From the NCBI GenBank assembly GCA_963718755.1, contig OY970376.1, positions 527,673 to 591,672 on the forward strand: a DNA stretch of 64,000 nt, given 5' to 3'. The notes beneath the pieces are model-generated. The model had not been told where the DNA came from. It ran no database searches and worked only from the letters and a program-made list of their open reading frames with translations. How positions within the stretch are numbered: the first letter of the stretch is position 1; each line of letters begins with the position of its first letter. The DNA comes from an uncultured Solirubrobacterales bacterium (lineage in GTDB: Bacteria; Actinomycetota; Thermoleophilia; Solirubrobacterales; 70-9). Positions 1 to 64,000 of this stretch are shown here, one piece after another. The position numbers were made by a program, and so were the translations under genes.

Positions 1-58
1 CGTAGAAGGACGCGCTCCGGTCGAGGTCGGAAACCTCCAGGAGGACATGGTGCAACAT
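1..58 (-). CDS. VOC/glyoxalase-like protein, N-terminal fragment running off the left edge
   Basis: Minus-strand ATG at 58-56 followed by MLHHVLLEVSDLDRSASFY. This resembles the N-terminus of glyoxalase/bleomycin-resistance (VOC) fold proteins. Only 19 codons are visible. Confidence 0.35.
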   Translation of the reverse strand, partial: MLHHVLLEVSDLDRSASFY

Positions 59-158
59 CGGGCTGGAGAGGCTATATGGGGGGCCGGGCGGCGGGTCGGC
101 CGGTCGGATCGGACGAGCGCCACATTTACCCCCTATGGCGTGGTCGATGTGACGTTCG

Positions 159-920
159 TCAGCCGCCGCGCGGGGTCCAGCGAAAGAAGCGGATCGCCAG
201 CAGCAACCCGGCGACGCCCCAGATCGCCACCACCGCCAGGTGGTCCCAGGCGATCGACGAACCACCGCCTGGCACGTAGGCGTCGAAGAACGCCTGGAAG
301 AAAGGGCGGATCGGGAAGTGGTTGGCGAAGTCGGTGACGCCGGAGGGCAGCTCGTCGTCGGGGATGAAGACGCCGGAGAGAAAGTAGAGCGGCAGCAGCA
401 GAGCGTTGACGATCGGCGCGGCAGCGTCCTGCGAGGGGATCGCCGCCGTGAGGGCGATGCCGAGGCAGCAGAAGGACGCCGCGCCCACGGCGAGCACGAC
501 GAGCAGCTCCGGCGCCTGCGCCCAGGGGATCGGCACGCCGTAGAGCAGCTTGCCGAGCGCCGCGACCAGCGCCAGCATCAGCGCCGCGACGACGATCGAG
601 TTGCCGACCCGGCCGGTGATGAAGACCCACGGCGGCAGCGGCGTCGCCCGGACGCGCTTGAGGCGGCTTTCTTCGCGAGCGATGACCAGCGACATGCCCA
701 GCGTCTGCATCGTCGCCGAGACCACCGCGAGGGTGATGATCGCGGGCACGTAGTAAGTCGTGATCTCGATTCCGCCGGCGACGTCGATCGTCTGGTCGCC
801 GAAGACCGTGGCAAAGATCAGCAGCAGGATCACCGGGAAGGCGACGGTGAAGAAGACCGCGGCCGGGTTGCGCCAGAAGACCTTCTGGTCGTAGCGGAGC
901 TGGTGGAGGACGAGGCTCAT
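159..920 (-). CDS. ABC-2 type transporter permease
   Basis: 253-aa ORF with multiple hydrophobic segments. Its start overlaps the stop of the upstream ATPase gene by 4 nt (917-920). Confidence 0.8.
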   Translation of the reverse strand: MSLVLHQLRYDQKVFWRNPAAVFFTVAFPVILLLIFATVFGDQTIDVAGGIEITTYYVPAIITLAVVSATMQTLGMSLVIAREESRLKRVRATPLPPWVFITGRVGNSIVVAALMLALVAALGKLLYGVPIPWAQAPELLVVLAVGAASFCCLGIALTAAIPSQDAAAPIVNALLLPLYFLSGVFIPDDELPSGVTDFANHFPIRPFFQAFFDAYVPGGGSSIAWDHLAVVAIWGVAGLLLAIRFFRWTPRGG

Positions 921-1777
921 GCTGGTTTGGTCAGCTCGAGGTAAACGTCCTCGAGGCTGGGCCGGGTGACCTCCAGCCCCTCGATCTCGATCTCCTCGGC
1001 CAGAGCCCTACCGGTCAGCTCGTTGAGCGTCTGCACCGGGGTCGTCGTCTCCAGCTCGACCTCGCGGCCGTTCTCGCGGTAGCTGATCCGCGCCGGGCGG
1101 CTCTCGCGGTCGCCTAGATCCTCGGGCGTGCCGCGGGCGACGATCTCACCGCCGGCGATGACCGCGACCCGATCCGCCAGGCGCTGTGCCTCGTCCATGT
1201 AGTGGGTGGTGAGGAAGATGGTCTTGCCGAGCTCGCGCAGCCCGGCGATCACGTCCCAGGCCTGCCGCCGCGCCTCGGGATCGAAGCCGGTCGTCGGCTC
1301 GTCGAGAAAGAGCAGGTCGGGGTCGCCGACGAGCGCCATGCCGACGTCGAGGCGGCGCTGCTGGCCGCCGGAGAGGCGGCCGGTTCGCTCGTCGGCCTTG
1401 CCGCTCAGCCCAACTGCCTCGATTACCTCCTCGACCGGGCGCGGCGCCCGGTAGTAGCCCGCGTAGAGGGACAGCGACTCGGCCACCGTCAGGTATGGCT
1501 CGAGCCGCCCGCTCTGCAGGACGACGCCGATTCGCTCGCGCCACTCGCGGTCGGCGCGCTCCGGATCCTCGCCAAAGACGGCGATATCGCCCGCGCTGCG
1601 CTTGCGGTAGCCCTCGAGGATCTCCACCGTCGTCGTCTTGCCGGCGCCGTTGGGGCCGAGGAAGGCGAAGATCTCCCCCGGCAGCACCTCGAGATCGATG
1701 CCGCGCACGGCCTCGGCGTCGCCGTAGCTCTTGCGCAGGCCGCGGATGGAGATGACGGGAGTGGGAACCTCGGACAA
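917..1777 (-). CDS. ABC transporter ATP-binding protein
   Basis: Walker A GPNGAGKTT, ABC signature LSGGQQRRL, Walker B LLFLDEPT. Confidence 0.9.
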   Translation of the reverse strand: MSEVPTPVISIRGLRKSYGDAEAVRGIDLEVLPGEIFAFLGPNGAGKTTTVEILEGYRKRSAGDIAVFGEDPERADREWRERIGVVLQSGRLEPYLTVAESLSLYAGYYRAPRPVEEVIEAVGLSGKADERTGRLSGGQQRRLDVGMALVGDPDLLFLDEPTTGFDPEARRQAWDVIAGLRELGKTIFLTTHYMDEAQRLADRVAVIAGGEIVARGTPEDLGDRESRPARISYRENGREVELETTTPVQTLNELTGRALAEEIEIEGLEVTRPSLEDVYLELTKPA

Positions 1778-1789
1778 AGCCGAAGCAGT

Positions 1790-2722
1790 CTACGAGTCCG
1801 CTGGTTCGAGGTCGCGGTGCTTGACGCGCACGACCACGCCCTCGCTGCCCTCGAGCGCACGGCGGATGCGGTCGGCGACGGTGACCGAGCGGTGCTTGCC
1901 GCCGGTACAGCCGACCGCGATCGTCAGGTGGCTCTTGCCCTCGACGACGTAGGCGGGGACGAGGAACTCGAGCAACGGCAGCAACCGGCCGTAGAACTCG
2001 CCCGCCTGCGTGCCCGACTCGACGTAGGCGCGCACCTCCTCGTCGAGCCCCGTCTGCGGGCGCAGCTCGTCGACGTAATGTGGATTTGGCAGGAAGCGGA
2101 CGTCGAGGGTGAGGTCGGCGTCGCGCGGGGGGCCGTTCTTGAAGCCGAAGGTGAGCAGGGTCAGCGCCAGCTTGCCGCTGTCGTGCCCGCCCAGCATCTC
2201 CTCGGCGATCCGCCGCCGCAGCTGGCCGCCGGTGAGGCCGCTGCTGTCCATGACCATGTCGGCCCGCTCGCGCAGCGGCGCCAGCAGCTCGCGCTCGGCG
2301 CGGATCCCCTCGACGATCCGCCCTTCGGGCGCCAGCGGGTGGCGCCGGCGCGTCTCCTTGTAGCGGTCGAGCAGCGTCTCCTCGTCGGCCTCGAGGAAGA
2401 GCACGGTCGGCTTTAGGCCATCGGTCTCGAGCTCGCCGAGCACCTGGAGCAGGTCCTCGAAGTACTCGCCACCGCGCACGTCGGAGACGACGGCGGCCTT
2501 CTCGACGCCGCTGCCCTCGTGGCGGAAGAGCTCGCCGAGGCTGCCGATCATCCGCGGCGGCAGGTTGTCGACGCAGAAGTAGCCGCCGTCCTCGAAGGCG
2601 GCAATCGCCTCCGACTTGCCGGCGCCCGAGTGGCCGGTGATCAGGATCAGCTCGACCGCTTTGCCGGCCCGGTGGCCGTCGCGGTCCATACCCGCCTCGC
2701 TGCGTTTCGCCGCGTTTGCCAT
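1790..2722 (-). CDS. rapZ: RNase adapter protein RapZ (YvcJ family P-loop protein)
   Basis: N-terminal Walker A GHSGAGKS, FCVDNLPP motif, C-terminal GCTGGKHRSV motif. Sits directly downstream of uvrC, as in many Gram-positives. Confidence 0.85.
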   Translation of the reverse strand: MANAAKRSEAGMDRDGHRAGKAVELILITGHSGAGKSEAIAAFEDGGYFCVDNLPPRMIGSLGELFRHEGSGVEKAAVVSDVRGGEYFEDLLQVLGELETDGLKPTVLFLEADEETLLDRYKETRRRHPLAPEGRIVEGIRAERELLAPLRERADMVMDSSGLTGGQLRRRIAEEMLGGHDSGKLALTLLTFGFKNGPPRDADLTLDVRFLPNPHYVDELRPQTGLDEEVRAYVESGTQAGEFYGRLLPLLEFLVPAYVVEGKSHLTIAVGCTGGKHRSVTVADRIRRALEGSEGVVVRVKHRDLEPADS

Positions 2723-2737
2723 CAGTCGCAGCTCATT

Positions 2738-4618
2738 TCAGCCGCCGGTCCGGTGCAGCTGCTCGTGGATCTCGCGCGCCAGCTTGCCCGGCACGCCCGG
2801 CACCGCCTCCAGCTCCTCGCGGCTCGCCGCGAGGAACCGCTCGGGGGTGCCGAAGTGGTTGAGGAAGGCGCGCTTGCGGGCGGGGCCAACGCCCTTGAGG
2901 CCGTCGAGGACCGAACCGGTCATCGCCCGGTCGCGGCGGCCGCGGTGGTGATCGATCGCGAAGCGGTGCGCCTCGTCGCGCACCCGCTGCAAGAGCTTCG
3001 AGGCCTCGGACTCCGCCGCCAAGTCGATAGGAACGGGGCGGCCGGGGATGTAGACCTCCTCCTGCCGCTTGGCCAAGGAGACGACCGTGACGCCGCGCTC
3101 GGCGAAGGGTCCGAGCGCTCGCATCGCCGCGCTGAGCTGCCCTTTGCCGCCGTCGACGACGACCAGCGACGGCAGCGCCGCAAAGCTCTCGTCGCGCTTG
3201 CCGTCGTGCGGAGAGAGATCGACCTGCTCCTCGTAGCGGCTGACACGGCGGCTCAACACCTCCTGCATGGAAGCGAAGTCGTCGGACCCGTTGCTGCGCT
3301 CACCGCGGACCCGGAAGCGTCGGTAGTCGGCCTTCTTGGTGGCGCCCCCCTCGAAGACGACCATCGAGGCGACCGTGTGCTCGCCGCCGATGTTGGAAAT
3401 GTCGAAGCCCTCGATCCGAACCGGCAGCTCCTCCATCCGCAGCGCCTCGCGCAGGTCGGCGAGCGAGTCGACGCGGCGCTGGCGCCGGTGCTCGCGCCGC
3501 AGCCGGTCCTGATCGAGGGCGAGCCGGGCGTTGCGCTCGGCGAGCTCGCGCAGGCGGCGCTTGTCGCCGCGCTCGGCGACGCGCACCTCGACCGGCGAGC
3601 CGCGCTTCTCCCCCAGCGCCTCGGCCAGCAGCGCCGCCCGCTCGGAGAGGTAGGGGCCGACGACGATCGTGCGCGGCATCGCCGGCGAAGCCGAGTAGTA
3701 CTGGCCGATGAACTCCTCGGCGACCTCGGCCAGGTCGCGTTCGGCCTGGTTGTCGAGGTAGAAGCTCTGGCGCTCAGCGAGGATGCCGTCGCGCACCTGG
3801 AAGACCTGGGCGTTGGCGTCCGCCCCTTCGCTTGCGACACCGATCAGGTCGGCGGTGCCAACCGAGCCGCCGGCGATCCGCTGCCGCTCGAAGAGCGACT
3901 GGACCGCTTTGAGGCGGTCGCGGTGCACCGCGGCCCGCTCGAACTCCCGCGCCGCCGCGGCTTCCTCCATCTTCGCCTGCTCGTCGGCCTCGACCTGTCG
4001 GTAGCGGCCGGAGAGGAAGTCGACGATCGCGTCGATGTTGCGCCTGTACTCCTCCTGGCCGATGTAGCCGACGCACGGCGCCCCGCAACGCTTGATGAAG
4101 TAGTCGAGACAGGGGCTGCCGGAGCGCCGGCCGGGCTCGGCGCCCTCGCAGGTGCGGAACTGGAAGAGCTTGCCGAGCAGGTCGAGCGTCTCCCGCACCC
4201 GCTTGGCGCTGGAGAAGGGGCCGAAGTAGGCGCGGCCGGCGCGGTGCTTCTCGCGAGTGAAGTAGACGCGCGGGTAGTCCTCGTCGAGGCTGACGCAGAC
4301 GTAGGGATAGGACTTGTCGTCGCGCAGGCGGATGTTGAAGCGCGGCCGGTGGCGCTTGATGAAGCTCTGCTCGGCGAGCAGCGCCTCGGCCTCGTTGGCG
4401 GTGACGAGGACGTCGATTCGGTCGACGCGCGAGGTGAGGCGCGTCTCGCCGCCGGAGAAATGCGAGCCAACCCGCTTGCGGATCGAGCGGGCCTTGCCGA
4501 CGTAGAGCAGCTCGCCATTGGCCTCATAGAAGAGGTAGACGCCGGGCGCGTCGGGAAGCTCGCGGCGCTGCCGCGCCAGCCGCTCCGCGCGCGAGGTCTC
4601 TCGGTTGCTTTCGCTCAC
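2738..4618 (-). CDS. uvrC: Excinuclease ABC subunit C
   Basis: GIY-YIG motif (GVYLFY...LYVGKA), central UvrC region and C-terminal HhH. The 892-aa track ORF is over-extended. GTG at 4618 (VSESNRE...) lies just before the GIY-YIG domain and removes the overlap with the crotonase gene. Confidence 0.9.
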   Translation of the reverse strand: MSESNRETSRAERLARQRRELPDAPGVYLFYEANGELLYVGKARSIRKRVGSHFSGGETRLTSRVDRIDVLVTANEAEALLAEQSFIKRHRPRFNIRLRDDKSYPYVCVSLDEDYPRVYFTREKHRAGRAYFGPFSSAKRVRETLDLLGKLFQFRTCEGAEPGRRSGSPCLDYFIKRCGAPCVGYIGQEEYRRNIDAIVDFLSGRYRQVEADEQAKMEEAAAAREFERAAVHRDRLKAVQSLFERQRIAGGSVGTADLIGVASEGADANAQVFQVRDGILAERQSFYLDNQAERDLAEVAEEFIGQYYSASPAMPRTIVVGPYLSERAALLAEALGEKRGSPVEVRVAERGDKRRLRELAERNARLALDQDRLRREHRRQRRVDSLADLREALRMEELPVRIEGFDISNIGGEHTVASMVVFEGGATKKADYRRFRVRGERSNGSDDFASMQEVLSRRVSRYEEQVDLSPHDGKRDESFAALPSLVVVDGGKGQLSAAMRALGPFAERGVTVVSLAKRQEEVYIPGRPVPIDLAAESEASKLLQRVRDEAHRFAIDHHRGRRDRAMTGSVLDGLKGVGPARKRAFLNHFGTPERFLAASREELEAVPGVPGKLAREIHEQLHRTGG

Positions 4619-4681
4619 TTGGCCAAAGGGTAGGCTCCTGGCCAGTTGGCCAACCTTCCACACGGATACGGAGAGAGCGAG

Positions 4682-5506
4682 ATGACCACCGAGACGATCA
4701 GCCCGCCCGAGTTGAGCACGCTGCGAATCGACGTCGATGGCGAGATCGGCACCCTCACCCTCGATCGACCCGACGCCTTCAACGCGATGAGCCCCGAGAT
4801 GATCTTCGACCTTGGGACGGCCTTCGCCTGGTTCGCCGACCAGGCGCCGCTGCGGGCGCTGATCATTACCGGCGCCGGTAAGGCCTTTTGCTCTGGCGGC
4901 GACATCAACGGCTTCAAAGCCGGGGTCGAAGACGACTCGATCGACCTGCCGGCACAGGTGCGGCGCGGAGCCGAGGCGCTGCACGTCGCGATCGTCGACC
5001 TGCGCCGGATCCCATATCCGGTGATCGCGGCGGTCAACGGCGCCGCCGCCGGCGCGGGCTTCTCGCTGGCCCTGGCCTGCGACTTCCGCATAGCCGCCGC
5101 GGATGCCTTCGTCGCCTGCGCCTACGGCCGCATCGGCGCCTCGCCCGACGGTGGCATGACCTACTTCCTGCCGCGCATCGTGGGGCCCAGTCGCGCGCTG
5201 GAAATCTTCCTCGAGGACCCCAACCTGACGGCGGCGGACGCGCTCGAGGAGGGCCTGGTCTCGGAGGTCGTCCCCCCCGACGAGCTGATGGACGCCGCGC
5301 GAGCGAAGGCCGAGAAGCTCGCCACGAAGGCTCCCCACTACGTGAAGATGGCCAAACGGCTCTGCGGCGTCAGCATCGAGAACAGCATCAACGACCACCT
5401 GCAGCTGGAGCGGCACGGAATCGCCGACAGCATGGCGACGGAGGATCTGCGCGAAGGCGCAATCGCCTTCTTCAGCGGCGAGACGCCCGAGTTCAAGGGT
5501 CGCTGA
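4682..5506 (+). CDS. Enoyl-CoA hydratase/isomerase (crotonase) family protein
   Basis: Crotonase motifs ITGAGKAFCSGGDI and AAVNGAAAGAGFSLALACD. ATG at 4682 is preceded by GGAGAGAGCGAG; the track start at 4646 is also possible. Confidence 0.85.
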   Translation: MTTETISPPELSTLRIDVDGEIGTLTLDRPDAFNAMSPEMIFDLGTAFAWFADQAPLRALIITGAGKAFCSGGDINGFKAGVEDDSIDLPAQVRRGAEALHVAIVDLRRIPYPVIAAVNGAAAGAGFSLALACDFRIAAADAFVACAYGRIGASPDGGMTYFLPRIVGPSRALEIFLEDPNLTAADALEEGLVSEVVPPDELMDAARAKAEKLATKAPHYVKMAKRLCGVSIENSINDHLQLERHGIADSMATEDLREGAIAFFSGETPEFKGR

Positions 5507-5589
5507 ACCGGCGCCCCCGACAGGCGTATCTGCTTCGTGAACCGTCTAGAGTCTCCCTGAGCATTCCCCACCCGGAAAGGATCGACTCG

Positions 5590-6030
5590 ATGAAGAAGCT
5601 CGCCTCCCTCCTCGTCCTCGCCCTAGTCGCAGCCGCCCTCGTCGCCTGCGGTGACGACGACTCGACCACGACGACGACCACGTCCGAAACCAGCTCCGGT
5701 GCAGCAGCGGAAGGTGGCGAAAAAGCCGGCGGCGAAGCCGGCGGCGCGACCCTCGCATTCGAAGCCGATCCCAGCGGCGAACTCGCCTACACCAGCACCT
5801 CCGCGGAAACCGAAGCCGGCGAAGTCACCGTCGACTTCAAAAACCCACAGGGCCTCAGCCACGATGTCGCGATCGAAGACTCGAAAGGCGAAACCGTGGG
5901 CAAAACCGACGTGATTGGCGAAGGCGAAACCTCCACCAAGGTCAATCTGAAATCGGGCGAATACACCTTCTACTGCTCGGTCCCCGGCCACCGCGAAGCA
6001 GGGATGGAAGGAACGCTGACTGTCAAATAG
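5590..6030 (+). CDS. Cupredoxin (plastocyanin/azurin-like) lipoprotein
   Basis: MKKLASLLVLALVAAALVAC lipobox signal, Thr/Ser linker, and type-1 copper ligand pattern HD...YCSVPGHREAGM. The internal ATG of the 380-aa track ORF is preceded by GGAAAGGA. Confidence 0.8.
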   Translation: MKKLASLLVLALVAAALVACGDDDSTTTTTTSETSSGAAAEGGEKAGGEAGGATLAFEADPSGELAYTSTSAETEAGEVTVDFKNPQGLSHDVAIEDSKGETVGKTDVIGEGETSTKVNLKSGEYTFYCSVPGHREAGMEGTLTVK

Positions 6031-6072
6031 GCGGTCCCTGACCGGCGCATCTCGGCGTCCTCGGTCACTCGC

Positions 6073-7362
6073 GTGCCAGCGCACGCCACGTTCCCTGCGT
6101 CCTTGATCTGCTTGGCCAGGAACCGCCTATTCTGGATTGCAGTTGGCGTTTGGCTCGCTACGCGTGGGTTGATCGTTGCCAACGTAGGTTTTTGGGGTGA
6201 CCTGCGGCTGCAGGACATCAATAACTATGAGGTCTGGTCTCACTACCTGACGGCCAACCATGCGATTCCGGGCGGGGAATCGTGGCAGTACCCGCCCGGC
6301 GCGGCCTTCCTGATGCTCCTGCCGCGCCTCGGGCCGGGGACTTATGGCGAGTCCTTCGTGGGTCTGATGCTGCTCGTCGACCTTGCCGGCCTTGCCTTGC
6401 TGGCGCTGCTCGGCCGCCGGTCAGGCAACTACACCGGCGTATGGGTGTGGCTGCTGGGCATGCCCCTGCTCGGCACCTTCGCGGTGCTGCGCTTCGACCT
6501 CGTGCCTGCGGTGATCGGGATCGCAGCGCTCGTCGTCATCCACCGCCGCCCCAACTGGTTTGGCGTCCTGGCGGGACTGGGGGCGGCGATCAAGGTCTGG
6601 CCGATAGTCCTGCTCTTCGGCGAGTGGGACCGGCGCCGGCTCATCCACGCGGTCACCGCGGCGCTCGGAACGATCGCACTCGTAGTCGTGATCTCGACGC
6701 TTGCCTTCGGCGGTTCCGCCTCGTTCCTGGGTGAGCAAAGTGAGCGCGGGCTCCAGGAGGAAGCGGTGGCGACGGTGCCATGGCAGGTGCAAGCGATAGT
6801 CACGGGAGAGGGGCCCACCAGGGAGATCCGATACGGAGCGTGGGAGATCGCCACCCCCGGCGCGGACACGGTTGCCAGCCTGCTCAAGTGGCTGACCGTT
6901 GCAGCGCTTGGTGCTGCGGCAGCATGGTGGTGGTACCGGGCCAGGGCGATCTGTGCTGGCCGAGTCGACCTTGCCGATGCGGCAGTGAGCCGGGACTTCG
7001 TCTTCACCATCGTCCTGCTCCTCGTCGTCACGAGCCGGGTGCTCAGCCCTCAATTCATGGTCTGGCTCCTGGGCCTCTCAGCAGTGGTCCTGACGGCAGG
7101 GAGCACCCGCCTGGCTCGACCCGCCTGGCTGGTGCTCGGGGCAACGATCCTCAGCACCAGCCTGTTCAAATCACCAGAGAACATCGTGATCCGAGACCTG
7201 GCACTGCTGGCCGCCACCATGGACGCAGCGATCGCCATGATCGGCATGCTGAGAAAGCCACTAGCTCCAACAGACCTCGTCGGGCCCATGGCCAGAACCG
7301 CTCAGGCTGAGCCAAAGAGAATCACCGAGCCGGTTACACGGCGGGCGCCATCACGCGGGTAA
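6073..7362 (+). CDS. Polytopic membrane protein, possibly a GT-C type glycosyltransferase (DUF2029/GT87-like)
   Basis: 429-aa ORF with about 10 hydrophobic helices. The N-terminal loop and general layout are reminiscent of actinobacterial mannosyltransferase-like DUF2029 proteins. The family call is by eye only. Confidence 0.5.
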   Translation: MPAHATFPASLICLARNRLFWIAVGVWLATRGLIVANVGFWGDLRLQDINNYEVWSHYLTANHAIPGGESWQYPPGAAFLMLLPRLGPGTYGESFVGLMLLVDLAGLALLALLGRRSGNYTGVWVWLLGMPLLGTFAVLRFDLVPAVIGIAALVVIHRRPNWFGVLAGLGAAIKVWPIVLLFGEWDRRRLIHAVTAALGTIALVVVISTLAFGGSASFLGEQSERGLQEEAVATVPWQVQAIVTGEGPTREIRYGAWEIATPGADTVASLLKWLTVAALGAAAAWWWYRARAICAGRVDLADAAVSRDFVFTIVLLLVVTSRVLSPQFMVWLLGLSAVVLTAGSTRLARPAWLVLGATILSTSLFKSPENIVIRDLALLAATMDAAIAMIGMLRKPLAPTDLVGPMARTAQAEPKRITEPVTRRAPSRG

Positions 7363-7807
7363 CCGAGTCACCCACGAAGCACGGCTTCTCGTTGCCCTCG
7401 ACCTCAAGGGTGAAGCGGGTCACTACCTCCCACCAGCCGCCGCCCTTCTCGTCGATCGAGACGACCTCCGCCTTGCCGCGGACTTTGGAGTCAACGGGAA
7501 CCGGGGCGGGGAAGCGGATCTTGTTCCAGCCGTAGTTCACACCGAGGGTGAAGCCGGTCGAGGAGATCAGCGTTTTCCGGAAACCGTCGACCAGCGAAAG
7601 GGTGAGGTTGCCGTGGGCGATCGTGGTGCCGAAGGGGCTCTCGTTCTTCGCCCGCTCGACGTCGACGTGGATCCACTGGTCGTCGCCGGAGATCTCGGCG
7701 AAGGCATTGATGTCGTCCTGGGTCACGGTGCGCCACTCGCTCGGGCCGATTTCCTGGCCCAGCAGGGCCTGCATGCCCTCTACTCCCTGTACCTCGACGG
7801 TTGCCAT
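7334..7807 (-). CDS. MaoC-like (R)-specific enoyl-CoA hydratase/dehydratase
   Basis: Hot-dog fold motif INAFAEISGDDQWIHVDVERAK...TIAHG. Confidence 0.85.
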   Translation of the reverse strand: MATVEVQGVEGMQALLGQEIGPSEWRTVTQDDINAFAEISGDDQWIHVDVERAKNESPFGTTIAHGNLTLSLVDGFRKTLISSTGFTLGVNYGWNKIRFPAPVPVDSKVRGKAEVVSIDEKGGGWWEVVTRFTLEVEGNEKPCFVGDSVTRVMAPAV

Positions 7808-7832
7808 CCGGGCGAAGTTTATGCAACCGCCG

Positions 7833-8222
7833 TCAGTCCGACCACCAGCCGGGGAAGGTCTCGCCGTCGCCGTCGTGGTGGGCTCCTACGGCGAGAACCT
7901 CGAGTCCATCCGAGCCAGCCTCGAAGGCGCGGGTGACCTCGGGTGAGACGCGGATCGCGTCGAGCCTCTCAATCTCGATGATCTCGTCGTCGAGCTTCAT
8001 TCGGCCGGAGCCGCTCAGCACCACGTAGACCTCCTCGGCGTTCTCGTGCTTGTGCCCGAACGGGGAGCGCTGACCAGGCTTCAACCGGGTGTGACTGATG
8101 CCGGTCTCCTCGGCGTCGAGGTCGCCCCTCGCGAATCGCGCCTCCTGCGCGTCGCCGTACCCGAACTCGGCCGCCGAGTCCTTGACGTCGAGAAGCTTCG
8201 TGTGGGTGAACGGGTCGGCCAT
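7833..8222 (-). CDS. Cupin domain protein
   Basis: Cupin motifs FGHKHENAEEVYVVLSG and the following beta strands. 129 aa. Confidence 0.75.
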   Translation of the reverse strand: MADPFTHTKLLDVKDSAAEFGYGDAQEARFARGDLDAEETGISHTRLKPGQRSPFGHKHENAEEVYVVLSGSGRMKLDDEIIEIERLDAIRVSPEVTRAFEAGSDGLEVLAVGAHHDGDGETFPGWWSD

Positions 8223-8278
8223 CTGCGCCTCCTGGGTTGGGTGGGTGCGATTCTCAGGCTACCCGGAGGCAGCCATCG

Positions 8279-8677
8279 CTATGCAGCCGCCAATCGCAAC
8301 GGCGTGTGCCTGGCGATCGTCTCGAAATCGGCATCTGCACTGAGCAACTCCGCTTCGTTTCGGATTGCGACAGTGGCGATGAGGCAATCTGCAAGTTGCC
8401 GTGGGGTCTCCCCCCTGCGGTGACAGAATCGATAGAGCTCCGCCGCATTCTCGTAGTCCATCGGACCGTCGAGGGGAAGAAAGCGCAGGCTGTAGAGGAA
8501 GCGCCGCAACCGGTCCCGGTCCGCGTCATCGCGAGCACCCGCGAGAACCTCCATCACGACGATGTCGGTAGTCGCAAGCTCGGCCTCGCTATCAAGAGCG
8601 GACGCCAACCAGCGGTCGACCGCACTGCCGGTCGACCGCAGGAACTCGATCCAGGCGGAACTATCGACGAGGGTCAC
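8279..8677 (-). CDS. vapC: PIN-domain toxin VapC
   Basis: MTLVDSSAWIEFL N-terminus with conserved acidic residues typical of PIN. 4-nt overlap with the upstream antitoxin gene. Confidence 0.85.
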   Translation of the reverse strand: MTLVDSSAWIEFLRSTGSAVDRWLASALDSEAELATTDIVVMEVLAGARDDADRDRLRRFLYSLRFLPLDGPMDYENAAELYRFCHRRGETPRQLADCLIATVAIRNEAELLSADADFETIARHTPLRLAAA

Positions 8678-8886
8678 AGCTCCGGTATCTCCCGCGGAGT
8701 GCGCATCTCGTCGAGATTCCCGTCCCAGCCGTGCCCCTCCATGGCCAGCATTTCCTCGCGGCTCATCGGCTCGCCGACAAGCTTGCGCAGGGCAAGGTCG
8801 ACCGCCTCCCGTTTACTGCGCAGGCGGTAGATGCGCATCGCGCGATCCACCAGGTCATCATCGATCTCGATGTTGGTGCGCGTCAT
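8674..8886 (-). CDS. vapB: VapB-type antitoxin (DUF2191/RHH-like)
   Basis: MTRTNIEIDDDLVDRAMRIYRLRSKREAVDLALRKL is the typical N-terminus of this antitoxin class. The internal ATG at 8886 is preferred over the track start at 8940. Confidence 0.75.
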   Translation of the reverse strand: MTRTNIEIDDDLVDRAMRIYRLRSKREAVDLALRKLVGEPMSREEMLAMEGHGWDGNLDEMRTPREIPEL

Positions 8887-8936
8887 CACACCAGAATACA
8901 CCTGAAGGTGTATAGCCTCTCTGACGGGGGTCATGG

Positions 8937-10265
8937 TCACGCAACCAACCTCACTTCGAAGCTGGGGACGACGAGTGCTCCGGCCCCGTCGAGAAGAGCA
9001 AAGATGCGGCTGACGTAGGCCTGGGTCTCGGGGTAATCAGGGATGCAGTCGCAGGCTTCTACGGGGGCGGGGCCGGCGTTGTAGGCGGCCAGGGCGAGGG
9101 ATGGGTCGCCGAACTGGCGCAGCAGGTCGGACATCAGGTGTGCCTGGGCGTCGATCGCTTCAACTGGGTCGTAGGGGTCGCGGAGGCCATAGGCCGCGGC
9201 TGTCGTCGGCATAAATTGGGCAATGCCCTGCGCCCCCGCCGGGGAGCCTGCGTTGGGATCGAAGTTCGACTCCGCCATCAGCTGGCCGGCAAGCAGAGCC
9301 GCTGAGACGTTCCAGCGGGTCGCCGCGCGCAAGATTGTCGCCCGGAACCGAGCCGGGACGAAGGATGGGAGGCCGCCGGCACCCGCGAGCGAGCCGTCTC
9401 CCCCGCTGCCGACACTCACGATCCCGTTTCCGGCGGTCGAGCACGGCGCTGGACCGGCTGTGAAGCCGTAATGCCAGGCCTCCCACGAGTAGCGCTGGAC
9501 GAAGCCGAAGCGCGATGCGTTCTCAGCCAGCCAGCCGTACGCCGTTTCCGGCCCGAGGTCGAGCTCGGTCGCGCAGCGGTGCAGGGACTTGCCCGGCGGC
9601 GCGACCCAGGTCGGGTCCGGGTGAGCGGCAAAGAGCGCCGCCTGTTCGGCGTCGGAGCGGAAGCCCGAGTTGACGACCAGGCTCAGCCCGGCGTGCGATG
9701 CGGCCGCGGCCATCTGGTCGAAGGCAGCGGCCACGTCGGGGCGCATCCCCTCCCCCGACCTGTAGGCCAGCGGGCCGCTGTAGCCGCCGCCACTCGCCAT
9801 TGATGGCGTCGAGGTGCCGCCAGCGGCGGGCGCAGCCGCTTCGGCCACTGCAGATGCCTCGACCCGGTGCTTATCGACGCTGCCAACGACCAGAGCCTTG
9901 ACCCGCACCGGGGCGAACGAAATTGCGTCCGGAAAGGAGATCCACAGGCGGGCCGCAGCCACTTCGTTCGCCTCTGCCACCTCTTCTGCCGCCCCTCGCG
10001 CCCGCAGCAGATACACGGCCTTCTCCATATGAACCGGGTTTGGCAGCCCGTTCGGCAGGGTCGGCGGGGCCAACAGCCGCGGCAGGTCGTCGCGCATCGA
10101 GCGCGCCGCCGATATCGCCGCCAGGTCCGCCGCTCGCTGCGCCCGCCCCTTGCCGGTGACCGCCCCCGCGATCGCCACGAGAGCAAGTGCAGCGAGGATC
10201 AACGCGAAGGCGCCGCCGAGCGCCAAGATCAACGCCTGCCCATCCTCCCTGCGATTCGCGTCCAT
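8937..10265 (-). CDS. Tri-domain envelope protein: TadG-like N-terminal anchor + VanY/M15 D,D-carboxypeptidase + SLT lytic transglycosylase
   Basis: N-terminus GQALILALGGAFALILAALALVAI...RAQRAADLAAISAA (Tad_N-like). Middle SGFRSDAEQ...PGKSLHRCATELD...EAWHYG (VanY H-x-D and xWH motifs). C-terminus AESNFDPNA...GIAQFMP...AAYNAG (SLT). Confidence 0.75.
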   Translation of the reverse strand: MDANRREDGQALILALGGAFALILAALALVAIAGAVTGKGRAQRAADLAAISAARSMRDDLPRLLAPPTLPNGLPNPVHMEKAVYLLRARGAAEEVAEANEVAAARLWISFPDAISFAPVRVKALVVGSVDKHRVEASAVAEAAAPAAGGTSTPSMASGGGYSGPLAYRSGEGMRPDVAAAFDQMAAAASHAGLSLVVNSGFRSDAEQAALFAAHPDPTWVAPPGKSLHRCATELDLGPETAYGWLAENASRFGFVQRYSWEAWHYGFTAGPAPCSTAGNGIVSVGSGGDGSLAGAGGLPSFVPARFRATILRAATRWNVSAALLAGQLMAESNFDPNAGSPAGAQGIAQFMPTTAAAYGLRDPYDPVEAIDAQAHLMSDLLRQFGDPSLALAAYNAGPAPVEACDCIPDYPETQAYVSRIFALLDGAGALVVPSFEVRLVA

Positions 10266-10335
10266 GCGGCGACCCTGCCGAGACAGGACGCGCGGGTGGT
10301 GCGCTCAGTCGAAAATCTGTGTGACGGTTTCCAGG
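10266..10335 (-). promoter_or_regulatory. Conserved leader/promoter block, copy A (upstream of the tri-domain hydrolase gene)
   Basis: About 70 percent ungapped identity over ~67 nt with 12241-12310. Both copies abut the start codon of a Tad-like gene and begin GCGGCGACCCT on the plus strand. Confidence 0.6.
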
Positions 10336-10339
10336 CGCG

Positions 10340-10780
10340 TTACGCGCTGAGATCGACGATCTCGATCAGATGCTCGAGACCAAGGAGATCCTTGGAGTTC
10401 AGCGTGTACAAGGGCAGATCGTGAGCAAGAGCGGTAGCGGCAATCAGGAGATCGACGACGCGAGAGCCTCGCGGCTTGCGACCGATTCGTTCGACTGCCG
10501 CGGAAACGCGGCCATACGCTTGAGCACAAATGAAGTCGAAGGGAAGCGCTTCGATGCCGGCTTCGACCCGCCGCAGATGTCGGCGGCGACGAGCCTTCTC
10601 GAACTCCTTGCGAGCTACATGCAGCCCGCCGGCCAGCTCGGCCATCGTCAATGCGGAGATCGCCAACTCCAGGGGTAGTTGAGGAAGTTCAGTCTCCTTC
10701 AAGCGCACCGCGACAGACGTGTCGATCAGTGCGCGCCGCCCATGCGTACCAGTCTTTCGGGCTGGGATCGGCGACGGCAT
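10340..10780 (-). CDS. vapC: PIN-domain toxin VapC (second copy)
   Basis: ALIDTSVAV...LTMAEL...VVDLLIAATALAHDLPLYTLN PIN motifs. The start is uncertain: the first in-frame ATG near the domain is 10780, and the track ORF extends to 10885. Confidence 0.7.
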   Translation of the reverse strand: MPSPIPARKTGTHGRRALIDTSVAVRLKETELPQLPLELAISALTMAELAGGLHVARKEFEKARRRRHLRRVEAGIEALPFDFICAQAYGRVSAAVERIGRKPRGSRVVDLLIAATALAHDLPLYTLNSKDLLGLEHLIEIVDLSA

Positions 10781-10901
10781 CGAGGTCGCGGCGAAGTTCC
10801 TCGTAGTCGATGACGGGTGCGTCGGCAAGAGCCTCTGCAAGCTCTTTCGCCGGTACGAACTGGCGCTTCTGACGCCCTCGCTCATTTGTCATCTTTCGCA
10901 T
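10689..10901 (-). CDS. Putative antitoxin partner of the second VapC
   Basis: Small acidic ORF (MRKMTNERGRQKRQFVPAKELAEAL...) directly upstream of the PIN gene and overlapping it. Starts at 10901 or 10892, overlapping the stop (10882-10884) of the upstream 228-aa gene. Confidence 0.5.
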   Translation of the reverse strand: MRKMTNERGRQKRQFVPAKELAEALADAPVIDYEELRRDLDAVADPSPKDWYAWAARTDRHVCRGALEGD

Positions 10902-11568
10902 CTTGTTGTCTACGGTAGCACGCAGCTCGAGTCTCACGCGGCCCATGCATGGAAAGGAGGCGGTCGACCACTCGGGGCGGAAGAAATGCACCGCCGTGCA
11001 GAGACACACCGAGCAGGGCCATCCGATCGACGAGCCAGGGCAGCGGGTGTTTCTGTACGACGACGCTCAGGGGCTGGGCGATAAGGTCGCGAACGGCAAG
11101 TGCGGTCAGGGCGCGGGTATCCGCCAGGTCGGCCCGAAGTAGCACGCCTGTGGCCGGGATGCGCGGCTCTTCGAGCGTTGGTCGCGCGAGCGACGGTGGC
11201 AGGTGGATTACGGCCACCGACTCGCGTACGACGGGTATCGCCGCCGCGATCTGCTCGATCCCCGCCGCCTCCGACGACAGGACCAAGTGGCAGATCTGGC
11301 CGCGGGAGGCGATCCGGGCATCGGGGAGGTGGGCACTGAGGCGCTCCTCGAGCGCCCGGGCCCCCGCGGTCGCGATCAGCGAGGGGCGCGGCGGGCGGCC
11401 CTCGCTGAGATCGACCAGCAGGGCGGCGCGATCCGGCTCTGAGGCGGCGCAGGCGAGGGCCGCGGCAGCGGCCCTCGCGCCGCTCGCGGCGCCCACCGCC
11501 GTGACCAGGACGACCGGGCCGCGCCTGGTAGGAGCCGCCCAGCCGCTCATCGGTGAGGACTCGTTCAC
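10882..11568 (-). CDS. Hypothetical protein, possible degenerate ParA/MinD-like (TadZ/CpaE-like) fold lacking Walker A lysine
   Basis: 228-aa ORF translationally coupled (4-nt overlap) to the upstream TadE-like gene. PVVLVTAVGAASGARAAAAALA occupies the position where ParA-type proteins have the P-loop. The fold call is inference only. Confidence 0.45.
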   Translation of the reverse strand: MNESSPMSGWAAPTRRGPVVLVTAVGAASGARAAAAALACAASEPDRAALLVDLSEGRPPRPSLIATAGARALEERLSAHLPDARIASRGQICHLVLSSEAAGIEQIAAAIPVVRESVAVIHLPPSLARPTLEEPRIPATGVLLRADLADTRALTALAVRDLIAQPLSVVVQKHPLPWLVDRMALLGVSLHGGAFLPPRVVDRLLSMHGPRETRAACYRRQQDAKDDK

Positions 11569-11894
11569 CTAGGCCTTACCGCCGCGGACGAGGTGACGGT
11601 GAGGCGGTCGGCGATCGGCGGCAGCGGTGACGGCGGGCGCAGGCGCACGGTGACCTGCCCGCCCCGGATCGATACCTCGACCTCGTCCTCGGCCCAGTCC
11701 GGCACCGCGTCGCGAGCAGCGACCGCCGCCGGCCGCCCCGTGGCAAGCGCCAGCGCCCCGGCCTCGGCAGCGCCGTCGGCGAGGGTCAGCGAGTAGCCGG
11801 TCACAAGCAGTTGCAGAGCCAGCAGGCCGGCGAGCAAGAGCGCCGGCAGGGCGGCGACCAGCTCGACCGTGCTCTGCCCCTCCTCCCTACCCAT
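11565..11894 (-). CDS. TadE/TadF-like pseudopilin
   Basis: N-terminus EEG-QSTVE-LVAALPALLLAGLLALQLLV, i.e. a G/xxxxE prepilin-peptidase motif plus a hydrophobic helix. 109 aa. Confidence 0.7.
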   Translation of the reverse strand: MGREEGQSTVELVAALPALLLAGLLALQLLVTGYSLTLADGAAEAGALALATGRPAAVAARDAVPDWAEDEVEVSIRGGQVTVRLRPPSPLPPIADRLTVTSSAAVRPR

Positions 11895-12240
11895 CGCCCG
11901 GCTCCAGCGCGGCGCCAGCGCCGACCGTCAGCCGTGGCAGCGCTGGAAGCAGTCTCGGTATGACGACTCGAACCGAGACACCATCGCCGTCGCTCACCTG
12001 CGCCCCATCCCGCATCGACAGCGGCAGCGCCCGCCGTGCCGCGACCGCGGCGTCACCCCCGACCAGGGCCGCCCGTGCTCCCGCCCGGGCCGCGACCGCG
12101 GCCGACCACAATGCGTGCCCGGCAAGAACGATCTGCGCCGCCACCAGGACCGCCAGCAGCAGGAACGGGATCACGGCAACCACCTCGACCGACGCGGTCC
12201 CGTCCTCCCTGCGAACGCTGCTGGCGGCCTGGCGCGACAC
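11887..12240 (-). CDS. TadE/TadF-like pseudopilin
   Basis: N-terminus EDG-TASVE-VVAVIPFLLLAVLVAAQIVL, i.e. a G/xxxxE motif plus a hydrophobic helix. 117 aa, GTG start at 12240. Confidence 0.7.
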   Translation of the reverse strand: MSRQAASSVRREDGTASVEVVAVIPFLLLAVLVAAQIVLAGHALWSAAVAARAGARAALVGGDAAVAARRALPLSMRDGAQVSDGDGVSVRVVIPRLLPALPRLTVGAGAALEPGDG

Positions 12241-12310
12241 GCGGCGACCCTCCCAGGCAGAAACGCGCGAGTGGCGCGCTCAAACGAAAAGTTCCGTGAC
12301 GGCTCCGCGC
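12241..12310 (-). promoter_or_regulatory. Conserved leader/promoter block, copy B (upstream of the first TadE-like gene)
   Basis: Paralogous to 10266-10335 (see that feature). Confidence 0.6.
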
Positions 12311-12328
12311 CGTCTTAGCGGCGAGTCC

Positions 12329-12703
12329 TCAGTACGTGTTCGCCTCGGTCCAGACCCGCCAGATCGCCGCCACCGAGGCGCCGAGCAGGAGGATCCAGGC
12401 GAGCGTGCCGCCGCCGCTCGCGAACATCTCGTCGCTGCCGGCGATCAGCAGCGCGATCAAACCCAGGGCGGCGTAGAGAATCGCGCGGCGGCCATCGGTC
12501 AAGGCGGCGAGGGTCAGCTGCTGCTGACGGCTCAGCACGTACAGAGACCAGGCGATCGCGGCAAGGAAGCCCATCGTGATCGCGGTCAGGATCGTGTCCG
12601 CGGCGTTGCCGCCGGCGGGGACGAATGCCACCACCACGGCAAGCAGCATCACGATCGCGACGTTGCGCAGGGTCCGCACGGGGAAAATTGTACGGCTACT
12701 CAC
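12329..12703 (-). CDS. Small integral membrane protein (4 predicted helices), unknown function
   Basis: 124-aa hydrophobic ORF overlapping the stop of the preceding small membrane ORF. Last gene of the pit operon. Confidence 0.5.
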   Translation of the reverse strand: MSSRTIFPVRTLRNVAIVMLLAVVVAFVPAGGNAADTILTAITMGFLAAIAWSLYVLSRQQQLTLAALTDGRRAILYAALGLIALLIAGSDEMFASGGGTLAWILLLGASVAAIWRVWTEANTY

Positions 12704-12939
12704 TTGCTCATCATCACGACGATGCCGATCACGACCGCCGCCAGGGTCGAGGCCAGCGCCAGACCACCGAGCGCCGCAGCGGCCCCGGCCGCCAAGGGCC
12801 GGCCGCCGCGGCTGAGGTCGGCGAAGCGCGCGCCGCCCCAGATCGCCACCGAGAAGACGAGGGTGACGCCGACACCGGCGACCAGCGAGGCGATCACGGT
12901 CTTCACCAGGTCCCCGGTCTGGACCAGCGTCGCCACCAT
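12700..12939 (-). CDS. Small membrane protein (2 predicted helices), unknown function
   Basis: ATG at 12939, 3 nt after the pit stop codon: MVATLVQTGDLVKTVIASLVAGVGVTLVF... The upstream part of the 229-aa track ORF lies antisense-frame within pit and is rejected. Confidence 0.45.
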   Translation of the reverse strand: MVATLVQTGDLVKTVIASLVAGVGVTLVFSVAIWGGARFADLSRGGRPLAAGAAAALGGLALASTLAAVVIGIVVMMSK

Positions 12940-12941
12940 CT

Positions 12942-14039
12942 CTAACCCGCCGGGACCGGCGATCCTTGCTGGGCGCGCCGGATGAAGATCGCGACGATCA
13001 GGGCGAGCGCAATCAGGGTGACGAGGACAGGGCCCAGCGCGCCGCTGCCGAAGATATGCGTGAAGCCGTACACGGCCGCTCCGATCCCGGCCGCCGCCGG
13101 CAGGGTCAGCAGCCAGGCCATGAAGATGTTGCCCGCCACCCCCCAGCGCACGGCAGAGACCCGCTTGCCGGCGCCGGCCCCCATCACGCCACCGTTGATC
13201 ACATGCGTGGTCGAGAGCGGAAAGCCAAAGTGGGTCGAGGCAAGGATCACCGCGGCGCCGGAGGACTGCGCCGAGAACCCCTGCGCGGCATCCATCTTGA
13301 TGATGCGGCTGCCGGTCGTGCGGATGATCCGCCAGCCGCCGAAGTAGGTGCCCAGCGCGATCGCCGTGGCCGCCGAGGCGATCACCCAAAACGGCGGGTC
13401 GGCGTTGGCGGCGAGGGTACCGTTGGCGATCAGCGCCAGGGTGATGATGCCCATCGTCTTCTGCGCGTCATTGGTGCCGTGGGCAAGCGCCAGCAGACTG
13501 CCGGAGACGATCTGGCCGTAGCGGAAGCCGCGTGTGACCGGGCCCGGGCGCTGCCGGCCGACCACTCGGTAGGCAATCCCAATGCCGAGCCCGGCGACCA
13601 GGAAGGCGACGATTGGGGCAACGACCGCCGGGATCAGCACTTTCCCGACCAGGCCGTCGGCCAGCACCGCGTCGAAGCCGACCGCCGCAACGGCCGAGCC
13701 CACCACGCCGCCGATCAGCGCGTGCGAGGAACTCGACGGCAGCCCGAACCACCAGGTGATCAGGTTCCAGGCGATCGCGCCGATCAGGCCGGCGAAGACG
13801 ATCGTGGGCGTGATCACGGCGGCGTCGACGACGTCGTTGGCGACGGTCGCGGCAACAGATATCGAGATGAAGGCGCCGACGAAGTTGAGCAGCGAGGCCA
13901 TGCCGATCGCCACCCGCGGCCGCGCCGCACCGGTCGAGATCGAGGTGGCGACGACGTTCGCCGTGTCGTGGAAGCCGTTGGTGAAGTCAAACGCCAGCGC
14001 CGTGCCGACGACGATGACCAGGATCAGGTCAGAGTCCAC
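12942..14039 (-). CDS. pit: Inorganic phosphate transporter, PiT family
   Basis: FDFTNGFHDTANVVATSI and GTNDAQKTMGII PiT signature repeats. About 10 TM segments. Confidence 0.9.
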   Translation of the reverse strand: MDSDLILVIVVGTALAFDFTNGFHDTANVVATSISTGAARPRVAIGMASLLNFVGAFISISVAATVANDVVDAAVITPTIVFAGLIGAIAWNLITWWFGLPSSSSHALIGGVVGSAVAAVGFDAVLADGLVGKVLIPAVVAPIVAFLVAGLGIGIAYRVVGRQRPGPVTRGFRYGQIVSGSLLALAHGTNDAQKTMGIITLALIANGTLAANADPPFWVIASAATAIALGTYFGGWRIIRTTGSRIIKMDAAQGFSAQSSGAAVILASTHFGFPLSTTHVINGGVMGAGAGKRVSAVRWGVAGNIFMAWLLTLPAAAGIGAAVYGFTHIFGSGALGPVLVTLIALALIVAIFIRRAQQGSPVPAG

Positions 14040-14045
14040 AGGCGA

Positions 14046-14666
14046 TCACGAATTCTTGATGACGATTCCCTCGAGTATCTGCGCCGCGGTCTCGGTTGCG
14101 TCGATCGCGTTCTCGAGCACCGCGAACATGTCCTTCCAGCGGATCACCACCATCGGGTCGATCCCGTTGGAGAAGAGCGAGGCGACCGCGTCGCGCGAGA
14201 TTCGATCGCCCTCGTTCTCGAGCCGGTGGATCTCGATCCAGTAGCGGTCGAGGCCCTTCAGCTCGCGCAGGTGCTCGAGCCCCTCGGCGAGCTGCTCGCA
14301 GGCGCCCACCAGGACTTTGGTCAGCGCCTGCGCCTGCGCCATCGGGGCTTCGATCTGGTAGAGGCCGAGCAGGTCGGCGGCTTCCTCGGTGTAGTCGACG
14401 ATGTCGTCCATCTGCGTCGCCAGGCCGTAGATGTCCTCGCGGTCGATCGGGGTGACGAAGGTCGTGTTGAGCTTCTTGATGATGTCGTGGGTGATCCGGT
14501 CACCCTCCTGCTCGGCCTTGAGGATCTCCCTCGGCAGGTCGCCACCGTCGGGCCAGGTTCCCATCATCTCGTCGAGCAGACGGGCCGCGTGAACGGTGTT
14601 CTGGCCGGCCTCGATGAAGAGGTCGAAAAAGGCGCTGTCCCGCGGCAACAGGGAGAGGCGAATCAC
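14046..14666 (-). CDS. DUF47 / PhoU-like Pit accessory protein
   Basis: 206 aa, helical, MIRLSLLPRDSAFFDLFIEAGQN N-terminus typical of the TIGR00153/DUF47 proteins encoded upstream of pit genes. Confidence 0.85.
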   Translation of the reverse strand: MIRLSLLPRDSAFFDLFIEAGQNTVHAARLLDEMMGTWPDGGDLPREILKAEQEGDRITHDIIKKLNTTFVTPIDREDIYGLATQMDDIVDYTEEAADLLGLYQIEAPMAQAQALTKVLVGACEQLAEGLEHLRELKGLDRYWIEIHRLENEGDRISRDAVASLFSNGIDPMVVIRWKDMFAVLENAIDATETAAQILEGIVIKNS

Positions 14667-14701
14667 GTTCTCATCCTATTGATTGCCGGGTCCGACAACG
14701 C

Positions 14702-16804
14702 TCAGCCGGCGGCCGCCGCGAGGTGCTCGGCAGCGCGGGCGCGGTGGCGCTCACGGAGCTCCTCCTGCACGCCGCGCCGCTCCCCCTCCGGCACGCTGAG
14801 CCTCGTCCAGACGCCGTCCGTACCGAGCTCCCAGGCGTTCGCGTTGTCGGCGAAGCTGCGCTCGAGCACGTCGAGCAGCTCCGCTTTCAGGGTCTCGTCC
14901 TCGATCGGGGCGACCAGCTCGACCCGGCTGTCGAGGTTGCGCGGCATCAGGTCGGCCGAGCCGGTCAGCAAACGGGTCTCCTCGCCGCGCTGGAAGGCAT
15001 AGATGCGAGAGTGCTCGAGGAAGCGGCCGACGATCGAGACGACGCGGATGTTCTCCGAGACCCCCGGCACTCCCGGCCGCAGGCAGCAGACACCGCGCAC
15101 GTTGAGGTCCACCGGAATCCCCGCCTGTGACGCCTCGTACAGGGCCTTGATGCAGCCGGCATCGACCAGGGCGTTCATCTTCAGCGCGATCCGCGCCTCT
15201 TCGCCGGCGCGGTGCGCCGCGACCGTCGCCTCGATCTCCTCGACGAGGCGGTCGCGCATCGTCGTCGGCGAGACCAGCACCTTGCGGTACTCGGCGGGGC
15301 GCCCGTAGCCGGTGAGGAAGTTGAACATCTCGGCGACGTCGGCGCCGATCTCGGGATCCGCCGTGAACAACCCCAGGTCGGTGTAGAGGCGGGCGGTAGT
15401 CGGGTTGTAGTTGCCGGTGCCGATGTGGACGTACTCGCGCACTCGGTCGCCCTCGCGGCGGGCGACGAGGATCGCCTTGACGTGCGTCTTCAGGCCCGGA
15501 ATGCCGTAGACGACGTGGACGCCGGCCTCCTCCATCGACTTCGCCCAGTGGATGTTCGCCTCCTCGTCGAAGCGGGCTTTCAGCTCGACCATGCAGACCG
15601 CCTGCTTGCCACGTTCGGAGGCGCGGATCAACGCCGGCACCAGCGGCGAGTCGTCGCTGGTCCGGTACACCGTCTGCTTGATCGCCAGCACGTCGGGGTC
15701 GGCGACGGCCTGCTCGACGAAGCGCTCGACCGAAGTGGCGAAGGAGTCGTAGGGGTGGTGGACGAGGATGTCGCCCTGGCGGATCGCGGCGAACATGTCC
15801 ACCTGCTTGTCGTCCTCCCCCTGCAAGCGGGGCTGGGTGACCGGCGTCCAGGGCTCGTAGCGCAGCTCCGGGTGACCGGGGATGTCGACGACGTTCCCCA
15901 AATCGGCGAGGTCGATCAGGCCATCGATGTCGTATACCTCACGGTCTTCGAGCCGCAGGGCATCGACCAGCTGGCCGCGCAGCTTGGGGTTCATCCCCGC
16001 CGCGACCTCGAGCCGCACGACCTCGCCGAAGCGGCGGCGGCGCAGCTCGTCCTGGACCGCCTGCAGCAGGTCGTCGGCCTCGTCGGAGATCGTGAAATCG
16101 GCGTCGCGGGTGACGCGGAAGTAGCCGTGGTCGACCACCTCGGCACCGGGGAAGAGCGCGTCGAGGTTGGCGGCGATCGCCTCCTCCAGCGGCACGAAGA
16201 TCTCGTTGCGCTCGCCGACCCGCAGGAAGCGGCCGAGCAGCTCCTTGGGCACCTTGACCCGGGCGATGATCTCGGTGCCACTGTCGGGGTCGCGCAGCAG
16301 CACGCCGAGGCTGAGCGAGAGGTTGGAGATATACGGGAAGGGCCGGCCGAGCCCGATCACCAGCGGGGTCAGCGTCGGGAAGACCTGCTCGTGGAAGCGG
16401 CTATCGATTTCACGCCGCTCCTGCTCGTTCGCCGTCTCCAGCGAGATGATCCGGATTCCCTGCTCGTCGAGGGCCGGGCGCAGGGTGCCGTCGAAGCAGT
16501 TGTGCAGGCGCGTGTCGAGCTCCAGCACCCGCGCTTGGATCGCGTCGATCTGCTGGCTCGAGCCGAGGCCGTCGGGGCCGCGAGCGTCGATGCCGGCGTC
16601 GAGCTGGTCGAAGAGACCGGCGACGCGAACCATGAAGAACTCGTCCAGGTTGGAGGCGTATATCGAGCAGAACCTGACCCGCTCCAGCAACGGCACCTGC
16701 GGATCCTCGGCCAGTTCGAGGACCCGCTGGTTGAAGTCGAGCCAGGAGAGCTCGCGATTGAAGTAGAGGGCCGGATCGTCGATCGGGCAATCGTACTGCC
16801 GCAC
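14702..16804 (-). CDS. ppk: Polyphosphate kinase 1
   Basis: YFNRELSWLDFNQRVLELAED N-terminus and two PLD-like HKD-type domains. 700 aa. Confidence 0.95.
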   Translation of the reverse strand: MRQYDCPIDDPALYFNRELSWLDFNQRVLELAEDPQVPLLERVRFCSIYASNLDEFFMVRVAGLFDQLDAGIDARGPDGLGSSQQIDAIQARVLELDTRLHNCFDGTLRPALDEQGIRIISLETANEQERREIDSRFHEQVFPTLTPLVIGLGRPFPYISNLSLSLGVLLRDPDSGTEIIARVKVPKELLGRFLRVGERNEIFVPLEEAIAANLDALFPGAEVVDHGYFRVTRDADFTISDEADDLLQAVQDELRRRRFGEVVRLEVAAGMNPKLRGQLVDALRLEDREVYDIDGLIDLADLGNVVDIPGHPELRYEPWTPVTQPRLQGEDDKQVDMFAAIRQGDILVHHPYDSFATSVERFVEQAVADPDVLAIKQTVYRTSDDSPLVPALIRASERGKQAVCMVELKARFDEEANIHWAKSMEEAGVHVVYGIPGLKTHVKAILVARREGDRVREYVHIGTGNYNPTTARLYTDLGLFTADPEIGADVAEMFNFLTGYGRPAEYRKVLVSPTTMRDRLVEEIEATVAAHRAGEEARIALKMNALVDAGCIKALYEASQAGIPVDLNVRGVCCLRPGVPGVSENIRVVSIVGRFLEHSRIYAFQRGEETRLLTGSADLMPRNLDSRVELVAPIEDETLKAELLDVLERSFADNANAWELGTDGVWTRLSVPEGERRGVQEELRERHRARAAEHLAAAAG

Positions 16805-16824
16805 CCGAGTCAGCCCCGCATGCC

Positions 16825-19095
16825 TCAGGCAGCCCGCGAAGGAGCTTGCGCGATCGCGGCAGCCTCGCCGAGGGCGCGTCGGTAGCCGCCCGCCAGTTGC
16901 TCCAGTGCCCGCTCCCAGGAACGCCCGCGGGCGCTGCGCATAGCCGCCTCGCCGAGCCGCTGGCGCAGCGTCGCCGAGGAGGCTAGCTGCAGCACCGCTC
17001 CCGCCAGATGGTCGGCGTCGGGACGGCAGAGGATGCCGGTGTGCCGGTTCTCGATCAGCGCCGCCGGCCCGCCCTCGTCAACCGCAACGACGGGCAGACC
17101 GCTGGCGCCGGCCTCGAGCACGACCTGCCCGTAGGTGTCCGTGCGCGAGCAGAAGAGGAAGAGGTCGGCGCTGGCATAGGCGCGGGCAAGGTCATCGCCT
17201 TCGAGCCAACCGAGGAACGTCGCGTGCTCGCCCAGACAAGCGCGCAGCTCACCTTCCTCCGGGCCGCCGCCGGCCAGCAGGAGGTGCAGGCGCGGCTCGA
17301 CCCGGCGTGCCCGCAGGAAGCTCTCGGCGAGCAGGTCGACCCCCTTCTCGCTGGTCAGGCGCCCCGCGTAGAGGACCCTCAGCTCACCTGGGTAAGCGCC
17401 GCGCTCGGCCTTCTCGGGAGCGAAGCGGGCCACGTCGACACCGCGCTCCCAACGGTCGATCCGGTCCTCCCCTAGACCGAAGCCAAGCAGCGAACGGTCC
17501 GCTGCCGGGCTTGGCGAGAGAACTCGCGAGGGAGCCGTGTAGAAGGCACCGAGGGCCGTCCTGGATATCGCCTCGAGACCACCGTCGCGGCTGCGCAGAC
17601 CGGCATATGCAGCGAGCTCGGTGTGGTAGCTGGCGACGAGCGGCGTGCCCGAGACGCGGCTTAGCAACGAGGCGGTGACGCCGGCGGGGCCAGGCGCGGT
17701 CACATGGACGAGGTCATAGCGCCCCTCGGCCAGCGTCTCGGCGAGGTCTGGCAGGCCCGGCACGCCAAGCGTCATGCCCGCGTAGAAGGGAACTTGCAGC
17801 GTCGTGGCGGCGGGAAGTCGCCGGTCGACGCCGGGATCCGTACCGACCACCTCGACTTCGAAGCCCGGCACCCCCCGCTCGCGGATCTGCTCGATCGTGT
17901 GGGTGACGCCGTGCATCGCCTCGATCCCGTCGGCGATCAGGGCGATGCGCGGTCGCTCGCCGTAACGCCCAGCCAGCTTCGACTTCTCGGAGCCGAGGAA
18001 GACGGTTGGCGGCGCGTAGGGGATCGCCGGCAGCAGCGCCTCGAAGAGCCCACCCACGGCCGCGCCAATATCGCCATTGGCCACTGCCGTTGACCCCTGC
18101 TCAATCGCAGCGCGCAAACGGCGATCGTGGATGCGACGGGCGCGGCGGTAGAGGTCGGCGTGTGAGAACTCCTCTGACTGCAGGTGGTCAATCAGCTCCC
18201 GTCCGCGCAGCTCGACCCCGATCGAGCGCAGCCAGGAATCGAGCAGGGCACGAGCGTCATCGGGGCCGATGTCCGCCGCGATCGCCCCCTCCCGCGCGGC
18301 GCCCTGGCCGACCACGCGCTGCGCGATCTTCAGCACCGTGGCCGGATCGGGAGCGCCGTCGCCAGCGGCGGTCTGGTCGAGCGCCAGCGCACGGGTTGCC
18401 AGCGCCATCGCGGCATGCGCCCACTTTGCGGCGCTGCCCTGTTCGCCTGCCGCCGCCGCGGTGCCGGCGCGGAGGTGGGCGAGAAGCTCTTCCGGCGTGG
18501 AGGCATCGGGCACCTCGGTCCAGGTGCGGCCGATGTCCACGCCGGCGTGGTCGTCGGAGCCGCCGACCCCTGTGCTGCCGTGCGTTTCGACGTAGATCAC
18601 GGCAGGCATGTTGAGCTCCGGCGCCCGCGACCCGTTGCGGACCTCCCAGACCGGGAAGAGCTCGGCGAGCCGACGGCGGTGGCGCGGCGTGAGCGGCGGC
18701 GCCACGTCATAGAAAGGATGCGCCAGGGCGCAGGCAATCTCGCCCTCGCGAAGGTATGCGGCGCAGGCCTCTACGTCGCCGGCATGTGCCTGCAGCCACT
18801 CGTGGTCCCCGGGAGTGATCCCGTAGCAAAGGACGTGAACCGCCTGGGGCTCGCCGGCGAAGCGGGCGGTCAGCTCCTCGGAGACGAAGCAGTCGGGACG
18901 ATCGGCCAGCTCCAAACAGCCGTCGATCGTGTCGTGGTCGGTGATCGTGACGAAGTCCATCCCCCGCCGCTTCGCCAATTCGTAGACCTCCTCGGGCGGC
19001 GTCGCGCACTCGGGCAGTCCGAGCGAGCGCTGAACTCCGAGGCGCGAAAGCTGCGAGGCGGTGGAGTGGCAATGCAGGTCAACTCGGGAGGTCAT
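16825..19095 (-). CDS. Fusion protein: N-terminal PHP phosphoesterase domain + C-terminal GT4 (group 1) glycosyltransferase
   Basis: PHP motifs VDLHCHSTAS, ITDHDT, GGSDDHAG in the first ~200 aa. C-terminal GT-B motifs LRVLYAGRLTSEKGV and YGQVVLEAGASGLPVVAVDEGGPAALIE. Confidence 0.8.
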   Translation of the reverse strand: MTSRVDLHCHSTASQLSRLGVQRSLGLPECATPPEEVYELAKRRGMDFVTITDHDTIDGCLELADRPDCFVSEELTARFAGEPQAVHVLCYGITPGDHEWLQAHAGDVEACAAYLREGEIACALAHPFYDVAPPLTPRHRRRLAELFPVWEVRNGSRAPELNMPAVIYVETHGSTGVGGSDDHAGVDIGRTWTEVPDASTPEELLAHLRAGTAAAAGEQGSAAKWAHAAMALATRALALDQTAAGDGAPDPATVLKIAQRVVGQGAAREGAIAADIGPDDARALLDSWLRSIGVELRGRELIDHLQSEEFSHADLYRRARRIHDRRLRAAIEQGSTAVANGDIGAAVGGLFEALLPAIPYAPPTVFLGSEKSKLAGRYGERPRIALIADGIEAMHGVTHTIEQIRERGVPGFEVEVVGTDPGVDRRLPAATTLQVPFYAGMTLGVPGLPDLAETLAEGRYDLVHVTAPGPAGVTASLLSRVSGTPLVASYHTELAAYAGLRSRDGGLEAISRTALGAFYTAPSRVLSPSPAADRSLLGFGLGEDRIDRWERGVDVARFAPEKAERGAYPGELRVLYAGRLTSEKGVDLLAESFLRARRVEPRLHLLLAGGGPEEGELRACLGEHATFLGWLEGDDLARAYASADLFLFCSRTDTYGQVVLEAGASGLPVVAVDEGGPAALIENRHTGILCRPDADHLAGAVLQLASSATLRQRLGEAAMRSARGRSWERALEQLAGGYRRALGEAAAIAQAPSRAA

Positions 19096-19160
19096 CGGTG
19101 CCTTCCTCTCTATCTATCGATCAGGTCTCCTCCAGATTCCTCGCCGAGCAGGGAAAATGT

Positions 19161-19199
19161 GTGAACCAGCGGGGAAAACGCGGTGAACATCCCGTGAAC
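19161..19199 (-). promoter_or_regulatory. PHO-box-like 11-bp phased direct repeats upstream of the PHP-GT4/ppk unit
   Basis: Plus-strand GTGAAC at 19161, 19183 and 19194, with degenerate GGGAAA at 19172. On the gene strand this reads GTTCACGGGAT-GTTCACCGCGT-TTTCCCCGCTG-GTTCAC, 66-105 nt upstream of the start codon. Confidence 0.6.
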
Positions 19200-19222
19200 G
19201 CAGGCGGAGAGACGACCGCTGC

Positions 19223-20146
19223 CTAGGCAGCGAGGCGGGCCGGCGAGGAGCCGTTGGCGTTGCCGTTGAGCAGGTCGAGGATCACGCCCTCGCGCAGGCC
19301 GCCCTTGCCGATCTGCAGCGGCTGGCCAAGCAGCTCGGAGAGCTTCTCCAGCAGCAGCACCCCAGTGGCCAGGATCCGCACCCGTTCGGGATCGAGCTCG
19401 AAGCGTCGCGCGACGTCGGCCGCCGGGTCGCTGCAGAGGACCCGCACCCCCCGCTCGAGCGTCTCGTACTCCAGCACCGCGCCGACCAGGCGACGCAGCG
19501 AGGTGGCGCTGCCACCGACGGCGACAGCCTGGACGGGCTGCTTGACCTCCACCCCGGCGAAGAGATCGTCGATGCGGTCGCGGATCTTGCGGATCTCCGC
19601 CGCCGAAGGCGGGTCGGAGGCGATCAGCTCATCGGCAAGCACGCCGGAGCCGACGCGCCAGGAACGAACCTCCTGCACCCCACCCGGGACCATGCCGAGA
19701 ATGATCTCGGTCGAGCCACCGCCAACGTCGACGACGCCGACAAGCCCCTCGACCGGATGGCCGAGCGTCTTGGTGGCGCCGATGAAGGAGAGCCGCCCCT
19801 CCTCCTCGTCGCTGAGGACGTCAACCGGCACACCGGACTCCTCGCCGATCTCCCCCGCCACAGCCTCGCCGTTGCTCGCCTCGCGGATCGCAGCGGTAGC
19901 AACCGCGCGGATCGTCTCCGCTCCCAGCTCCCGAGCAAGCCGCACCTGGGTCGCCACGACCCCGGCCACTTCGGACGCCTTCTCGGCCGGGATCTCACCC
20001 GAATCCCGGATCGCCTTGTTGATCCGCGTATAGGCCCGCTGCTCCATCACCTTCTTCAACTGCCCATCCACTGGCTCCGCCACGAGCAAGCGCGTCGTAT
20101 TCGAACCAATATCTATGGCGGCGCAAAGCATCGCGAGGTGGCTCAC
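19223..20146 (-). CDS. ppx: Exopolyphosphatase / Ppx-GppA family phosphatase
   Basis: AAIDIGSNTTRLLVAE and VDVGGGSTE ASKHA-fold motifs. Confidence 0.9.
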   Translation of the reverse strand: MSHLAMLCAAIDIGSNTTRLLVAEPVDGQLKKVMEQRAYTRINKAIRDSGEIPAEKASEVAGVVATQVRLARELGAETIRAVATAAIREASNGEAVAGEIGEESGVPVDVLSDEEEGRLSFIGATKTLGHPVEGLVGVVDVGGGSTEIILGMVPGGVQEVRSWRVGSGVLADELIASDPPSAAEIRKIRDRIDDLFAGVEVKQPVQAVAVGGSATSLRRLVGAVLEYETLERGVRVLCSDPAADVARRFELDPERVRILATGVLLLEKLSELLGQPLQIGKGGLREGVILDLLNGNANGSSPARLAA

Positions 20147-20186
20147 ATATTCCCAAGCTCGTCGGATCTCAACCCCGGAGCAACGC

Positions 20187-20295
20187 GCGGGTGTGCGGGG
20201 TGTCCCCCTGCGGAAACATTGGAGCCCTCCCCCGGTAAGAACCCGTAAGGCCGCTCCTATGCGGGTTTACGCAGGGGGACACCCCGCACACCCGC
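20187..20295. repeat. Family-2 nested palindromic element, copy X1
   Basis: Perfect 26-bp inverted repeat (20187-20212 / 20270-20295) enclosing an inner GAACCCG/CGGGTT stem. It fills most of the phoU-ppx spacer and is related to 27145-27242. Confidence 0.85.
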
Positions 20296-20994
20296 CTACT
20301 GATTCGGGTGAGACGCGTCCTCGAACTCGCGAAACAACCCCGTGACGACGAAGGCAACCTGCTCGCCGATGTCAACCGCGTTGTCGGCAATCCGCTCGAT
20401 CGCGCGCGCCGACAAGAGCATCGTCATTGCCCACTCGCGACTGTCGAGATCGTCACCGATCTCCAGCGCCAGACGGAAGCAATCGCGGTTGAGGTTGTCG
20501 ACGACGTCGTCTTGCCGGACCAGGTCGCGCGCCATCTCGACGTTGCGCTCCTCGAAGGCGCGCTTCGACTGGCTGATCAGGGTGCGGGTCTGACGACCCA
20601 TGGTCAGGATCAGCTTCACCATCTCTGGGTCGGCCGGTGGCTCGTTGCCGGTCAGCGGGATCAGCTTGCAGATGTTCACGCACTGGTCGCCCATCCGCTC
20701 GACGTTCTTCAGCACATGGAGCAGGGCCGAGATCAAGCGCAGGTCGGTTGCAACGGGTGACTGCGTGGCGAGCAACGTGATCAGCGCCTGGTGCACCTCC
20801 AGGTAGCGGCCGTCGATGCGGTCGTCGTCGGCGATTACCAGTTGCGCCAGCTCGACGTCCTGCTGCTCGACGGCTTCCAGGGTCCGCCCAAGCGCGCCTG
20901 TGACCAAGTCGAGGCCGCCGAGGGCGCTTGCCTCGAGCTTTTCCAGCTCCTCCTGGTATTGCACCCTGGTCTGCGCGGGCATCCGCGCCGTCAC
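20296..20994 (-). CDS. phoU: Phosphate signalling complex protein PhoU
   Basis: Two PhoU repeats ([26 protein letters not shown]). 4-nt overlap with pstB. Confidence 0.9.
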
Positions 20995-21896
20995 CCGACT
21001 TTGCCCGAGACGTAGTCCTCGGTGCGCTTGTCGGTCGGGTTGGTGAAGATCTTCTCGGTCTCGTCGTACTCGACCAGGCGGCCCCAGCGGTTGTCCTCGT
21101 CGGCGTCCAGCTCGACCATCAGGAAGGCCGTCCGATCCGAGACGCGCGCCGCCTGCTGCATGTTGTGGGTGACGATCACGATCGAGAACTCCTTCTTCAG
21201 CTCGATCATCAGATCCTCGATCTTGCCGGTCGAGATCGGGTCGAGCGCCGAGCAGGGCTCGTCCATCAGGATCGTGTCGGGGTTGACCGCGATGCAGCGG
21301 GCGATGCAGAGACGCTGCTGCTGGCCGCCGGAGAGGCCGAAGGCGTTGTCATCGAGGCGGTCCTTCACCTCCCCCCACAGCGCCGCCCCCCGCAGGGCCT
21401 CCTCGACCGTCTGGTCGAGATCGTCCTTCTGGCCGAGGATGCGGGGACCGAAGGCGACGTTGTCGTAGATCGACTTCGGGAAGGGGTTCGGTTTCTGAAA
21501 GACCATCCCGATCAGCTTGCGGACCTGGACGGGGTCGACCGTCGGGCCGTAGAGATCCTCGCCGTGGTAGAGCAGCTCCCCCTGGACTTCGGCGCCGGGG
21601 ACAAGATCGTTCATCCGGTTGAAGCAGCGCAGCAGCGTGCTCTTGCCGCAGCCGGAGGGCCCGATGAGCGCAGTCACGTCGTTGCGATGGATGTCCATCG
21701 AGATGTCCCTGACGGCGGTCACGCCGCTGTAGAGGACGCCGGCGCCCTTCAACTCGAAGACCTTCTCCCGCTTGCCCGCTGCGCCGTGCTGGAACTCCTG
21801 GGGCCGCACCGCGATCCCGGCTCGATCCGCCGCGGCTTCCCGCGCCTCGCGCCCCGTCTCGGCTCTACTCTCGTCCTGGGCCATCCGCTCGCTCAC
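20991..21896 (-). CDS. pstB: Phosphate ABC transporter ATP-binding protein PstB
   Basis: [36 protein letters not shown]. The N-terminal ~40 aa are an extension, so the start is uncertain. Confidence 0.9.
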
Positions 21897-21906
21897 AATA
21901 GTTCAC

Positions 21907-22848
21907 CTACCACCTCTGCTCGTAACGATTTCGTAGCCAGACCGCGACCGAGTTCATCGCCAGCAGCACGACCAGCATCACGATGATTCCCGCCGCAGCC
22001 AACGCCTGGAACTCCTCCTGCGGCCGCGTGGCGTAGTTGTAGATCTGCACCGGCAGCGCCGAGTAGCCACCGCTGAGCGGCTCTGGATCGAAGGTGACGA
22101 ACGCGGCGGCGCCGACCAGCAGCAGCGGCGCCGCCTCCCCCAGGGCTCGCGAGACCGCGAGGATGATCCCGGTGGTGATGCCGGGAATCGAAGCGGGCAA
22201 GACCTGCCTGCGAATCGTCTGCCACTGAGTGGCGCCGAGAGCGAGTGAACCCTGGCGGATTGAGTCGGGAACCGCGCGGATTGCCTCACGGGCGGCGATG
22301 ATCACCATCGGCAGCACCAGCAGCGCCAGGGTCAGCGAGCCGGCGGCGAGAACGAAGCCGAGACTGAGTGGCCCGCGCACGATGAAGCCGAGCCCGAGGA
22401 TGCCGTAGATGATCGAGGGCACGGCGGCAAGGTTCTGGATGTTGATCTCGATCAGGCGGTTCCACCAGCGAGTCTTGTCCGCGTACTCCTCAAGGTAAAG
22501 CGCGGCGCCGACCCCAATCGGCACGACGAAGAGGATCACGCCGGCGATCAGCTCCAACGAGCCGATGATCGCCGGACGGAAGCCCGCGCTCTCGGGACGG
22601 ATCGACGAGGGCCCCTCGGTGATCAGGTCGGTGCTGAGCGCCGGCGCTCCTTTGACGAAAGCCTGGACGAGCAGCGCGATCAACCCCGCCAGGGCGATCA
22701 CGATCGCCAGCATCAGCAGCGCGGCGAAGAGCACGTTGCGGATGACGTCACCCCGCGGCTGGTTGCTCAGCATCGCCCGCGTCGTCGCCCGGGCGCCGGC
22801 GACCGCCAGCCGGTTGCGCGGTGCGGCTGCGCCCGGCTCGGCCATCAC
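21907..22848 (-). CDS. pstA: Phosphate ABC transporter permease PstA
   Basis: Polytopic permease with an EAA-type loop (REAIRAVPDSIRQGSLALGAT) in pstSCAB order. Confidence 0.9.
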   Translation of the reverse strand: MMAEPGAAAPRNRLAVAGARATTRAMLSNQPRGDVIRNVLFAALLMLAIVIALAGLIALLVQAFVKGAPALSTDLITEGPSSIRPESAGFRPAIIGSLELIAGVILFVVPIGVGAALYLEEYADKTRWWNRLIEINIQNLAAVPSIIYGILGLGFIVRGPLSLGFVLAAGSLTLALLVLPMVIIAAREAIRAVPDSIRQGSLALGATQWQTIRRQVLPASIPGITTGIILAVSRALGEAAPLLLVGAAAFVTFDPEPLSGGYSALPVQIYNYATRPQEEFQALAAAGIIVMLVVLLAMNSVAVWLRNRYEQRW

Positions 22849-23816
22849 TCGTAGACCTCGCGGTACCTGCGGACCAGCCTGATGCTGATCACGTTCATCA
22901 CCAGGGTGATCAAGAAGAGCAGCGTGCCAACCGCAAAGACCGATTTGTAGCTGATCGAGCCAGCGGGGATGTCGCCCGTCGCGGTAACGGCAATGTAGGA
23001 GGTCATGGCTTGTATCGCCTCAACCGGATTGAGGGTGAAGTTCGGGGTTGACCCGGCGGCAAGGACGACGATCATCGTCTCGCCGACGGCGCGCGAGATC
23101 GCCAGCACGATCGAGGCGACGATGCCGGAGAGCGCCGCCGGGAAGACGACTTTCGTGGACACCTCCATCTTCGTCGCGCCCATCGCGTAGGCGCCTTCGC
23201 GCAGGCCGCGGGGGACAGCGGACATCGCGTCCTCGGAGATCGAGGCGATGATCGGCACGATCATCAGGCCGATGCCGAGCCCGGCAGCGAGGGCCATGAA
23301 CGGTTTGCCGACCGCGCCGCCGAAGAGGTCGCCCGGCCAGAGTGGCTGGATCAGCTCGGGCAGGATGAAGGTGACGGCGAAGAAGCCGATCGCCACAGTT
23401 GGGATTCCGGCGAGGATCTCGAGGGTCGGCTTGAGCGTTTTGCGCACCCGTGGAGCCGCGTACTCACTGAGGTAGATCGCCGACCCGAGGCCGATCGGGA
23501 TCGCGAACAGCATCGCCCAAAGGGTGACGTTGAGGGTGCCGGCGACGATCGCCAGCACGCCAAAGCTGGGTGGCTCGAACTGGGGGGTCCAGTCGGTGCC
23601 GAAGAGGAAATCGCCGATCGGGACGACTTCGAAGAAGCCGATCGTCGGTCCGACCAGGGAGATGACGATTGCGGTCGTGGTCAGCACCGAGAGGATGCCG
23701 CAGAGAGCGAGGACTCCCTGGATCGCCTTCTCGCCGTAACGACGGCTCGGCGCCTGGAGCCGGCCGGGGCCTCCCCCGGCCGGCTCCAGAGCCGTCTTGC
23801 CGCCGTTGCCGCTCAC
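22845..23816 (-). CDS. pstC: Phosphate ABC transporter permease PstC
   Basis: Polytopic permease with an EAA-type loop (ISEDAMSAVPRGLREGAYAMGAT). 4-nt overlap with pstA. Confidence 0.9.
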   Translation of the reverse strand: MSGNGGKTALEPAGGGPGRLQAPSRRYGEKAIQGVLALCGILSVLTTTAIVISLVGPTIGFFEVVPIGDFLFGTDWTPQFEPPSFGVLAIVAGTLNVTLWAMLFAIPIGLGSAIYLSEYAAPRVRKTLKPTLEILAGIPTVAIGFFAVTFILPELIQPLWPGDLFGGAVGKPFMALAAGLGIGLMIVPIIASISEDAMSAVPRGLREGAYAMGATKMEVSTKVVFPAALSGIVASIVLAISRAVGETMIVVLAAGSTPNFTLNPVEAIQAMTSYIAVTATGDIPAGSISYKSVFAVGTLLFLITLVMNVISIRLVRRYREVYE

Positions 23817-23831
23817 AAGCCGCGGATGGCG

Positions 23832-24791
23832 CTAGGCGCCGGCCTTTTCTGCTGCCGTCTTTGACTCTTCGAGCTGCTCTTCGGTCAGGGGGATGAAGCC
23901 CACCGCTTCGGCGATGTCGTTGACGTTGTCGAGGTAGTAGTCGACAAACGCCTTGACCTCCGGCTTCTTCAGCGCAGCGTCGCTCGGATAGATCAGGAGC
24001 GGCCGGCTGAGCGGCGTGTAGGAACCGTCCTGGGCCGTTTCGACCGAGGGGCCGACGCAGCCCTTGCCGTCGTCGATTTCGAGCGCTTTGAGCTTGCCTT
24101 CGTTCTCCGTGTAGTAGGAGAAGCCGGCGTAGCCCATGCCGCCTGGAGCACCCTCGACACCGGTGACGGTGGCGTTGTCGTTCTCGCCGACGTTGTTGTA
24201 GTCCTTGCGGGTGGCGCCCTCTTCACCGTTGATTTCCTCGGTGAAGTAGTCGAAGGTGCCGGAGTCGGTGCCAGGACCAAAGAGCGCCAGCTCCTCGTCG
24301 AACTCCTCTTTCAGGCCGGGGATTTCACTCCAGTTGGAGATCTTCGAATCCGGGCCCCAGACCGCGCTGAGCTGGTCGACGGTGAGACAGCTGACCGGGT
24401 TCTCGTTGTTGATCATCACGGTCAGTGCGTCGGTGGCGACGTGAACATCCTCGTAGCCGATCCCGCCCTTTTTGCAGGCTTCTTCCTCTTCGGGCTCAAT
24501 CGCGCGCGAGGCGTCGCTGATGTCGGTTTCTCCCGCGCAGAATTTTTCGAAACCGCCGCCGGTGCCGGCGGTCCCTACGGTCACCTTCACGTCCGGGTTT
24601 TCCGCCTGGAATTCCTCGGCGATTGCTTCGGTGAGGGGGGCCACGGTGCTCGATCCGTCGATGCGGATCGAGCCCGAGAGATCGCCGCTTCCGCTACCGC
24701 TCGCTTCGTCATCGCTGTCTCCGCAAGCCGCCACTCCAAGCGCAAGGACGGACACGCAGGCGATGATCGTGAGCCACTTAGAGCTAGTCAC
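23832..24791 (-). CDS. pstS: Phosphate-binding lipoprotein PstS
   Basis: GTG at 24791 preceded by GAAGGAGACAGA. Signal plus lipobox LALGVAACG, and the [12 protein letters not shown] motif typical of PstS. Confidence 0.9.
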
Positions 24792-24895
24792 TCTGTCTCC
24801 TTCTCGTTTGTTCACTCCGGCGGCCGGCAGACGGGCCGGCCTCGGCGCCACCCTCGCAGTGGCCTTCGGGCAGCTTGTTACCCGCCTGTATCGCG

Positions 24896-24917
24896 GATGT
24901 GAAAAAGATGTGAAAAA
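24896..24917 (-). promoter_or_regulatory. PHO-box-like perfect 11-bp tandem repeat upstream of pstS
   Basis: Plus strand GATGTGAAAAA-GATGTGAAAAA. On the gene strand this is TTTTTCACATC x2, 105-126 nt upstream of the pstS start. Confidence 0.65.
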
Positions 24918-24930
24918 GGGACCCCGACGG

Positions 24931-25737
24931 CTACGCGGCGGTGAGGTCGCCGGGTACCGGCTCCAACGCGGTGCTCGGGACAGACGCAGGAGGGGCCAGG
25001 GCAGCGCCGTCGGCGGGCTCTGGGTCGAAGCGGTAGCCGACGCCGAAGTGGGTGTGAATGTAGTCCCAGCTGGGCGAGAGCTTCTCCAGCTTCTGGCGCA
25101 GCTTGCGGATGAAGACGTCGACGGAGCGGTCGCCGTGGGCCATCGCGTATCCCCAGACGCGCTGGTAGATCGCCTCGCGCTCCAGCACCTGCCCCTGGGA
25201 GTCCGCGAGCAGCTGCAACAACTCGAACTCGCGTCGGGTCAGGTCGAGGCTGACTTCGCCGACGAATGCCTGGAAACGGTCGGAGCGGATCTGCAGCTCA
25301 CCGGCGACGAGCGGGCCGGCTTCGACCTGCGGACGGGCCCGGCGACGGCGGCGCGAGACAGCTTCGAGGCGGGCAATCGCCTCTTCGGGATGACAGGGCT
25401 TGTTGATCCAGTCGTCGACACCGAGCCGCAGGCCACGAACCCGCTGCGCCACGGTCGAGCGGCCGGTGCAGACGACGACGCCGAGGTCGGGCAGCATCCC
25501 GCAGATGCGCTCAAGGTACGCCCAGGCGTCGTCACCCAGTACAGCCGGATCGACGAGCAGCGCGTTCAGCTTCATCGCCACCAGCTCCTCCGGCGGGATC
25601 GCCCCCGTCAGCGTTCGCTGCTGCCAGCCGGCTGCCTCGGTGCGCTTCGCCAGCACGGTGACGAAACCGCTGTCATCATCGATGACCGCCAGCCTGATGG
25701 TCTGCTGCGGGTTCACAGGCGAAGCGATTGTATTCAC
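24931..25737 (-). CDS. OmpR/PhoB-family response regulator (no adjacent histidine kinase)
   Basis: Receiver (VIDDD...LLVD...VCTG...NKP) plus winged-helix output ([13 protein letters not shown]...[12 protein letters not shown]...GVGYRF). GTG starts at 25737 or 25716; the track start at 25836 is probably too long. Confidence 0.8.
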
Positions 25738-25770
25738 ACAATCCGTCGGACCGCGTGACGAAATCCCTGC

Positions 25771-25797
25771 TTTCACAGGTCTTTCACAAGTGTAAAC
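25771..25797 (+). promoter_or_regulatory. PHO-box-like 11-bp phased repeats in the regulator upstream region
   Basis: CTTTCACAGGT-CTTTCACAAGT-GTAAACCCGTA on the plus strand. TTTCAC at 25771 and 25782. Confidence 0.5.
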
Positions 25798-25988
25798 CCG
25801 TAATTTGCGGGAACGCCGGATCCAAACCGTCTCCAAGCCTTATCGGAATGTTCACCGAGGGCCGCTGCCCAGCGAGCAAGATGGAGCCCTCACGAGACTC
25901 CTCTCTCGTCGCAAACGGCCCGCCTGCCCCGGGCCGTTTGCATTTCCGGAGGGCGCTACCGCCGTCGCCGTGCGCTAGATTCCCGGGC

Positions 25989-26246
25989 GTGAAGCAGCCT
26001 CCCCGCCGCACCCGGATCGTCGCCGCGTTCTGCGCGGCGCTGACCATGCTGCTGCTCGCCGCGCCCGCGGCTTTGGCCGAGAATGGCGAGGGCTTGGCGG
26101 GCCGGGTCACCGACAAGACCGTCACCTTCTTCTGCTTTGGCGTGATCGCCTTCTTCGCGATCCTGGTGATCGTCCTCTCGCTGATCCAAGGACGGCTCGA
26201 GAAGCGCAAGGAAATGCGCAAGGCGACGATCAGTCGCCTCGGCTAG
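25989..26246 (+). CDS. Small secreted/membrane protein, hypothetical
   Basis: GTG at 25989. Signal-like AAFCAALTMLLLAAPAALA, then one TM segment (FFCFGVIAFFAILVIVLSLI) and a basic tail. Weak coding evidence. Confidence 0.35.
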   Translation: MKQPPRRTRIVAAFCAALTMLLLAAPAALAENGEGLAGRVTDKTVTFFCFGVIAFFAILVIVLSLIQGRLEKRKEMRKATISRLG

Positions 26247-27100
26247 TCGAGCCGGAACCCGCTGAGCAGGCGTTTCTCGGTCTCGCCCTCGATCTTCGCC
26301 GCGACTTCGACTCGGCCCTCGAGCGGAGTGCCGCGAATCTTGGTCGCGAGCAGGTCGTCGACCTGGAAGATGCCCGCTGAGTTGTTGAGCTCGATCTCGA
26401 TCCGCACGGGACGCTCCTCCCCCACCTCGATCCGCACCTCGTCGACCGCCGCCGCCGAGATCGAGTGGATCCCCTCCTGCCCCGCCTCGATTGGAAGCCG
26501 CGTGCGCCCCTGGGCCATGTCCAGAGCGTCGGCAACGCGAACCACGCCAGCCTCCAGCGTGTAGGGCTCACCCCTCCTCCGGTGACCAATGATCGCGTGC
26601 AGGATCTCACTGGCAACGATTGTCCGCTTCGGCTCTTTGTAGACGTCGGCAAGCAGGCGGTCCAGCGCTCCGCTTGCGAGGAACAGGCTGTACTCCTCAT
26701 GATCAGCGCGGTGGATCGACATACCAACGTCGTGCAGTAGCGCCCCTCCAGCAACGACCACCTCGGCATCCCTTGCCGTCATCCCATGGTCCGCGACAAC
26801 CGCCGGCTCCTCTCCAGCCTTGACCAACAGCCGCAGCAAGCGCAGCGAGATGTTCAACACGATCTGCGTGTGCACCCAGGAGTGGTCCGACATCCCCAGC
26901 CGTTCGGCATGCACTTGGGCCATGTACCACCAGGCCCTCACCTGCTCGTCCTCATTGACCGCGCTAAGGAAGCTCTCAAGCTTCCGGTTCCCCCGCGTCG
27001 GCGCCCGAACTTTCGCTTCAGCTATCGCCTCCGCAGGAGGCTTCCGGCTGGGACCCTGTGGATCGGGGGCTGGGATCGCCTCCTCATTCATGTAAGCCAT
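26243..27100 (-). CDS. HD-domain phosphohydrolase
   Basis: H...HD motif (SWVHTQIV...ALLHDVGMSIHR...D). The internal ATG at 27100 (MAYMNEE) is preferred over the track start at 27250. Confidence 0.8.
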   Translation of the reverse strand: MAYMNEEAIPAPDPQGPSRKPPAEAIAEAKVRAPTRGNRKLESFLSAVNEDEQVRAWWYMAQVHAERLGMSDHSWVHTQIVLNISLRLLRLLVKAGEEPAVVADHGMTARDAEVVVAGGALLHDVGMSIHRADHEEYSLFLASGALDRLLADVYKEPKRTIVASEILHAIIGHRRRGEPYTLEAGVVRVADALDMAQGRTRLPIEAGQEGIHSISAAAVDEVRIEVGEERPVRIEIELNNSAGIFQVDDLLATKIRGTPLEGRVEVAAKIEGETEKRLLSGFRLD

Positions 27101-27144
27101 CGTAGGAAGAGGGCCGGGCGTCCCCCGTCGGAAACCGCGGAGTC

Positions 27145-27242
27145 GGGGACCGGATGCCCCCTGCCGGAACCCGCGACGGTCGCACGGCCAGGGTTCGCGC
27201 CTCCCCGGCTCACAAGTTCCTGCAGGGGGACATCCGGTCCCC
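27145..27242. repeat. Family-2 nested palindromic element, copy X2
   Basis: 20/21-bp inverted repeat (27145-27164 / 27222-27242, one bulged A) with an inner GAACCC/GGGTTC stem. Its reverse complement aligns with X1 at 20187-20295. Confidence 0.85.
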
Positions 27243-27258
27243 TTTCGCAAGCTGCTGA

Positions 27259-27753
27259 CTAGCCGCAGACGGGCCAGGGGCTTGAGCCGGACTGGGCGTA
27301 GAGCAGCGCTGCCCTGTAGTCCTGCTCGTCCTCGGGAGCTGCTGCAGGGTCACCGCTGCCACCTACAGACGCCCAGGTTTCAAACGAGAACTGGTACTTG
27401 CCTCGGTAGCTGCCGTCGCTCGAGACGATGGTGGGGTCGCCGCCGGACTCGCAGGATGCGATGGATTCGAGGGTTGCCATCGAAACGCCGCCCGGGAGGG
27501 TCGCGAAGGCTTCCTCGCGTTCGCGCTCGATGCGCGCGCGGCGAGCCGCTTGGATGCGCTTCGCTGCCTTGCGCATCTCGATGTGGATCCTCGGGCCACG
27601 GAGGAGCAACGGGGCCTGTGCAGCCGGTCGCGCGTCCGCCAAGCCGATACGGGGATCGGGGTCGGGCGCGTCTGGCGCCGCGAGCGCGGCAGCCGGGACG
27701 ACCAGAGCGATCAGGACGAGAACGGATATGGAGTATGTGCGTTTTATGAGCAA
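27259..27753 (-). CDS. Secreted Rpf-like (resuscitation-promoting-factor type transglycosylase-like) protein
   Basis: TTG start, signal peptide, and C-terminal CESGGDPT...GKYQFSFETW...PWPVCG motif of the transglycosylase-like (Rpf) domain. Confidence 0.8.
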   Translation of the reverse strand: MLIKRTYSISVLVLIALVVPAAALAAPDAPDPDPRIGLADARPAAQAPLLLRGPRIHIEMRKAAKRIQAARRARIEREREEAFATLPGGVSMATLESIASCESGGDPTIVSSDGSYRGKYQFSFETWASVGGSGDPAAAPEDEQDYRAALLYAQSGSSPWPVCG

Positions 27754-27897
27754 GCGCGGAACCGTGGCGGGGTTCCGGTTGCTGGAGGGTGATCGGGCGC
27801 ACAGTGCTCACATTTGCGTGCGGATTTGCACGAACTCAGGCGTGAATCGCGCGGCCCAGTGGCGTTCGTTGAAAGCGATTGTGCGTCTAAACGCGCG

Positions 27898-28763
27898 ATG
27901 ATCCGCGCATCGACGGCCAGCCCCCCACCTCGCGACTGCTCCTCGCCTGCCCTGATCAGCCCGGGCTGATCGCCGCCGTCAGCGGCTTCCTCGCCGAGGC
28001 CGGCTGCAACATCGTCGACGCCGATCAGCACTCGAGCCGCGAGGGGCGTTTCTTCATGCGGATGGCCTTCGATCCCGCCCCCGAGGAGGAGCGGACGGCC
28101 CTCTATCGCCGCTTCGAGGAGGAGATCGCAGCGCCCCTGCAGATGGATCACCACTTCGCCGAGTCGAGCGACCACAAGCGGGTGGCGATCATGGTCTCGC
28201 GCGAAGACCACTGCCTCTCCGACCTGCTCTGGCGCTGGCGCAGCGGAGAGCTGGGCGCCGAGGTCGTCGCGGTCGTCTCCAACCATCCCGACCACGCCGA
28301 TCAGGTCGCCTCGCTCGGCCTACCCTTCCACCACGTCCCGATCGAGAAAGACGGCCGCTCCGCCGCCGAGGCGCAGGTCCTCGAGCTGCTCGGCGACCAG
28401 GTCGATCTGCTCGTCCTAGCCCGCTACATGCAGATCCTCTCGGCGGATTTCCTCGACCGGCTCGGCGCGCCGGCGATCAACATCCACCACAGCTTCCTGC
28501 CCGCCTTCGTCGGCGCCGACCCCTACGCCCGCGCCCACGAGCGCGGCGTCAAGCTGATCGGCGCCACCGCCCACTACGTAACCGAAGAGCTCGACGCCGG
28601 GCCGATCATCGACCAGGACGTCACCCGGGTCAGCCACCGCGACGAGGTCGACGACCTGATGGGAATCGGACGCGACGTCGAGCGCCTCGTCCTCGCCCGC
28701 GCGGTCAAGGCGCACCTCGACGACCGGGTGTTGCTGGACGGGGACCGCACGATCGTCTTCTAG
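27898..28763 (+). CDS. purU: Formyltetrahydrofolate deformylase (start unresolved; see finding)
   Basis: Formyltransferase core (HHSFLPAF, GATAHYVT..LDAGPII) from 28056. The in-frame upstream region 27933-28055 encodes the ACT domain (RLLLACPDQPGLIAAVSGFLAEAGCNIVDADQHS) but has no canonical start. The ATG at 27898 is one frame off. Confidence 0.8.
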
Positions 28764-28765
28764 TC

Positions 28766-28787
28766 AAACTGGCTGGTTAGCCAGTTT
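28766..28787 (+). terminator. Hairpin after purU (possible intrinsic terminator or operator before the P450 gene)
   Basis: AAACTGGCT-GGTT-AGCCAGTTT perfect 9-bp stem ending in a T run. Lies between the purU stop (28761-28763) and the P450 start (28794). Confidence 0.45.
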
Positions 28788-28793
28788 TGCCAT

Positions 28794-30161
28794 ATGGTGG
28801 TGTCGATGGAGCAGGCGACGATTACGCGCCCGGCGGCAAGCAGGCCGGCACAGGTGCAGTTCCCACCCGGCACCAGGCTGCCTGCGGCGGCCCAGATTGG
28901 CCTCTACGCGCGTGATCCGCTCGGCTTCCTGATCCGCAACCAGCGCCGCTACGGCGACATGTTCACGGTCTCCTTCCCCTTCTTCCGGAGACTCGTCTAC
29001 GTCGCCGACCCGGCCCTGGTCAAAGCGCTCTTCACCACCTCCCCCGAGCAGGCGCACGCCGGCGAGGCGAACGCGACCATCCTCGAGCCGGCGCTCGGGC
29101 CGAACTCGGTCCTCACCCTCGACGAGGCGCCGCACATGCGCCAGCGCAAGCTGCTGCTGCCGCCGTTCCACGGCGAGCGGATCCAGCGCTACGGCGAGCT
29201 GATCCGCGACGTGACCCTGGGCGAGATGGAGAGCTGGCCGGTCGGCGAGCCGTTCGCGCTGCGTCCGCATACGCAGCGGATCACCCTGGCGGTGATCATG
29301 CGGGCGGTCTTCGGCGTCCACGACGAGGATCGCCTGACCCGCTTCGAGCACCTGATCGAGACCTTTGCCGGGCGGCTCAGCCTGGTCACCGCGATCCCGC
29401 CGCTGCGCCGCAGCTACGGCCGCTGGAGCCCCTGGGCGCGCTTTGTCGCCGCCCGCGAGGCGCTCGACGCCTTCATCTACGAGGAGATCGCTCTGCGCCG
29501 CGCCGAGAACGCCGGCCGGCCACAGGAGGCCGACGACGTGCTCTCGCTGCTGCTCGCCGCCCGCCACGACGACGGCAGTCCGATGAGCGACGCCGAACTT
29601 CGCGACGAGCTGGTCACGATCCTTGGCGCCGGGCACGAGACGACCGCGACCGGCCTCGCCTGGGCGATGGAGCGCCTGCTGCGCACCCCGCGTGTGCTGG
29701 CCCGACTGCGGGAATCGGTCGCCGCCGGCGAGGACGACTACCTCGACGCTACGGTCAAGGAGACGCTGCGTACCCGCCCGGTGATCGTCGACGTGGCGCG
29801 CAAGCTGACCGCGCCGAAGTCGATCGGCGGCTACGAGCTGCCCGCCGGGACCTTCGTGATGGCGGCAATCGCGGCCCTGCACTACCGCGAGGACCTCTTT
29901 CCCAACCCCGGTGAGTTCCGCCCCGAGCGCTTCCTCGAGGGCAGAGCCGACACCTACGCCTGGATCCCCTTCGGCGGCGGCGTACGGCGCTGCATCGGTG
30001 CGGCCTTTGCCGAATACGAGATGCGGATCGTGCTGCGAGCGATCCTCGAGCGGGCCGAGCTGAGCGCCCCCGACCCCAAGCCGGAAAAGGTCAAGGTCCG
30101 CAACATCACCCTCGCCCCCGGCAAGGGGACGCTGGTCAGCCTCGATCGCCCGTTGCGCTAA
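28794..30161 (+). CDS. Cytochrome P450
   Basis: Heme-binding loop FGGGVRRCIGAAFA, EXXR (ETLR), and I-helix GHETTA. Confidence 0.9.
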   Translation: MVVSMEQATITRPAASRPAQVQFPPGTRLPAAAQIGLYARDPLGFLIRNQRRYGDMFTVSFPFFRRLVYVADPALVKALFTTSPEQAHAGEANATILEPALGPNSVLTLDEAPHMRQRKLLLPPFHGERIQRYGELIRDVTLGEMESWPVGEPFALRPHTQRITLAVIMRAVFGVHDEDRLTRFEHLIETFAGRLSLVTAIPPLRRSYGRWSPWARFVAAREALDAFIYEEIALRRAENAGRPQEADDVLSLLLAARHDDGSPMSDAELRDELVTILGAGHETTATGLAWAMERLLRTPRVLARLRESVAAGEDDYLDATVKETLRTRPVIVDVARKLTAPKSIGGYELPAGTFVMAAIAALHYREDLFPNPGEFRPERFLEGRADTYAWIPFGGGVRRCIGAAFAEYEMRIVLRAILERAELSAPDPKPEKVKVRNITLAPGKGTLVSLDRPLR

Positions 30162-32065
30162 TCCCTGCCAACGGCCTCGACCTCCGCTTCGGCCGTCTCC
30201 CATTGTTCGATCAGGTCGGCGACGGCCTGCCTCGCGGCGGCGTGGCGCGCTTCCGCTCGCTCGGCTCGCCCCGGGCTCGACCAGGCTTCCGGATCCGCGA
30301 GCTCCTCCTCCAGCGCGCGCAGGTCGGCCTCCGCGCGCTCGATCTGCTCGGCCAGTCGGCCGGCCCTCCGCACCGCCTTCTTGGCCGCGCGCCCGGCGTT
30401 GCGACCATCGGCTGAAGCAGGCGCGGATTTCTCGCCCTGCACCACCGTCTCTGTCGCGGCTTCCCTTTCGTCGCGCTCGCGCTGGTAGGTGGCCCAGCCG
30501 CTCGCGTAGCTGCGCAGCTCGCCGTCCTCGCAGACGAGCGTGCGGGTGCCGACCGCCTCCAGCAGGGCGCGGTCGTGGGAGACGAGGATCACCGACCCTT
30601 CGAAGGCAGAGAGGGCGTCCTCGAGCGCCTCGCGGCTCTCCAGGTCGAGGTGGTTGGTCGGCTCGTCGAGGATCAGGACGTTGGCGCCGGAGGCGACCAG
30701 GATCGCCAGCGAGAGCCGCCGCTGCTCGCCGCCGGAGATATCGCCGAGTTGCTTCTGGGCATCGCTGCCGGAGAAGAGGAAGTTGCCGAGCAGGTCGCGT
30801 GCCCTCTGGCCGCTGAGCCCGGTCCCCCGCTGCGCGGCGTCGAGCACGGTCCCCTCCCCCGCGGCGGTGTCGGCGTGCTGGGAGAGATAGCCGACTTTGA
30901 CGTTGTGACCGAGCCGCACGGAGCCTGCGGCCGGCTCACGCTGCCCGGCGAGCGTCTCGATCAGCGTCGTCTTCCCCGACCCGTTGGGCCCAACCAGGAC
31001 GACGTGTTCGCCGCGCTCGACTTCGACCCGGGCGTCGGCGAGCAGGGTCCGGCCCGGGACCTCGATAGTCGCCCCGACCAGCTTGAGCACGGTCCTCCCG
31101 GGCCGCTCGGGCTGGATGAAGGAGAAGCGCAGGTTGCGGCGGTCGCGCTGCTCGGCCTCGACCCCGTCGCGCTTGATCTTGTCGATCTGCTTCAGCCGCG
31201 ACTGGGCCTGGCGCGCCTTCGTCGCCTTGTAGCGGAAGCGCTCGACGAAGCGCTCCATGCGGGCGATCTCGGCCTCCTGCCGCTCGATCGCCTTGCCGCG
31301 GGCGATCTCGCGAGCCGCCTGCTCCTTGCGCCAAGCGTGCCAGGGCCCGGCGAAGAAGCGGGCCTTCTTCGCCTCCAGCTCGAGCACCGAGGTGCCGACC
31401 GCCTCGAGGAACCAGCGATCGTGGGCGACGAGGACGACAGCGGCGTCGAGGTCGCGCAGGTAGCGCTCGAGCCACTCCAGCGAGGGAATGTCGAGGTGGT
31501 TGGTCGGCTCGTCTAGCAGCAGCAGGTCCGGTCGGGTCGCCAGCGCCCGCGCCAGCGAGGCCCGGGTCAGCTCGCCGCCCGAGAAGGTCGAAAGCGAGCG
31601 CTCGGCCTCCTCGCCGCCGAAGCCGAGGCCGCGCAGGACGGAGAGGACGCCATCGCGCCAGCGGTAGCCGCCACCGTGCTCGAGCAGCTGCTGGGCGGCA
31701 GCGTAGGCGTTCAGCGTGTCCTCCCCGGTCTCCCCAGCGGACATCGCTGCCTCGAGCCGCTCCAGCTCTGCCTCCGTTTGCAGCATCTCGGTGCGGCCGG
31801 AGAAGACGTACTCGCCCAAAGAGATCTCTGTCTGCCGCGGCGGCCGCTGGTCGTGCAGGGCAACGCGCGCGCCTTTCTGCAGGACGAGACTGCCCGCATC
31901 GGGCGACAACTCCCCGGCCAGCAGCCGCAGCAGCGTCGACTTGCCGGCGCCGTTGCGGCCCGACAGGGTCATCCGCTCGCGCGGCTCGAGCTTGAAGGAG
32001 ACGCCGGCGAACAAGAGCTGGCCACCCATGTGGACGTCGAGACTGGTTGCGGTTGCGATTGCCAT
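30158..32065 (-). CDS. ABC-F family ATPase (two NBDs, C-terminal coiled coil)
   Basis: Two Walker A sites (GRNGAGKST, GPNGSGKTT), two signatures (FSGGELTR, ISGGEQRR), and no TM domain. ATG at 32065 (MAIATATSLDV); the track ORF is over-extended. Confidence 0.9.
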   Translation of the reverse strand: MAIATATSLDVHMGGQLLFAGVSFKLEPRERMTLSGRNGAGKSTLLRLLAGELSPDAGSLVLQKGARVALHDQRPPRQTEISLGEYVFSGRTEMLQTEAELERLEAAMSAGETGEDTLNAYAAAQQLLEHGGGYRWRDGVLSVLRGLGFGGEEAERSLSTFSGGELTRASLARALATRPDLLLLDEPTNHLDIPSLEWLERYLRDLDAAVVLVAHDRWFLEAVGTSVLELEAKKARFFAGPWHAWRKEQAAREIARGKAIERQEAEIARMERFVERFRYKATKARQAQSRLKQIDKIKRDGVEAEQRDRRNLRFSFIQPERPGRTVLKLVGATIEVPGRTLLADARVEVERGEHVVLVGPNGSGKTTLIETLAGQREPAAGSVRLGHNVKVGYLSQHADTAAGEGTVLDAAQRGTGLSGQRARDLLGNFLFSGSDAQKQLGDISGGEQRRLSLAILVASGANVLILDEPTNHLDLESREALEDALSAFEGSVILVSHDRALLEAVGTRTLVCEDGELRSYASGWATYQRERDEREAATETVVQGEKSAPASADGRNAGRAAKKAVRRAGRLAEQIERAEADLRALEEELADPEAWSSPGRAERAEARHAAARQAVADLIEQWETAEAEVEAVGRD

Positions 32066-32110
32066 CACGCCCAGAATGCCGATTGGCAAGCCCCCGCGTA
32101 ACCTCAGACG

Positions 32111-32617
32111 ATGGAGCGAGATGAGCTGCGGGCGATTCAAGCGCCGCTGAAGGAGCGCTACGAGGAGGAGCCGCAGGCCGCTCTCGTCACGCTGAAGGCG
32201 AGCGGCAGCCTCGGCGAAGGCGTCTCGTGCTCGGTCGACACCGGCCGGGCGCTGGCGGAGGCGGGCCTGCACCCGGCTTCCGGCGGCGACGGGACCCAGC
32301 TCTGCTCGGGCGACATGCTGCTCGAGGCCTTGGTCGCCTGCGCCGGGGTGACCCTACGCGCAGTCGCTACTTCACTCGGGATCGTGGTCGAGTCGGGCAC
32401 GGTCAGCGCCGTAGGCGAGCTCGATTTCCGCGGCACGCTCGCGGTCGACCGCGAGGCACCCGTCGGCTTCCGCACCATCCGCCTCAGCTTCGACCTCGAG
32501 ACCGAGGCAAACGAGGAGGAACTCGCAACGCTGCTGAAGCTGACCGAGCGCTACTGCGTCGTCTTCCAGACGATTTCGACCCCGCCTGAGCTGTCGGTCG
32601 CGGTCACGGCTGGATAG
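32111..32617 (+). CDS. OsmC/Ohr family peroxiredoxin-like protein
   Basis: 168 aa with the two conserved Cys regions (LCSGDMLLEALVAC...). OsmC-like layout. Confidence 0.8.
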   Translation: MERDELRAIQAPLKERYEEEPQAALVTLKASGSLGEGVSCSVDTGRALAEAGLHPASGGDGTQLCSGDMLLEALVACAGVTLRAVATSLGIVVESGTVSAVGELDFRGTLAVDREAPVGFRTIRLSFDLETEANEEELATLLKLTERYCVVFQTISTPPELSVAVTAG

Positions 32618-32624
32618 GCGCACC

Positions 32625-33551
32625 GTGCTGCAATCGCTGCGGCACATCGGCGAGCTGACAAAGGCACGGGCGACGAGGCGCTCCGCTGAACGCGACGACA
32701 GCCAGTCGCTAAGTGAGCTGGAGCGTCGCCCACTGGAGCTGCCCGAGGACCTCGAAGTCGAGTGGTTGGGAGTGTCTGGCTACCGGCTCAGCCATGAAGG
32801 CAAAACGCTCTTCGTCGACCCCTACTTGTCACGCGTCCCCCTGCGGAACCTGGTCCTTCGCCGCCAAGCCCTGCCCGACCCGACGGCGCTCGAGCGCTTT
32901 GGCGGCGCAGCCGGAGAAGTCGTCGGCGTACTTGTCGGCCACACCCACTTCGATCACGCGGTCGACGCGCCGGCGATCGCCCGCCGCTTCGGCTGCAGGG
33001 CCTACGGCTCGGACTCGCTGCTCAACTTGATGGCCCTGCACGGGCTGGGCGAGAGCACTGTCGTCGTCGAGCCCTACCGCGCATACGAGCTGGGGCCGTT
33101 CGTCGTCCGCTTCACCCCCAGCATCCACTCGAAGCTGCTGCTCGGCCTCGCGGTCCCCTACGACGGCGAACTGACCTGCGAGCACCTCGACTCCCTCTCC
33201 CCTGGTGCCTACCGTTGCGGGCGGGTCTGGGGTATCTCGATCGAGGTCGCCGGGGTGCGCTTCTACCACCAGGGCAGCGCCAACCTGATCGACGAGGCCG
33301 TGCGCGAGCGTGGCGTCGACGTCTTCCTCGCCGGCGTCGCCGGGCGCGGCTTCACCCGCGATTACTGGCAGAGGATCCTCCCCCTGCTGGACCCGAGGGT
33401 CGTGGTGCCGACCCACTACGACAACTTCTTCCGCCCGCTCGGCCGGCCGCTGGAGTTCGTCTCCAACGTCCAGCTCTCCGAGCTGCCGGATGAGATCGGC
33501 GCCGTCAGCGGCGAGATCGAGCTCGCCGCCCTCCCTCGCTCCGACCTCTGA
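32625..33551 (+). CDS. Metallo-beta-lactamase fold hydrolase
   Basis: HxHxDH motif (GHTHFDH) and a downstream His/Asp pattern. Confidence 0.75.
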   Translation: MLQSLRHIGELTKARATRRSAERDDSQSLSELERRPLELPEDLEVEWLGVSGYRLSHEGKTLFVDPYLSRVPLRNLVLRRQALPDPTALERFGGAAGEVVGVLVGHTHFDHAVDAPAIARRFGCRAYGSDSLLNLMALHGLGESTVVVEPYRAYELGPFVVRFTPSIHSKLLLGLAVPYDGELTCEHLDSLSPGAYRCGRVWGISIEVAGVRFYHQGSANLIDEAVRERGVDVFLAGVAGRGFTRDYWQRILPLLDPRVVVPTHYDNFFRPLGRPLEFVSNVQLSELPDEIGAVSGEIELAALPRSDL

Positions 33552-33557
33552 CCCTCG

Positions 33558-34097
33558 TCAGCCGGCGAAGTGCTTGGCGGCGATCTGGTCGACCGTGCCC
33601 TTGGTTCTGATCGTCATCGGGCCGAGGGCGCGATCGAGCGCCTTCAGGTCCAGCTCCGATTCGGACATGCCACCCTCAGGCAGCCAGTAGAGCTCACGAC
33701 CCTCGATCGCGAGCCGGTCGGCCGTGCTCGACAGCGCCAGCGCCTCTTTGGCTTTCGCCGCCGACGGTCTGCGCGTCAGCAGCGCCACCTGCAGCTTTCC
33801 CTTCGAGCCCGCGAGCTGCTTAGCGTCAAATGGCTCCTGGGTGGCGATCGCAAGTAGCTGCTTGCCCGAGCGGAGGAAGACCGGGACCTCGTAGCCAAGC
33901 GCTTCGCCAAGGCCCTCTTCGAGTTGCCCGGTTAGTTCGGCGGGACGTCCGTCTTTGGCAAAGACCACGTTGCCACTGGCGCGAAAAGTGGCGACGTCCT
34001 CACAGCCAAGCGCCTCGAAATGCGAGCGCAGCCCCTCATTGGTGATCCGCCGCCCACCGAGGTTCATCCCCCGCAGGAAGGCGACGTAGCGGTTCAT
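33558..34097 (-). CDS. DUF1697 family protein
   Basis: MNRYVAFLRGMNLGGRRI N-terminus is the DUF1697 hallmark. Internal ATG at 34097. Confidence 0.75.
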   Translation of the reverse strand: MNRYVAFLRGMNLGGRRITNEGLRSHFEALGCEDVATFRASGNVVFAKDGRPAELTGQLEEGLGEALGYEVPVFLRSGKQLLAIATQEPFDAKQLAGSKGKLQVALLTRRPSAAKAKEALALSSTADRLAIEGRELYWLPEGGMSESELDLKALDRALGPMTIRTKGTVDQIAAKHFAG

Positions 34098-34105
34098 TGC
34101 CGGCC

Positions 34106-34354
34106 CTAAGAAGCGCGAATCCGGGCGTAGAGCGTCTCCGGAGCAACGTCCGCTCCGTTTGGCCAAACGATCGTTCCCAGCTCCTCATCCAACTCGACTT
34201 GCCCGAAATAGCTTGGATCCCGCAACGGCTCGAAGACCCCTCGCCAAGTGCGAGCGGAAAAGTCGATCTCTCCCTCACTACCGTCCTCGAAGCACAGGTG
34301 AATCCGGTGATCCCCCACTACCTCGACGCGCGTGACGTGGACAATCGGCTCCAT
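34106..34354 (-). CDS. DUF2442 family protein
   Basis: 82 aa from ATG 34354 (MEPIVHVTRVEVVGDHRIHLCFEDGSEGEIDF...). Always-paired partner of DUF4160. Confidence 0.7.
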   Translation of the reverse strand: MEPIVHVTRVEVVGDHRIHLCFEDGSEGEIDFSARTWRGVFEPLRDPSYFGQVELDEELGTIVWPNGADVAPETLYARIRAS

Positions 34355-34364
34355 GCGCCCAATG

Positions 34365-34625
34365 CTACGGCAGCGGATCGACAGGGGCCAAAGGCTGTTC
34401 GTTCCTTGCCCGCTCCCAATTGAGTTCGAGCTCCTCGCGGTGAATGCGTGCCCACTTGCGCACCAGGGCCAGGCGTTTATGGGGTAGGCCGCCTTGCAGG
34501 ATGCTGAGATCATCAATCGCAATCGAGGCATCATGCCCCGCATATCGAACGTGGAAATGCGGCAGGCCGTGCTCTTCGTAATACATCGTGATGACGATCC
34601 CGTAAAAGCTGCTGATTCGCGGCAC
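34365..34625 (-). CDS. DUF4160 family protein
   Basis: GTG at 34625 gives VPRISSFYGIVITMYYEEHGLPHFHVRY, the canonical DUF4160 N-terminus. Confidence 0.7.
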   Translation of the reverse strand: MPRISSFYGIVITMYYEEHGLPHFHVRYAGHDASIAIDDLSILQGGLPHKRLALVRKWARIHREELELNWERARNEQPLAPVDPLP

Positions 34626-34729
34626 ACCCCGAACCTGCAGGCCCCAAGCGCGCATGTGGTGCGCACTTCGTGCCGCCTCCGTTCCAAGAAAGAGACGGCA
34701 CAAAGACATCTATCTGATGGAGGCGGCCG

Positions 34730-35075
34730 GAATCGAACCGGCGTCTCTGGCCGTAGCGCGAAGGTTTCTACAGGTTTAGCCGGCGCTTGATTCTCGTCTC
34801 CCGGGGTCCGCGCCGGCGGGCACTGCGGGAGACAAAGCCCTCTGAAATTTCCCCTTGCGGACGGGGCGATCCGCCTGGGTAAGCCCGCAATTGAAGCCGG
34901 AACCCCCCTCCGCGGGCGGGAGAGGGCCGACTCTCACTCACTTAGATCTAACTAAGCAGCGAGGGCGAACTCATGGTCCGCACGTATTGGTTGGTGCCGG
35001 TGTTTAACGAGGCCTCCGGCAACCTCGACCTGCAACCGTTCGCACGGATCGACCAGATCGAAGCCTGTCGCCCCC
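34730..35075 (-). ncRNA. ssrA: tmRNA (transfer-messenger RNA)
   Basis: 5' GGGGGCGACAGGCTTCGA..., 3' ...GCCGGTTCGATTCCGGCCGCCTCCA. The acceptor stem GGGGGCG/CGCCTCC has G3-U. Internal tag frame ...GCG GAC CAT GAG TTC GCC CTC GCT GCT TAG (ADHEFALAA*) at 34952-34981. CCA is not encoded. smpB lies 3 kb away. Confidence 0.85.
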
Positions 35076-35107
35076 GTGCTATGTGCGTCGATTGTACGGT
35101 GTGCGGG

Positions 35108-36484
35108 ATGCCGGAGCGAGAATTCGACGCAATCGTGATCGGCGCCGGCGCACCGGGTGAGGTCTGCGCGGGCCGGCTCGCCGACGGAGGGCTCTCGGTC
35201 GCAATAGTCGAGAGCCACCTGGTTGGCGGCGAATGCTCCTACTACGCCTGCATGCCATCGAAGGCACTGCTGCGGCCGGGCGAGCTGCTGGCGGAGGCGC
35301 GCCGGGTGCCCGGCGTCAGCGCCGCGGTGACCGGCAACCTCGACTCGCAAGCGGTGCTCGACCGCCGCGACGAGGTGATCCACGACCTCGACGACTCCGG
35401 CCAGCTGCCGTGGCTGGAGGAGCGCGGGATCGAGCTCTTCCGCGGCGAGGGCCGGCTGGACGGCGAGCGACGGGTGGTCGTTGGCGAGGCGAGGTTGACC
35501 GCAGGCAAAGCCATCGTCGTCGCCACTGGCAGCGGCGCCGCAATGCCTCCGATCGAGGGGCTCAACGCGGTCAAAACCTGGAACAACCGCGATGCGACCA
35601 CCGCAAAGCAAGTGCCCGAGAGCATGGTCGTACTCGGCGGCGGCCCCGTCGGATCGGAGCTGGCCCAGGCCTGGTCGACGCTGGGGACCTCGGTCACCTT
35701 GATCGAGGGCGAGGGCAGGCTGCTGCCGCGCGAGGAGCCCTTCGCCGGCGAGCAGGTAGCAGCGTCGCTACACGACTCCTACGGAATCGACGTCCGCACC
35801 GGCCTGCTTGCCGAGCGTGTTGCTGCCAGCGACACCGGAATCGTGGTCGAGCTGAACGACGGCAGCCGGGCTGAAGGGGCTGAGCTGCTGATGGCGATCG
35901 GTCGCGTTCCCCGCACCAAGGAGATTGGCCTGGAGTCGGCCGGGGTCGAGCCCGGCGAGCCCGGCTTCTTGGAGACCGACGCGCAACTGCGGGTCGGCGG
36001 CCGCGATTGGCTCTACGCAGTCGGCGACGTCAACGGCCGCGCCCTCTTCACCCACATGGGCAAGTACCAGGCCTGGGTCGCCGCCGAGAACCTGCTCGGC
36101 CGCGAGACCGAGGCGGTGGCCGAAGGCATCGGCTCACCCCGCGTCACCTTCACCGACCCCCAGGTCGCCGCCGCCGGCAAAACCCTCGCCCAAGCCGAAG
36201 CGGATGGCATCGACGCCCGCGCCGTCGACGTCCCCACCGACGGCACCGCCGGCGCCAGCTTCTACGGCAAGGGCACGGGTGGCACGTCCCGCCTCGTCGT
36301 CGACCAGGCCAACGAGACGATCGTCGGCGCCACCTTCACCGGCTTCGAGACCGCCGACTTCCTCCACGCGGCCACCGTCGCAATCGTCGGAGAAGTACCT
36401 CTCAAACAGCTACGCCACGCCGTGGCCGCCTATCCAACCCGCTCCGAGATCTGGCTCAAGCTGCTGGAGGCTGCCGGCCTGTAA
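35108..36484 (+). CDS. FAD-dependent pyridine nucleotide-disulfide oxidoreductase (class I, dihydrolipoamide dehydrogenase/mercuric reductase-like)
   Basis: DAIVIGAGAPGEVCA Rossmann motif, redox-active GGECSYYACMPSK, and a second NAD(P) fold VVLGGGPVGSE. ATG at 35108 avoids overlap with ssrA. Confidence 0.85.
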   Translation: MPEREFDAIVIGAGAPGEVCAGRLADGGLSVAIVESHLVGGECSYYACMPSKALLRPGELLAEARRVPGVSAAVTGNLDSQAVLDRRDEVIHDLDDSGQLPWLEERGIELFRGEGRLDGERRVVVGEARLTAGKAIVVATGSGAAMPPIEGLNAVKTWNNRDATTAKQVPESMVVLGGGPVGSELAQAWSTLGTSVTLIEGEGRLLPREEPFAGEQVAASLHDSYGIDVRTGLLAERVAASDTGIVVELNDGSRAEGAELLMAIGRVPRTKEIGLESAGVEPGEPGFLETDAQLRVGGRDWLYAVGDVNGRALFTHMGKYQAWVAAENLLGRETEAVAEGIGSPRVTFTDPQVAAAGKTLAQAEADGIDARAVDVPTDGTAGASFYGKGTGGTSRLVVDQANETIVGATFTGFETADFLHAATVAIVGEVPLKQLRHAVAAYPTRSEIWLKLLEAAGL

Positions 36485-36485
36485 G

Positions 36486-36593
36486 CCCCTCCCGGTAGGG
36501 GTGGAACGTCTTGTACTTTTTCGTCGAGGCCCCTGGGCGATAGCCCACAAGCAACCCACCGAAAAAGTTAAGTGGAACCCCTGCCGGGAGGGG
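36486..36593 (+). repeat. Family-1 structured intergenic element, copy 1
   Basis: 108-nt nested hairpin filling the spacer between two convergent stop codons. The conserved core is shared with 55037-55150. Confidence 0.85.
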
Positions 36594-38195
36594 CTACACC
36601 CGTGAACGCCTCTTGAGGTCTTCAGCAAACTCCCTTGGCAGGCCAGGAATCTCATCCAGCTCGTCGATCGAGCTGAAGCGGCCGACGCGCTCGCGGTGGG
36701 CAAGCAGGCGGGTCGCCTGGGTGACGGACAGCCCTTGGGCGCGTAGCTGCTCGAAGCTGACGTTGTTGAGTTCGATCGTCTCCCCGACTTGGGCCGCGGG
36801 CGGCGATGGTTGCGGGGGCGACGGCGGGCCTGGTTGCGGCTCGGGCTGCGGCGGAGCTGGTGGAGGACCCGGCTGAGGCTCTGGGGCTGGTGGCGGCGGT
36901 TGGGGTACTGGGGGCTGAGGCGTGGGTGACGGCGAGGGTGGCGGGCTGGGCGGCTGCGGACCAGGGGGCTGTGGGGCGGCCTGCGGAGGCAGCGGCTGAG
37001 GGGTCAACGAGGCCTCGCCTCCGCCCTGCACCGCCCCGAGCACGGCCTGCTCCGCTTCGGCGGCACGGCGCTCGGCCTCGCGCGCGCGCTCCTCTGCCTG
37101 GGCGACGCTCTCCTCGATCTCGCGCAGGCGCTGCTGGCGCTCTGCCTCTTCCGCTTTCAGCTTCGAGAGGCGCTCGGCCTCGGCAGCGCGTCGTTCGGCC
37201 GCCTTGGTCCGCTCCTCGATCTGGCGCAGGCGCTCCTGCGCTTCGGAGAGCGAGCGCTCCTGCGCTTCGCGCTCCTGCTGCAGGCGCTGCTCGGCCGTCT
37301 GCAGGTCTGGGGCCGCCGGCGACGGCGACGGCGGCACCGCAGCCATGCTCTGCGTCGTCTGGCCCGCCGCGGCCTGCGCCTGGCGCGCCTCGGCCTCGCG
37401 CTGGAGCCGCTCCGCCTCGGCGATGCGCCGATCGGCCTCAGCCCGAATTCGCTCCTCCTCGCGCTGAATTTCTGCCACCTTGTCCTGCACCCGCTGTTCG
37501 GCCGTTGCCGGGTCGTAGCCGGCTGGCAGAGGCGGCGGAGGAGGGACGCTCGGCGGCGCGGGAGGCTGCATTGGCGGCGGTGCCGGGGGCGGCGGAACCG
37601 CAGCGGTGGGCGCCGGCGGGACTGGTGGCGGCGGAACCGGCGGCGGCATCACCACAGGCGGCACCGGCTGGGTCTGGGCCGGTGGCTGGGGCGGCTGGGT
37701 AGTAGCCGAGCTCTCCTGCTCGAACAGCGCCCGCTCTTGAGCGGCCCGCGCGGCGGCGAGGTCGCGCTCGGCCTTGACCGCTTCCTTCTTCGCGCGGCGG
37801 CCGGAACCGCCGGCCTTGGTCGGCTTGTGGCGTCGCTCAGCCCGCTTCTGGGCGCGTTCCTGGCGGCGCCGCTTCGCCTCTTCGGTGCGCCGTTTGCGGT
37901 GTTCGCTGCGCGCTGCGCGCTGCTGCGCGCGCGCCTGCTTGCGTTTCTCCTTGGCGTTCAAAGGTTTGCCACCGGGCGGCGGCGGGGGTGGTGGTGGGGC
38001 GCCTGAGCTTGCGACGCCGGCGGGCTGAGACGCCGGGGACGCGCCGGGGGCCGGGGGCGACTTGCCGGCCCCTGCCTTCTTGCTCTGGTCCTTGCTGCGC
38101 CGCTGGACGATGCTGATCACCAGCAGGAGGAGAAGGATCGCCACCACCAGCCCGGCGACGAAGTACTGGACGTTGTCGCTGACGAAATCAGCCAT
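36594..38195 (-). CDS. Membrane-anchored Pro-rich / coiled-coil protein with C-terminal helix-hairpin-helix (ComEA-like) DNA-binding motif
   Basis: N-terminal TM (YFVAGLVVAILLLLLVISIV) then a Lys/Arg-rich segment, PPPxP tracts and ERxAAEAER heptad-like repeats. C-terminal FEQLRAQGLSVTQATRLLAHRERVGRFSSIDELDEIPGL. Confidence 0.7.
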   Translation of the reverse strand: MADFVSDNVQYFVAGLVVAILLLLLVISIVQRRSKDQSKKAGAGKSPPAPGASPASQPAGVASSGAPPPPPPPPGGKPLNAKEKRKQARAQQRAARSEHRKRRTEEAKRRRQERAQKRAERRHKPTKAGGSGRRAKKEAVKAERDLAAARAAQERALFEQESSATTQPPQPPAQTQPVPPVVMPPPVPPPPVPPAPTAAVPPPPAPPPMQPPAPPSVPPPPPLPAGYDPATAEQRVQDKVAEIQREEERIRAEADRRIAEAERLQREAEARQAQAAAGQTTQSMAAVPPSPSPAAPDLQTAEQRLQQEREAQERSLSEAQERLRQIEERTKAAERRAAEAERLSKLKAEEAERQQRLREIEESVAQAEERAREAERRAAEAEQAVLGAVQGGGEASLTPQPLPPQAAPQPPGPQPPSPPPSPSPTPQPPVPQPPPPAPEPQPGPPPAPPQPEPQPGPPSPPQPSPPAAQVGETIELNNVSFEQLRAQGLSVTQATRLLAHRERVGRFSSIDELDEIPGLPREFAEDLKRRSRV

Positions 38196-38207
38196 CGAAA
38201 CCCGAAG

Positions 38208-38693
38208 CTACCTCATTCTGCCCTTGAATTCGCGCTCGACCTCGCGTCGCACGTCACGATCCGCGATCTCGCGCCGTCGGTCGCGCCCCTCCTTGCCTCG
38301 CGCCAGCGCCAGCTCGACCTTTGCCCGCGACCCCTTGAAGTAGATCCGGGTCGGGATCAGGGTCAAGCCGCGCTCCGCGGTCTTGCCCACCAATCGCTCG
38401 ATCTCGGCCCGGTGGAGCAGCAGCTTGCGCGTCCGCTCGGGCTCGTGGTTCTCACGGCTGGCGGGCTCATATGGCGGAATGTGGAGGTTGCGCAGCCACA
38501 TCTCACCGTCGTCGATCACCGCGTAGGCGTCGGTCATCTGCGCCTTGCCGTTGCGCAGGGACTTGACCTCGGAACCTCGCAACACAACCCCCGCCTCGAT
38601 CTTCTCGATCCACTCGAATTTGTGACGAGCGCGGCGGTTGGTGGCGACGTCGCCGGAGGCAGGCTCTCGTTTCTTCTTGCCTTTCTTGGCCAC
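38208..38693 (-). CDS. smpB: SsrA-binding protein SmpB
   Basis: NRRARHKFEWIEKIEAGVVLRGSEVKSLR...LLLHRAEI motifs. Confidence 0.95.
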   Translation of the reverse strand: MAKKGKKKREPASGDVATNRRARHKFEWIEKIEAGVVLRGSEVKSLRNGKAQMTDAYAVIDDGEMWLRNLHIPPYEPASRENHEPERTRKLLLHRAEIERLVGKTAERGLTLIPTRIYFKGSRAKVELALARGKEGRDRRREIADRDVRREVEREFKGRMR

Positions 38694-38696
38694 GAC

Positions 38697-40310
38697 TCAG
38701 CTCTCCACCGGCTCCAGATCGGTGCGTCCGCGCGCCGCTTCGATCCCGCTCACCTGGACGGATATCGGGTCACCGAGGCGCAGCTTGCGGTTCGACTCCT
38801 GGCCGACCAGGGCGGTCTCGCTCTCGTTCAGCTCGAAGCGCTCGGCGCCCCCAATCCGGCGCGCGGGCAGGAAGCCTTCGTAGACGTCGCCCAGCTCGCC
38901 CCCGAAGCCGACGAAAGCACCGGCACGAATCAGCCCCGCGACCTCGCCTTCGAATGCGGTCTCAGCGCCCCGCTCGCGCAGCTCCCGCTCGAGCAGGAAG
39001 GCAGCGCAGATGTCGTCGGCGCGGCGCTCGACCCGCATCGAGTCGCGCTCACGCTCGCTGCAATGAGAGGAAACGTCGCGCGCTTCGGCCGCACTCGGCG
39101 CCGCCTCTCCCTCCCCAAGCACCGCCAAGAGGGCTCGGTGAACGATCAGGTCCGGGTAGCGCCGAATCGGCGAGGTGAAGTGGCAGTAGGCGCCGCTGCC
39201 GAGCCCGGCGTGACCGCTGTTGTGCTCGCTGTAGGAGGCTTGTTTGAGGGAACGCAGCACGAGCGATGTATATGCGGCGCGGCCGTGCCCGCGTCGCGCC
39301 GCCTCGCGCGCCACCAGCCGGCTCGCCTCGGCCGCAAGCTTGGCGGCCTCGCTTGGCGCCGGCGTGCCGCGCAGCGGCGGCGTCGGGATCTCGAGGTCGT
39401 GCAGCTGCGCGATCAGCTGCACAACCCGCAGCGGATCGGGCGGCGGGTGGACCCGGTAGATCGCCGGCACCCGCTTGCGCTCCAGAAGCTGGGCGACCTG
39501 CTCGTTGGCGAGGATCATCAGGCGCTCGATCAGGGCATGCGACTCGGTCTGGGCTACGCCCTTTGCGCCAACCATGTTGCCGCGCGCGTCGAAGCGGAAC
39601 TCGGGCTCGAACGACTCCACGTCGAGGCTGGTCGCGCCGCGGCGCTCACCGAGCGCCGCGGCAGCCTCACGCGCCACCGCCAGCGGCTCAGCAACCGCTT
39701 CCGGCGCTTCGGCTCGGCCCGAGAAGATCACGTCGAGCTCGTCGTAGTCGAGCCGGGCATCGGAGCGGATGCGACTGCGATAGAAGGCCGCTGCCCCTGG
39801 CCTCCCGTCGCGATCGAGCTCGATCTCCGCCGTCACCGCGAGGCGCTCGACTCCCGGTGCCAGGCTGCATGCCTGCTCACTCAGAGCGTGCGGAAGCATC
39901 GGCTCGACGGCGCCGGGGACGTAGGTGCTGTTGCCGCGGAGCTTCGCCTCGCGGTCGAGCGGGGAGCCAGGCGGAACGTGCGCGGCGACATCGGCAATGT
40001 GGACCCAGAGCCGTATCCCGCCGTCCTCTCGCTGCGCCGAAACCGCGTCGTCGAAGTCCCGCGCGGTTGCCGGGTCGACGGTGAAGGTGGGCAAGCTGGT
40101 CAGGTCGCGGCGCGGCCCGCCGCGTGACTCGGCGACTGCGCCTGCCTCGGCGGCTTCGACCTCGAGCGAGGCGCGAAAGCCTCGCCCGCCGAGCTCCTCG
40201 CGGAGGAACATCTCGACCGCGTCACGGGCCGTCTTCGGCACCGCCTGCCCGCGCCCACGGCCGCGGCCGCGCGGCCGATCACGGGAAGAGCGCCGGTCGC
40301 GGCCGCTCAC
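38697..40310 (-). CDS. rnr: RNase II/R family 3'-5' exoribonuclease (RNB + S1, no N-terminal cold-shock domains)
   Basis: RNB motifs ARDFDDAVS and HFTSPIRRYPDLIVHR. C-terminal S1-like domain (EGEVAGLIRAGAFVGF). RG-rich N-terminus. Confidence 0.9.
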   Translation of the reverse strand: MSGRDRRSSRDRPRGRGRGRGQAVPKTARDAVEMFLREELGGRGFRASLEVEAAEAGAVAESRGGPRRDLTSLPTFTVDPATARDFDDAVSAQREDGGIRLWVHIADVAAHVPPGSPLDREAKLRGNSTYVPGAVEPMLPHALSEQACSLAPGVERLAVTAEIELDRDGRPGAAAFYRSRIRSDARLDYDELDVIFSGRAEAPEAVAEPLAVAREAAAALGERRGATSLDVESFEPEFRFDARGNMVGAKGVAQTESHALIERLMILANEQVAQLLERKRVPAIYRVHPPPDPLRVVQLIAQLHDLEIPTPPLRGTPAPSEAAKLAAEASRLVAREAARRGHGRAAYTSLVLRSLKQASYSEHNSGHAGLGSGAYCHFTSPIRRYPDLIVHRALLAVLGEGEAAPSAAEARDVSSHCSERERDSMRVERRADDICAAFLLERELRERGAETAFEGEVAGLIRAGAFVGFGGELGDVYEGFLPARRIGGAERFELNESETALVGQESNRKLRLGDPISVQVSGIEAARGRTDLEPVES

Positions 40311-41485
40311 TGCGCTGCGAGCACCCCGAGAGCCCGTTCGATCGCCTCGTCGCGACTCGTTCCCGGCTGGTCGCGAGCCGGAACGTCGGGCTGGATGCCC
40401 TTGCCGGCCAGGTTGGTCCCGTCCGGCGTGAAGTACTCGCCCACGGTCAGCTTCAGGGCGCCGTCGTTTGAGAGGTCGACCTCCTGCTGGAACACGCCCT
40501 TGCCAAAGGAACGCATGCCGACGACCTCCGCCCCAGCCTCGTCGGCAAGCGCGGCGGTGAGGATCTCCGCCGCCGAGGCGGTGTTGCGATCGATCAGGAC
40601 GACGATCGGCAGCGACGGCAGGTTGCCCCCCTTTGCCTCGTAAACGGCGTGCCCCTGGGTGCGTGAATCGGTCGAGACCACGGTCTCGCCCTCGGGCAGG
40701 AAGATGCTGGCGGTCAGCACCGCCTCCTCGAGCAAGCCGCCGCCGTTGCTGCGCAGATCGAGCACGAGTCCTTCGGCCCCTTCCTGCTGCAGCTGGCGTA
40801 CGGCTCGCCGCAGCGCTCCGTGTGCGCCTTCGCTGAAGGCGGCAAGGCGGACGTAGCCGAGCCTCTGGCCCTGCAGCGTCTCCAGTTTCTTGCTGACGAC
40901 CGGCACCAGGATCTCAGCGCGGGTGAGGCGGACCTGGCGGACCTGGCCCCCCTTCGGCCCGCGCACGCCCACGGTCACCTCGGTGCCTTCCGGGCCCTTG
41001 ATGAGGGCGGTGGCGGCATCGGAGTCGAGGCCCGCGATCGAGCGGCCGTCGACCGAGACGATCGTCTCGCCGACCTCGATTCCGGCCGCTTCGGCGGGCG
41101 AGCGCTTGAAGACCTGTTCGACTCGCAGGCCATCCTCGATGGCGGTGACGCTGAGCCCGATCCCGGAGAAGCGGCCCTCGATTTCTTCCGTGAAGCGGGC
41201 CAGCGTCTCGGCCGAGAAGTACTCCGAGAAGCGATCCTTGTAGCGCTGCCGCAGGCCCCGGACCATGCCCTGGAGCGAGGAGTTGGTCAGCTCCGCCTGC
41301 GGAACCGAGCGATAGTAGTTGTCCTCGATCAGTTCGCTGGCTTCGGCGGTCAGGCCGGCCGAGTCGTCGACGAAGAGGTCACGCATCGGCGGCGGCATCT
41401 TCGCCGGATGGCCGCCGAGCCAGAGCCCGGCGGCAAGCACCGCGAGCAGCACGGCGACGAGACCGAGCGTCCGCGCAGCCCTCAC
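40307..41485 (-). CDS. Carboxy-terminal processing (S41) peptidase
   Basis: PDZ segment, DLRSNGGGLLEEAV, and catalytic TASAAEIL motifs. N-terminal signal/anchor. Confidence 0.9.
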   Translation of the reverse strand: MRAARTLGLVAVLLAVLAAGLWLGGHPAKMPPPMRDLFVDDSAGLTAEASELIEDNYYRSVPQAELTNSSLQGMVRGLRQRYKDRFSEYFSAETLARFTEEIEGRFSGIGLSVTAIEDGLRVEQVFKRSPAEAAGIEVGETIVSVDGRSIAGLDSDAATALIKGPEGTEVTVGVRGPKGGQVRQVRLTRAEILVPVVSKKLETLQGQRLGYVRLAAFSEGAHGALRRAVRQLQQEGAEGLVLDLRSNGGGLLEEAVLTASIFLPEGETVVSTDSRTQGHAVYEAKGGNLPSLPIVVLIDRNTASAAEILTAALADEAGAEVVGMRSFGKGVFQQEVDLSNDGALKLTVGEYFTPDGTNLAGKGIQPDVPARDQPGTSRDEAIERALGVLAAQ

Positions 41486-41498
41486 GCGGCCCTCCGCA

Positions 41499-42416
41499 CT
41501 AAACCTTGAGGAAGCGGCGCAGGGTGATCCCGGAGCCGACGGCCGAGACCAGTACCGCGGCGGCGAAGAGGATCGCGACCAGCGCCGGGAAGGAGAGCGT
41601 GGTGCTGTTCTGCGCGGCGAGGAAGCCGATGCTGTCGCTCAGCGGATCGACGATCGTCAGCTTGCCCAGCCACAGGATCAGTATGGCCACCAGGCCGCCG
41701 AAGAAGCCGACGACAACCCCCTCGATCATGAAGGGCCAGCGGATGAACCAGCGGGTGGCCCCGACCAGGCGCATCACCTCGACCTCGCGGCGCCGGGTGT
41801 AGATCGAGAGCCGGATCGTGTTGCCGACCAGCATCAGCGAGGCGGCGATCAGGAGCGCCGTGATCACGGTCAGGACGATCTTCAGCGCGCTCGTCACCTG
41901 CTCGATCTTCCGCGCGTCTTCCTGGCGATCGAAGATTTTCTGGATGATCGGCGAGATCGGCTGCGCCGTCCCGTCGGGCCCCGGCGGCATCACCGCCGTC
42001 CGCACGGCATCGAGATTTGCCGCGTCGTCGGCCTTGACGGCGAAGTTCGCCGGCAGCGGGTTGTCGCTGAGCTGAGCGGTCAGTTCCTCGCTCTTCTCCT
42101 TGCCCAGGTCCGCCTTCAGCTCGTTCAGCGCCTCGGCCTTGGTGATCAGCTCGACCGACTCGACGTGCGGTATCGCCAGCAGTTGGTCTTCCAGCCTGGC
42201 CGTTTCGGGTTTGGTCGCGTCGTCGTAGATAGCGACCCGGAACTCGAGGCTGTCGCGCACCTCGTCGCTCTTTGCCTGCGTCGTCTGGAAGATCGGGATC
42301 AGGACGCCGAGCAGGATCACGGTGACGACCGTGGTGACGATCGCCGCCATGCTCGGCGCGCCGTTGCGGCGCAGCGCCCGGAAAGCCTCCTGGGTGAAGA
42401 AGAGAAGTCGTGACAT
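41499..42416 (-). CDS. ftsX: Cell division permease-like protein FtsX
   Basis: 4-TM FtsX layout with a large first extracytoplasmic loop. Directly follows ftsE. Confidence 0.9.
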   Translation of the reverse strand: MSRLLFFTQEAFRALRRNGAPSMAAIVTTVVTVILLGVLIPIFQTTQAKSDEVRDSLEFRVAIYDDATKPETARLEDQLLAIPHVESVELITKAEALNELKADLGKEKSEELTAQLSDNPLPANFAVKADDAANLDAVRTAVMPPGPDGTAQPISPIIQKIFDRQEDARKIEQVTSALKIVLTVITALLIAASLMLVGNTIRLSIYTRRREVEVMRLVGATRWFIRWPFMIEGVVVGFFGGLVAILILWLGKLTIVDPLSDSIGFLAAQNSTTLSFPALVAILFAAAVLVSAVGSGITLRRFLKV

Positions 42417-43265
42417 CTAGAAGAGCGAGTCGTGGGCGTGGCCGTTGGTCTGGCCCTCGGGGGCGACACCCATCTCCGCCCGCATGCGCAGGCCGAACTC
42501 GGACGTCGACTCCTCGGTGTACCCGCCGCTGACCTCGTCGCGGACGACGCGGCCCTCATACAGCTCGATCACGCGGCGGCGCATGTTGTCGACCATCTCG
42601 CGATCGTGGGTGACGACGAGAACGGTCGTGCCGGTCTTGTTGATCCGGTAGAGCAGCTGCATCACGCCGATCGAGGTGACCGGGTCGAGGTTGCCGCTGG
42701 GCTCATCGGCGAGCAGCAGGGGTGGGTGGTTGACGAAGGCGCGGGCGATCGAGACGCGCTGCTGCTCGCCGCCGGAGAGCTCGTCGGGGTAGCTGTGGAG
42801 CTTGGTCGAGAGGCCGACCAGGCGCAGGATCTCGGGCACCTGGCGGCGGATTTCGCCGCGATGGGCGCCGATCACCTGCAGCGCGTAGGCGACGTTGTCG
42901 TAGACGGTGCGGTCGGGGAGCAGCTTGAAGTCCTGGAAGACCGTGCCGATGTTGCGGCGCAGATGCGGGATCTTCTTCTCCGGCATCGCGCCGATGTCGC
43001 GGCCGGCGATGCGGACGCTGCCGTCAGTTGCCGTCAGCTCCCGCATCAGCATCTTGATCAGCGTCGACTTGCCGCAGCCGGTCGGGCCGACGAGGAAGAC
43101 GAACTCGCCGCGGTCGACGGCCAGCGAGACCCGGTCGAGCGCCATGTGGCCGCCGGGGTAGACCTTGGTCACGTCGCGCATCTCGATGATCGGCGCGCCG
43201 CCCTTGCGGTTGCGTGGCGGCGCCGGCGCGCTGCCCTTGCTCTTCTTCTTTCTGCCCATGGCCAT
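42417..43265 (-). CDS. ftsE: Cell division ATP-binding protein FtsE
   Basis: [39 protein letters not shown] at 43265 (MAMGRKKK...) is preferred, with a basic N-terminal tail. Confidence 0.9.
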   Translation of the reverse strand: MAMGRKKKSKGSAPAPPRNRKGGAPIIEMRDVTKVYPGGHMALDRVSLAVDRGEFVFLVGPTGCGKSTLIKMLMRELTATDGSVRIAGRDIGAMPEKKIPHLRRNIGTVFQDFKLLPDRTVYDNVAYALQVIGAHRGEIRRQVPEILRLVGLSTKLHSYPDELSGGEQQRVSIARAFVNHPPLLLADEPSGNLDPVTSIGVMQLLYRINKTGTTVLVVTHDREMVDNMRRRVIELYEGRVVRDEVSGGYTEESTSEFGLRMRAEMGVAPEGQTNGHAHDSLF

Positions 43266-43434
43266 GTTTCGCGGGGGGTCCTTCTCCGGGAACAGGGTGA
43301 CTCCTGCGCGCCGCATCGCGCGCAACACCCCGCCCAGATTCAGATGTGTGGCAGCTTAGCGAATGATTAGCTGTTGCTCGTACAAAGACCCACGGGAGAT
43401 CATTTGTCCAGTGATATCCCTTTAATCAAGCATC

Positions 43435-44487
43435 TTGGAAGGCCGTGCTGGAAAGCAGAGCGAGGAGGAGCACCGCGTTCCGGCGCTGGCGATGCCGGAT
43501 GCGGCGAACCGGATCGGCAGCGGCTTTCGCGACCGCCTGGCCGAAAGCCTCGATACCACCAGCAAGGCGCTCGCGGCAATCGCCGGGTTCGGCGTGTTCT
43601 TCGTCGCCGTCGGCTACTTCGTCGAGTGGCAGCGGTTCAGGCGGGGAGAGCTGCCGCCGGGGGAGGTGCTGCCGCTGCTCCCCAAAGACCAGGTCGCCGC
43701 GGCGGGGGTGCAGGAGCTCGCGATCTCATTGCTGTTCATCGCCCTCACCCTGGGCCTGCTCGGATTTGCCCTCGTCTGGGTCGCCAGGGCGGCGAAGGGA
43801 AGGGACGGCCGGCTCGCCCGGGGCGTCAACGCGATCCTCGCCAAAGACGCCGGCTTCCCCACCGCGGTGATCGGCATCGTCACGCTGCTGATCGTTCCCT
43901 TCAACGTCGCGGGGGTTCTCGTCGCGGTGATCGTCACCGGGCTGCTCTTCTACGGCCTGCGGCTCGTCCGCGACTTCCTCGAGGCGGGTGACGGCTCCCG
44001 CTTTCCGCTCTGGCGGCTCGCGATCGCCGTCGCGGTGGCCGCCTTCGTGCTCAGCGTCGCACGACAGGCGGAGTTCCCCGAGCGGCGCCCGGACGCGGTC
44101 CTGATGCTGGTCGGGGGCAGCGAAATCAAGGGCGAGTATCTGGCCAGCGACGGTTCCAAGATCCTGCTGAGGCAGAAGGCCGCGAGCGACCCGGAGCAAT
44201 GCGAACTGGTGAAAGACAGCTGCATGCTCAGATGCGGATCCGATTTCCTCTGCCGGCGCGAATGCCGGCTCGACCGCCAGCGCTGCGACCGGCCACGGCT
44301 GATCGTCGTGCCGATGGGCGAAGTGAGGGAACTGTGGGTGACGAAGTCGCCGTGGCTGCTGCGCCAGGACTCGTCCCTCCTCGACCGCATAGCCGAGCCG
44401 CTCGCGCCCGACCTCGAACTCAGGTGCATCCCCCCGGAATGCAGGTGGGGCGGCGAGACCCGCATCGGCCCCTCCTCCTTCCTCTAG
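43435..44487 (+). CDS. Hypothetical polytopic membrane protein with Cys-rich C-terminal domain
   Basis: 350-aa ORF with about 5 hydrophobic helices, then CELVKDSCMLRCGSDFLCRRECRLDRQRC...CIPPEC. No family recognised. Confidence 0.5.
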   Translation: MEGRAGKQSEEEHRVPALAMPDAANRIGSGFRDRLAESLDTTSKALAAIAGFGVFFVAVGYFVEWQRFRRGELPPGEVLPLLPKDQVAAAGVQELAISLLFIALTLGLLGFALVWVARAAKGRDGRLARGVNAILAKDAGFPTAVIGIVTLLIVPFNVAGVLVAVIVTGLLFYGLRLVRDFLEAGDGSRFPLWRLAIAVAVAAFVLSVARQAEFPERRPDAVLMLVGGSEIKGEYLASDGSKILLRQKAASDPEQCELVKDSCMLRCGSDFLCRRECRLDRQRCDRPRLIVVPMGEVRELWVTKSPWLLRQDSSLLDRIAEPLAPDLELRCIPPECRWGGETRIGPSSFL

Positions 44488-44499
44488 ACCAGATGGGGT

Positions 44500-46347
44500 C
44501 TAGAGCGCCCGCTCGACCGCGGAGACGATGTGCTCCGCGTCGATTCCCGCGGCGGCCAGCAGGGCTGCGGGCGGGCCGCTGCCGGGGCGGCCGCTGACCG
44601 CGAGGCGGACCAGCGGCGTGCTCGTGGCAGCTTCGGCGAGGACGCCGGCGACGGTCTCGCCGATCCCGCCCTCGGGCCAGTGGTCCTCGACCGTGATCAG
44701 CGCCTTGGTCTCCCCCGCCGCGGTCAGGATCGCTTCGGTGTCGACCGGCTTGACCGAGTAGAGGTCGATCACCCGGGCCTCGATCCCCTTGCCGGCGAGC
44801 TGATCTGCCGCGGCGAGGCATTCGCGCAGGGTGATGCCGGCGCCGATCAGCGTTACGTCGCCGCCGGCGCGAACCGTGTGGCTGCCGCCGATCGCGAAGC
44901 TCTCCCCCGCCTCATAGAGCACCGGCGTCGCCTCGCGCGTCGTCCGCATATAGCTGATGCCGCGATGCTCGCGCATCGCGTCGAGCAGCTGCACCGCCTG
45001 GTTGGCGTCGCTCGGGTAGAGGATCACGCTGTCGAAGACGGCGCGCAGCGAAGCGATGTCTTCGAGTGCCATCTGCGAGGGCCCGTCGGGACCGATCGAG
45101 ACGCCGACGTGCGAGCCGCAGAGCTTCAGGTCGGCTTCGGAGACCGCGGCCATGCGGACGAAGTCGTAGGCGCGGCTGAGGAAGGCGCCAAACGACGAGG
45201 CAAAGGGCTTCCAGCCGCGCGTCTGCAAACCCACCCCGGCGGCGACCATCTGCTGCTCGGCGATGTACATCTCGAAGAAGCGGTCCGGGTGCTTGGCGCC
45301 GAAGCGTTCGGCGTAGGTCGAGTTGCCGACCTCGCCGTCGAGCGCGACGACTTTCTCGTCCACCGAGCCAAGCCAGGCGAGGGCGTCGCCGTAGGCGGCA
45401 CGGGTCGCGACCTTCTCGCCGACCTCGTAGGTCGGGCGCTCGACCGACTCCCTGGCAATCTCGTAGGGCGGCGCCTGCGGTGGCGAGGGCACCTCGACCC
45501 GCAGCGAGCGGACGCCGCCCAGCTCCTCGACCGCAGCCTCGGGATCCGCCAGCGGCTTGCCGTGCTGGTTCGGCTGGTCCTCGACCGCGGCGACGCCGGA
45601 GCCCTTCTTGGTGCGGGCGAAGATCACGGCCGGGACGTCGGCGGCCAGGGCGCGAGCGTATGCCGTATCGATCGCCGCGAGGTCGTGACCGTCGATCTCC
45701 TGCACGTCCCAGCCGCAGGCGGCTGCGCGCGCCGCCCAGGAAGAGGTGTCCCACTCGTGCATGGTCGGGCCGCGCTGGCCGAGCCGGTTGACGTCGACGA
45801 TCGCGATCATGTTGTCGAGGCCGGCGTGGCCGGCGTGCTCGAACGCCTCCCACATCGAGCCCTCGGCCAGCTCGGAGTCGCCGCAGAGCACCCAGACGCG
45901 GAAGTCCGCCGCCTCGAGGCGCTTGCCGGCGAGCGCAATCCCGACCGAGATCGGCAAACCCTGGCCGAGCGAGCCGGTCGCGACATCGACCCAGGGGATT
46001 TCCGGCGTCGGGTGGCCCTGCAGGCGAGAACCGAACTCACGGAAGCTGAGCAGCTCCTCGTCGTCGATTGCTCCGGCCGCTTTGTAGAGGCCGTAGAGCA
46101 AGGGCGAGGCGTGGCCCTTGGAGAAGACGAGGTGATCGTTGGCGGGGCTCTCCGGAGCGTCGAAGTCGTAGCGCAGGTAGCGCGTCAACAGCACCGCCAT
46201 CAGGTCGGCCGCCGACATCGACGACGTCGGGTGACCGGAGTTGGCGGCGGCGGCGGCGCGGACCGAGTCGACGCGCAGCTGCTGAGCCAGCTCATGCAGC
46301 TGCTCGGGGCTCGCGGCCTGCTCGGTGATGACCTCGGGCGAAGACAT
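44500..46347 (-). CDS. tkt: Transketolase
   Basis: SGHPTSSMSAADL and GSLGQGL TPP-binding motifs. ATG at 46347 (MSSPEVITEQ); the upstream part of the 750-aa track ORF is rejected. Confidence 0.9.
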   Translation of the reverse strand: MSSPEVITEQAASPEQLHELAQQLRVDSVRAAAAANSGHPTSSMSAADLMAVLLTRYLRYDFDAPESPANDHLVFSKGHASPLLYGLYKAAGAIDDEELLSFREFGSRLQGHPTPEIPWVDVATGSLGQGLPISVGIALAGKRLEAADFRVWVLCGDSELAEGSMWEAFEHAGHAGLDNMIAIVDVNRLGQRGPTMHEWDTSSWAARAAACGWDVQEIDGHDLAAIDTAYARALAADVPAVIFARTKKGSGVAAVEDQPNQHGKPLADPEAAVEELGGVRSLRVEVPSPPQAPPYEIARESVERPTYEVGEKVATRAAYGDALAWLGSVDEKVVALDGEVGNSTYAERFGAKHPDRFFEMYIAEQQMVAAGVGLQTRGWKPFASSFGAFLSRAYDFVRMAAVSEADLKLCGSHVGVSIGPDGPSQMALEDIASLRAVFDSVILYPSDANQAVQLLDAMREHRGISYMRTTREATPVLYEAGESFAIGGSHTVRAGGDVTLIGAGITLRECLAAADQLAGKGIEARVIDLYSVKPVDTEAILTAAGETKALITVEDHWPEGGIGETVAGVLAEAATSTPLVRLAVSGRPGSGPPAALLAAAGIDAEHIVSAVERAL

Positions 46348-46406
46348 GTGGAGGACGACTTTATCTGCGCGCCGGCCGGGCGCGTCGGCTTCCGCGCGCG
46401 CTCGCG

Positions 46407-47420
46407 CTAGCCGATCGCGACCATGCGCTCGATCGGCAGCCGTGCCCGCTCGGCGATCTCGGCCGGGACGCTGACCTCGAACTGCATCTGGCGCAGCGAA
46501 TCGCGCAGCTTCGGCAGCGTGATCATCTTCATGTACTTGCAGTAAGCCATCCGGTTCGCCTCGATCAAGCTCGCTTTGGGAGCGGCCTGCTGGAGCGGGT
46601 GCAGCATGCCGTTCTCGGTGGCGACGATGTACTCGCCGTCGGGCCGGCGCTGCACGTAGTCGAGCATCTGCCCGGTCGAGAGCATGTGTACGCCCTCCTC
46701 CTCGACTTCGCCGGCGGCGACGAACTCCATCACCTGGGTCACGCAGCCGCACTCGGGGTGGACGAGGAACTCGGCGTCCGGATGGGCGGCGCGCTGCGCC
46801 TTGATGTCATCTGGCCGGATCCCGGCGTGGACGTGGCACTCGCCGGGCCAGACGTGCATCGAGTGTCCGGTCTCGCGCTCGACGTAGGAGCCAAGCCACA
46901 TGTCGGGACCGAAGAGGATCTCGGTGTCCGGCCCATGCTCGCGCAGGATGTGCTCGACCACCTTGACCGCATTGGAGGAAGTGCAGCAGTAGTCGGTCTC
47001 CGCCTTGACCTCGGCCGAGGTGTTGACGTACATGACGACCACCGCGTCGGGGCTGTGGCGGGCCTTCCAGTTGCGCAGCTCGCCGGCGCTGATCGAGTCG
47101 GCGAGTGAGCAGCCCGCCCCGAGGTCGGGGATCAGCACCGTCTTTTCGGGCGAGAGGATCGCGGCCGTCTCGGCCATGAAGTGGACGCCGCAGAAGGCGA
47201 TCGTCGAGGCGCCCGACTCCGCCGCCTTGCGCGAGAGACCGAGCGAGTCACCGGTGTAGTCGGCGACGTCCTGCACCTCGGGGACCTGGTAGTTGTGGGC
47301 GAGGATGACGGCGTCGCGCTCGCGGGCGAGCTCGCGCACCTCGCGCACCATCTCCTCGACCTCTTGAGGGGTGAGGTCGAGCATCGGGACCGGTTCGTTG
47401 ATCGTCGGCAGCTCTCTCAT
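46407..47420 (-). CDS. nadA: Quinolinate synthase
   Basis: ILAHNYQ, GVHFMAETA, PDLGAGCSLADS, HPEC motifs. Confidence 0.95.
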   Translation of the reverse strand: MRELPTINEPVPMLDLTPQEVEEMVREVRELARERDAVILAHNYQVPEVQDVADYTGDSLGLSRKAAESGASTIAFCGVHFMAETAAILSPEKTVLIPDLGAGCSLADSISAGELRNWKARHSPDAVVVMYVNTSAEVKAETDYCCTSSNAVKVVEHILREHGPDTEILFGPDMWLGSYVERETGHSMHVWPGECHVHAGIRPDDIKAQRAAHPDAEFLVHPECGCVTQVMEFVAAGEVEEEGVHMLSTGQMLDYVQRRPDGEYIVATENGMLHPLQQAAPKASLIEANRMAYCKYMKMITLPKLRDSLRQMQFEVSVPAEIAERARLPIERMVAIG

Positions 47421-47531
47421 TTCCGGTTGCCTCGAAAGACTCCTAGCGGAGCCTCGATGGTCTTATGTTCGCTGGCACGGCCTTGGCCTGAGTCCAGTCG
47501 AATGAACTAAGCGCAAGTCTACTCTCTCCTC

Positions 47532-48377
47532 ATGCCCGAGCTTCCGGAGGTCGAGATCACGGCGCGCCGACTGGATTCCGGCCTCACCGGTGCCAAGGTC
47601 GAATCGGTGCTGGCGCCGGGGATGAACGTGATGAAGACCTTCGAGCCGCCGCTCGAGGAACTGGCCGGGAGGGAGATCACCGCGGTACGCCGGGTGGGAA
47701 AGATGCCGATCGTCGAGTTCGGTGACCTGGCCCTGCTGATCCACCTGATGTCGGCTGGCCGCCTGCGGATCTTCGACAAACGCTCCTCGCCAAAAGACCG
47801 TGCCTCGCGGGTGATGGTCCGGCTTGAGGACGGGCGTGAGCTGCGGCTGCGGGAGTTCGGCACCAAGCAGCGTGCCTGGGCAAAGCTGTTGACGACGAAC
47901 GCGGTGGAGGAGGACGAGGCGATCGCGACGCTCGGGCCCGAGGCCTGGCCGGCCCCACCGCTCGACGCCTTCGCCGCGGCGATCGACCTCCCCCGTCACC
48001 TGCACCCGCTGCTGCGCCACCAGCGCGACATCGCCGGCATCGGCCGCTCCTGGGTCGACGAGATCCTCTGGGAGGCCCGCCTCTCCCCCTTCAAGCAGGG
48101 CTCCGAGCTGGATGCGGAGGGGGTGGAGCGCCTGCACGCAGCGCTGCATGTGCTCGGCGAGGCGATCGACCACTACGAGGAAACGGTCGGCGACGACCTG
48201 CCCGACAAGCTGCCGATGCCGCTGCGGATCCACAGGCGCGAGGGCGAGCCCTGCCCGCGCTGCGGCACGACGATCGAGGCCGTCTTCTTCGCCGAGCACC
48301 AGACCAACTACTGCCCGGCGGAGCAAACGGGTGGCCGCGTGCTCAAAGACCGCCGCCTCTCCCGTCTGCTTAAGTAA
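47532..48377 (+). CDS. Fpg/Nei family DNA glycosylase / AP lyase
   Basis: MPELPEVE N-terminus, H2TH region, and C-terminal zinc finger CPRCGTTI...YCPAEQ. Confidence 0.9.
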   Translation: MPELPEVEITARRLDSGLTGAKVESVLAPGMNVMKTFEPPLEELAGREITAVRRVGKMPIVEFGDLALLIHLMSAGRLRIFDKRSSPKDRASRVMVRLEDGRELRLREFGTKQRAWAKLLTTNAVEEDEAIATLGPEAWPAPPLDAFAAAIDLPRHLHPLLRHQRDIAGIGRSWVDEILWEARLSPFKQGSELDAEGVERLHAALHVLGEAIDHYEETVGDDLPDKLPMPLRIHRREGEPCPRCGTTIEAVFFAEHQTNYCPAEQTGGRVLKDRRLSRLLK

Positions 48378-48382
48378 GCGAC

Positions 48383-48727
48383 ATGGGCAAGCGAGCGATT
48401 CTCCTCGCCTTGAGCACGATCGCCGTCGCGAGCGTGGCGGCCCTCTGCGTCGCGCAGGCGGCACCGGCGGCGACTATCACCGTCGGCAACAACTTCCTCT
48501 CCCCGGCCAGCAAGACGATCGACGCGGGGACCAAGCTCCGCTTCAAGTGGCTCGGCGGCGAAAGCCACCACATCGTCAAGACCAAGGGGCCCGGAGGGGA
48601 CATCAAGTCGCCGGCGACCAGCAAAAGGGGAGTCAACCTGGCGAAGGTGCTCCGCAAGCGCGGCACCTACCGCTTCATCTGCACCTTCCACCCTGCGGAA
48701 ATGAGGACGAAGGTGGTCGTGCGCTGA
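48383..48727 (+). CDS. Secreted cupredoxin-like protein
   Basis: Signal peptide, then a plastocyanin-like fold with H...CTFHPAEM ligand pattern. 114 aa. Confidence 0.7.
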   Translation: MGKRAILLALSTIAVASVAALCVAQAAPAATITVGNNFLSPASKTIDAGTKLRFKWLGGESHHIVKTKGPGGDIKSPATSKRGVNLAKVLRKRGTYRFICTFHPAEMRTKVVVR

Positions 48728-48734
48728 GCGAGGC

Positions 48735-49637
48735 TCAGACGGGTTCGACCAGCATGCTGAAGTCGAGCGTCGGCGCAGAGTGCGTCAGCGCTCCAACCGA
48801 GATGAAGTCGACGCCGGTCTCGGCGATTCCGCGCGCGTTGTCCAGCGTGACGCCACCCGAGGCCTCCAGTCGTGGCCCGTCAGCCCCCCGCTCGGCATCG
48901 CGCAGGCCGACGGCTTCGCGCAACTCCCCGGGCGACATGTTGTCGAGCAGCAACCGGTCCGCCCCGGTGCCGAGCGCATAGGCAACCTCGTCGAGGTTGC
49001 GGCACTCGACCTCGATCGGCAGCTCTGGGTGAGCCGAACGGCAGGCATGCACGGCCTTGGCGAGGCCGCCGGCCAGAGCAATGTGGTTCTCCTTGATCAG
49101 GACAGCGTCATGGAGGCCCATGCGGTGGTTTGTGCCACCGCCGGCCGCAACCGCCGCCTTCTCCAGCCCTCGCAACCCCGGCGTCGTCTTGCGCGTGTCG
49201 AGGATGCGAACGCCGGTGCCGGCGAGAGCCTCGACGAAGCGCGCGGTCAGGGTCGCAATCCCAGAGAGGTGACCGAGAAAATTGAGCGCGGTGCGCTCGG
49301 CCGTCAGAAGGGCCCGCGCGGAGCCGCTTGCCATCGCGATCTCGGCGGGCACCTCCTCGCGCCACTGCCCCTCGACGACGAGGTTGTCGACGTCCCCCAC
49401 TTCGCACTGGCGCATCGTCTCGGCAACGGCGCTGAGCCCAAAAACCACCCCGGGCTCTTTCTGCACGATCCGCGCCCGTGCCCGCGTCCCCTCCGGCACG
49501 GTCGCCCGCGACGTCACGTCGCCACCGCCAACGTCCTCGGCCAAGGCCTCACGGACAATTGCATCCAATGCAAGTAAATGTGCTGTTTTCCAGGGCTTTT
49601 TCAAGTCTTCTTTCAAGTAGTTGCAAGTAGATTGCAA
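48735..49637 (-). CDS. nadC: Nicotinate-nucleotide pyrophosphorylase (carboxylating)
   Basis: ALAEDVGGGDVTS, RKTTPGLR, GGGTNHRMGL motifs. The first 23 codons lie in the AT-rich decamer array, so the true start may be TTG at 49568 (MDAIVREAL...). Confidence 0.85.
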   Translation of the reverse strand: MQSTCNYLKEDLKKPWKTAHLLALDAIVREALAEDVGGGDVTSRATVPEGTRARARIVQKEPGVVFGLSAVAETMRQCEVGDVDNLVVEGQWREEVPAEIAMASGSARALLTAERTALNFLGHLSGIATLTARFVEALAGTGVRILDTRKTTPGLRGLEKAAVAAGGGTNHRMGLHDAVLIKENHIALAGGLAKAVHACRSAHPELPIEVECRNLDEVAYALGTGADRLLLDNMSPGELREAVGLRDAERGADGPRLEASGGVTLDNARGIAETGVDFISVGALTHSAPTLDFSMLVEPV

Positions 49638-49641
49638 GTAG
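49568..49641 (-). repeat. AT-rich array of five TTNCAAGTAG decamers between the AlbA_2 gene stop and nadC
   Basis: Plus-strand copies at 49568 (ATGCAAGTAA), 49599 (TTTCAAGTCT), 49611 (TTTCAAGTAG), 49621 (TTGCAAGTAG) and 49632 (TTGCAAGTAG). The last three are spaced 10-11 bp apart. Confidence 0.8.
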
Positions 49642-49643
49642 GG

Positions 49644-51053
49644 CTATCTGGTTCTCAGCTGCCAGTAGGCACGGGGGTCCTTCGGCGACTTTCCCACCCA
49701 CTCGACGATTCCAGCCTCTTTGAGGGCGTTCAGCTCCTTTTGGACAACCGGCCTGGAAATCCCCAAGGCCTCGGTCACCTCACCCGTGCTCATCCGTCCA
49801 ACCGACCTAAGAGTCCTCGCAATTGCCCGTGAGTGCCCGGGAAGGCGTGCCTCGAGCCGTCGGTCGACTGGCTCCGCCAAAAGCTGAAGCTCAACGCTGC
49901 CTGAGGTTTGTCGGTAAACGGGATCCGTCAGGCCTGCCTGTCGCATCTCCTCGAACATTCGCCGTATCCCCTCGCCCAGCTCCTGCCCAAGACTGAGATC
50001 GGCACAAACGCGGGCGATGCGCGGGTTTCGCGCGAAACGCATCGTCTGGAGAGGATCGTCAAGATCCACAAGGCCGGGGAAACGACCCGGACTCGAGATC
50101 TCGATTCGGTCGTCGAAGATCTCCACCCTGATGTGATCGCCGGCCATGCTGTAAGAACGATGGACCGCGGCATTGACGATTCCCTCGAGCCAGGCATCTT
50201 CAGGCACTAGTGGAACGTCCTCAAAGGTCCCGCCTTCGCCGAGCGCCCTTCGGGTCGGCTGGAGCCGCTCGACCTGCTCTCTGGCCTCTCTCAACTGCTC
50301 AGGAATCGGCCCTTCGAGCCTGGTGTCGTCGACGAGCTGCTGCCGGGCCCCCGAGCCTCTCTCCCGGCCCCGATACCGGAGCACCCTGATGTATGCCTCC
50401 GGTAGGAATGCCTGGGGAGATTCGGCAAAGAGCAGGCACCCCGCAATCGTCAACTCCCCATCGCTGGCGAGACCCCGCGCATGCAGCAGTCGCACTGGAT
50501 CCGAGGCCCCCGCCAATCGGACGTAATCATCGAGAAGAGAGTGATCGACCAGATCCAGCGAGGCGCCGGATGGCCTCGCCTCATAGCTCGCCTGGCCCTT
50601 GTCGAAGAGCAACTCCTGTCGCTGCCCGAAACCCAGCCTGCGATTCTCGTCGCCGGCCCGCAGAAACACTTCGTCCTTCTGATTGGAATGCACAGACTCG
50701 CTCGGCGCAACCTGGAAGGTAACCAGCTCATTCGGTTCGCCCCCGCTATCGACGCAAGCAACCAACCGATGCTTAGCTGGAACGGGTGGCGTACAGAAAT
50801 CGACATTCGCCTGAAGCTGCGCATTGCGCCTCTCCGCATTGCCATCGGTCCCCTCGACCGTTCCATCGTCCAAGCCGACGACGAGCGTCCCCCCGTCGGC
50901 GTTGGCAAAACCGATCAAGGCTTTGGCGAGATCGCGCGGCGCGATCCGGCACGACTTCCGCTCGAACCACTGGTCCTCGGGCAGGGCCGCGAGTTGGGGT
51001 CCTACTTCCACGGGCGGAGCATTGAGAGCGTTCTCTACGGCCAGAGTCCCCAT
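49644..51053 (-). CDS. AlbA_2 (Schlafen-like) + HATPase_c_4 + C-terminal winged-helix protein (often mis-annotated as RecG-like / transcriptional regulator)
   Basis: N-terminus EDQWFERKS...LIGFANADGGTLVVGLDD. Middle AWLEGIVNAAVHRSY...IEISSPGRFPG. C-terminus MSTGEVTEALGISRPVVQKELNALKEAGIVEWVG. Visibly lower GC than its neighbours. Confidence 0.75.
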   Translation of the reverse strand: MGTLAVENALNAPPVEVGPQLAALPEDQWFERKSCRIAPRDLAKALIGFANADGGTLVVGLDDGTVEGTDGNAERRNAQLQANVDFCTPPVPAKHRLVACVDSGGEPNELVTFQVAPSESVHSNQKDEVFLRAGDENRRLGFGQRQELLFDKGQASYEARPSGASLDLVDHSLLDDYVRLAGASDPVRLLHARGLASDGELTIAGCLLFAESPQAFLPEAYIRVLRYRGRERGSGARQQLVDDTRLEGPIPEQLREAREQVERLQPTRRALGEGGTFEDVPLVPEDAWLEGIVNAAVHRSYSMAGDHIRVEIFDDRIEISSPGRFPGLVDLDDPLQTMRFARNPRIARVCADLSLGQELGEGIRRMFEEMRQAGLTDPVYRQTSGSVELQLLAEPVDRRLEARLPGHSRAIARTLRSVGRMSTGEVTEALGISRPVVQKELNALKEAGIVEWVGKSPKDPRAYWQLRTR

Positions 51054-51058
51054 ATTTT

Positions 51059-51092
51059 CTACTTACAATTATTGCATGTAGCTTTCAAGTAG
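51059..51092 (-). repeat. Three further copies of the decamer immediately upstream of the AlbA_2 gene start
   Basis: CTACTTACAA (51059, inverted), TTGCATGTAG (51072), TTTCAAGTAG (51083). The first two form an imperfect palindrome 6-28 nt from the ATG at 51053. Confidence 0.75.
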
Positions 51093-51147
51093 ATGATTCA
51101 GGGGCGGCATCTCACGCTCGCCGCTGCCGGGGCGTTTAATCCCACAG

Positions 51148-51615
51148 GTGAATACCTTGCCCCCCTTCCAGGTCCTCCTTGACCAGCACGCCGCCGACGT
51201 GATGGCGGTGCTGCGCGGCGCCGTCGGCCGCACCGATGCCGAGGACTGCTTTCAGGAGACGTTCCTGGCGGCGCTGCGGGCCTACCCAAAGCTGGACGAC
51301 GACCGCAACCTGCGCGGATGGCTGCTGACCATTGCCCACCGCAAGGCGATCGATCACCATCGGGCCAACGGCAAGCGAGCGCTGCCGATCGCCGAGCCCG
51401 GCGAGCTGGCCGGCGCCACCGCCGAGCCAGAGCTCGATGACGGGATCTGGGCGCTGGTCGGCGCGCTGCCGCCCAAGCAACGCGCAGCCGTAGCCCTGCG
51501 TTACGCCTGCGACCTCCCCCACGCCGAGATCGCGGCGGCGCTCGGCTGCTCGCCCGAGGCAGCGCGACGCAGCCTGCACGAGGGAATCAAACGACTGCGA
51601 AAGGAGCTGGCATGA
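51148..51615 (+). CDS. ECF-type RNA polymerase sigma factor
   Basis: Region 2 (FQETFLAALRAY...RGWLLTIAHRKAIDHHR) and region 4 (LPPKQRAAVALRY...HAEIAAALGCSPEAARRSL). 155 aa. Confidence 0.85.
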   Translation: MNTLPPFQVLLDQHAADVMAVLRGAVGRTDAEDCFQETFLAALRAYPKLDDDRNLRGWLLTIAHRKAIDHHRANGKRALPIAEPGELAGATAEPELDDGIWALVGALPPKQRAAVALRYACDLPHAEIAAALGCSPEAARRSLHEGIKRLRKELA

Positions 51616-52172
51616 AGAAGTCGCTGGAGCAACTCACCGATCGCGCTGTCGCCGAGGGCCTGCTCGACGTCGCCTACGCAAACGTCGACACGCCCTTCGG
51701 GCCGCTGCTCGTCGCCGCGACCCCTCGAGGCCTGGTCAAGATCAGCTTCCCCTCGGCCCATGAGACCGAGGAGACGCTGGAAGATCTGGCCACGCGGATC
51801 TCACCACGCGTGCTGGAGGCGCCGGCGCAGCTGGACGAGGTCCGTCGCCAGCTCGAGCTCTACTTCGAGGGGCGCCTGCGCGAGTTCGACCTGCCGCTCG
51901 ACTGGCAGCTCAGCAAGGGCTTCCGGCGCCGGGCGCTGCGGGCGATCGACCGCATCCCTTACGGCAAGACCCGCAGCTACACGGAGATCGCCCGCAGCGC
52001 CGGCAACGAGCGGGCGGTGCGGGCGGCAGGGACGGCATGCGGCTCCAACCCGATCCCGATCATCGTCCCCTGCCACCGGGTCCTGCGCAGCGGCGGCGGC
52101 CTCGGCGGCTACGGCGGCGGACTGCCGATGAAGGAGGCCCTGCTCGAGCTGGAGGGCGCGAACTTGTCCTAA
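51612..52172 (+). CDS. ogt: Methylated-DNA--protein-cysteine methyltransferase
   Basis: Active site IPIIVPCHRVL and HTH YGKTRSYTEIA. ATGA overlap with the sigma gene stop. Confidence 0.9.
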   Translation: MKKSLEQLTDRAVAEGLLDVAYANVDTPFGPLLVAATPRGLVKISFPSAHETEETLEDLATRISPRVLEAPAQLDEVRRQLELYFEGRLREFDLPLDWQLSKGFRRRALRAIDRIPYGKTRSYTEIARSAGNERAVRAAGTACGSNPIPIIVPCHRVLRSGGGLGGYGGGLPMKEALLELEGANLS

Positions 52173-52203
52173 TTTTGGCTAAAGGGGGTGCCACGGCACG
52201 CCG

Positions 52204-52845
52204 ATGGATGCGCCTATGCCCATGCCACGAAGGCTCCCCGTGTTCTTCGTCCTCCTTCTCCTCTCTGGACTGCTGCTCGCGGCAGCCGGGGCGCAAGGCG
52301 CCTCGGCTGGGCCCGCAGCATCCCCGTCCGCTCTTGAAGAAGACTTCGAAAGCCTCGAAGACGAACTGGAAGAAGAGGAAAGCGAAGAAGAAGAACTTGA
52401 AACCGAATGCGAAATCGCCCGTGAAGAAGCGGACGAAGGTGAACTCGGGCTTGCCGAAGTAAACGAGATCTGCGCCGAAGCCGCCGAAGTCGGCAAGAGG
52501 AAGAAGAAGACCGGCAGGAAGAGCGCCAGCTCCGATTCGGTGGCTCCGCCAGAGTGCCTGCTGCGCAGCGCCCACGCCCACGCCGCCGTCAATGCGGCTG
52601 GCGACAAGCTGAAGTTGACCATCGGCTACACCGCCTACGAACCGGTCGGCGCAAAGGTCGAGGTACGCAAGGGATCGAGTCGCATCGCGACGAAGCGCCT
52701 CCGGCTCGGTCGCAGCGGCGTCCTGCGAATCGTCGAGGACCTGGGTAGAGCCGAGGCCCCCAAGCGGCTGGTCGTCCGCCTCGCCGTCCCCAACTCACCG
52801 GGGTATTGCGGCAAGTACGAGACCGAGAACGTTCGCGTCAGCTAG
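52204..52845 (+). CDS. Secreted hypothetical protein with highly acidic segment
   Basis: Signal peptide (LPVFFVLLLLSGLLLAAAGAQGA), an E/D-rich block, a basic KRKKK patch, and a beta-rich C-terminus. No family recognised. Confidence 0.5.
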   Translation: MDAPMPMPRRLPVFFVLLLLSGLLLAAAGAQGASAGPAASPSALEEDFESLEDELEEEESEEEELETECEIAREEADEGELGLAEVNEICAEAAEVGKRKKKTGRKSASSDSVAPPECLLRSAHAHAAVNAAGDKLKLTIGYTAYEPVGAKVEVRKGSSRIATKRLRLGRSGVLRIVEDLGRAEAPKRLVVRLAVPNSPGYCGKYETENVRVS

Positions 52846-53486
52846 CTCGACAGGGTCGTCTCCAACCACTCGCCTGCCGCCCTCAGGTGGGCGGGATCGA
52901 TCTGATGGTCGATGTCCGACTCGTGGTACTCGACCTCGAGCCCTCCCGCTTCCAGTTGCCCGCGGGCTCGGTGGGCGAAATCGACACCGATAATCGGGTC
53001 GGATCGACCATGGGCGATGAAGGCGTGCGTGTCGCGCCGGTCCTCGAAATAGGGCTGCCAGCCCTCGACCTCCGGGACGAAGCCGCTGAAGGCGAGGATT
53101 CCGGCCGGCGCCGGGCGGTCGGCACCCAGTCCCATCGCGTAGCTCATCACCGAGCCCATCGAGAACCCGCCGAGAACCATGCGGGCGGGCGGGATCGCGG
53201 TCTCCTCCCAGAGCCGATCATGGAGCTCGGCGAGAGCGCTGCGGGCGGCGTGGAAGGTGTCGTGATCGGGATAGCCAACCCGGGGTACCAGGTACCAGTG
53301 GTACCCCGGCGAGTTCGGCAGCTTCAGCGGCGCCCGTGGCGTGACGACCAGGAGCCGCCGGGCGGGATCGAGCGCGTCGGCGAGGCCGAGCAGATCCCCC
53401 TCATCGGTCCCACGCCCGTGATGCAGAACCAGCAGCCCGTCAGGGTCGCCCGCAGCCGGTCGCTCCCGGTAGACCAGCGGCTCCAC
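52842..53486 (-). CDS. Alpha/beta hydrolase (phospholipase/carboxylesterase family)
   Basis: GFSMGS nucleophile elbow, and downstream Asp/His (HGRSDPII...HESDIDHQI). Confidence 0.8.
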   Translation of the reverse strand: MEPLVYRERPAAGDPDGLLVLHHGRGTDEGDLLGLADALDPARRLLVVTPRAPLKLPNSPGYHWYLVPRVGYPDHDTFHAARSALAELHDRLWEETAIPPARMVLGGFSMGSVMSYAMGLGADRPAPAGILAFSGFVPEVEGWQPYFEDRRDTHAFIAHGRSDPIIGVDFAHRARGQLEAGGLEVEYHESDIDHQIDPAHLRAAGEWLETTLSS

Positions 53487-53488
53487 GG

Positions 53489-54608
53489 CTAGCCGGCCGA
53501 GGAGGCCGCGGTCTTGTTCAGGTAGTCGCGGATGAAGTCGTCGATGTCGCCGTCGAGCACGCGCTGCGCGTCCCCCACCTCGTAGCCGGTGCGGTGATCC
53601 TTGACCCGCTGGTCGGGGTGGAGGAAGTAGCTGCGGATCTGCGAGCCCCAGGCAACTTCCTTGACCTCACCCCGCTCCTGCGCCAGCGTCTCCGCGCGTT
53701 TGCGCTCCTCCAGCTCGATCAGCTTCGAGCGCAGCAGCTGCATCGCAACCGCCTTGTTCTGGGTCTGCGAACGCTCGTTCTGGCACTGCACGACGACCCC
53801 GGTCGGCAGGTGGGTGATGCGCACCGCCGAGTCGGTCTTGTTGACGTGCTGGCCTCCGGCGCCAGAGGCCCGGTACGTGTCGACGCGCAGATCGGCGTCG
53901 TCGATCTCGACCTCCACCCCCTCGTCGACGAGCGGCCCGACGTCGACCTGGGCGAAGCTGGTGTGGCGCCGCGCGGACGAGTCGAAGGGGGAGATCCGCA
54001 CCAGCCGATGCACGCCGCGCTCAGCGGCGAAGAGGCCGTAGGCGTTCTCGCCGTGGGCGAGGAAGGTCGCCGACTTGAGGCCGGCCTCCTCCCCCGGCGA
54101 GGCCTCCTTCATCTCGACCTCGAAGCCGCGGGCCTCCGCCCAGCGCAGGTACATCCGCAGCAGGATCTCCGCCCAGTCCTGGGAGTCGGTGCCGCCGGCC
54201 CCGGCGTGGACGGTGACCACGGCATCGCCGGCATCGTACTCGCCGCTGAACAGGCGCGCCTCTTCGAGCTCGGCAAGCCGCCCTTCGACCGCTACCAGCT
54301 GGGTCGCCAGCTCGGCGGCCATCTCCTCGTCCTCGCCCGCCATCTCGGCCAGCTCGCCAACGTCCTCAGCCTCCGCCTCGAGCTCCTCGAAGGTCTTCAG
54401 CTTGCGCTGAGCGCGGGCGTGCGCGGCCGAGATCCGAGCCGCGGACTCCTGGTCGTCCCAGAATCCGGGCCGTCCCATCTCCTCCTCCAGCCGCTCTGCT
54501 TCCCGCTGCAGTGAGGCGGGGTCAAAGGTAGTCCGCGAGCAGCTTCAACTGCTCGCGGATCTCGGCGAGCCGCGCCGGTACCGATTCGGTCGAGGCGACA
54601 TCGGCCAT
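53489..54608 (-). CDS. prfB: Peptide chain release factor 2, requires programmed +1 frameshift
   Basis: Frame 0 runs from ATG 54608 for 28 codons to CTT (54527-54525), then in-frame TGA (54524-54522). The +1 frame from GAC at 54523 continues DPASLQREAERLEEEMGRPGFWDD... to 53489. SPF and GGQ (SGAGGQHVNKTDSA) motifs are present. Confidence 0.9.
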
Positions 54609-54617
54609 GGGCGCAGA

Positions 54618-55022
54618 CTACTCGGCGGCGACGCCGTGGTCGAAGCCGCCTGCGTGCAGGGCCTCGGCCCGATCCTCGAAAGGCCGCCAGCTGCGCACCC
54701 GGTGGTCGTGCAGCTCGAAGAGCCAGGCCATGGCGTCCTCGCCCGCGGCGGAGCCGTCCTCGTCCCAATGCCACACCCGCCGGATCAGGGCAACGGCGGA
54801 CCCACCACCGGATTCGGTCCCGTCCTCGTAGAGATGCTCCAACTCGATCGTCTGCTGGACGCCACCCGGCGGGCGCGTAGCCCACAACCGCGCCGCCTCC
54901 CGCCCCTTCCGCAAGCCCCTCATCGAATGAAGCTCAACCCCAGGATCAAGGACGCGGACAAACGCATCGAGGTCCCGCTCGTTGAACGCCCGGATGAACT
55001 CTCGAACAGGGTCGCGGGTCAC
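54618..55022 (-). CDS. SnoaL-like / NTF2-fold protein
   Basis: REFIRAFNERDLDAFVRVLDPGVE N-terminus typical of SnoaL-like domains. 134 aa. Confidence 0.6.
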   Translation of the reverse strand: MTRDPVREFIRAFNERDLDAFVRVLDPGVELHSMRGLRKGREAARLWATRPPGGVQQTIELEHLYEDGTESGGGSAVALIRRVWHWDEDGSAAGEDAMAWLFELHDHRVRSWRPFEDRAEALHAGGFDHGVAAE

Positions 55023-55036
55023 AGGGGCGCCAGCTT

Positions 55037-55150
55037 AGAGGCCGTCGCGGTAGGGGTGAAACGTCTTGTACTTTTTGGCCACCGCGATTCGCGGAAGACC
55101 GAAGGGCGCAACACCCAAAAAGTTAAGTGGAACCCCTACCGCGACGGCCT
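55037..55150 (+). repeat. Family-1 structured intergenic element, copy 2
   Basis: 114-nt nested hairpin between the secA stop (55163) and the downstream gene start (55022). Same core as 36486-36593, with a different 13-bp outer stem. Confidence 0.85.
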
Positions 55151-55162
55151 CTCGGACGGGTC

Positions 55163-58009
55163 TCAAGCCCCATGACACTTCTTGAACTTTTTCCCGCTGC
55201 CGCACCAGCACGGATCATTCCTGCCGATTTCTTTCTCGCGCTCGTCCTTAACCACGGTCTCGACCACCTCCGGCGCCGGAGCACCGTTGCCGCCGCCCCC
55301 GGGCCTGGCGGTGCCTTCGGTGACACTGACGCCGCCCCCGGCGGCGACCTCTTGCAACGCTGAGGGCTGCGCGTCGGGCGTGCCGCCGGAGTAATCGAGC
55401 GCCGTCGGGGCGCCACCGTTGCCGCCGAAAGCGCCATCGAGCTGGGACGGATCGACTTCGATTTCGGCGTTGAAGACCAGTTTGCTGAATTCCTCCCAGA
55501 TCGAGTGCATCAACTCCTCGAACATGGAAAAGCCTTCGTTTTTGTAGGCGACCAGCGGGTCGATCTGTGCGAAGCCACGCAGGTGGATGCCCTCGCGCAG
55601 GTAATCCATGTCGTAGAGGTGCTCGCGCCAGCGGCTGTCGATGACCTGGAGCAGGATCGAGCGCTCCAGGTAGCGCATCAGCTCCTCGCCCAGCTTCTGC
55701 TCGCGATCGTCGTAAGCGCTCATCGCGTCTTCGTCGAGGGAGTCCTTGAGCTTTTCGCGGTCGACCATCTCCGGCGCCATCGAGCCGACCTCGGTGCCCA
55801 CCGGCCAGATCTGCCGCAGCTGCTGCTCCATGCCGAGCATGTCCCACTCGTCGAGGTCGTCGCCGGGCGTGTACTCGTCGACGAAGCGCTCGATGACCCC
55901 CTCGAGCTCGTCGCGGGCGATGTCCGACATGTCGCGGCCTTCGAGGATCTCGCGGCGGTATTTGTAGACGACGCGACGCTGCTCGTTCATCACGTCGTCG
56001 TACTCGAGCACGCGTTTGCGGATCAGGAAGTTCTGTTCCTCGACCTTCTTCTGCGCACCCTCGACCGTTTTGGACAGCATTTTCGCCTCGAGTGGCATCT
56101 CCCCGCCGTCCTCGTCGACGGGTCCAAGCCGGTCGAGAATTTTGAAGATCCGGTCGCCGGCAAAGAGGCGGATCACGTCGTCTTCGGCGGAGAGGAAGAA
56201 GCGCGTCTCGCCAGGGTCTCCCTGTCGACCCGAACGACCCCGCAGCTGGTTGTCGATGCGCCGCGATTCGTGGCGCTCGGTGCCGCAGATGTAGAGGCCG
56301 CCGAGCTCACACACTTCCTCGGCCTCGGCCTTGCACTGCGGCGCCAGCTCAGCGATCTTCGCCTCCAGTGCCTCCTCGTAGCCCTCGTCGTCCGGGTTCA
56401 GGCTCTGCTTCTTCAGCTCTTTGTGGGCCAGGTGCTCGGAGTCTCCACCAAGCTTGATGTCGACGCCACGCCCAGCCATGTTGGTCGCGATCATCACCGC
56501 GCCCTTGCGACCGGCTTCGGCGATCCGCTCGCCCTCTCGTTCGGCGTGCTCTGGCTTGGCGTTCAGCACCGCGTGCTCGACCCCGTGCCGTTTGAGCTCG
56601 CCGGAGATCATCTCCGAGACCTCGACCGAGACGGTGCCGACAAGGATCGGCTGGCCCTTCTCGTGGCGGGCCATGATCTCCTCGAGAACCGCCTTCCACT
56701 TGCCGTCTTTCGTTTTGAAGATCTGGTCGTTTTGGTCGGCGCGAACCATCGGTTGGTTGGTCGGGACCTCGACCACCGGCACCTTGTAGATCTTCATGAA
56801 CTCGGTGGCCTCGGTCAGGGCCGTGCCGGTCATGCCGGAAAGCTTGTCGTAGAGGCGGAAGTAGTTCTGCAGGGTGATCGTCGCCAGGGTCTGGTTCTCC
56901 TCGCCGATCGGTACCCCCTCCTTCGCCTCGACCGCCTGGTGCAGACCCTCTGACCAACGCCGCCCCTCGAGGATGCGGCCGGTGAACTCGTCGATGATCA
57001 TCACCTGGCCGTCGACCACGGCGTAGTCCTTGTCCTTCTTGTAGAGCGACTCGGCCTTGAGCGCCTGACTCAGGTGGTTGACAAGCGTGCCGTGCTCGCT
57101 CAGATAGAGGTTGTCGACGCCGAGGAACTCCTCGGCGCGCTTTACGCCGCGCTCGGTTGGGGAGACCGTCTTGTGTTTCTCGTCATATTCGTAGTCGTAC
57201 TCGGCCTCGGAGGTGTCTTTCGATTCGCCCAGGGATTTCAGCCGGTCTTTGGCCGGGACCGCGTCCATCTGACGTGCCAGGCGGGCGAACTGGTAGTAGA
57301 TCTGGGCAGCCTGTTCGGGTGCGCCGGAGATGATCAGCGGCGTTCGCGCCTCGTCGATCAGGATGTTGTCGACCTCGTCGACGATCGCGAAGTGGTGGCC
57401 GCGCTGGACGCAGTGCTCGAGCGATTCGGACATGTTGTCGCGCAGATAGTCGAAGCCGAACTCGGAGTTGGTGCCGTAGACGATGTCGCAGGCGTATTTG
57501 ACCTGGCGGGCGGCGTGATCGTCGGAGTCCTGGATTGAGGCAACGCTGACGCCGAGGGCGTCGTAGACCGGCTTCATCCATTCCGCGTCGCGGCGCGCCA
57601 AGTAGTCGTTGACGGTGACGACGTGGACGCTGTCGCCGGCCAGCGTGTTGAGGAAGGCTGCCAGGGTCGCGGTCAGCGTCTTGCCCTCGCCGGTCTTCAT
57701 CTCGGCGATCGCCCCGTCGTGCAGGACCATGCCGCCGACCAGCTGCACGTCGAAGTGGCGCTGGCCGAGGCTGCGCCGCGCCGCCTCGCGGGTCAGTGCA
57801 AAGGCCTCGGGCAGGAGGTCGTCGAGCGACTCCCCCCCGCGGGCGCGCTCACGCAGCGAATCTGCCTCCGGACGCAGCTCCTCGTCGCCGAGCAGCTCCA
57901 TCTCGGGCTCGATCCTGTTGATCGTCGCGGCGCGCTTCTCATACGCCTTGAACTTGCGACCCTCTCCCACGCGCAGGGCGCGCGTGACCATGTCCCTGGC
58001 ATTCGCCAT
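55163..58009 (-). CDS. secA: Preprotein translocase ATPase SecA
   Basis: DEAD-like motor motifs (MKTGEGKTL, VDEVDNILIDEARTPLIISG) and C-terminal zinc motif CWCGSGKKFKKCHG. Confidence 0.97.
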   Translation of the reverse strand: MANARDMVTRALRVGEGRKFKAYEKRAATINRIEPEMELLGDEELRPEADSLRERARGGESLDDLLPEAFALTREAARRSLGQRHFDVQLVGGMVLHDGAIAEMKTGEGKTLTATLAAFLNTLAGDSVHVVTVNDYLARRDAEWMKPVYDALGVSVASIQDSDDHAARQVKYACDIVYGTNSEFGFDYLRDNMSESLEHCVQRGHHFAIVDEVDNILIDEARTPLIISGAPEQAAQIYYQFARLARQMDAVPAKDRLKSLGESKDTSEAEYDYEYDEKHKTVSPTERGVKRAEEFLGVDNLYLSEHGTLVNHLSQALKAESLYKKDKDYAVVDGQVMIIDEFTGRILEGRRWSEGLHQAVEAKEGVPIGEENQTLATITLQNYFRLYDKLSGMTGTALTEATEFMKIYKVPVVEVPTNQPMVRADQNDQIFKTKDGKWKAVLEEIMARHEKGQPILVGTVSVEVSEMISGELKRHGVEHAVLNAKPEHAEREGERIAEAGRKGAVMIATNMAGRGVDIKLGGDSEHLAHKELKKQSLNPDDEGYEEALEAKIAELAPQCKAEAEEVCELGGLYICGTERHESRRIDNQLRGRSGRQGDPGETRFFLSAEDDVIRLFAGDRIFKILDRLGPVDEDGGEMPLEAKMLSKTVEGAQKKVEEQNFLIRKRVLEYDDVMNEQRRVVYKYRREILEGRDMSDIARDELEGVIERFVDEYTPGDDLDEWDMLGMEQQLRQIWPVGTEVGSMAPEMVDREKLKDSLDEDAMSAYDDREQKLGEELMRYLERSILLQVIDSRWREHLYDMDYLREGIHLRGFAQIDPLVAYKNEGFSMFEELMHSIWEEFSKLVFNAEIEVDPSQLDGAFGGNGGAPTALDYSGGTPDAQPSALQEVAAGGGVSVTEGTARPGGGGNGAPAPEVVETVVKDEREKEIGRNDPCWCGSGKKFKKCHGA

Positions 58010-58058
58010 GGACCAAGGGTAGCGATGGCGGCGCTACCGCCTCAGGCTCAGCTCGGGC

Positions 58059-58412
58059 TCAGGTTTCGACGGTGCGGCCGCGCATCTGGTTGACGAGGCG
58101 CCTCGTCTGGCGACGCTTCCGGCGCAATGCTCGATGTTTCTTGACCTGGCGGCGGATGTCCTCGGCCAACTCGTGGATCGTGTGGGCCATCTCCGGGGAG
58201 GCCTCCTTCGCGTGCAAGGTCACTCCCTTGAGCCGCAGCGTCGCCTCGGCGACCTGGCTGTCGGCGATCGCCGGATTGCGCTCCTCCCAGACCGTGACGT
58301 CGAGAGTGGCCAGCTCAGAGACCTGCCTGCCGACTCTGCGGAATCGCTTCAGGACGTGTTCCCGAAGCTCGTCATCGATCTCGACGTTGCGCCCACGCAC
58401 CTCGATCCGCAT
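58059..58412 (-). CDS. hpf: Ribosome hibernation promoting factor (short HPF/RaiA type)
   Basis: MRIEVRGRNVEIDDELREHVLKRF..., preceded by AGGAGG. ATG at 58412. Basic C-terminal tail. Confidence 0.9.
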   Translation of the reverse strand: MRIEVRGRNVEIDDELREHVLKRFRRVGRQVSELATLDVTVWEERNPAIADSQVAEATLRLKGVTLHAKEASPEMAHTIHELAEDIRRQVKKHRALRRKRRQTRRLVNQMRGRTVET

Positions 58413-58488
58413 ATTGGCCTCCTGGGTTTTGGGTCTCCCGATGCTACGCCTGTACCCGCTGGCGGGCAAGAGCAAATCGACAGACGCC

Positions 58489-59100
58489 TCACAGGCGTCG
58501 TGTGAAGGTGATCGCCACGATCCGGACGGCTCCAGCTTGGCGAAGGGCTCGGGCGCAGGAGGAGAGGGTGGCGCCGGTGGTTAGGACGTCGTCGATCAGC
58601 AGGACACTGCGCGGAACCTCGCCTTTCGCCCGGATGCGCGGTGGGTGGCCTATGCGCTGTGCGCGGCGCTTGCCCACCTGGCGGCCGCCGCCGCGACGAC
58701 TGAGACAAGCGCTGAGGGGGAGCTCGGTTCGCTGGGCCAGGGCCGCCGCGATCTCGGCTGCTGGGTCGAAGCCGCGGATTGCCGAGCGCAGGGGTGCGGT
58801 TGGGACGGGGACGATCGTGCCGCTGAGCATGGTGCCCGGAGCAAGCCAGTGAATTCGTTCTGCCATCAGGCCGGCGACCGGGAGCAGGCGACGGAACTTG
58901 AGGGCGGCAATCAGGTCGCGAGCTACGGCCTCGTGCGGTGCCGATGACCAAGCTCGATCGAGTCCCGCGGCACCGACGCCCAGCAAAGGCTCGGTCGCGG
59001 CAAGTCGCCGGGCGCAGCGGCTGCAGAGGGTCGCTTGCTGTCGACAGCCTCGCCCGCACGCGGCGCAAAGAGGCGGGACGAGGGCGTGGAGAAAGCTCAC
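58489..59100 (-). CDS. comF: ComF family phosphoribosyltransferase-domain protein
   Basis: N-terminal Cys4 (CAACG...CSRC) and PRTase motif VLLIDDVLTTGATL. Confidence 0.8.
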   Translation of the reverse strand: MSFLHALVPPLCAACGRGCRQQATLCSRCARRLAATEPLLGVGAAGLDRAWSSAPHEAVARDLIAALKFRRLLPVAGLMAERIHWLAPGTMLSGTIVPVPTAPLRSAIRGFDPAAEIAAALAQRTELPLSACLSRRGGGRQVGKRRAQRIGHPPRIRAKGEVPRSVLLIDDVLTTGATLSSCARALRQAGAVRIVAITFTRRL

Positions 59101-59156
59101 CCGCCGATCGTTGGCGAGCGTGGCGCGCGCGTGGCGCGCCGAAGGTCAAATTTCCG

Positions 59157-60167
59157 TCAACTCTTCGCTACGCGACCTGCGATGCCGCCGACAAGGATCG
59201 CCGCGGGAGACAGCTCCGCCCCTTCGAGCAGGATCGAGTCGCGGATACACGCCCCATCGCCGACCCGACAGCCGTCACCGATGATCGCCGGTCCCTCGAT
59301 TTGCACGTCAGCGCCGATCTCGACATCAGCCCCAACCAGAACCGGCGCGGTCACCTCAGCTCCGTCCAGCGAACTCGCCGCCCAAACGCCCTCCTCCACC
59401 TGCGGTGCCCCAGGCTCGACCTTGACCGCTCCGTGGAGCGCGTCGAGGTTGCCCTGGCGCACCTCGTCGAGATTGCCGATGTCGTTCCAGTAGGCGTCGA
59501 CCTCGTGCGAGTAGAAGGGCACATCCGCCTCCAGCAGGGCCGGGAAGACGTCCTTGGCCCAGTCGGCGAACTCCGGCGGGTCGTCGGGGCCGGCGTCGTT
59601 GCTCGTTCCCGGCTCCGGGAAGTAGTCGAAGACCTCGGCGCGGAACATGTAGATGCAGGTGTTGGCGAGGTCGGAGAGGGCTTCGGCGGGGTCGGGCTTC
59701 TCCTGGAACCCCTGGATTCGACCGTCGCCCGCGGCGATCACGACGCCGAACTGATCGGTGTCGGCAACCCGTTTGGTCGCCATCGTGACCAGACCGTCGT
59801 GGGATTCGTGGAACTCGCGCATGGCCGTGAAGTCGATGTCGGTGAGCGCGTCCCCGGCAACGACGAGGAACGAGTCGCCGAGGAAATCGGCGACGTTGCG
59901 GACCCCGCCGGCGGTGCCGAGCAACTGCTCCTCATGGCTGTAGGTGAGCTCCAGGCCGAAGTCCGAGCCGTCGCCGAAGTGGCCTTCGATCAGCTCGGGG
60001 AACCAGTGCAGGTTGGCGATCGCCTCGCGGAATCCGTGCCGAGCCAGCAACCGAGCCGCGTGCTCCACCACCGGCCGGTTCAACACCGGCACCATCGGCT
60101 TCGGCATGCCGTAGGTGAGCGGCCGCAGCCGGGTGCCGAGCCCGGCTGCGAGGATCATCGCGCGCAT
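59157..60167 (-). CDS. Sugar-phosphate nucleotidyltransferase with C-terminal left-handed beta-helix
   Basis: ILAAGLGTRLRPLTYGMPKPMVPV N-terminus and hexapeptide repeats at the C-terminus. Confidence 0.8.
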   Translation of the reverse strand: MRAMILAAGLGTRLRPLTYGMPKPMVPVLNRPVVEHAARLLARHGFREAIANLHWFPELIEGHFGDGSDFGLELTYSHEEQLLGTAGGVRNVADFLGDSFLVVAGDALTDIDFTAMREFHESHDGLVTMATKRVADTDQFGVVIAAGDGRIQGFQEKPDPAEALSDLANTCIYMFRAEVFDYFPEPGTSNDAGPDDPPEFADWAKDVFPALLEADVPFYSHEVDAYWNDIGNLDEVRQGNLDALHGAVKVEPGAPQVEEGVWAASSLDGAEVTAPVLVGADVEIGADVQIEGPAIIGDGCRVGDGACIRDSILLEGAELSPAAILVGGIAGRVAKS

Positions 60168-60201
60168 CGAATTAGGTGCCCTGGCCCCAGCTCGCTAGGT
60201 A

Positions 60202-61620
<1,419 letters not shown>

Positions 61621-61675
61621 CGGTTCCTTTCGTCTATCCGGGTCCCGGCGAAGGATAGGGGGAAACGCTTAGGCG

Positions 61676-61725
61676 GACGTGCCGGTGCGGAGAGGTCCAT
61701 ATGGGCACCGGAGCACCGGCACGTC
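61676..61725 (-). terminator. 13-bp perfect hairpin overlapping the stop codon of the SIS isomerase gene, in the ahcY upstream region
   Basis: GACGTGCCGGTGC (61676-61688) / GCACCGGCACGTC (61713-61725). No clear T tract follows on the gene strand. Confidence 0.35.
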
Positions 61726-62710
61726 AGCGGTCGCCCAGGGCGGCCTTGAGGCCGTCGATGGCGTCGATCGGCAGCGGGTCGACCCCGCGGGCCTCAGCAA
61801 TTGCCAGCGAGACCAAGTCTCCGAGCATTACGGTCCAGAGCAGGCGTTCGGTGGACGTCTCGCCGGCCGCCTCGACCCGAATTGCCAGCGCTCCGGATGT
61901 GTCGATCGCCTCGGCGGTCAACTCGAAGCGGCGCTTGACCCGAGGGTGCTGGTCGGCATCCTCGAGCAGCACCGCCGCATGCGTGCCAACCCCCGGCGCC
62001 TCCCCACTCCAACCGCAGATCTCGTTGTGGTTTGCCTCCGGCAGCTCGGAGTAGAAGGCAGCCAGCTTTGCGTTCTCGTTGAGCTGCGTCTTCCAGCGGC
62101 GCGCCGCAGCCGCGGTCGCAGCAGCGCCGTAGACAACCGGCACGGCACCGCTGAGCTGGGCGGCGATCTCGGCGGCGGTGTGCTGGAGATCGGCCCTGCG
62201 CTCCTCGAGGAAGTCCGCGGCGCCCTCGAGCTCGTCGGCGATCCGCGGTGCCGCGCCAACCCGGCCGGCGACCTCCGCGGCGCAGACCAGCATGTACGCG
62301 ACAGCGGTGCGAGGTGCGGGCAGCAGTCCCGGCAGGCCGATCACCGGGTCGCCAGCCGAGCGCGCCGCGTCGACGAGCGCGCCGCCGGTGCTGGCGACGA
62401 CCCGGCGCGCTCCGATGGCCTCGGCTGCAGCGAAGCAGGACAGGGTCTCCTCGGTCTCGCCCGAGTAGCTCGAGCAGAGCACGGCCCACTCGGGGGTCAC
62501 CCAGCTCGGCAGCTCATACCCACGCACGGTCAGCAGCGGCCGCGAAAGACGGTCGCCGAGCGCCGCCGCGGCGAGGTCGCCGCCGATCGCCGAGCCGCCC
62601 ATGCCGCAGACGATCAAGCCGGCGGACTCGCCTGCCCCCAAACGGGCGGACTCGACCCGCCAGAGCGCGTCGCGCAGGTGCTCGGGGATGGCGAGGATCT
62701 CGTCGAGCAT
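61724..62710 (-). CDS. Bifunctional phosphoglucose/phosphomannose isomerase (SIS domain)
   Basis: CGMGGSAIGGDL SIS motif. ~330 aa with the archaeal/actinobacterial PGI-PMI layout. Confidence 0.75.
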   Translation of the reverse strand: MLDEILAIPEHLRDALWRVESARLGAGESAGLIVCGMGGSAIGGDLAAAALGDRLSRPLLTVRGYELPSWVTPEWAVLCSSYSGETEETLSCFAAAEAIGARRVVASTGGALVDAARSAGDPVIGLPGLLPAPRTAVAYMLVCAAEVAGRVGAAPRIADELEGAADFLEERRADLQHTAAEIAAQLSGAVPVVYGAAATAAAARRWKTQLNENAKLAAFYSELPEANHNEICGWSGEAPGVGTHAAVLLEDADQHPRVKRRFELTAEAIDTSGALAIRVEAAGETSTERLLWTVMLGDLVSLAIAEARGVDPLPIDAIDGLKAALGDR

Positions 62711-62712
62711 GG

Positions 62713-63693
62713 CTACGCCGGCACCTCTTCGCCCTCAGCCACCACTGCACCTTCAAGCAGGCCACCCGGTCCGATTTCGGCCCGAGGCGAGAGGATCGAG
62801 TTGATGACGCGAGCTCCCTCGCCGACCGTGCTGCCGGTGAGGAGCACCGAGTCGATGACCTCCGCCCCAGCCCCGACGCGGCAATCAGGGCCGACAACGG
62901 CGCGTGGTCCAACCTTTGCCCCCGCCACGTCGGCACCAGGATCGATCAGCAGGCCGGGCTCGTCGGGTTCGACCCGCGTCGCGACCCGACCTTCGAGGAT
63001 GTCCCAGCTCGCCTGCAGGTAGCGCTCCGGCGTGCCGATGTCCATCCAGTAGCCATCGAGCAGCAGGCCGTGCAGTCCCTCGCCGACCAGGCGGGGGAAG
63101 ACGTCGCGCTCGATCGAGACCTTCTCCCCGGCGGGGATCAGATCGAGCACGGAACGCTCCAGCAGGTACATGCCCGCGTTGACCTCACCGGGCCTGCGCT
63201 CGCCGGTCTTCTCGAGGAACTCGAGGACCGCATCTTCCTCTCCGCGCTGGACCAGTCCGAAGGCAGCGGAGTCCTCGACCGGATGCAGCCCGATCGTCGC
63301 CGCCCGGCCCTCCCCGTCGTGCGCGCGCTGCAGGGCGCTCAGATCGAGGTCGGTGAGCACGTCCCCGTTGAGCGCGAAGAAGCGCTCCTCCAGCTCGTCG
63401 CCCAGCTCGTCGGCGGCGAAGCGGATCGCGCCGGCAGTTCCCAACGGCTCGGGCTCGACCACGTAGCGAATCCCCACCCCGGCCCGCTCCTCCTCGCCGA
63501 TCAGCGCCTCGCGCAGGACGTCGGGCAGGAAACCGCAGGCGAGAACCACTTCGGTCACACCGTGCCCGGCGAGCCACTCGATCATGTAAGCGAGAAAGGG
63601 CCGATCGACCAGAGTCAGTGCCGGCTTCGGCGTCTTCTCGGTAAGCGGCCTCAGCCGAGTTCCCTCGCCGCCGACCAGAATGATCGCCTGCAT
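62713..63693 (-). CDS. Mannose-1-phosphate guanylyltransferase-like nucleotidyltransferase
   Basis: ILVGGEGTRLRPLTEKTPKPAL N-terminus and C-terminal hexapeptide repeats. Confidence 0.8.
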   Translation of the reverse strand: MQAIILVGGEGTRLRPLTEKTPKPALTLVDRPFLAYMIEWLAGHGVTEVVLACGFLPDVLREALIGEEERAGVGIRYVVEPEPLGTAGAIRFAADELGDELEERFFALNGDVLTDLDLSALQRAHDGEGRAATIGLHPVEDSAAFGLVQRGEEDAVLEFLEKTGERRPGEVNAGMYLLERSVLDLIPAGEKVSIERDVFPRLVGEGLHGLLLDGYWMDIGTPERYLQASWDILEGRVATRVEPDEPGLLIDPGADVAGAKVGPRAVVGPDCRVGAGAEVIDSVLLTGSTVGEGARVINSILSPRAEIGPGGLLEGAVVAEGEEVPA

Positions 63694-63696
63694 GCG

Positions 63697-64000
63697 TCAG
63701 TCCGCGGTCGCCGGCGAGGGCACGACTTCGGTTGCTCGCCCAATGCCCTCGTACTCGAAACCCGCGCCACGAAGGACGGTGGAATCGAGAAAGTTGCGAC
63801 CGTCGATCAGCAGCGGTCGCGCCATCCGGCTCGCTGCTTCAGCCCAGTCGACCTCGGCGAACTCAGACCACTCGGTGACCAGGACCGCCGCGTCGGCGCC
63901 ATCGAGCGCCTCCAGCGCTGAGCCACGCAGCTCGACCCCCTCGAGAAGACCCCTGGCCGCCTCCATGGCCACCGGGTCGTAAGCCACCACCTCGGCACCT
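63697..64000 (-). CDS. UDP-glucose/GDP-mannose 6-dehydrogenase, C-terminal part (continues beyond the right edge)
   Basis: AYDPVA...LVTEWSEF...IDGRN C-terminal domain motifs. The frame stays open to position 64000. Confidence 0.75.
   Translation of the reverse strand, partial: GAEVVAYDPVAMEAARGLLEGVELRGSALEALDGADAAVLVTEWSEFAEVDWAEAASRMARPLLIDGRNFLDSTVLRGAGFEYEGIGRATEVVPSPATAD

Follow-up and report, generated by a model that had tools for sequence, protein, structure and literature searches.

The 64-kb stretch of DNA analysed here (the window) comes from an uncultured Solirubrobacterales lineage and carries, at positions 8937-12240 of its minus strand, a block encoding two small TadE-like proteins, a protein with a degenerate MinD/ParA-like fold, and a membrane-anchored cell wall hydrolase. 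The block and its immediate neighbours consist of the following features.

12700-12936, minus strand: s78, a 78-aa conserved protein with two transmembrane (TM) segments, directly after pit
12329-12703, minus strand: m124, a 124-aa conserved membrane protein with about four hydrophobic segments
11887-12240, minus strand: tadE1, a 117-aa TadE-like putative minor (pseudo)pilin with the motif G/TASVE and one N-terminal TM helix
11565-11894, minus strand: tadE2, a 109-aa TadE-like putative minor (pseudo)pilin with G/QSTVE and a single hydrophobic helix after the motif
10882-11568, minus strand: z228, a 228-aa cytoplasmic protein of an uncharacterised family with a degenerate MinD/ParA-like fold
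10340-10901, minus strand: VapBC-like toxin-antitoxin pair, PIN and antitoxin-like ORFs with approximate starts
about 10689-10901, minus strand: antitoxin-like ORF of this pair, start approximate
within 10340-10885, minus strand: PIN-domain ORF of this pair (PIN PF01850, E 1e-9)
8937-10265, minus strand: hyd442, a 442-aa bitopic wall hydrolase with a Tad_N/Rv3654c-like anchor followed by VanY and SLT domains

The four ORFs of a preliminary description of this DNA are present at these positions, and their order along the minus strand is tadE1, tadE2, z228, VapBC-like pair, hyd442. They are co-directional, as had been claimed, but not contiguous, since the VapBC-like pair separates z228 from hyd442. 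Within tadE1, tadE2 and z228 successive stops and starts overlap, the tadE2 start with the tadE1 stop and the z228 start, by 4 nt, with the tadE2 stop. The GC3 of the block ORFs (0.79-0.88) is usual for coding sequence here. The VapBC-like pair is an insertion outside the module; its PIN ORF has a sub-threshold VapC match in NCBIfam, GC falls to 0.64 at the pair, and many relatives lack it or carry a substitute. The pit cluster had been placed next upstream of the block, but m124 and s78 intervene. The m124 gene always adjoins tadE1, is inverted in two genomes, and has no family match in Pfam or NCBIfam. The s78 protein has no NCBIfam family match and is not Flp-like; tblastn did not find it in nine loci, those with more divergent pit. 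Membership of either protein in the module is uncertain.

Both small proteins contain a prepilin motif followed by one hydrophobic helix, in keeping with their earlier assignment as TadE-like pseudopilins. The Pfam TadE model (PF07811, gathering score 22.9) matched TadE1 with 14.3 bits and TadE2 with 15.0 bits, both below the gathering score, yet spanning all 43 model positions, and it matched 19 of 26 tadE1 orthologues (best E 2.3e-5) and 18 of 26 tadE2 orthologues. Scores against NCBIfam TadE_Rv3655c (NF041390) were 25.9 bits for TadE2 (E 1e-5) and 16.9 bits for TadE1, below the cutoff of 40. Because the window copies score below these cutoffs, outright failure against TadE-type models is only partly avoided. 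By profile comparison TadE1 and TadE2 are mutually homologous (hhalign probability 99.4%, E 4e-21) and are, on that basis, paralogues. G(-1) and E(+5) are near-invariant in about 50 orthologues and are present in the deep-branching L061 and L062; in the separate alignments G14 and E19 of TadE1, and G6, Q7 and E11 of TadE2, are invariant. The invariant G/xxxxE motif is an argument that these genomes somewhere encode a prepilin peptidase and support assembly of the pilin type.

The 442-aa protein had been described as a TadG-like anchor joined to two peptidoglycan-active domains, and domain searches support each part. Its N-terminus matches Pfam Tad (PF13400) with 24.0 bits, above the gathering score of 22.3, and the Rv3654c family model TIGR03816 with 27.7 bits, below the cutoff of 50.95. 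Pfam places a VanY/M15B peptidase domain at residues 173-268 (E 6e-14) and an SLT/GH23 lytic transglycosylase domain at residues 311-402 (E 1e-19); in NCBIfam the SLT region is matched best by the model for the lytic transglycosylase of flagellar assembly, with a score far under the cutoff. H229...D236, E262/H265, E332-S333 and the AYNAG motif are invariant in 36-46 orthologues, so that the catalytic residues of both domains are intact and the enzyme, as far as its sequence indicates, looks active. The single TM segment (residues 8-40) has an invariant G9-Q10 at its cytoplasmic edge and no E+5. The N-terminal 160 residues have no homology to TadE1 or TadE2 detectable by hhalign, and the AF2 model (pLDDT 52.7) is too poor to reveal a pilin fold.

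Likewise, the likeness of the 228-aa protein to ParA/MinD, without the Walker A lysine, is borne out by alignment and structure prediction. Aligned by eye with the P-loop of canonical MinD (GKGGVGKT), the z228 segment VGAASGARA lacks both Walker-A lysines, and no member of the family contains GxxxxGK[ST]. Foldseek with the AF2 model (pLDDT 71.5) returned MinD, ParA, FlhG, FleN and Wzc as best matches, all weak (E 3e-4, TM about 0.4), and a profile search of the PDB gave a match to Wzc kinase (E 0.2) that spans strand 1, the P-loop and strand 2. No TM helix is present, and no Pfam or NCBIfam model matches z228, those for CbiA, ParA and CpaE included; each of its more than 1050 homologues is annotated 'hypothetical'. 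We rejected z228 as a TadZ, as it is a single domain with no nucleotide-binding loop. In deep-branching relatives z228 and the hydrolase are one polypeptide. In nine of the ten long z228-family proteins examined, the z228 domain is followed by Tad and/or VanY/SLT domains, and P0390, on a JGI metagenome contig, is a clean 667-aa z228-hydrolase fusion. These fused forms place a cytoplasmic domain of approximately 200 aa ahead of the Tad_N helix, unlike any prepilin leader known to us; a plain signal-anchor fits this N-terminus better.

A promoter-like element links the two parts of the block and recurs at a third gene in the window.

12241-12290, minus strand: element before tadE1, TTTGAGCGCGCCAC-N19-AGGGT-N6-GTG, PWM 56 bits
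10266-10315, minus strand: element before hyd442, CTGAGCGCACCAC-N19-AGGGT-N6-ATG, PWM 51.9 bits
58489-59142, minus strand: ComF-like gene, 203 aa, CxxC...CxxC and a PRTase domain, with the element at 59101-59142

The element precedes tadE1 in 49 related loci and hyd442 in 31-32, and its hyd442 copy is generally absent where z228 and hyd442 abut. Over 1.2 Mb of related loci the 47-nt element, at PWM scores of at least 18 bits, occurs only before tadE1 and the hydrolase gene, in a position that fits leaderless mRNAs. The gene at 58489-59142, called ComF-like from its architecture and position, has an orthologue preceded by the same element in 11 of 15 close relatives and is a possible co-regulated partner of the module. 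A DUF4160-like gene carries the element upstream as well.

The block recurs, with synteny kept, in no fewer than 54 species-level MAGs of Solirubrobacterales and across more than 1000 metagenomic protein clusters. Among these species, whose sequences are 50-90% identical, the ORFs, their order and overlaps, the catalytic residues and the processing motifs are kept, always in a core-genome stretch with pit on one side and uvrC-rapZ on the other. Between z228 and the hydrolase gene some genomes carry a 5-8 kb metabolic operon; in several others the two genes abut or overlap. The block is therefore under selection, neither a chance assembly nor a decaying remnant. The coupling of pseudopilins to murein hydrolases proposed in the preliminary description is thus real, and with the z228-hydrolase fusions and the common promoter-like element it is tighter than is visible from the window.

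Among the ORFs scanned over the window, which were chosen by a GC3 filter that left out stretches such as about 49.6-51.1 kb, we found no T2SSE, T2SSF, Flp or A24 peptidase gene, consistent with the earlier statement that pilus motor and platform genes are missing nearby. No Flp-like gene lies within the block, and no TadA-type Walker-A motif lies within 10 kb of it in 62 related loci. Within the window and the 10-kb flanks of the relatives, which the search covered, the block is thus no trailing end of a neighbouring tad operon. A minimal, self-contained apparatus is possible but the less likely reading.

Taken together, the locus encodes a conserved envelope module that resembles the distal half of a Tad (type IVc) pilus or pseudopilus of actinobacteria, with a dedicated wall-breaching enzyme as part of it. 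Our best explanation, to which we give an even chance, is that it encodes the half of such a (pseudo)pilus that supplies minor pilins and breaches the wall, perhaps in the service of DNA uptake, and that the motor is encoded elsewhere. TadE1 and TadE2 would be minor pilins, cut by a prepilin peptidase at G/xxxxE and assembled through E+5, and hyd442 would be a TadG/TadF-type member, an N-terminally anchored subunit without E+5. Its outer part, an M15B stem-peptide peptidase and a GH23 domain, would open the thick wall locally for passage of the fibre. On the cytoplasmic side z228, as a MinD/ParA-type domain without catalytic activity, would set the position of the hydrolase or gate it. The TadA/B/C motor, the major pilin and the peptidase, whose existence is assumed, would be encoded elsewhere in the genome. 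Points against this explanation are the lack of motor genes in the window and flanks, the sub-threshold TadE scores of the window copies, the hydrolase N-terminus with no detectable homology to TadE1 or TadE2, the weak structural match of z228, the long cytoplasmic domain ahead of the Tad_N helix in the fusions, and the metabolic operon that separates z228 from the hydrolase gene in some genomes. The element held in common with the ComF-like gene suggests that the fibre may serve DNA uptake. This may be the first genetic link of Tad-type pilus parts to a dedicated cell wall cutter.

A less probable but still plausible explanation is a motor-independent wall-remodelling complex that makes no pilus or pseudopilus and needs no Tad motor. 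The hydrolase would be an autolysin with housekeeping duties in growth, division or turnover, held by a Tad_N-type signal-anchor and controlled by the dead MinD-like protein in the cytoplasm, and the two TadE-like proteins mere bitopic membrane partners or regulators. The missing motor (beside the block in 62 loci and in the 64 kb), the constant place between pit and uvrC-rapZ, the lack of a Flp-like gene and the hydrolase anchor without E+5 agree with this, and the z228-TM-hydrolase fusion resembles a cytoplasm-to-wall regulator more than a prepilin. However, unless there is prepilin processing and packing of the pilin type, it is hard to see why G(-1) and E(+5) are near-invariant across about 50 species and deep lineages; a charged residue within a TM helix should otherwise drift. 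Furthermore, the 'GQ' at the helix edge of the hydrolase is invariant even in fusions, and the promoter-like element is common to a ComF-like gene, not to division or wall genes.

Rather unlikely is a more specific version of the best explanation, in which the block is a competence-specific accessory set belonging to a natural-transformation regulon and, together with ComF, ComEA/EC and DprA, would breach the wall for a short pseudopilus of DNA uptake. The element before the ComF-like gene in the window and relatives and a ComEA-type HHH_3 protein encoded in the window speak for it, as does one z228-family member (L058) that adjoins a comM-like gene and dprA; Tad genes are also said, in work of Angelov et al. 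from 2015, to drive transformation in Micrococcus luteus. Against this, the ComF call comes from architecture and position only, the L058 context is a singleton, and the idea of a competence regulon is thin because the element also precedes the DUF4160-like gene and is absent from the ComEA-like gene. A functionless leftover of a degraded tad operon, or spurious gene calls in high-GC DNA, would account for the sub-threshold TadE matches, the lost nucleotide-binding loop of z228 and the toxin-antitoxin modules and other genes inserted in the block, but is highly improbable and effectively refuted by conservation over at least 54 species, the coding-typical GC3 and the conserved dedicated element.

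Among known systems, the block resembles the tail of an actinobacterial Tad/Flp operon. Like tadE (Rv3655c) and tadF (Rv3654c) of M. tuberculosis, it encodes small G/xxxxE proteins with one N-terminal helix, and the matches to NF041390 and TIGR03816 are weak but specific. The order is also that of tadE-tadF, with the TadE-type genes ahead of an Rv3654c-type N-terminus (PMC9531140). In contrast to the M. tuberculosis operon, no tadZ/A/B/C or flp precedes the block in 62 loci, a degenerate MinD-like gene is intercalated, and the last member has approximately 300 aa of peptidoglycan hydrolase domains. TadG, a predicted and uncharacterised minor pilin (PMC12307814), is likewise similar to hyd442 in its Tad_N helix followed by ...QRAADLAA..., its lack of E+5 and its large C-terminal cargo. 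That cargo is usually vWA in TadG but VanY and SLT in hyd442, and older lineages here place the cytoplasmic domain before the N-terminus. No motor adjoins the block.

In its predicted fold and its N-terminal strand-loop-helix...hydrophobic strand-D-x-D layout z228 is like TadZ/CpaE, MinD, FlhG and FleN, and, like TadZ/CpaE and the MinD/ParA positioning proteins, it is genetically associated with pilus-type genes. It differs in lacking the Walker-A lysines and in being a single domain of approximately 200 aa; TadZ consists of a receiver-like domain and an ATPase domain. FlgJ, VirB1, EtgA, PleA of Caulobacter and TagX are peptidoglycan hydrolases dedicated to machines that span the envelope; what hyd442 has in common with this group is a GH23 lytic transglycosylase genetically linked to genes that build a fibre or a secretion machine. 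Unlike them, hyd442 is bifunctional (M15B and GH23), has a pilin-type N-terminal anchor, and belongs to a presumed monoderm actinobacterium. For Tad pili, no peptidoglycan hydrolase is on record (PMC12307814). Finally, hyd442 retains the H-x6-D...E-x-x-H zinc site of LdcB/VanY M15B carboxypeptidases and the E-S...AYNAG motifs of Slt/Mlt lytic transglycosylases, but, in contrast to these stand-alone autolysins, it joins the two domains in a single polypeptide that has a Tad_N anchor and, by the common promoter-like element, appears co-regulated with pseudopilin genes.

A block of four minus-strand genes at 8937-12240 of the window combines two TadE-like (pseudo)pilin genes (tadE1 and tadE2), a gene for a MinD/ParA-like protein (z228), and a gene for a Tad_N-anchored cell wall hydrolase (hyd442). 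The window is high in GC (~68%) and its close relatives are, without exception, uncultured Solirubrobacterales MAGs. The presence of these four genes, two of them encoding small TadE-type proteins with a G/xxxxE motif, had been noted in a preliminary description and is confirmed here. Stop and start codons overlap at the tadE1/tadE2 and tadE2/z228 boundaries, and a VapBC-like gene pair lies between z228 and hyd442:

11887-12240, minus strand: tadE1, 117 aa
11565-11894, minus strand: tadE2, 109 aa
10882-11568, minus strand: z228, 228 aa
~10689-10901 (antitoxin-like ORF) and within 10340-10885 (PIN ORF), minus strand: VapBC-like pair between z228 and hyd442
8937-10265, minus strand: hyd442, 442 aa

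The database gene call for the 228-aa protein begins 6 codons downstream of the ORF used here (P0001), and the 442-aa protein has a full-length, 100% identical database match (P0121).

Upstream of the block lie, in order, the genes for two conserved membrane proteins, m124 (124 aa, approximately four hydrophobic segments) and s78 (78 aa, two TM segments), and pit; beyond pit follow a PhoU_div gene, ppk, a GT4 glycosyltransferase gene, ppx, phoU, and pstBACS. The possibility that s78 is a hidden Flp pilin was rejected, as it possesses no G/xxxxEY motif and has no motif or HMM support, and m124 as a miniature platform protein was rejected with motif and HMM support both absent. In two genomes the orientation of m124 is reversed with respect to tadE1 (L040, 4328-4672; L044, 8882-9226), indicating that co-transcription with the block is not obligatory. 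Downstream of the block are VapBC, cupin, MaoC, and GT87 genes, followed by uvrC and rapZ. The uvrC ORF (2738-5416, minus strand) comprises 892 aa as compared to 612-654 aa in relatives, and GIY-YIG starts only at residue 291, which points to a probable over-called start or an N-terminal extension. A second, canonical VapB/VapC pair (8279-8940, minus strand), whose vapB start (vapB, 8674-8940) overlaps the hyd442 stop codon, is kept at this position in many relatives. With the VapBC-like pair 5' and this pair 3', the hydrolase gene has toxin-antitoxin modules at either side. A defence-system reading prompted by these modules was discarded when PADLOC returned 0 matches for 8 proteins. Approximately 15 kb from the block, another wall-active protein (164 aa; 27259-27753, minus strand) bears an Rpf-type 'Transglycosylas' domain (PF06737).

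Scanning of species-representative genomes identified 54 loci with the block, several of them from complete chromosomes of 2.4-2.8 Mb and all from MAGs labelled Solirubrobacterales, Actinomycetes or Actinomycetota. The gene order, assigned by tblastn of the window's proteins, is ppk - PhoU_div - pit - (s78) - m124 - tadE1 - tadE2 - z228 - variable gap - hyd442 - ... - maoC, and is the same in nearly all loci tested. In more divergent lineages the core is still found between pit and uvrC, with different upstream neighbours. Among the ORFs scanned in the 64-kb window, which were picked by a GC3 filter that left out a few stretches (e.g. ~49.6-51.1 kb), there is no match to a T2SSE ATPase (TadA/CpaF), a T2SSF platform protein (TadB/TadC), Flp, or an A24 peptidase. 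The TadA-type Walker-A motif G.[TS]GSGKT[TS] occurs zero times in the window and 62 related loci (1.18 Mb in total), T2SSF is absent from the precomputed Pfam labels of seven related loci, and neither a Flp major pilin (G/xxxxEY) nor a TadV/A24 prepilin peptidase was found in the window or its flanks. Given the common order across loci and the absence of a TadA Walker-A motif from 1.18 Mb, we conclude that the block is conserved and does not form the end of a tad operon next to it. Thus neither of two objections anticipated in the preliminary description, a neighbouring tad operon and a failure to recur in relatives, is borne out.

TadE1 and TadE2 are paralogous (hhalign, 99.4%), and each possesses a single N-terminal hydrophobic helix and a predicted processing motif, G/TASVE in TadE1 and G/QSTVE in TadE2, that is invariant among orthologues. 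The G(-1) and E(+5) positions are practically invariant in ~50 species, and deep-branching L061 and L062 keep them too, Ala replacing the -1 residue in two cases. A third anticipated objection, that the two proteins would miss TadE-type models, is averted only in part. The TadE HMM matches 19/26 orthologues of TadE1 and 18/26 of TadE2 (37/52 in total at E <= 0.1; best match, E 2.3e-5), but the window copies, scored over the whole 43-position Pfam model (PF07811), reach only 14.3 and 15.0 bits, below the gathering score of 22.9. TadE2 matches NCBIfam TadE_Rv3655c (NF041390) with 25.9 bits (E 1e-5), also below its cutoff (40), and the TadE2 profile, searched against PDB sequences, gave no meaningful match. 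On the basis of sequence, both proteins are predicted to be of the TadE/TadF pseudopilin type with a G/xxxxE processing site, a feature of Tad (type IVc) systems.

The 442-aa protein had been described as a TadG-like anchor joined to two peptidoglycan-active domains, and profile matches bear this out. Residues 9-55 match Tad (PF13400) with 24.0 bits (gathering threshold, 22.3), the same domain scores 21.6-29.5 bits in seven relatives in which it is fused to z228, and the N-terminal region also aligns, at a score under the cutoff, with the Rv3654c-family model over its first half. Where the helix meets the cytoplasm, the protein carries 'G9-Q10', with no Glu at +5, and hhalign detected no homology of this N-terminus to TadE1 or TadE2. 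The protein also matches VanY (peptidase M15B; E 6.2e-14) and SLT (GH23; E 9.6e-20). The VanY zinc ligands and catalytic Glu (H229, D236, E262, H265) are invariant in 36 sequences, as are the SLT catalytic motifs (E332, S333 and A394-Y-N-A-G398) among the orthologues; because these residues are invariant, both activities are probably real. An AF2 model of the hydrolase built from 36 close orthologues (pLDDT 52.7) was too poor for a fold search or a test for a pilin fold.

The third protein, z228, has no TM helix and no family match, including to any Pfam model, and its more than 1050 homologues (E <= 1e-3), which fall into 255 clusters in a 50%-identity library, are every one unnamed. It had been proposed to begin like ParA/MinD proteins while lacking the Walker A lysine; the missing lysine stands, and the resemblance is likely. 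The top Foldseek matches of its AF2 model (pLDDT 71.5) are exclusively MinD, ParA, FlhG, FleN, Wzc, HypB and NifH-type proteins, at a weak level of similarity (E 3e-4, TM 0.36-0.41), and its profile gives a weak match (E 0.2) to Wzc kinase in the strand-P-loop-helix-strand region. The segment VGAASGARA, aligned by eye to the canonical MinD P-loop, contains neither Walker-A lysine, and in 45 homologues no lysine occurs at either position of the deviant Walker A motif (xKGGxxGK[ST]), by which MinD/ParA (SIMIBI) NTPases, TadZ/CpaE among them, bind nucleotide. In deep lineages the loop is variable and not even its glycines are kept. We read z228 as a catalytically dead MinD/ParA-like domain.

Nine of ten long z228-family members scanned contain Tad and/or VanY/SLT domains C-terminal to the z228 domain. 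In deep-branching relatives, z228 and Tad_N-VanY-SLT constitute a single polypeptide (P0390, P0380 from L061, P0382 from L062, P0354, P0357, P0305, and P0316), of which P0390 is a clean 667-aa example encoded on a JGI metagenome contig (L060, 128-2131), with maoC after it. These fusions retain the 'GQ' with which the membrane helix begins, although it lies ~230 residues from the N-terminus. The fusion puts the hydrolase outside the cell and z228 on the cytoplasmic side, with the Tad_N helix spanning the membrane between them, and argues for a direct physical cooperation between z228 and the hydrolase. Where the two genes are separate, their junction is an insertion hotspot (10340-10901 in the window; the equivalent site in L001-L059). 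It is occupied by the VapBC-like pair in the window (local GC 0.64) and in many relatives, and in seven genomes (L011, L045, L046, L049, L053, L054, L055) by a block of 4.7-8.6 kb instead, which, from inspection by eye, we take to encode a 2-oxoacid:ferredoxin oxidoreductase. In several genomes z228 and hyd442 abut or overlap with nothing between them.

The ~50 nt upstream of the tadE1 and hyd442 starts align without gaps at ~77% identity and share the promoter-like element TTTGAGCGCRCCAC-N19-A(C/G)GGT-N6-start. In 1.2 Mb of related loci, a PWM of this element reaches >= 18 bits at 49 tadE1 and 31-32 hyd442 starts and at no other site, and the element is generally missing upstream of hyd442 where this gene abuts z228. 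The 64-kb window contains four copies of the form GCGCRCCAC-N19-AnnnT-N6-start, all at a constant distance from the start codon; a stricter pattern was observed three times against an expectation of 0.05:

12241-12290, minus strand: element upstream of tadE1
10266-10315, minus strand: element upstream of hyd442
34626-34675, minus strand: element upstream of a DUF4160-like gene that adjoins the tmRNA gene
59101-59142, minus strand: element upstream of a ComF-like gene

The invariant A...T located 6 nt before the start codon has the look expected of the -10 hexamer of a leaderless actinobacterial mRNA and may be one; the spacing of the element would fit leaderless transcripts under an unknown sigma factor or regulator. 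A reading of the element as RNA (riboswitch or leader) was rejected: Rfam identifies only tmRNA in the window and has no family for the element, and the GC hairpin shows covariation no greater than that of slid controls. The element is accordingly taken to be a promoter or operator at the level of DNA. A consensus scan for sigma-70 promoters and terminators was uninformative.

The ComF-like gene (58489-59100), assigned by architecture and position, encodes a CxxC...CxxC motif and a PRTase domain, lies upstream of hpf-secA, and keeps its element in 11/15 close metagenomic relatives. A promoter element common to this gene and the block hints at DNA uptake, and we regard this as a lead only. The DUF4160-like gene is the first of a pair with a DUF2442-like gene (both recognised by eye; 34106-34625, minus strand) directly 3' of the tmRNA gene (34715-35075, minus strand), the 3' side of tmRNA being a classic integration site. 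A 533-aa ORF (36594-38195, minus strand), whose 5' end is probably called too far out, encodes a ComEA-type HHH_3 domain at the C-terminus; it is located downstream of smpB, an RNB-domain (RNase R/II-like) gene, ctp, ftsX, and ftsE, and bears no promoter element. A z228-family member in another context (L058, DASZUW010000178.1, 5768-6481; 133 bits to the family profile) has DUF3846 upstream, followed by a comM/YifB-like gene (by eye), dprA, a UvrD helicase gene and a PD-(D/E)XK nuclease gene; this locus contains no TadE genes, no hydrolase genes and no promoter element. It is a singleton in the database, its nearest relatives (P0398, for instance, from a contig of 3.1 Mb) show the usual gene order, and we retain it as a lead only.

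The products of tadE1 and tadE2 and the dead MinD-like cytoplasmic protein form a co-regulated, translationally coupled set, and the murein hydrolase is bitopic and bifunctional, and in older lineages forms one chain with the MinD-like protein. From the invariant G/xxxxE motif, which implies a prepilin peptidase and pilin-type packing, we infer a Tad-type assembly machine encoded elsewhere. We give an even chance to a model in which the block supplies Tad-type minor pilins and a wall-breaching enzyme, with the motor at another location. The hydrolase, with its TadG/TadF-type N-terminus lacking E(+5), would be a cargo-bearing member of the minor-pilin set or would at least be held beside it; it would cleave both stem peptides and glycan strands at the point where the fibre crosses the thick wall, and z228 would position or gate it from the cytoplasmic side. 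A motor-independent wall-remodelling complex would suit the core-genome position of the block, the topology of the z228-hydrolase fusion, and the lack of a motor nearby, but accords poorly with the invariant processing motif, and we consider it unlikely. Also unlikely is a self-contained, motor-less envelope device, in which the pair of TadE-type pseudopilins, the dead MinD-like protein as a scaffold and the bifunctional murein hydrolase with its pilin-type anchor would operate without any TadA/B/C. In a less radical variant, the hydrolase would be a tip-mounted minor pilin drilling the path of the fibre through the wall, and in the fused forms a prepilin peptidase would free it from a ~200-aa cytoplasmic 'leader'. 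The interpretation offered in the preliminary description is partly supported, in its parts and their coupling.

The passage of type IV-like fibres, and Tad pili especially, through peptidoglycan is an open point. The hydrolase described here, which has a Tad-type N-terminus, is co-regulated with TadE-type genes and is MinD-like-fused in older lineages, makes a concrete and testable candidate for a subunit that is built into such a fibre system in thick-walled bacteria and breaches the wall. If these genomes truly have no Tad motor, a motor-independent role for pseudopilin-type proteins would be new. The promoter element is specific and could be used for regulon mapping, DNA uptake may be linked to the block in this abundant uncultured soil lineage, and z228 represents an uncharacterised family of dead MinD-like proteins of more than 1000 clusters.

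The combination of a Tad-type minor-pilin set with a dead MinD-like domain and a VanY+SLT hydrolase anchored by Tad_N, under a single type of promoter, was not found in the literature searched. According to a 2025 structural paper (PMC12307814), TadG is a minor pilin by prediction only, and neither a peptidoglycan hydrolase nor a lytic transglycosylase has been reported for the Tad pilus. The tad operon of M. tuberculosis has the order tadZ-A-B-C-flp-tadE-tadF (PMC9531140), and it is the tail of this operon that the present block resembles.

Follow-up and report, generated by a model that had tools for sequence, protein, structure and literature searches.

Hairpin elements in the window and their neighbours

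The window, that is, the whole 64-kb stretch of DNA that was analysed, carries two copies of a hairpin element. Copy 1 lies between a gene for a pyridine nucleotide-disulphide oxidoreductase (+ strand, stop codon at 36482-36484) and an HHH_3-domain gene (- strand, stop codon at 36594-36596), and its stem includes the last A of the TAA stop codon of the former and the first two bases of the opposite-strand CTA stop of the latter. Copy 2 is flanked by two minus-strand genes, secA (stop at 55163) and a SnoaL-like gene (start at 55022) that is followed by prfB, and is placed 10 nt past secA and 14 nt ahead of the start of the SnoaL-like gene. A preliminary description of this DNA had located two loci with near-identical inner arms in the same orientation, and they are found exactly where it placed them. 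Its statement on copy 1, that the hairpin fills the spacer between convergent genes, does not extend to copy 2, which lies between co-directional minus-strand genes. The two copies consist of the following parts.

36484..36595, + strand: copy 1, whole hairpin element, 112 nt (arm match, fold, 116 bits with the covariance model R1)
36484..36502, + strand: copy 1, lower stem, 5' arm AGCCCCTCCCGGTAGGGGT, partner at 36577-36595
36503..36509, + strand: copy 1, junction, 5' side; GGAA unpaired, CG paired with TG at 36573-36574, then a bulged T
36510..36518, + strand: copy 1, invariant core, 5' half CTTG-T-ACTT, with the bulged T at 36514
36524..36559, + strand: copy 1, variable centre, 36 nt, subfamily A, GGCGNNAGC ... 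CCACC
36565..36572, + strand: copy 1, invariant core, 3' half AAGT-TAAG
36577..36595, + strand: copy 1, lower stem, 3' arm ACCCCTGCCGGGAGGGGCT
55037..55152, + strand: copy 2, whole hairpin element, 116 nt (arm match, fold, 115 bits with R1)
55037..55057, + strand: copy 2, lower stem, 5' arm, perfect complement of 55132-55152
55065..55073, + strand: copy 2, invariant core, 5' half CTTGTACTT
55079..55114, + strand: copy 2, variable centre, 36 nt, different from (exchanged relative to) the centre of the orthologue at locus L061
55120..55127, + strand: copy 2, invariant core, 3' half AAGTTAAG
55132..55152, + strand: copy 2, lower stem, 3' arm

The arms TAGGGGTG[G/A]AACGTCTTGTACTTTTT and AAAAAGTTAAGTGGAACCCCT each occur twice in the window in the same orientation, where chance would give none, and R1 finds copies 1 and 2 only. 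The R1 score is about 116 bits on one strand and 44-52 bits on the other, which fixes the polarity of the element. Copies 1 and 2 fold into a single nested hairpin on either strand, with free energies of -63.2 and -64.8 kcal/mol and z scores of -7.1 and -7.3, respectively, equalled by none of 200 shuffles. The outer stems had been described as perfect complements of 10 and 13 bp; they are indeed complementary, but the paired arms are longer than that, 19 nt in copy 1 and a perfect 21 nt in copy 2. Other differences and likenesses noticed earlier between the two copies have been confirmed, namely the compensatory change TTTTTCG/CGAAAAA versus TTTTTGG/CCAAAAA, the T-G versus T-A pair at the base of the GGGGT/ACCCC helix, the asymmetric internal loops kept in both copies and the 36-nt centre that is mostly unlike between them.

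Family size and architecture

A two-arm pattern search of bacterial genomes, taken as one genome per species, has found at least 118 loci, nearly all of them in MAGs that bear the label Solirubrobacterales or Thermoleophilia and frequently contain several loci. With a pattern for a diverged core (CGGCTTGTACTT...AAGTTGAG), soil and rhizosphere metagenomes yield at least 120 loci. The window itself is about 91% identical to L061 of the genome set and so belongs to the same lineage. A covariance-model search for more homologues, which the preliminary description had named as a check, yields about 13 additional, more diverged copies when R1 is applied to 770 kb of flanking DNA; two copies in the 64-kb window and about 13 in these flanks suggest that a genome of 2.5-3 Mb carries tens of copies. 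Among viral contigs, the right arm has no match and the 17-nt left arm has 17, all of them chance matches in AT-rich phage DNA, and a BLAST search of plasmid and phage records gives no match to the element. Rfam 15 returns the tmRNA alone for the window at gathering thresholds, with no match to the element, and at E<=10 there are three chance-level matches only, in agreement with the earlier statement that the element corresponds to no named RNA family. A literature search for the core 12-mers has found no paper containing them, and a search for palindromic repeats in Solirubrobacterales has found nothing relevant. The hairpin repeat family as described here has apparently not been described before.

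Across 116 copies, 98.1% of the cells are paired, compared with 87.9% in shuffles, and 372 cells carry double changes, compared with 81 in shuffles, the observed number being reached by none of 500 shuffles. The double changes are distributed over 20 of the 34 pairs, and when the partners are slid by 1-3 columns as a control, 31-55% are paired. The covarying stems that had been proposed from two copies are thereby borne out, and the family is supported as genuine, its core and internal loops being conserved and its stems covarying.

The unit is a complete hairpin of about 112-125 nt. Its lower stem is about 20-21 bp long, is 97-98% paired and ends sharply. In the window subtype the lower stem has the loose consensus RGGCCYATCCCGG-TAGGGGT, and in the metagenome subtype its sequence is wholly free with complementarity kept; stem position 19 is a Watson-Crick pair in 116 of 116 copies of the metagenome set, and pairing decays beyond it. 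In L055 and L101 this part of the stem is turned round, with CCCC/GGGG in place of the GGGGT/ACCCC helix. The junction loop differs by subtype, being GGAACGU/UGGA, GAACGG/WGA or a near-continuous GCGG/CG. The invariant core is an 8-bp helix in the middle of the stem with a bulged U and a G·U wobble, CUUG-U-ACUU / AAGU-U(A/G)AG. The helix above the core is U/A-rich and covarying, with a top pair of CG in 89 copies, UA in 14 and GC in 11, and ACUUCUCGG is paired with CCGAG-C-AAGU. The centre is 36-40 nt long and falls into a few old subfamilies, among them A (n=46), B (n=37), E (n=9) and D (n=7), each in a fixed orientation to the arms and common to several genomes, and several of them coexist in one genome; a conserved fold was looked for within the centre and none was found. 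An 81-nt derivative at L069 (3056-3136) is without the whole centre, GTAC being joined to CGAAAAAG, and has stem and core intact.

Gene context, turnover and strand asymmetry

Gene context was scored by GC1>GC2 together with codon usage, since GC3-only calling overcounted divergent contexts through shadow frames, and orthologues were collapsed to give 85 independent loci. Convergent contexts account for 33 of these, co-directional for 29 and divergent for 3, with 18 unresolved; the share between convergent genes is 51% and that between divergent genes 5%. Placement is similar in the metagenome set. Counted from the stem base, stop triplets are most frequent at positions -2 to 0 on either side, and both orientations of the element relative to the abutting gene are common. 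The neighbouring genes are diverse, with 189 proteins falling into 137 clusters, and this clustering has found no recurrent gene family beside the copies. Genes flanked by two copies are ordinary ones coding for a wHTH protein, a rhomboid protease and a site-2 protease, and the flanks show no conserved motif. Some copies lie within apparent operons, examples being the copy that follows secA, 14 nt ahead of the next start, and the one that separates hemA from hemC. There is no T-rich flank across 116 copies, no terminator-like site in copies 1 and 2, and no promoter-like site or promoter consensus inside the element. The earlier view that this is not a plain terminator agrees with the lack of a T-run after the hairpin, and the canonical intrinsic terminator has been rejected for want of a U-tract at this position.

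Comparisons between species have revealed six orthologous sites at which the element is present in one species and absent from another. The indel is the entire hairpin, variable stem included, down to the stem base, and the empty sites carry no hairpin. The empty counterpart of copy 1 has convergent stops 3 nt apart (TAG-CGC-TCA), and other empty sites have overlapping convergent stops (TTTAG, CTAA). In L035, the final codons of a gene have been replaced by the element. About 15 + 14 ORFs terminate on an element-encoded TAG or TAA, and HemA (L018 and its orthologues at the hemA-hemC locus) and a glycosyltransferase (L071) have reading frames that extend about 30 nt into the element and close with ...GRGST*, so that both the C-terminal tail and the stop codon of these two proteins are repeat-encoded. 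Indels of whole hairpins and the stops and tails supplied by the element are the marks of inserted DNA rather than of a terminator that evolved locally. Target duplication is not visible in the six filled/empty pairs, whose flanks are 10-25% diverged, so that a duplication of 2-3 bp could escape. From these alignments the polymorphism more likely represents insertion, although precise deletion is conceivable at this flank divergence.

Several single loci show other arrangements. It was considered whether the element had inserted into the loop of a terminator hairpin that was already there, but the empty orthologous sites are without a hairpin and rule this out. An outer stem that forms a hairpin by itself is a rare find, with one candidate at 1467 of L086; this palindrome at 1467-1500, GAGATCCCGG|CCGGGATAG, resembles a lower stem without the inner part and may be an excision footprint or a chance occurrence. 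The only solo half-copy in 0.96 Mb, on the - strand of L043 (about 4170 of the reversed locus), consists of centre and right arm and lacks a recognisable left arm. At L022 (2492-2622), which is orthologous to the copy 1 locus of the window, about 130 nt of extra non-coding DNA lies between the upstream stop and the element. At the guaA-side locus, the copy in L103 is reversed relative to those in L081, L116 and L125 and has a centre of another subfamily, pointing to a separate insertion at this site or to an inversion there.

Once in place, copies may be retained for long: 10 species have the element at the hemA-hemC locus and 6 have it at secA. Comparison of 57 orthologous pairs, whose flanks are on average 81% identical, gives identities of 98.4% for the arms, 68% for the lower stem and 43% for the centre. 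The arms are identical even though the flanks of the species differ by 20-25%, which demands purifying selection on the arm sequence and hence a sequence-specific reader. Close orthologues show compensatory changes in situ in the stem, CCCAG:CTGGG versus CTCAG:CTGAG and GAGTC:GACTC versus GGGTC:GACCC. Centre identity is bimodal, at either 72-92% or about 25-45%. Copy 2 and L061 are identical at 28 of 28 positions of a lower stem of unusual sequence and at 46 of 46 arm positions, and agree at 14 of 42 positions of the centre, with sharp borders of the replacement at the T5/A5 helix. Centres are thus swapped in discrete events while the locus-specific stem stays, and gene conversion through the identical arms would be the simplest reading of their replacement. 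Inversion of the centre between the inverted arms was rejected as the source of the centre differences, there being no centre matches in reverse orientation.

Among the non-Watson-Crick cells of the lower stem, G·T prevails over A·C, with ratios of 67:10 (p = 2e-11) for the metagenome copies and 34:11 (p = 8e-4) for the genome copies. The excess of G·T is seen in every context class, including loci where the sole abutting gene is on the opposite strand (27:6 and 17:8). Therefore, the selected hairpin is not simply the one in the mRNA of the upstream gene. The fixed G·U pairs of the core sit on the same strand as the G·T excess of the stem, and the + strand, as oriented in the preliminary description, folds 2-4 kcal/mol better than the - strand. 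In one-sided contexts, the abutting 3' gene end is on the - strand in 73 cases versus 29 on the other (p = 1.6e-5), and flanking GC skew in the + orientation is slightly negative, at 60% of loci (p = 0.01 and 0.04). The wobble signature, the orientation bias and the GC skew together suggest either a single-stranded DNA form or a selective unit at the level of the element rather than of the gene. However, IS608-type single-strand transposons have a bias opposite to that of this element, and in this respect the orientation bias and the GC skew count against a single-stranded DNA form. The wobble asymmetry could also be partly inherited from a few master lineages and not reflect independent events.

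Origin and possible function of the element

Interspersed hairpin repeats have been well studied in Proteobacteria (REP/REPIN, ERIC, Correia) and hardly in Actinobacteria. ERIC/IRU and Correia elements are found in transcribed intergenic DNA as imperfect palindromes about 100-150 nt in length, are present or absent at orthologous sites, and can act on mRNA processing or termination. They differ from the present element in having conserved terminal repeats and, for Correia, TA duplications, as against free termini and no visible duplication here. The ends of IS200/IS605 elements and integron attC sites are recognised in a strand-specific manner as folded single strands through bulged or extrahelical bases, and the sequence of their stems may vary. 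IS200/IS605 (PATE) ends, however, are two separate subterminal hairpins with a fixed tetra- or pentanucleotide target, whereas one hairpin spans the whole element here, and attC sites form cassette arrays adjoining an integrase, whereas the copies described here are single and dispersed. Tn3 inverted repeats (GGGG...TAAG), the K-turn, IHF sites and parS half-sites were also considered and dropped, since the registers do not fit.

The closest resemblance is to REP/REPIN sequences (PMC3116915, PMC3337134), which share with the family a hairpin outside genes in which two inverted halves pair over about 100 nt, copy numbers in the tens to hundreds, location at 3' gene ends, vertical persistence at orthologous sites, compensatory upkeep of the hairpin, no visible target duplication and plausible strand-specific recognition of a single strand. 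In contrast to the REP/REPIN-RAYT system, in which each half is a short imperfect palindrome headed by a conserved GTAG, the ends are the best conserved part and a gene for the cognate Y1 HUH transposase RAYT is usually flanked by copies, the ends of the present element are its least conserved part and the invariant motif is in the middle of the stem, the halves are not palindromic themselves, GTAG is present only in the GGTAGGGG (window) subtype and is absent from the metagenome subtype, the host is actinobacterial, and centres are swapped between subfamilies. Moreover, a tblastn search with E. coli RayT over 0.96 + 0.76 Mb (about 1.7 Mb) around the copies has given nothing real, the sole match being a spurious one in a succinate dehydrogenase Fe-S subunit. 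A RAYT-associated REPIN in the strict sense is rejected on account of the poorly conserved ends and the non-palindromic halves, with no RAYT found in this 1.7 Mb either. The most likely reading, held with moderate confidence, is that both loci in the window are copies of a non-autonomous, interspersed, REP/REPIN-like hairpin element that populates the 3' ends of Solirubrobacterales genes. Against it, neither the RayT search of this DNA nor the genes beside and between copies have yielded a partner enzyme.

A mechanism can be proposed for such an element. The folded + single strand, most plausibly single-stranded DNA as with HUH/Y1 transposases or integron integrases, would be read by a trans-acting protein through its invariant bulged helix, and this protein would cut or copy at the foot of the ~20-bp stem, a set distance away from the core. 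If cutting occurs at a fixed distance from the core, the stem would need only pairing and the right length. Copies would be homogenised or replaced by gene conversion via the identical arms, with turnover by insertion, loss and conversion. A transcribed hairpin at a stop codon would provide a 3'-end structure in either orientation, acting as an mRNA stabiliser, an attenuator or an insulator of convergent genes, and insertions after stop codons may survive because a transcribed hairpin is tolerated or useful there. By analogy with E. coli REPs and mycobacterial TRIT, a role of the transcribed hairpin at the mRNA 3' end is plausible. The invariant mid-stem core, the ruler-like stem of free sequence, the exchange of centres and a strand signature uncoupled from local transcription are unusual traits. 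More tentatively, and with doubt prevailing, they might identify a new actinobacterial hairpin replicator with recognition of the bulged helix on one strand, an arbitrary stem of about 20 bp as a ruler, an enzyme other than RAYT and a cassette-like centre, which would be of REPIN type but of independent origin outside Proteobacteria.

Two mobile-element or gene-like interpretations have to be compared with this REP/REPIN-like reading. A classical MITE derived from an IS with a DDE transposase, with the arms as terminal inverted repeats bound as double-stranded DNA, would explain why the first 20 nt of both ends share the consensus RGGCCYATCCCGGTAGGGGT in the window type and why presence/absence polymorphism is found at orthologous sites. 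The preliminary description had allowed for the core being the terminal inverted repeat of a MITE or IS; the behaviour is that of a mobile repeat, but the termini are the most variable part of the element, wholly free in the metagenome set. Furthermore, changes in the two arms are compensated and not independent, no target-site duplication is visible where flanks are 10-25% diverged, plasmid and phage records give no match, and 0.96 Mb contains one solo half-copy with neither paired solo arms nor a long, autonomous partner with these ends. The classical MITE is accordingly rejected as improbable. Even less credence is given to an independently transcribed small RNA gene or an attC-like recombination site with an exchangeable central cassette. 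The fixed polarity (about 116 versus 44-52 bits with R1), the strand-specific pairing signature, the exchange of the centre between fixed arms and the right-arm GTTAAGT, which fits GTTRRRY, are all in line with it, but the partner of GTTAAGT is ACTTTTT/AAAAAGT, the left arm having no paired RYYYAAC box, and the box of the variant type is GTTGAGN. In addition, there is no space for a promoter where both stops touch the stem and no promoter-like site has been found, the centre is without a conserved fold, and the copies are single and dispersed among unrelated genes rather than arrayed. The discrete RNA gene or RNA-level element implied by the preliminary description is not supported, in view of the occurrence of both orientations, gain and loss as a unit, stops and tails supplied by the element, and wobble that does not follow sense transcription.

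A stronger competitor, though still judged unlikely, is a host-selected RNA element for 3' ends, TRIT-like, that is, a factor-assisted bidirectional terminator or mRNA stabiliser, to whose stem and bulged helix a host dsRNA-binding factor or RNase III would bind, and which would have spread owing to its usefulness between tightly packed, especially convergent, genes. The near-absence between divergent genes with 51% of placements convergent, the stop codons in the stem base and the retention at hemA-hemC and secA over 6-10 species speak for it, and this long retention would fit a host function in any case. The constant duplex of about 20 bp also has the size of an RNase III substrate. TRIT comprises 147 palindromic, mostly bidirectional copies placed tightly at stop codons, has a conserved sequence suggesting a bound factor, and has been reported from Mycobacterium only (RNIE paper, PMC3152330). 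Compared by description only, the likeness is one of function and layout: both are actinobacterial and palindromic, and so bidirectional, have more than 100 copies at or over stop codons, and are conserved in sequence and structure, whereas mobility, centre exchange and a strand signature have not been described for TRIT. E. coli REPs, too, are combined terminators and stabilisers (bioRxiv 10.64898/2026.03.23.713779). Against a host-selected 3'-end element, G·T far exceeds A·C on the strand that the abutting gene leaves untranscribed in most one-sided contexts, and equally so in all classes; empty orthologous sites work without a hairpin; and the core differs between the two RNA polarities although both orientations are common. 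Mycobacterial RNA polymerase does not terminate at hairpins without a U-tract (PMC3993855), and a stand-alone intrinsic terminator is unlikely because there is no U-tract, which this polymerase needs, and because copies are found inside apparent operons, after secA and between hemA and hemC.

Whether as a REP/REPIN-like repeat or as a host 3'-end element, the family bears on actinobacterial transcript ends without U-tract terminators, which are still debated (TRIT, 'I-shaped' hairpins). Its hundreds of free-stem copies amount to a natural mutagenesis experiment that singles out the 8-bp bulged helix as the candidate recognition site and one strand as the active one. The recognising protein, if found, would reveal either a mobilisation system or a 3'-end factor of a new kind in an uncultured lineage that is abundant in soil. 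The covariance model also marks gene ends in these MAGs and flags C-terminal extensions derived from the element, such as ...GRGST.

The window contains several other structures outside this family. A long hairpin at 20174-20308 has 44-nt arms that are 84% complementary with 47 nt between them (GGGGTGTCCCCCTGCG... / ...CGCAGGGGGACACCCC), and it has no Rfam match at the gathering threshold. Inverted repeats of about 100 nt that are unrelated to the element are present at 6026-6131 (18-nt arms, 70 nt apart) and 27145-27242 (17-nt arms, 64 nt apart), and these may represent other repeat families. Perfect 16-bp inverted repeats are found at 23754-23789, where a 4-nt loop gives the appearance of an ordinary terminator hairpin, and at 51932-52001, with a 38-nt spacer. 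On the minus strand, ARAGORN predicts a tRNA-Glu(CTC) at 45288-45378, which at 91 nt is unusually long and may carry an insertion or be a miscall. The tmRNA at 34715-35075, also on the minus strand (152 bits with Rfam), is 1.4 kb away from copy 1, to which it has no evident link, and has a short predicted tag, ADHEFALAA.

Follow-up and report, generated by a model that had tools for sequence, protein, structure and literature searches.

What kind of element is the long hairpin that lies between secA and the gene downstream of it in this Solirubrobacterales genome? The hairpin was singled out in a 64-kb stretch of DNA (the window) from its letters alone, as the second of two copies of a structured element, and it was thought to be either the closing helix of an RNA or a mobile core that had landed in an older terminator hairpin. 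The sequence given for it in that original prediction is confirmed, and its coordinates were right within 2 nt, the exact limits (55037-55152, + strand) including one extra A-T pair per stem end relative to the earlier 55037-55150.

Copy 2 is a 116-nt hairpin that consists, in order, of a 21-bp outer stem (P1), an asymmetric conserved middle, a 9-bp A/T-rich inner stem, and a 36-nt variable tip (Table 1). On the 5′ strand of P1 the inner 7 nt are conserved, and the outer 14 nt vary among copies with their complementarity kept. The invariant columns of the 5′ middle segment are partly set by the pattern with which the family was searched. The 3′ middle segment and the bases next to it form a same-strand repeat of the 5′-arm word of the family, GTGGAAC, which reads GTGAAAC in the 5′ arm of copy 2. 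The last two pairs of the inner stem covary among copies. Folded as RNA, the + strand reaches -73.9 kcal/mol (z = -8.7 against shuffled sequence) and the - strand -71.1 kcal/mol (z = -7.0, likewise against shuffled sequence), and the DNA fold reaches -39.9 (z = -6.7 against shuffled sequence).

Table 1. Coordinates in the window of the segments of copy 2, of the genes on either side of it, and of copy 1.
Feature	Position	Strand	Sequence or remark
Copy 2, P1 outer stem, 5′ strand	55037-55057	+	AGAGGCCGTCGCGGTAGGGGT = AGAGGCCGTCGCGG + TAGGGGT
Copy 2, conserved 5′ middle segment	55058-55069	+	GAAACGTCTTGT; family consensus GGAACGTCTTGT
Copy 2, A/T-rich inner stem, 5′ strand	55070-55078	+	ACTTTTTGG
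Copy 2, variable tip (36 nt)	55079-55114	+	Unrelated to the tip of the orthologous copy in locus L045
Copy 2, inner stem, 3′ strand	55115-55123	+	CCAAAAAGT; pairs with ACTTTTTGG
Copy 2, conserved 3′ middle segment	55124-55131	+	TAAGTGGA
Copy 2, P1 outer stem, 3′ strand	55132-55152	+	ACCCCTACCGCGACGGCCTCT = ACCCCTA + CCGCGACGGCCTCT; pairs with AGAGGCCGTCGCGGTAGGGGT
secA	55163-58009	-	Context gene, outside the element
SnoaL-like gene	54618-55022	-	GTG start 14 nt from the opposite stem base of copy 2
Copy 1	36484-36595	+	Same family as copy 2; between convergent genes

The secA stop codon (55163-55165, - strand) lies 10 nt off the stem base of copy 2, and the SnoaL-like gene on the other side is followed by prfB. 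An exact-protein lookup of the SnoaL-like protein returned no record. The prfB gene (release factor 2; 53489-54607, - strand) contains the classical programmed +1 frameshift site CTT TGA C at about 54519-54525; this site is downstream of the ATG at 54607, and the gene therefore exceeds the listed 329-aa ORF. The spacer at 55153-55162 together with the first four arm bases (GACCCGTCCG followed by AGAG, - strand) resembles the coding start of the SnoaL-like gene (GACCCTGTTCGAGAG, 54999-55013). The same likeness is found in L045, and in L125 and L126 that sequence stands directly 3′ of the secA stop. Judging from these sequences, it may be left over from the rearrangement by which the element came to its place; the spacer that precedes copy 2 (GACCCGTCCGAGAG) is like the SnoaL start over 14 nt, and this likeness does not generalize to other copies.

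Copies 1 and 2 belong to one family, as had been proposed. With up to 3 mismatches allowed, the 19-nt core occurs just twice in the window (0.00 expected), and a covariance model run over the 64-kb window with filters off finds the two copies and no third. The two differ by three C-G/G-C stem flips. Their settings are also as first described, copy 1 standing between convergent genes, where both stop codons overlap its stem base (TAA at 36482-36484 and CTA at 36594-36596), and copy 2 lying antisense to the secA operon. A kinship with a second set of elements in the window, called family 2, had been suspected on the basis of a loose resemblance. One of these is a hairpin at 20174-20308 with 44-nt arms that are 84% complementary; the others, at 10263-10342 and 12238-12317, are 80-nt direct repeats that are 70% alike. 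The kinship did not hold up, since the family-2 hairpin scores 15 bits over 20185-20299 (E = 0.055) and has no core in common with family 1 when aligned.

Beyond the window, the family was sought in one genome per species with a pattern of two 10-11-nt core words 36-66 nt apart. This pattern matched at least 119 loci, and the matches listed come from Solirubrobacterales, Thermoleophilia, or related Actinomycetota soil MAGs, save for three loci: one chance Bacteroidota match and two loci of one MAG labeled Chloroflexota. The latter (L024 and L064, JBLMYD01) are two contigs with typical copies, and L024 is the empty-site counterpart of the Solirubrobacterales locus L004; both contigs are probably mis-binned Solirubrobacterales DNA. 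Among the matches listed, up to at least 6 copies were sampled per chromosome (2.5-3 Mb chromosomes). A covariance model (R1) made from an alignment of 116 copies (A2) recovered 13 further copies from 774 kb of flanking DNA. These copies, for which the exact pattern was not required, run from close to consensus (>110 bits) down to decayed (49-65 bits). The density of the family is estimated at about one copy per 30-60 kb, and tens of copies per genome are estimated because 13 were found in the 774 kb of flanks and 2 in the 64 kb of the window. The family exists and is largely confined to Solirubrobacterales.

No earlier record of the family was found in the sources searched. Rfam holds no family that matches either copy, at the gathering threshold or at E = 10, and a plant microRNA that matched by chance, at 18.9 bits with a threshold of 137 bits, was the lone match. 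A scan of viral contigs and a BLAST search of plasmids gave no match to the family, and literature searches on the element sequence and on repeats of Solirubrobacterales or Thermoleophilia found no description of it. Among the sequencing runs, which were represented as contigs, none holds the genome of the window (best word share 0.15).

The 116 aligned copies show which parts of the hairpin are under constraint. The stem comprises 34 pairs, and 97.8% of its cells are paired, compared with at most 58% when the partners are slid by one to three columns. Double-change cells number 371 vs. 82 ± 7 in shuffles; double changes occur in 16 of the 20 outer-stem pairs, and many are C-G to G-C flips. 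Conservation peaks in the middle of each arm (GGTAGGGGTGGAACGTCTTGTACTTTTT and AAAAAGTTAAGTGGAACCCCTACC), drops outward through the arm consensus AGGGCCnATCCCGG to copy-specific ends, where the outermost 5-10 bp are specific to each copy, and is at its minimum in the tip. Mean pairwise identity is 0.96 in the core, a value partly inflated because 21 of its ~50 bases are fixed by the search pattern, 0.70 in the arms, and 0.63 in the tip. The tips, compared across copies, have no common fold. Taken together, the compensatory changes and the conserved middle indicate that the pairing of the stem is selected, that the middle is constrained in sequence, and that the tip is free. Judging by the consensus common to them, the arms are homologous among copies. 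Thus, of the proposal that selection acts on the closing helix of an RNA, the selection on pairing stands, but this selection is not specific to RNA. The words TAGGGGT and ACCCCTA, first taken for imperfect terminal repeats, belong to the interior of a longer stem, in which conservation is lowest at the outer end.

Comparison with related genomes reveals that the hairpin comes and goes as a whole. Copy 1 is filled in L005 and empty in L003 (~85% flank identity), where the two stop codons are 3 nt apart with no hairpin between them; there, CTGTAGCGCTCAGACCC stands in place of CTGTA[AGCCCC...GGGGCT]ACACCC in the window, and a 6-nt palindrome, AGCGCT, lies between the stop codons. For copy 2, seven secA relatives were fetched via secA protein identity, blind to the element. 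The site is empty in five of the seven (L120, L121, L122, L125, and L126) and filled in two (L123 and L124). In L120, L121, and L122 the secA TAG is followed after ~10 nt by the SnoaL GTG (CTAGCGCGCC in L120 and L122), and in L125 and L126 secA and the SnoaL-like gene overlap. Six pattern-derived secA loci are also filled (L045, L014, L049, L073, L089, and L055), always in the same orientation, and a soil contig has the empty secA form. Other sites offer further pairs of filled and empty loci (L002/L011 vs. L046, L004 vs. L024, and L007 vs. L030).

The original prediction had named, as proof of insertion, an empty site behind secA with nothing but the outer hairpin. Empty sites do exist there, but no outer hairpin is left in them, and none is present at the empty sites of copy 1 or of the other copies. 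At every empty site the outer arms are lacking along with the core; they thus belong to the unit, and these sites have no older terminator hairpin. The whole hairpin including its outer arms is therefore shown to be what is gained or lost, and the empty sites are clean. In a tree of secA, filled and empty loci are interleaved, the nearest neighbor of the window being an empty locus (L120), and several independent events are thus needed: at least 3 losses for an old copy, or otherwise a larger number of gains. Repeated deletion by itself can account for which loci have the copy at the secA site. Mobility, which the original prediction had put forward, is not refuted, since related genomes do have empty sites.

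The rates at which the parts of the element diverge also differ. Orthologous copies whose flanks are 0.9 identical have arms and tip in common; at a flank identity of ~0.8, arms and tip are at background similarity, but the core is still 96-100% identical. The window and L045 have the same arms (identity 0.97) but unrelated tips (0.56), and between L001 and L029 the tip is kept (0.89) and the arms differ (0.73). Tip similarity is 0.69 within a genome vs. 0.645 between genomes (p = 1e-7), and the tips at orthologous sites (0.64-0.66) are no more alike than the background of random pairs. The independent change of arms and tips and the likeness within genomes fit an exchange through the identical cores, or replacement by the genome’s own lineage of copies. 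Among the 2-6 copies sampled per genome, no near-identical pair, which would have signaled recent transposition, was seen at different sites of one genome.

Several copies record stages of decay. At L053:3050-3144, a 95-nt copy lacks the 5′ half of the A/T-rich stem and the whole tip (junction …CGTCTTGTAC / CGAAAAAGTTAAG…) and is a natural deletion derivative, and L027 holds a half copy. Two orthologous divergent copies, at L102:6686-6810 (+) and L004:5118-5253 (-), stand upstream of an ispE-like gene; in both, the inner loop GGAACG/GTGGA has changed to the complementary GCGCG/CGCGC and closed into a helix, with the remaining hairpin kept. The pairing that is kept in old orthologous copies suggests that selection acts on each copy in place, which fits a function for the host as well as a selfish one.

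A search for a mobilizing partner covered both the insertion sites and the neighboring genes. Direct repeats that could mark a target-site duplication, 8-12 nt long in the flanks or 2-5 nt long at any set distance beyond the stem, were no commoner than in permuted pairs, and target-site duplication was absent from the filled and empty pairs. Nor do the arms resemble the flanks of their own copy more closely than those of other copies. Paired copies enclose ordinary genes, for a rhomboid protease and an HTH protein, and in one case a gene for an IS1380 transposase. The last case is at L031:3925-5947, where two inverted copies bracket an IS1380-family transposase gene (Pfam DDE_Tnp_1_4, E = 2.5e-75). 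This is the only transposase near a copy, and it was rejected as the mover; the association is coincidental, since the transposase element has ends of its own in the form of unrelated inverted repeats. At L032:2419-3257, two inverted copies bracket a 142-aa gene for a protein with GRP (AT-hook-like) repeats and a C-terminal winged helix. This gene occurs in no other locus and was likewise set aside as a partner. Within ~1 Mb of element-bearing loci, a RAYT-like motif had no match, and in a search for a full-length parent element with the same ends, covering ~1 Mb of element-bearing 8-kb blocks, no solitary arm adjoining a gene was found.

Dispersed palindromic repeats are well known in other phyla, and the family introduces no new principle; the question is which of the described systems it resembles. 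MITEs such as Correia/NEMIS in Neisseria and ERIC in enterobacteria are small, non-coding, dispersed long hairpins of strain-variable presence, which often lie in transcribed intergenic DNA and have conserved termini and a target-site duplication (TA for Correia). The secA-type repeat is also a small, non-coding, dispersed long hairpin, often in transcribed intergenic DNA and present or absent between relatives. It differs from a MITE of a DDE transposon in that its termini are the most variable part and in that no target-site duplication of 2-12 nt is detectable beside it. Integron attC sites, including the Vibrio cholerae repeats, are imperfect hairpins of 60-140 nt that follow stop codons, are recognized by structure, and have a variable tip; they stand in a single orientation in a cassette array beside the integrase, with the word GTTRRRY at the very end. 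Here, too, a hairpin with a variable tip and unpaired stem bases follows stop codons, and GTTAAGT in the 3′ arm fits GTTRRRY. However, this word is internal, and the copies are scattered in both orientations among housekeeping genes (secA, hemC-type). The MIRUs of Mycobacterium are direct tandem units read in the direction of the operon and are not palindromes. They and the secA-type repeat are both found between cistrons in actinobacteria, and the ends of both touch neighboring stop and start codons, but the secA-type repeat is palindromic.

By analogy, the closest described system is the REPIN. REPINs have conserved inverted arms, a variable spacer, frequent compensatory changes, and a predicted hairpin in ssDNA or mRNA; they excise as a whole doublet and are linked to the RAYT transposase (PMC3116915). 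Each arm of a REPIN is a REP, with a GTAG word ahead of a short imperfect palindrome of its own, and recognition of the REP depends on the GTAG word and on stem irregularities (PMC8266576). As with the REPIN/RAYT systems of Pseudomonas and enterobacteria, the secA-type repeat is an extragenic, non-coding hairpin of ~100 nt, dispersed in many copies per genome and absent as a whole unit from empty sites. It also has two conserved inverted arms around a less conserved spacer, with compensatory changes, and it carries GTAG in the 5′ arm and CTAC in the 3′ arm. It differs in that an arm is not itself a palindrome preceded by GTAG: the word is inside the long stem, and the arm GGGGTGGAACGTCTTGTACTTTTT has no internal palindrome and pairs with the other arm only. 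Furthermore, its most conserved part is the asymmetric middle with the same-strand GTGGAAC repeat, and its hosts are an actinobacterial order. RAYTs are Y1 HUH transposases whose genes typically lie between such repeats of the same genome; within the ~1 Mb of element-bearing loci no RAYT-like motif was found. A full-text literature search for REPIN, RAYT, and Actinobacteria together returned no paper.

On balance, the hairpin beside secA is probably a non-autonomous, REPIN-like palindromic repeat of ~116 nt, whose core would be a putative protein recognition site and which is gained and lost as a whole unit. The invariant middle (GGTAGGGGTGGAACGTCTTGTACTTTTT / AAAAAGTTAAGTGGAACCCCTACC) would be recognized by a trans-acting protein that copies or excises the element. 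This predicted protein would probably be encoded once per genome, as in REP/REPIN-RAYT systems, and would probably act on a folded single strand, which would explain both why the outer stem keeps its pairing rather than its sequence and why target-site duplications are absent. Exchange between copies through their identical cores would give rise to swapped tips, and copies would persist mainly in the few bases between genes. Once transcribed, the folded element would rejoin the flanking stop and start codons, and this may be why insertions are tolerated. The most likely effect on the host would be that of a stable hairpin at the 3′ end, protecting or pausing the mRNA and giving no efficient terminator.

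It is possible, albeit doubtful, that the hairpin is instead the substrate of an undescribed structure-specific system of Actinomycetota, run by a single-copy host enzyme that is neither a RAYT nor a DDE transposase. On a folded single strand, such an enzyme would recognize the asymmetric inner loop and the two GTGGAAC words that this loop has on the same strand, and would move the whole hairpin, preferably into the few bases at stop codons and without target-site duplication; the host would keep the copies there as 3′-end hairpins.

As for position, 102 of the 116 copies have a gene that reads toward them and stops no more than 40 nt from the stem base. With a median stop-to-stem distance of -1 nt, the stop codon usually overlaps the first pairs, and genes reading away start at a median of 13-26 nt from the element. 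In E. coli, REP elements within ~15 nt of a stop codon reportedly stall terminating ribosomes, and by analogy ribosome stalling could occur at the stop-proximal copies here. In the frame of the element, the flanking genes of 108 copies are (-,-) in 43, convergent in 39, (+,+) in 20, and divergent in 6.

Most copies are thus placed so as to be transcribed as the 3′ ends of genes, and together with the strong covariation this would suit a functional structured RNA, either a cis-acting 3′-UTR element or a small RNA of the + strand, in which the conserved internal loop would be a site of RNA-protein contact and the closing helix would be selected for its pairing. Two features favor the + strand in particular, namely pair 25-121, where U-G is common (21 copies) and C-A is rare (2), and two invariant G-U pairs of the middle that exist on the + strand only. 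This explanation is nevertheless unlikely. With pair 25-121 excluded, G-U and A-C mismatches are about equal (31 each), and the 43 antisense, 20 sense, and 39 convergent copies amount to a mixed orientation; since the middle is asymmetric, sense and antisense transcripts would show different loops, and the - version would be transcribed at more sites than the + version. Copy 2, antisense to the secA operon, has no promoter-like site, terminator-like site, or T-run after the stem on either strand. Rfam is blank even at E = 10, as noted above. Three soil metatranscriptomes yielded zero reads of copy 1, a weak result because copies have only ~30-nt stretches of the short conserved core in common, through which alone reads would match. 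The tmRNA gene of the same window (34715-35075, - strand; Rfam RF00023, 152 bits) served as the positive control and yielded hundreds of reads, related tmRNAs being well represented in all three data sets. The data indicate no single transcribed strand, and with mixed orientations and no promoter, U-tract, Rfam family, or RNA reads, the RNA-specific part of the original prediction is not supported.

A function that does not depend on the direction of transcription would be expected of a DNA site of the host, at which a chromosomal protein would be bound by the duplex or by an extruded hairpin, with gene conversion both spreading the copies and keeping them homogeneous. In enterobacteria, BIME/REP elements bind gyrase or IHF. 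By analogy, such a role could account for the persistence of core sequence and pairing in old orthologous copies and for the conserved A/T-rich stem, which is conspicuous against a genome of ~70% G+C. The + strand of the element is on the locally C-rich strand (negative GC skew) at 71 of 116 loci (p = 0.02), which hints at an orientation with respect to replication; the direction of replication may lie behind this bias, which is weak and confounded with gene direction. On the other hand, a duplex site should not select for pairing in a variable 20-bp stem, and the copies are dispensable between close relatives. To our knowledge, there is no candidate protein. A host DNA site is accordingly improbable as well.

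An ordinary intrinsic terminator, bidirectional and similar at many genes, is very hard to defend. A G+C-rich 20-bp stem does stand right after stop codons, often between convergent genes, but it is followed by no U run, as an intrinsic terminator would be, the T-run being absent from both strands. In 63 of the 108 copies with genes called on both sides, the flanking genes are co-directional, with the next start at the short median distance given above and no room for a promoter, which together with the missing U-tract argues against efficient termination. Moreover, a ~50-nt invariant core cannot arise independently at many sites. Least credible of all is the idea that terminator hairpins specific to each locus were there first and that a short mobile core (TAGGGGT...ACCCCTA) inserted into their loops: the outermost arms are copy-specific yet always paired, and the AGCGCT palindrome marks the empty site of copy 1, but the empty sites of copy 2 in five genomes and those of other copies hold 0-10 nt between genes and no hairpin, and the arms are homologous through AGGGCCnATCCCGG, with no excess similarity to their own flanks.

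Solirubrobacterales are abundant soil bacteria that are known almost only from metagenomes, and for them the REPIN-like family is a natural data set of more than 100 copies, combining an invariant core of protein-binding size, a stem in which pairing alone is kept, a free tip, and empty sites. Its core could serve as a marker for strain typing and for the binning of soil MAGs. The hairpins also call for care in annotation, since gene calls can be shifted by their overlap with stop and start codons. The family also offers a route to the protein that mobilizes or binds it, in a phylum with no REP/RAYT-type systems on record.
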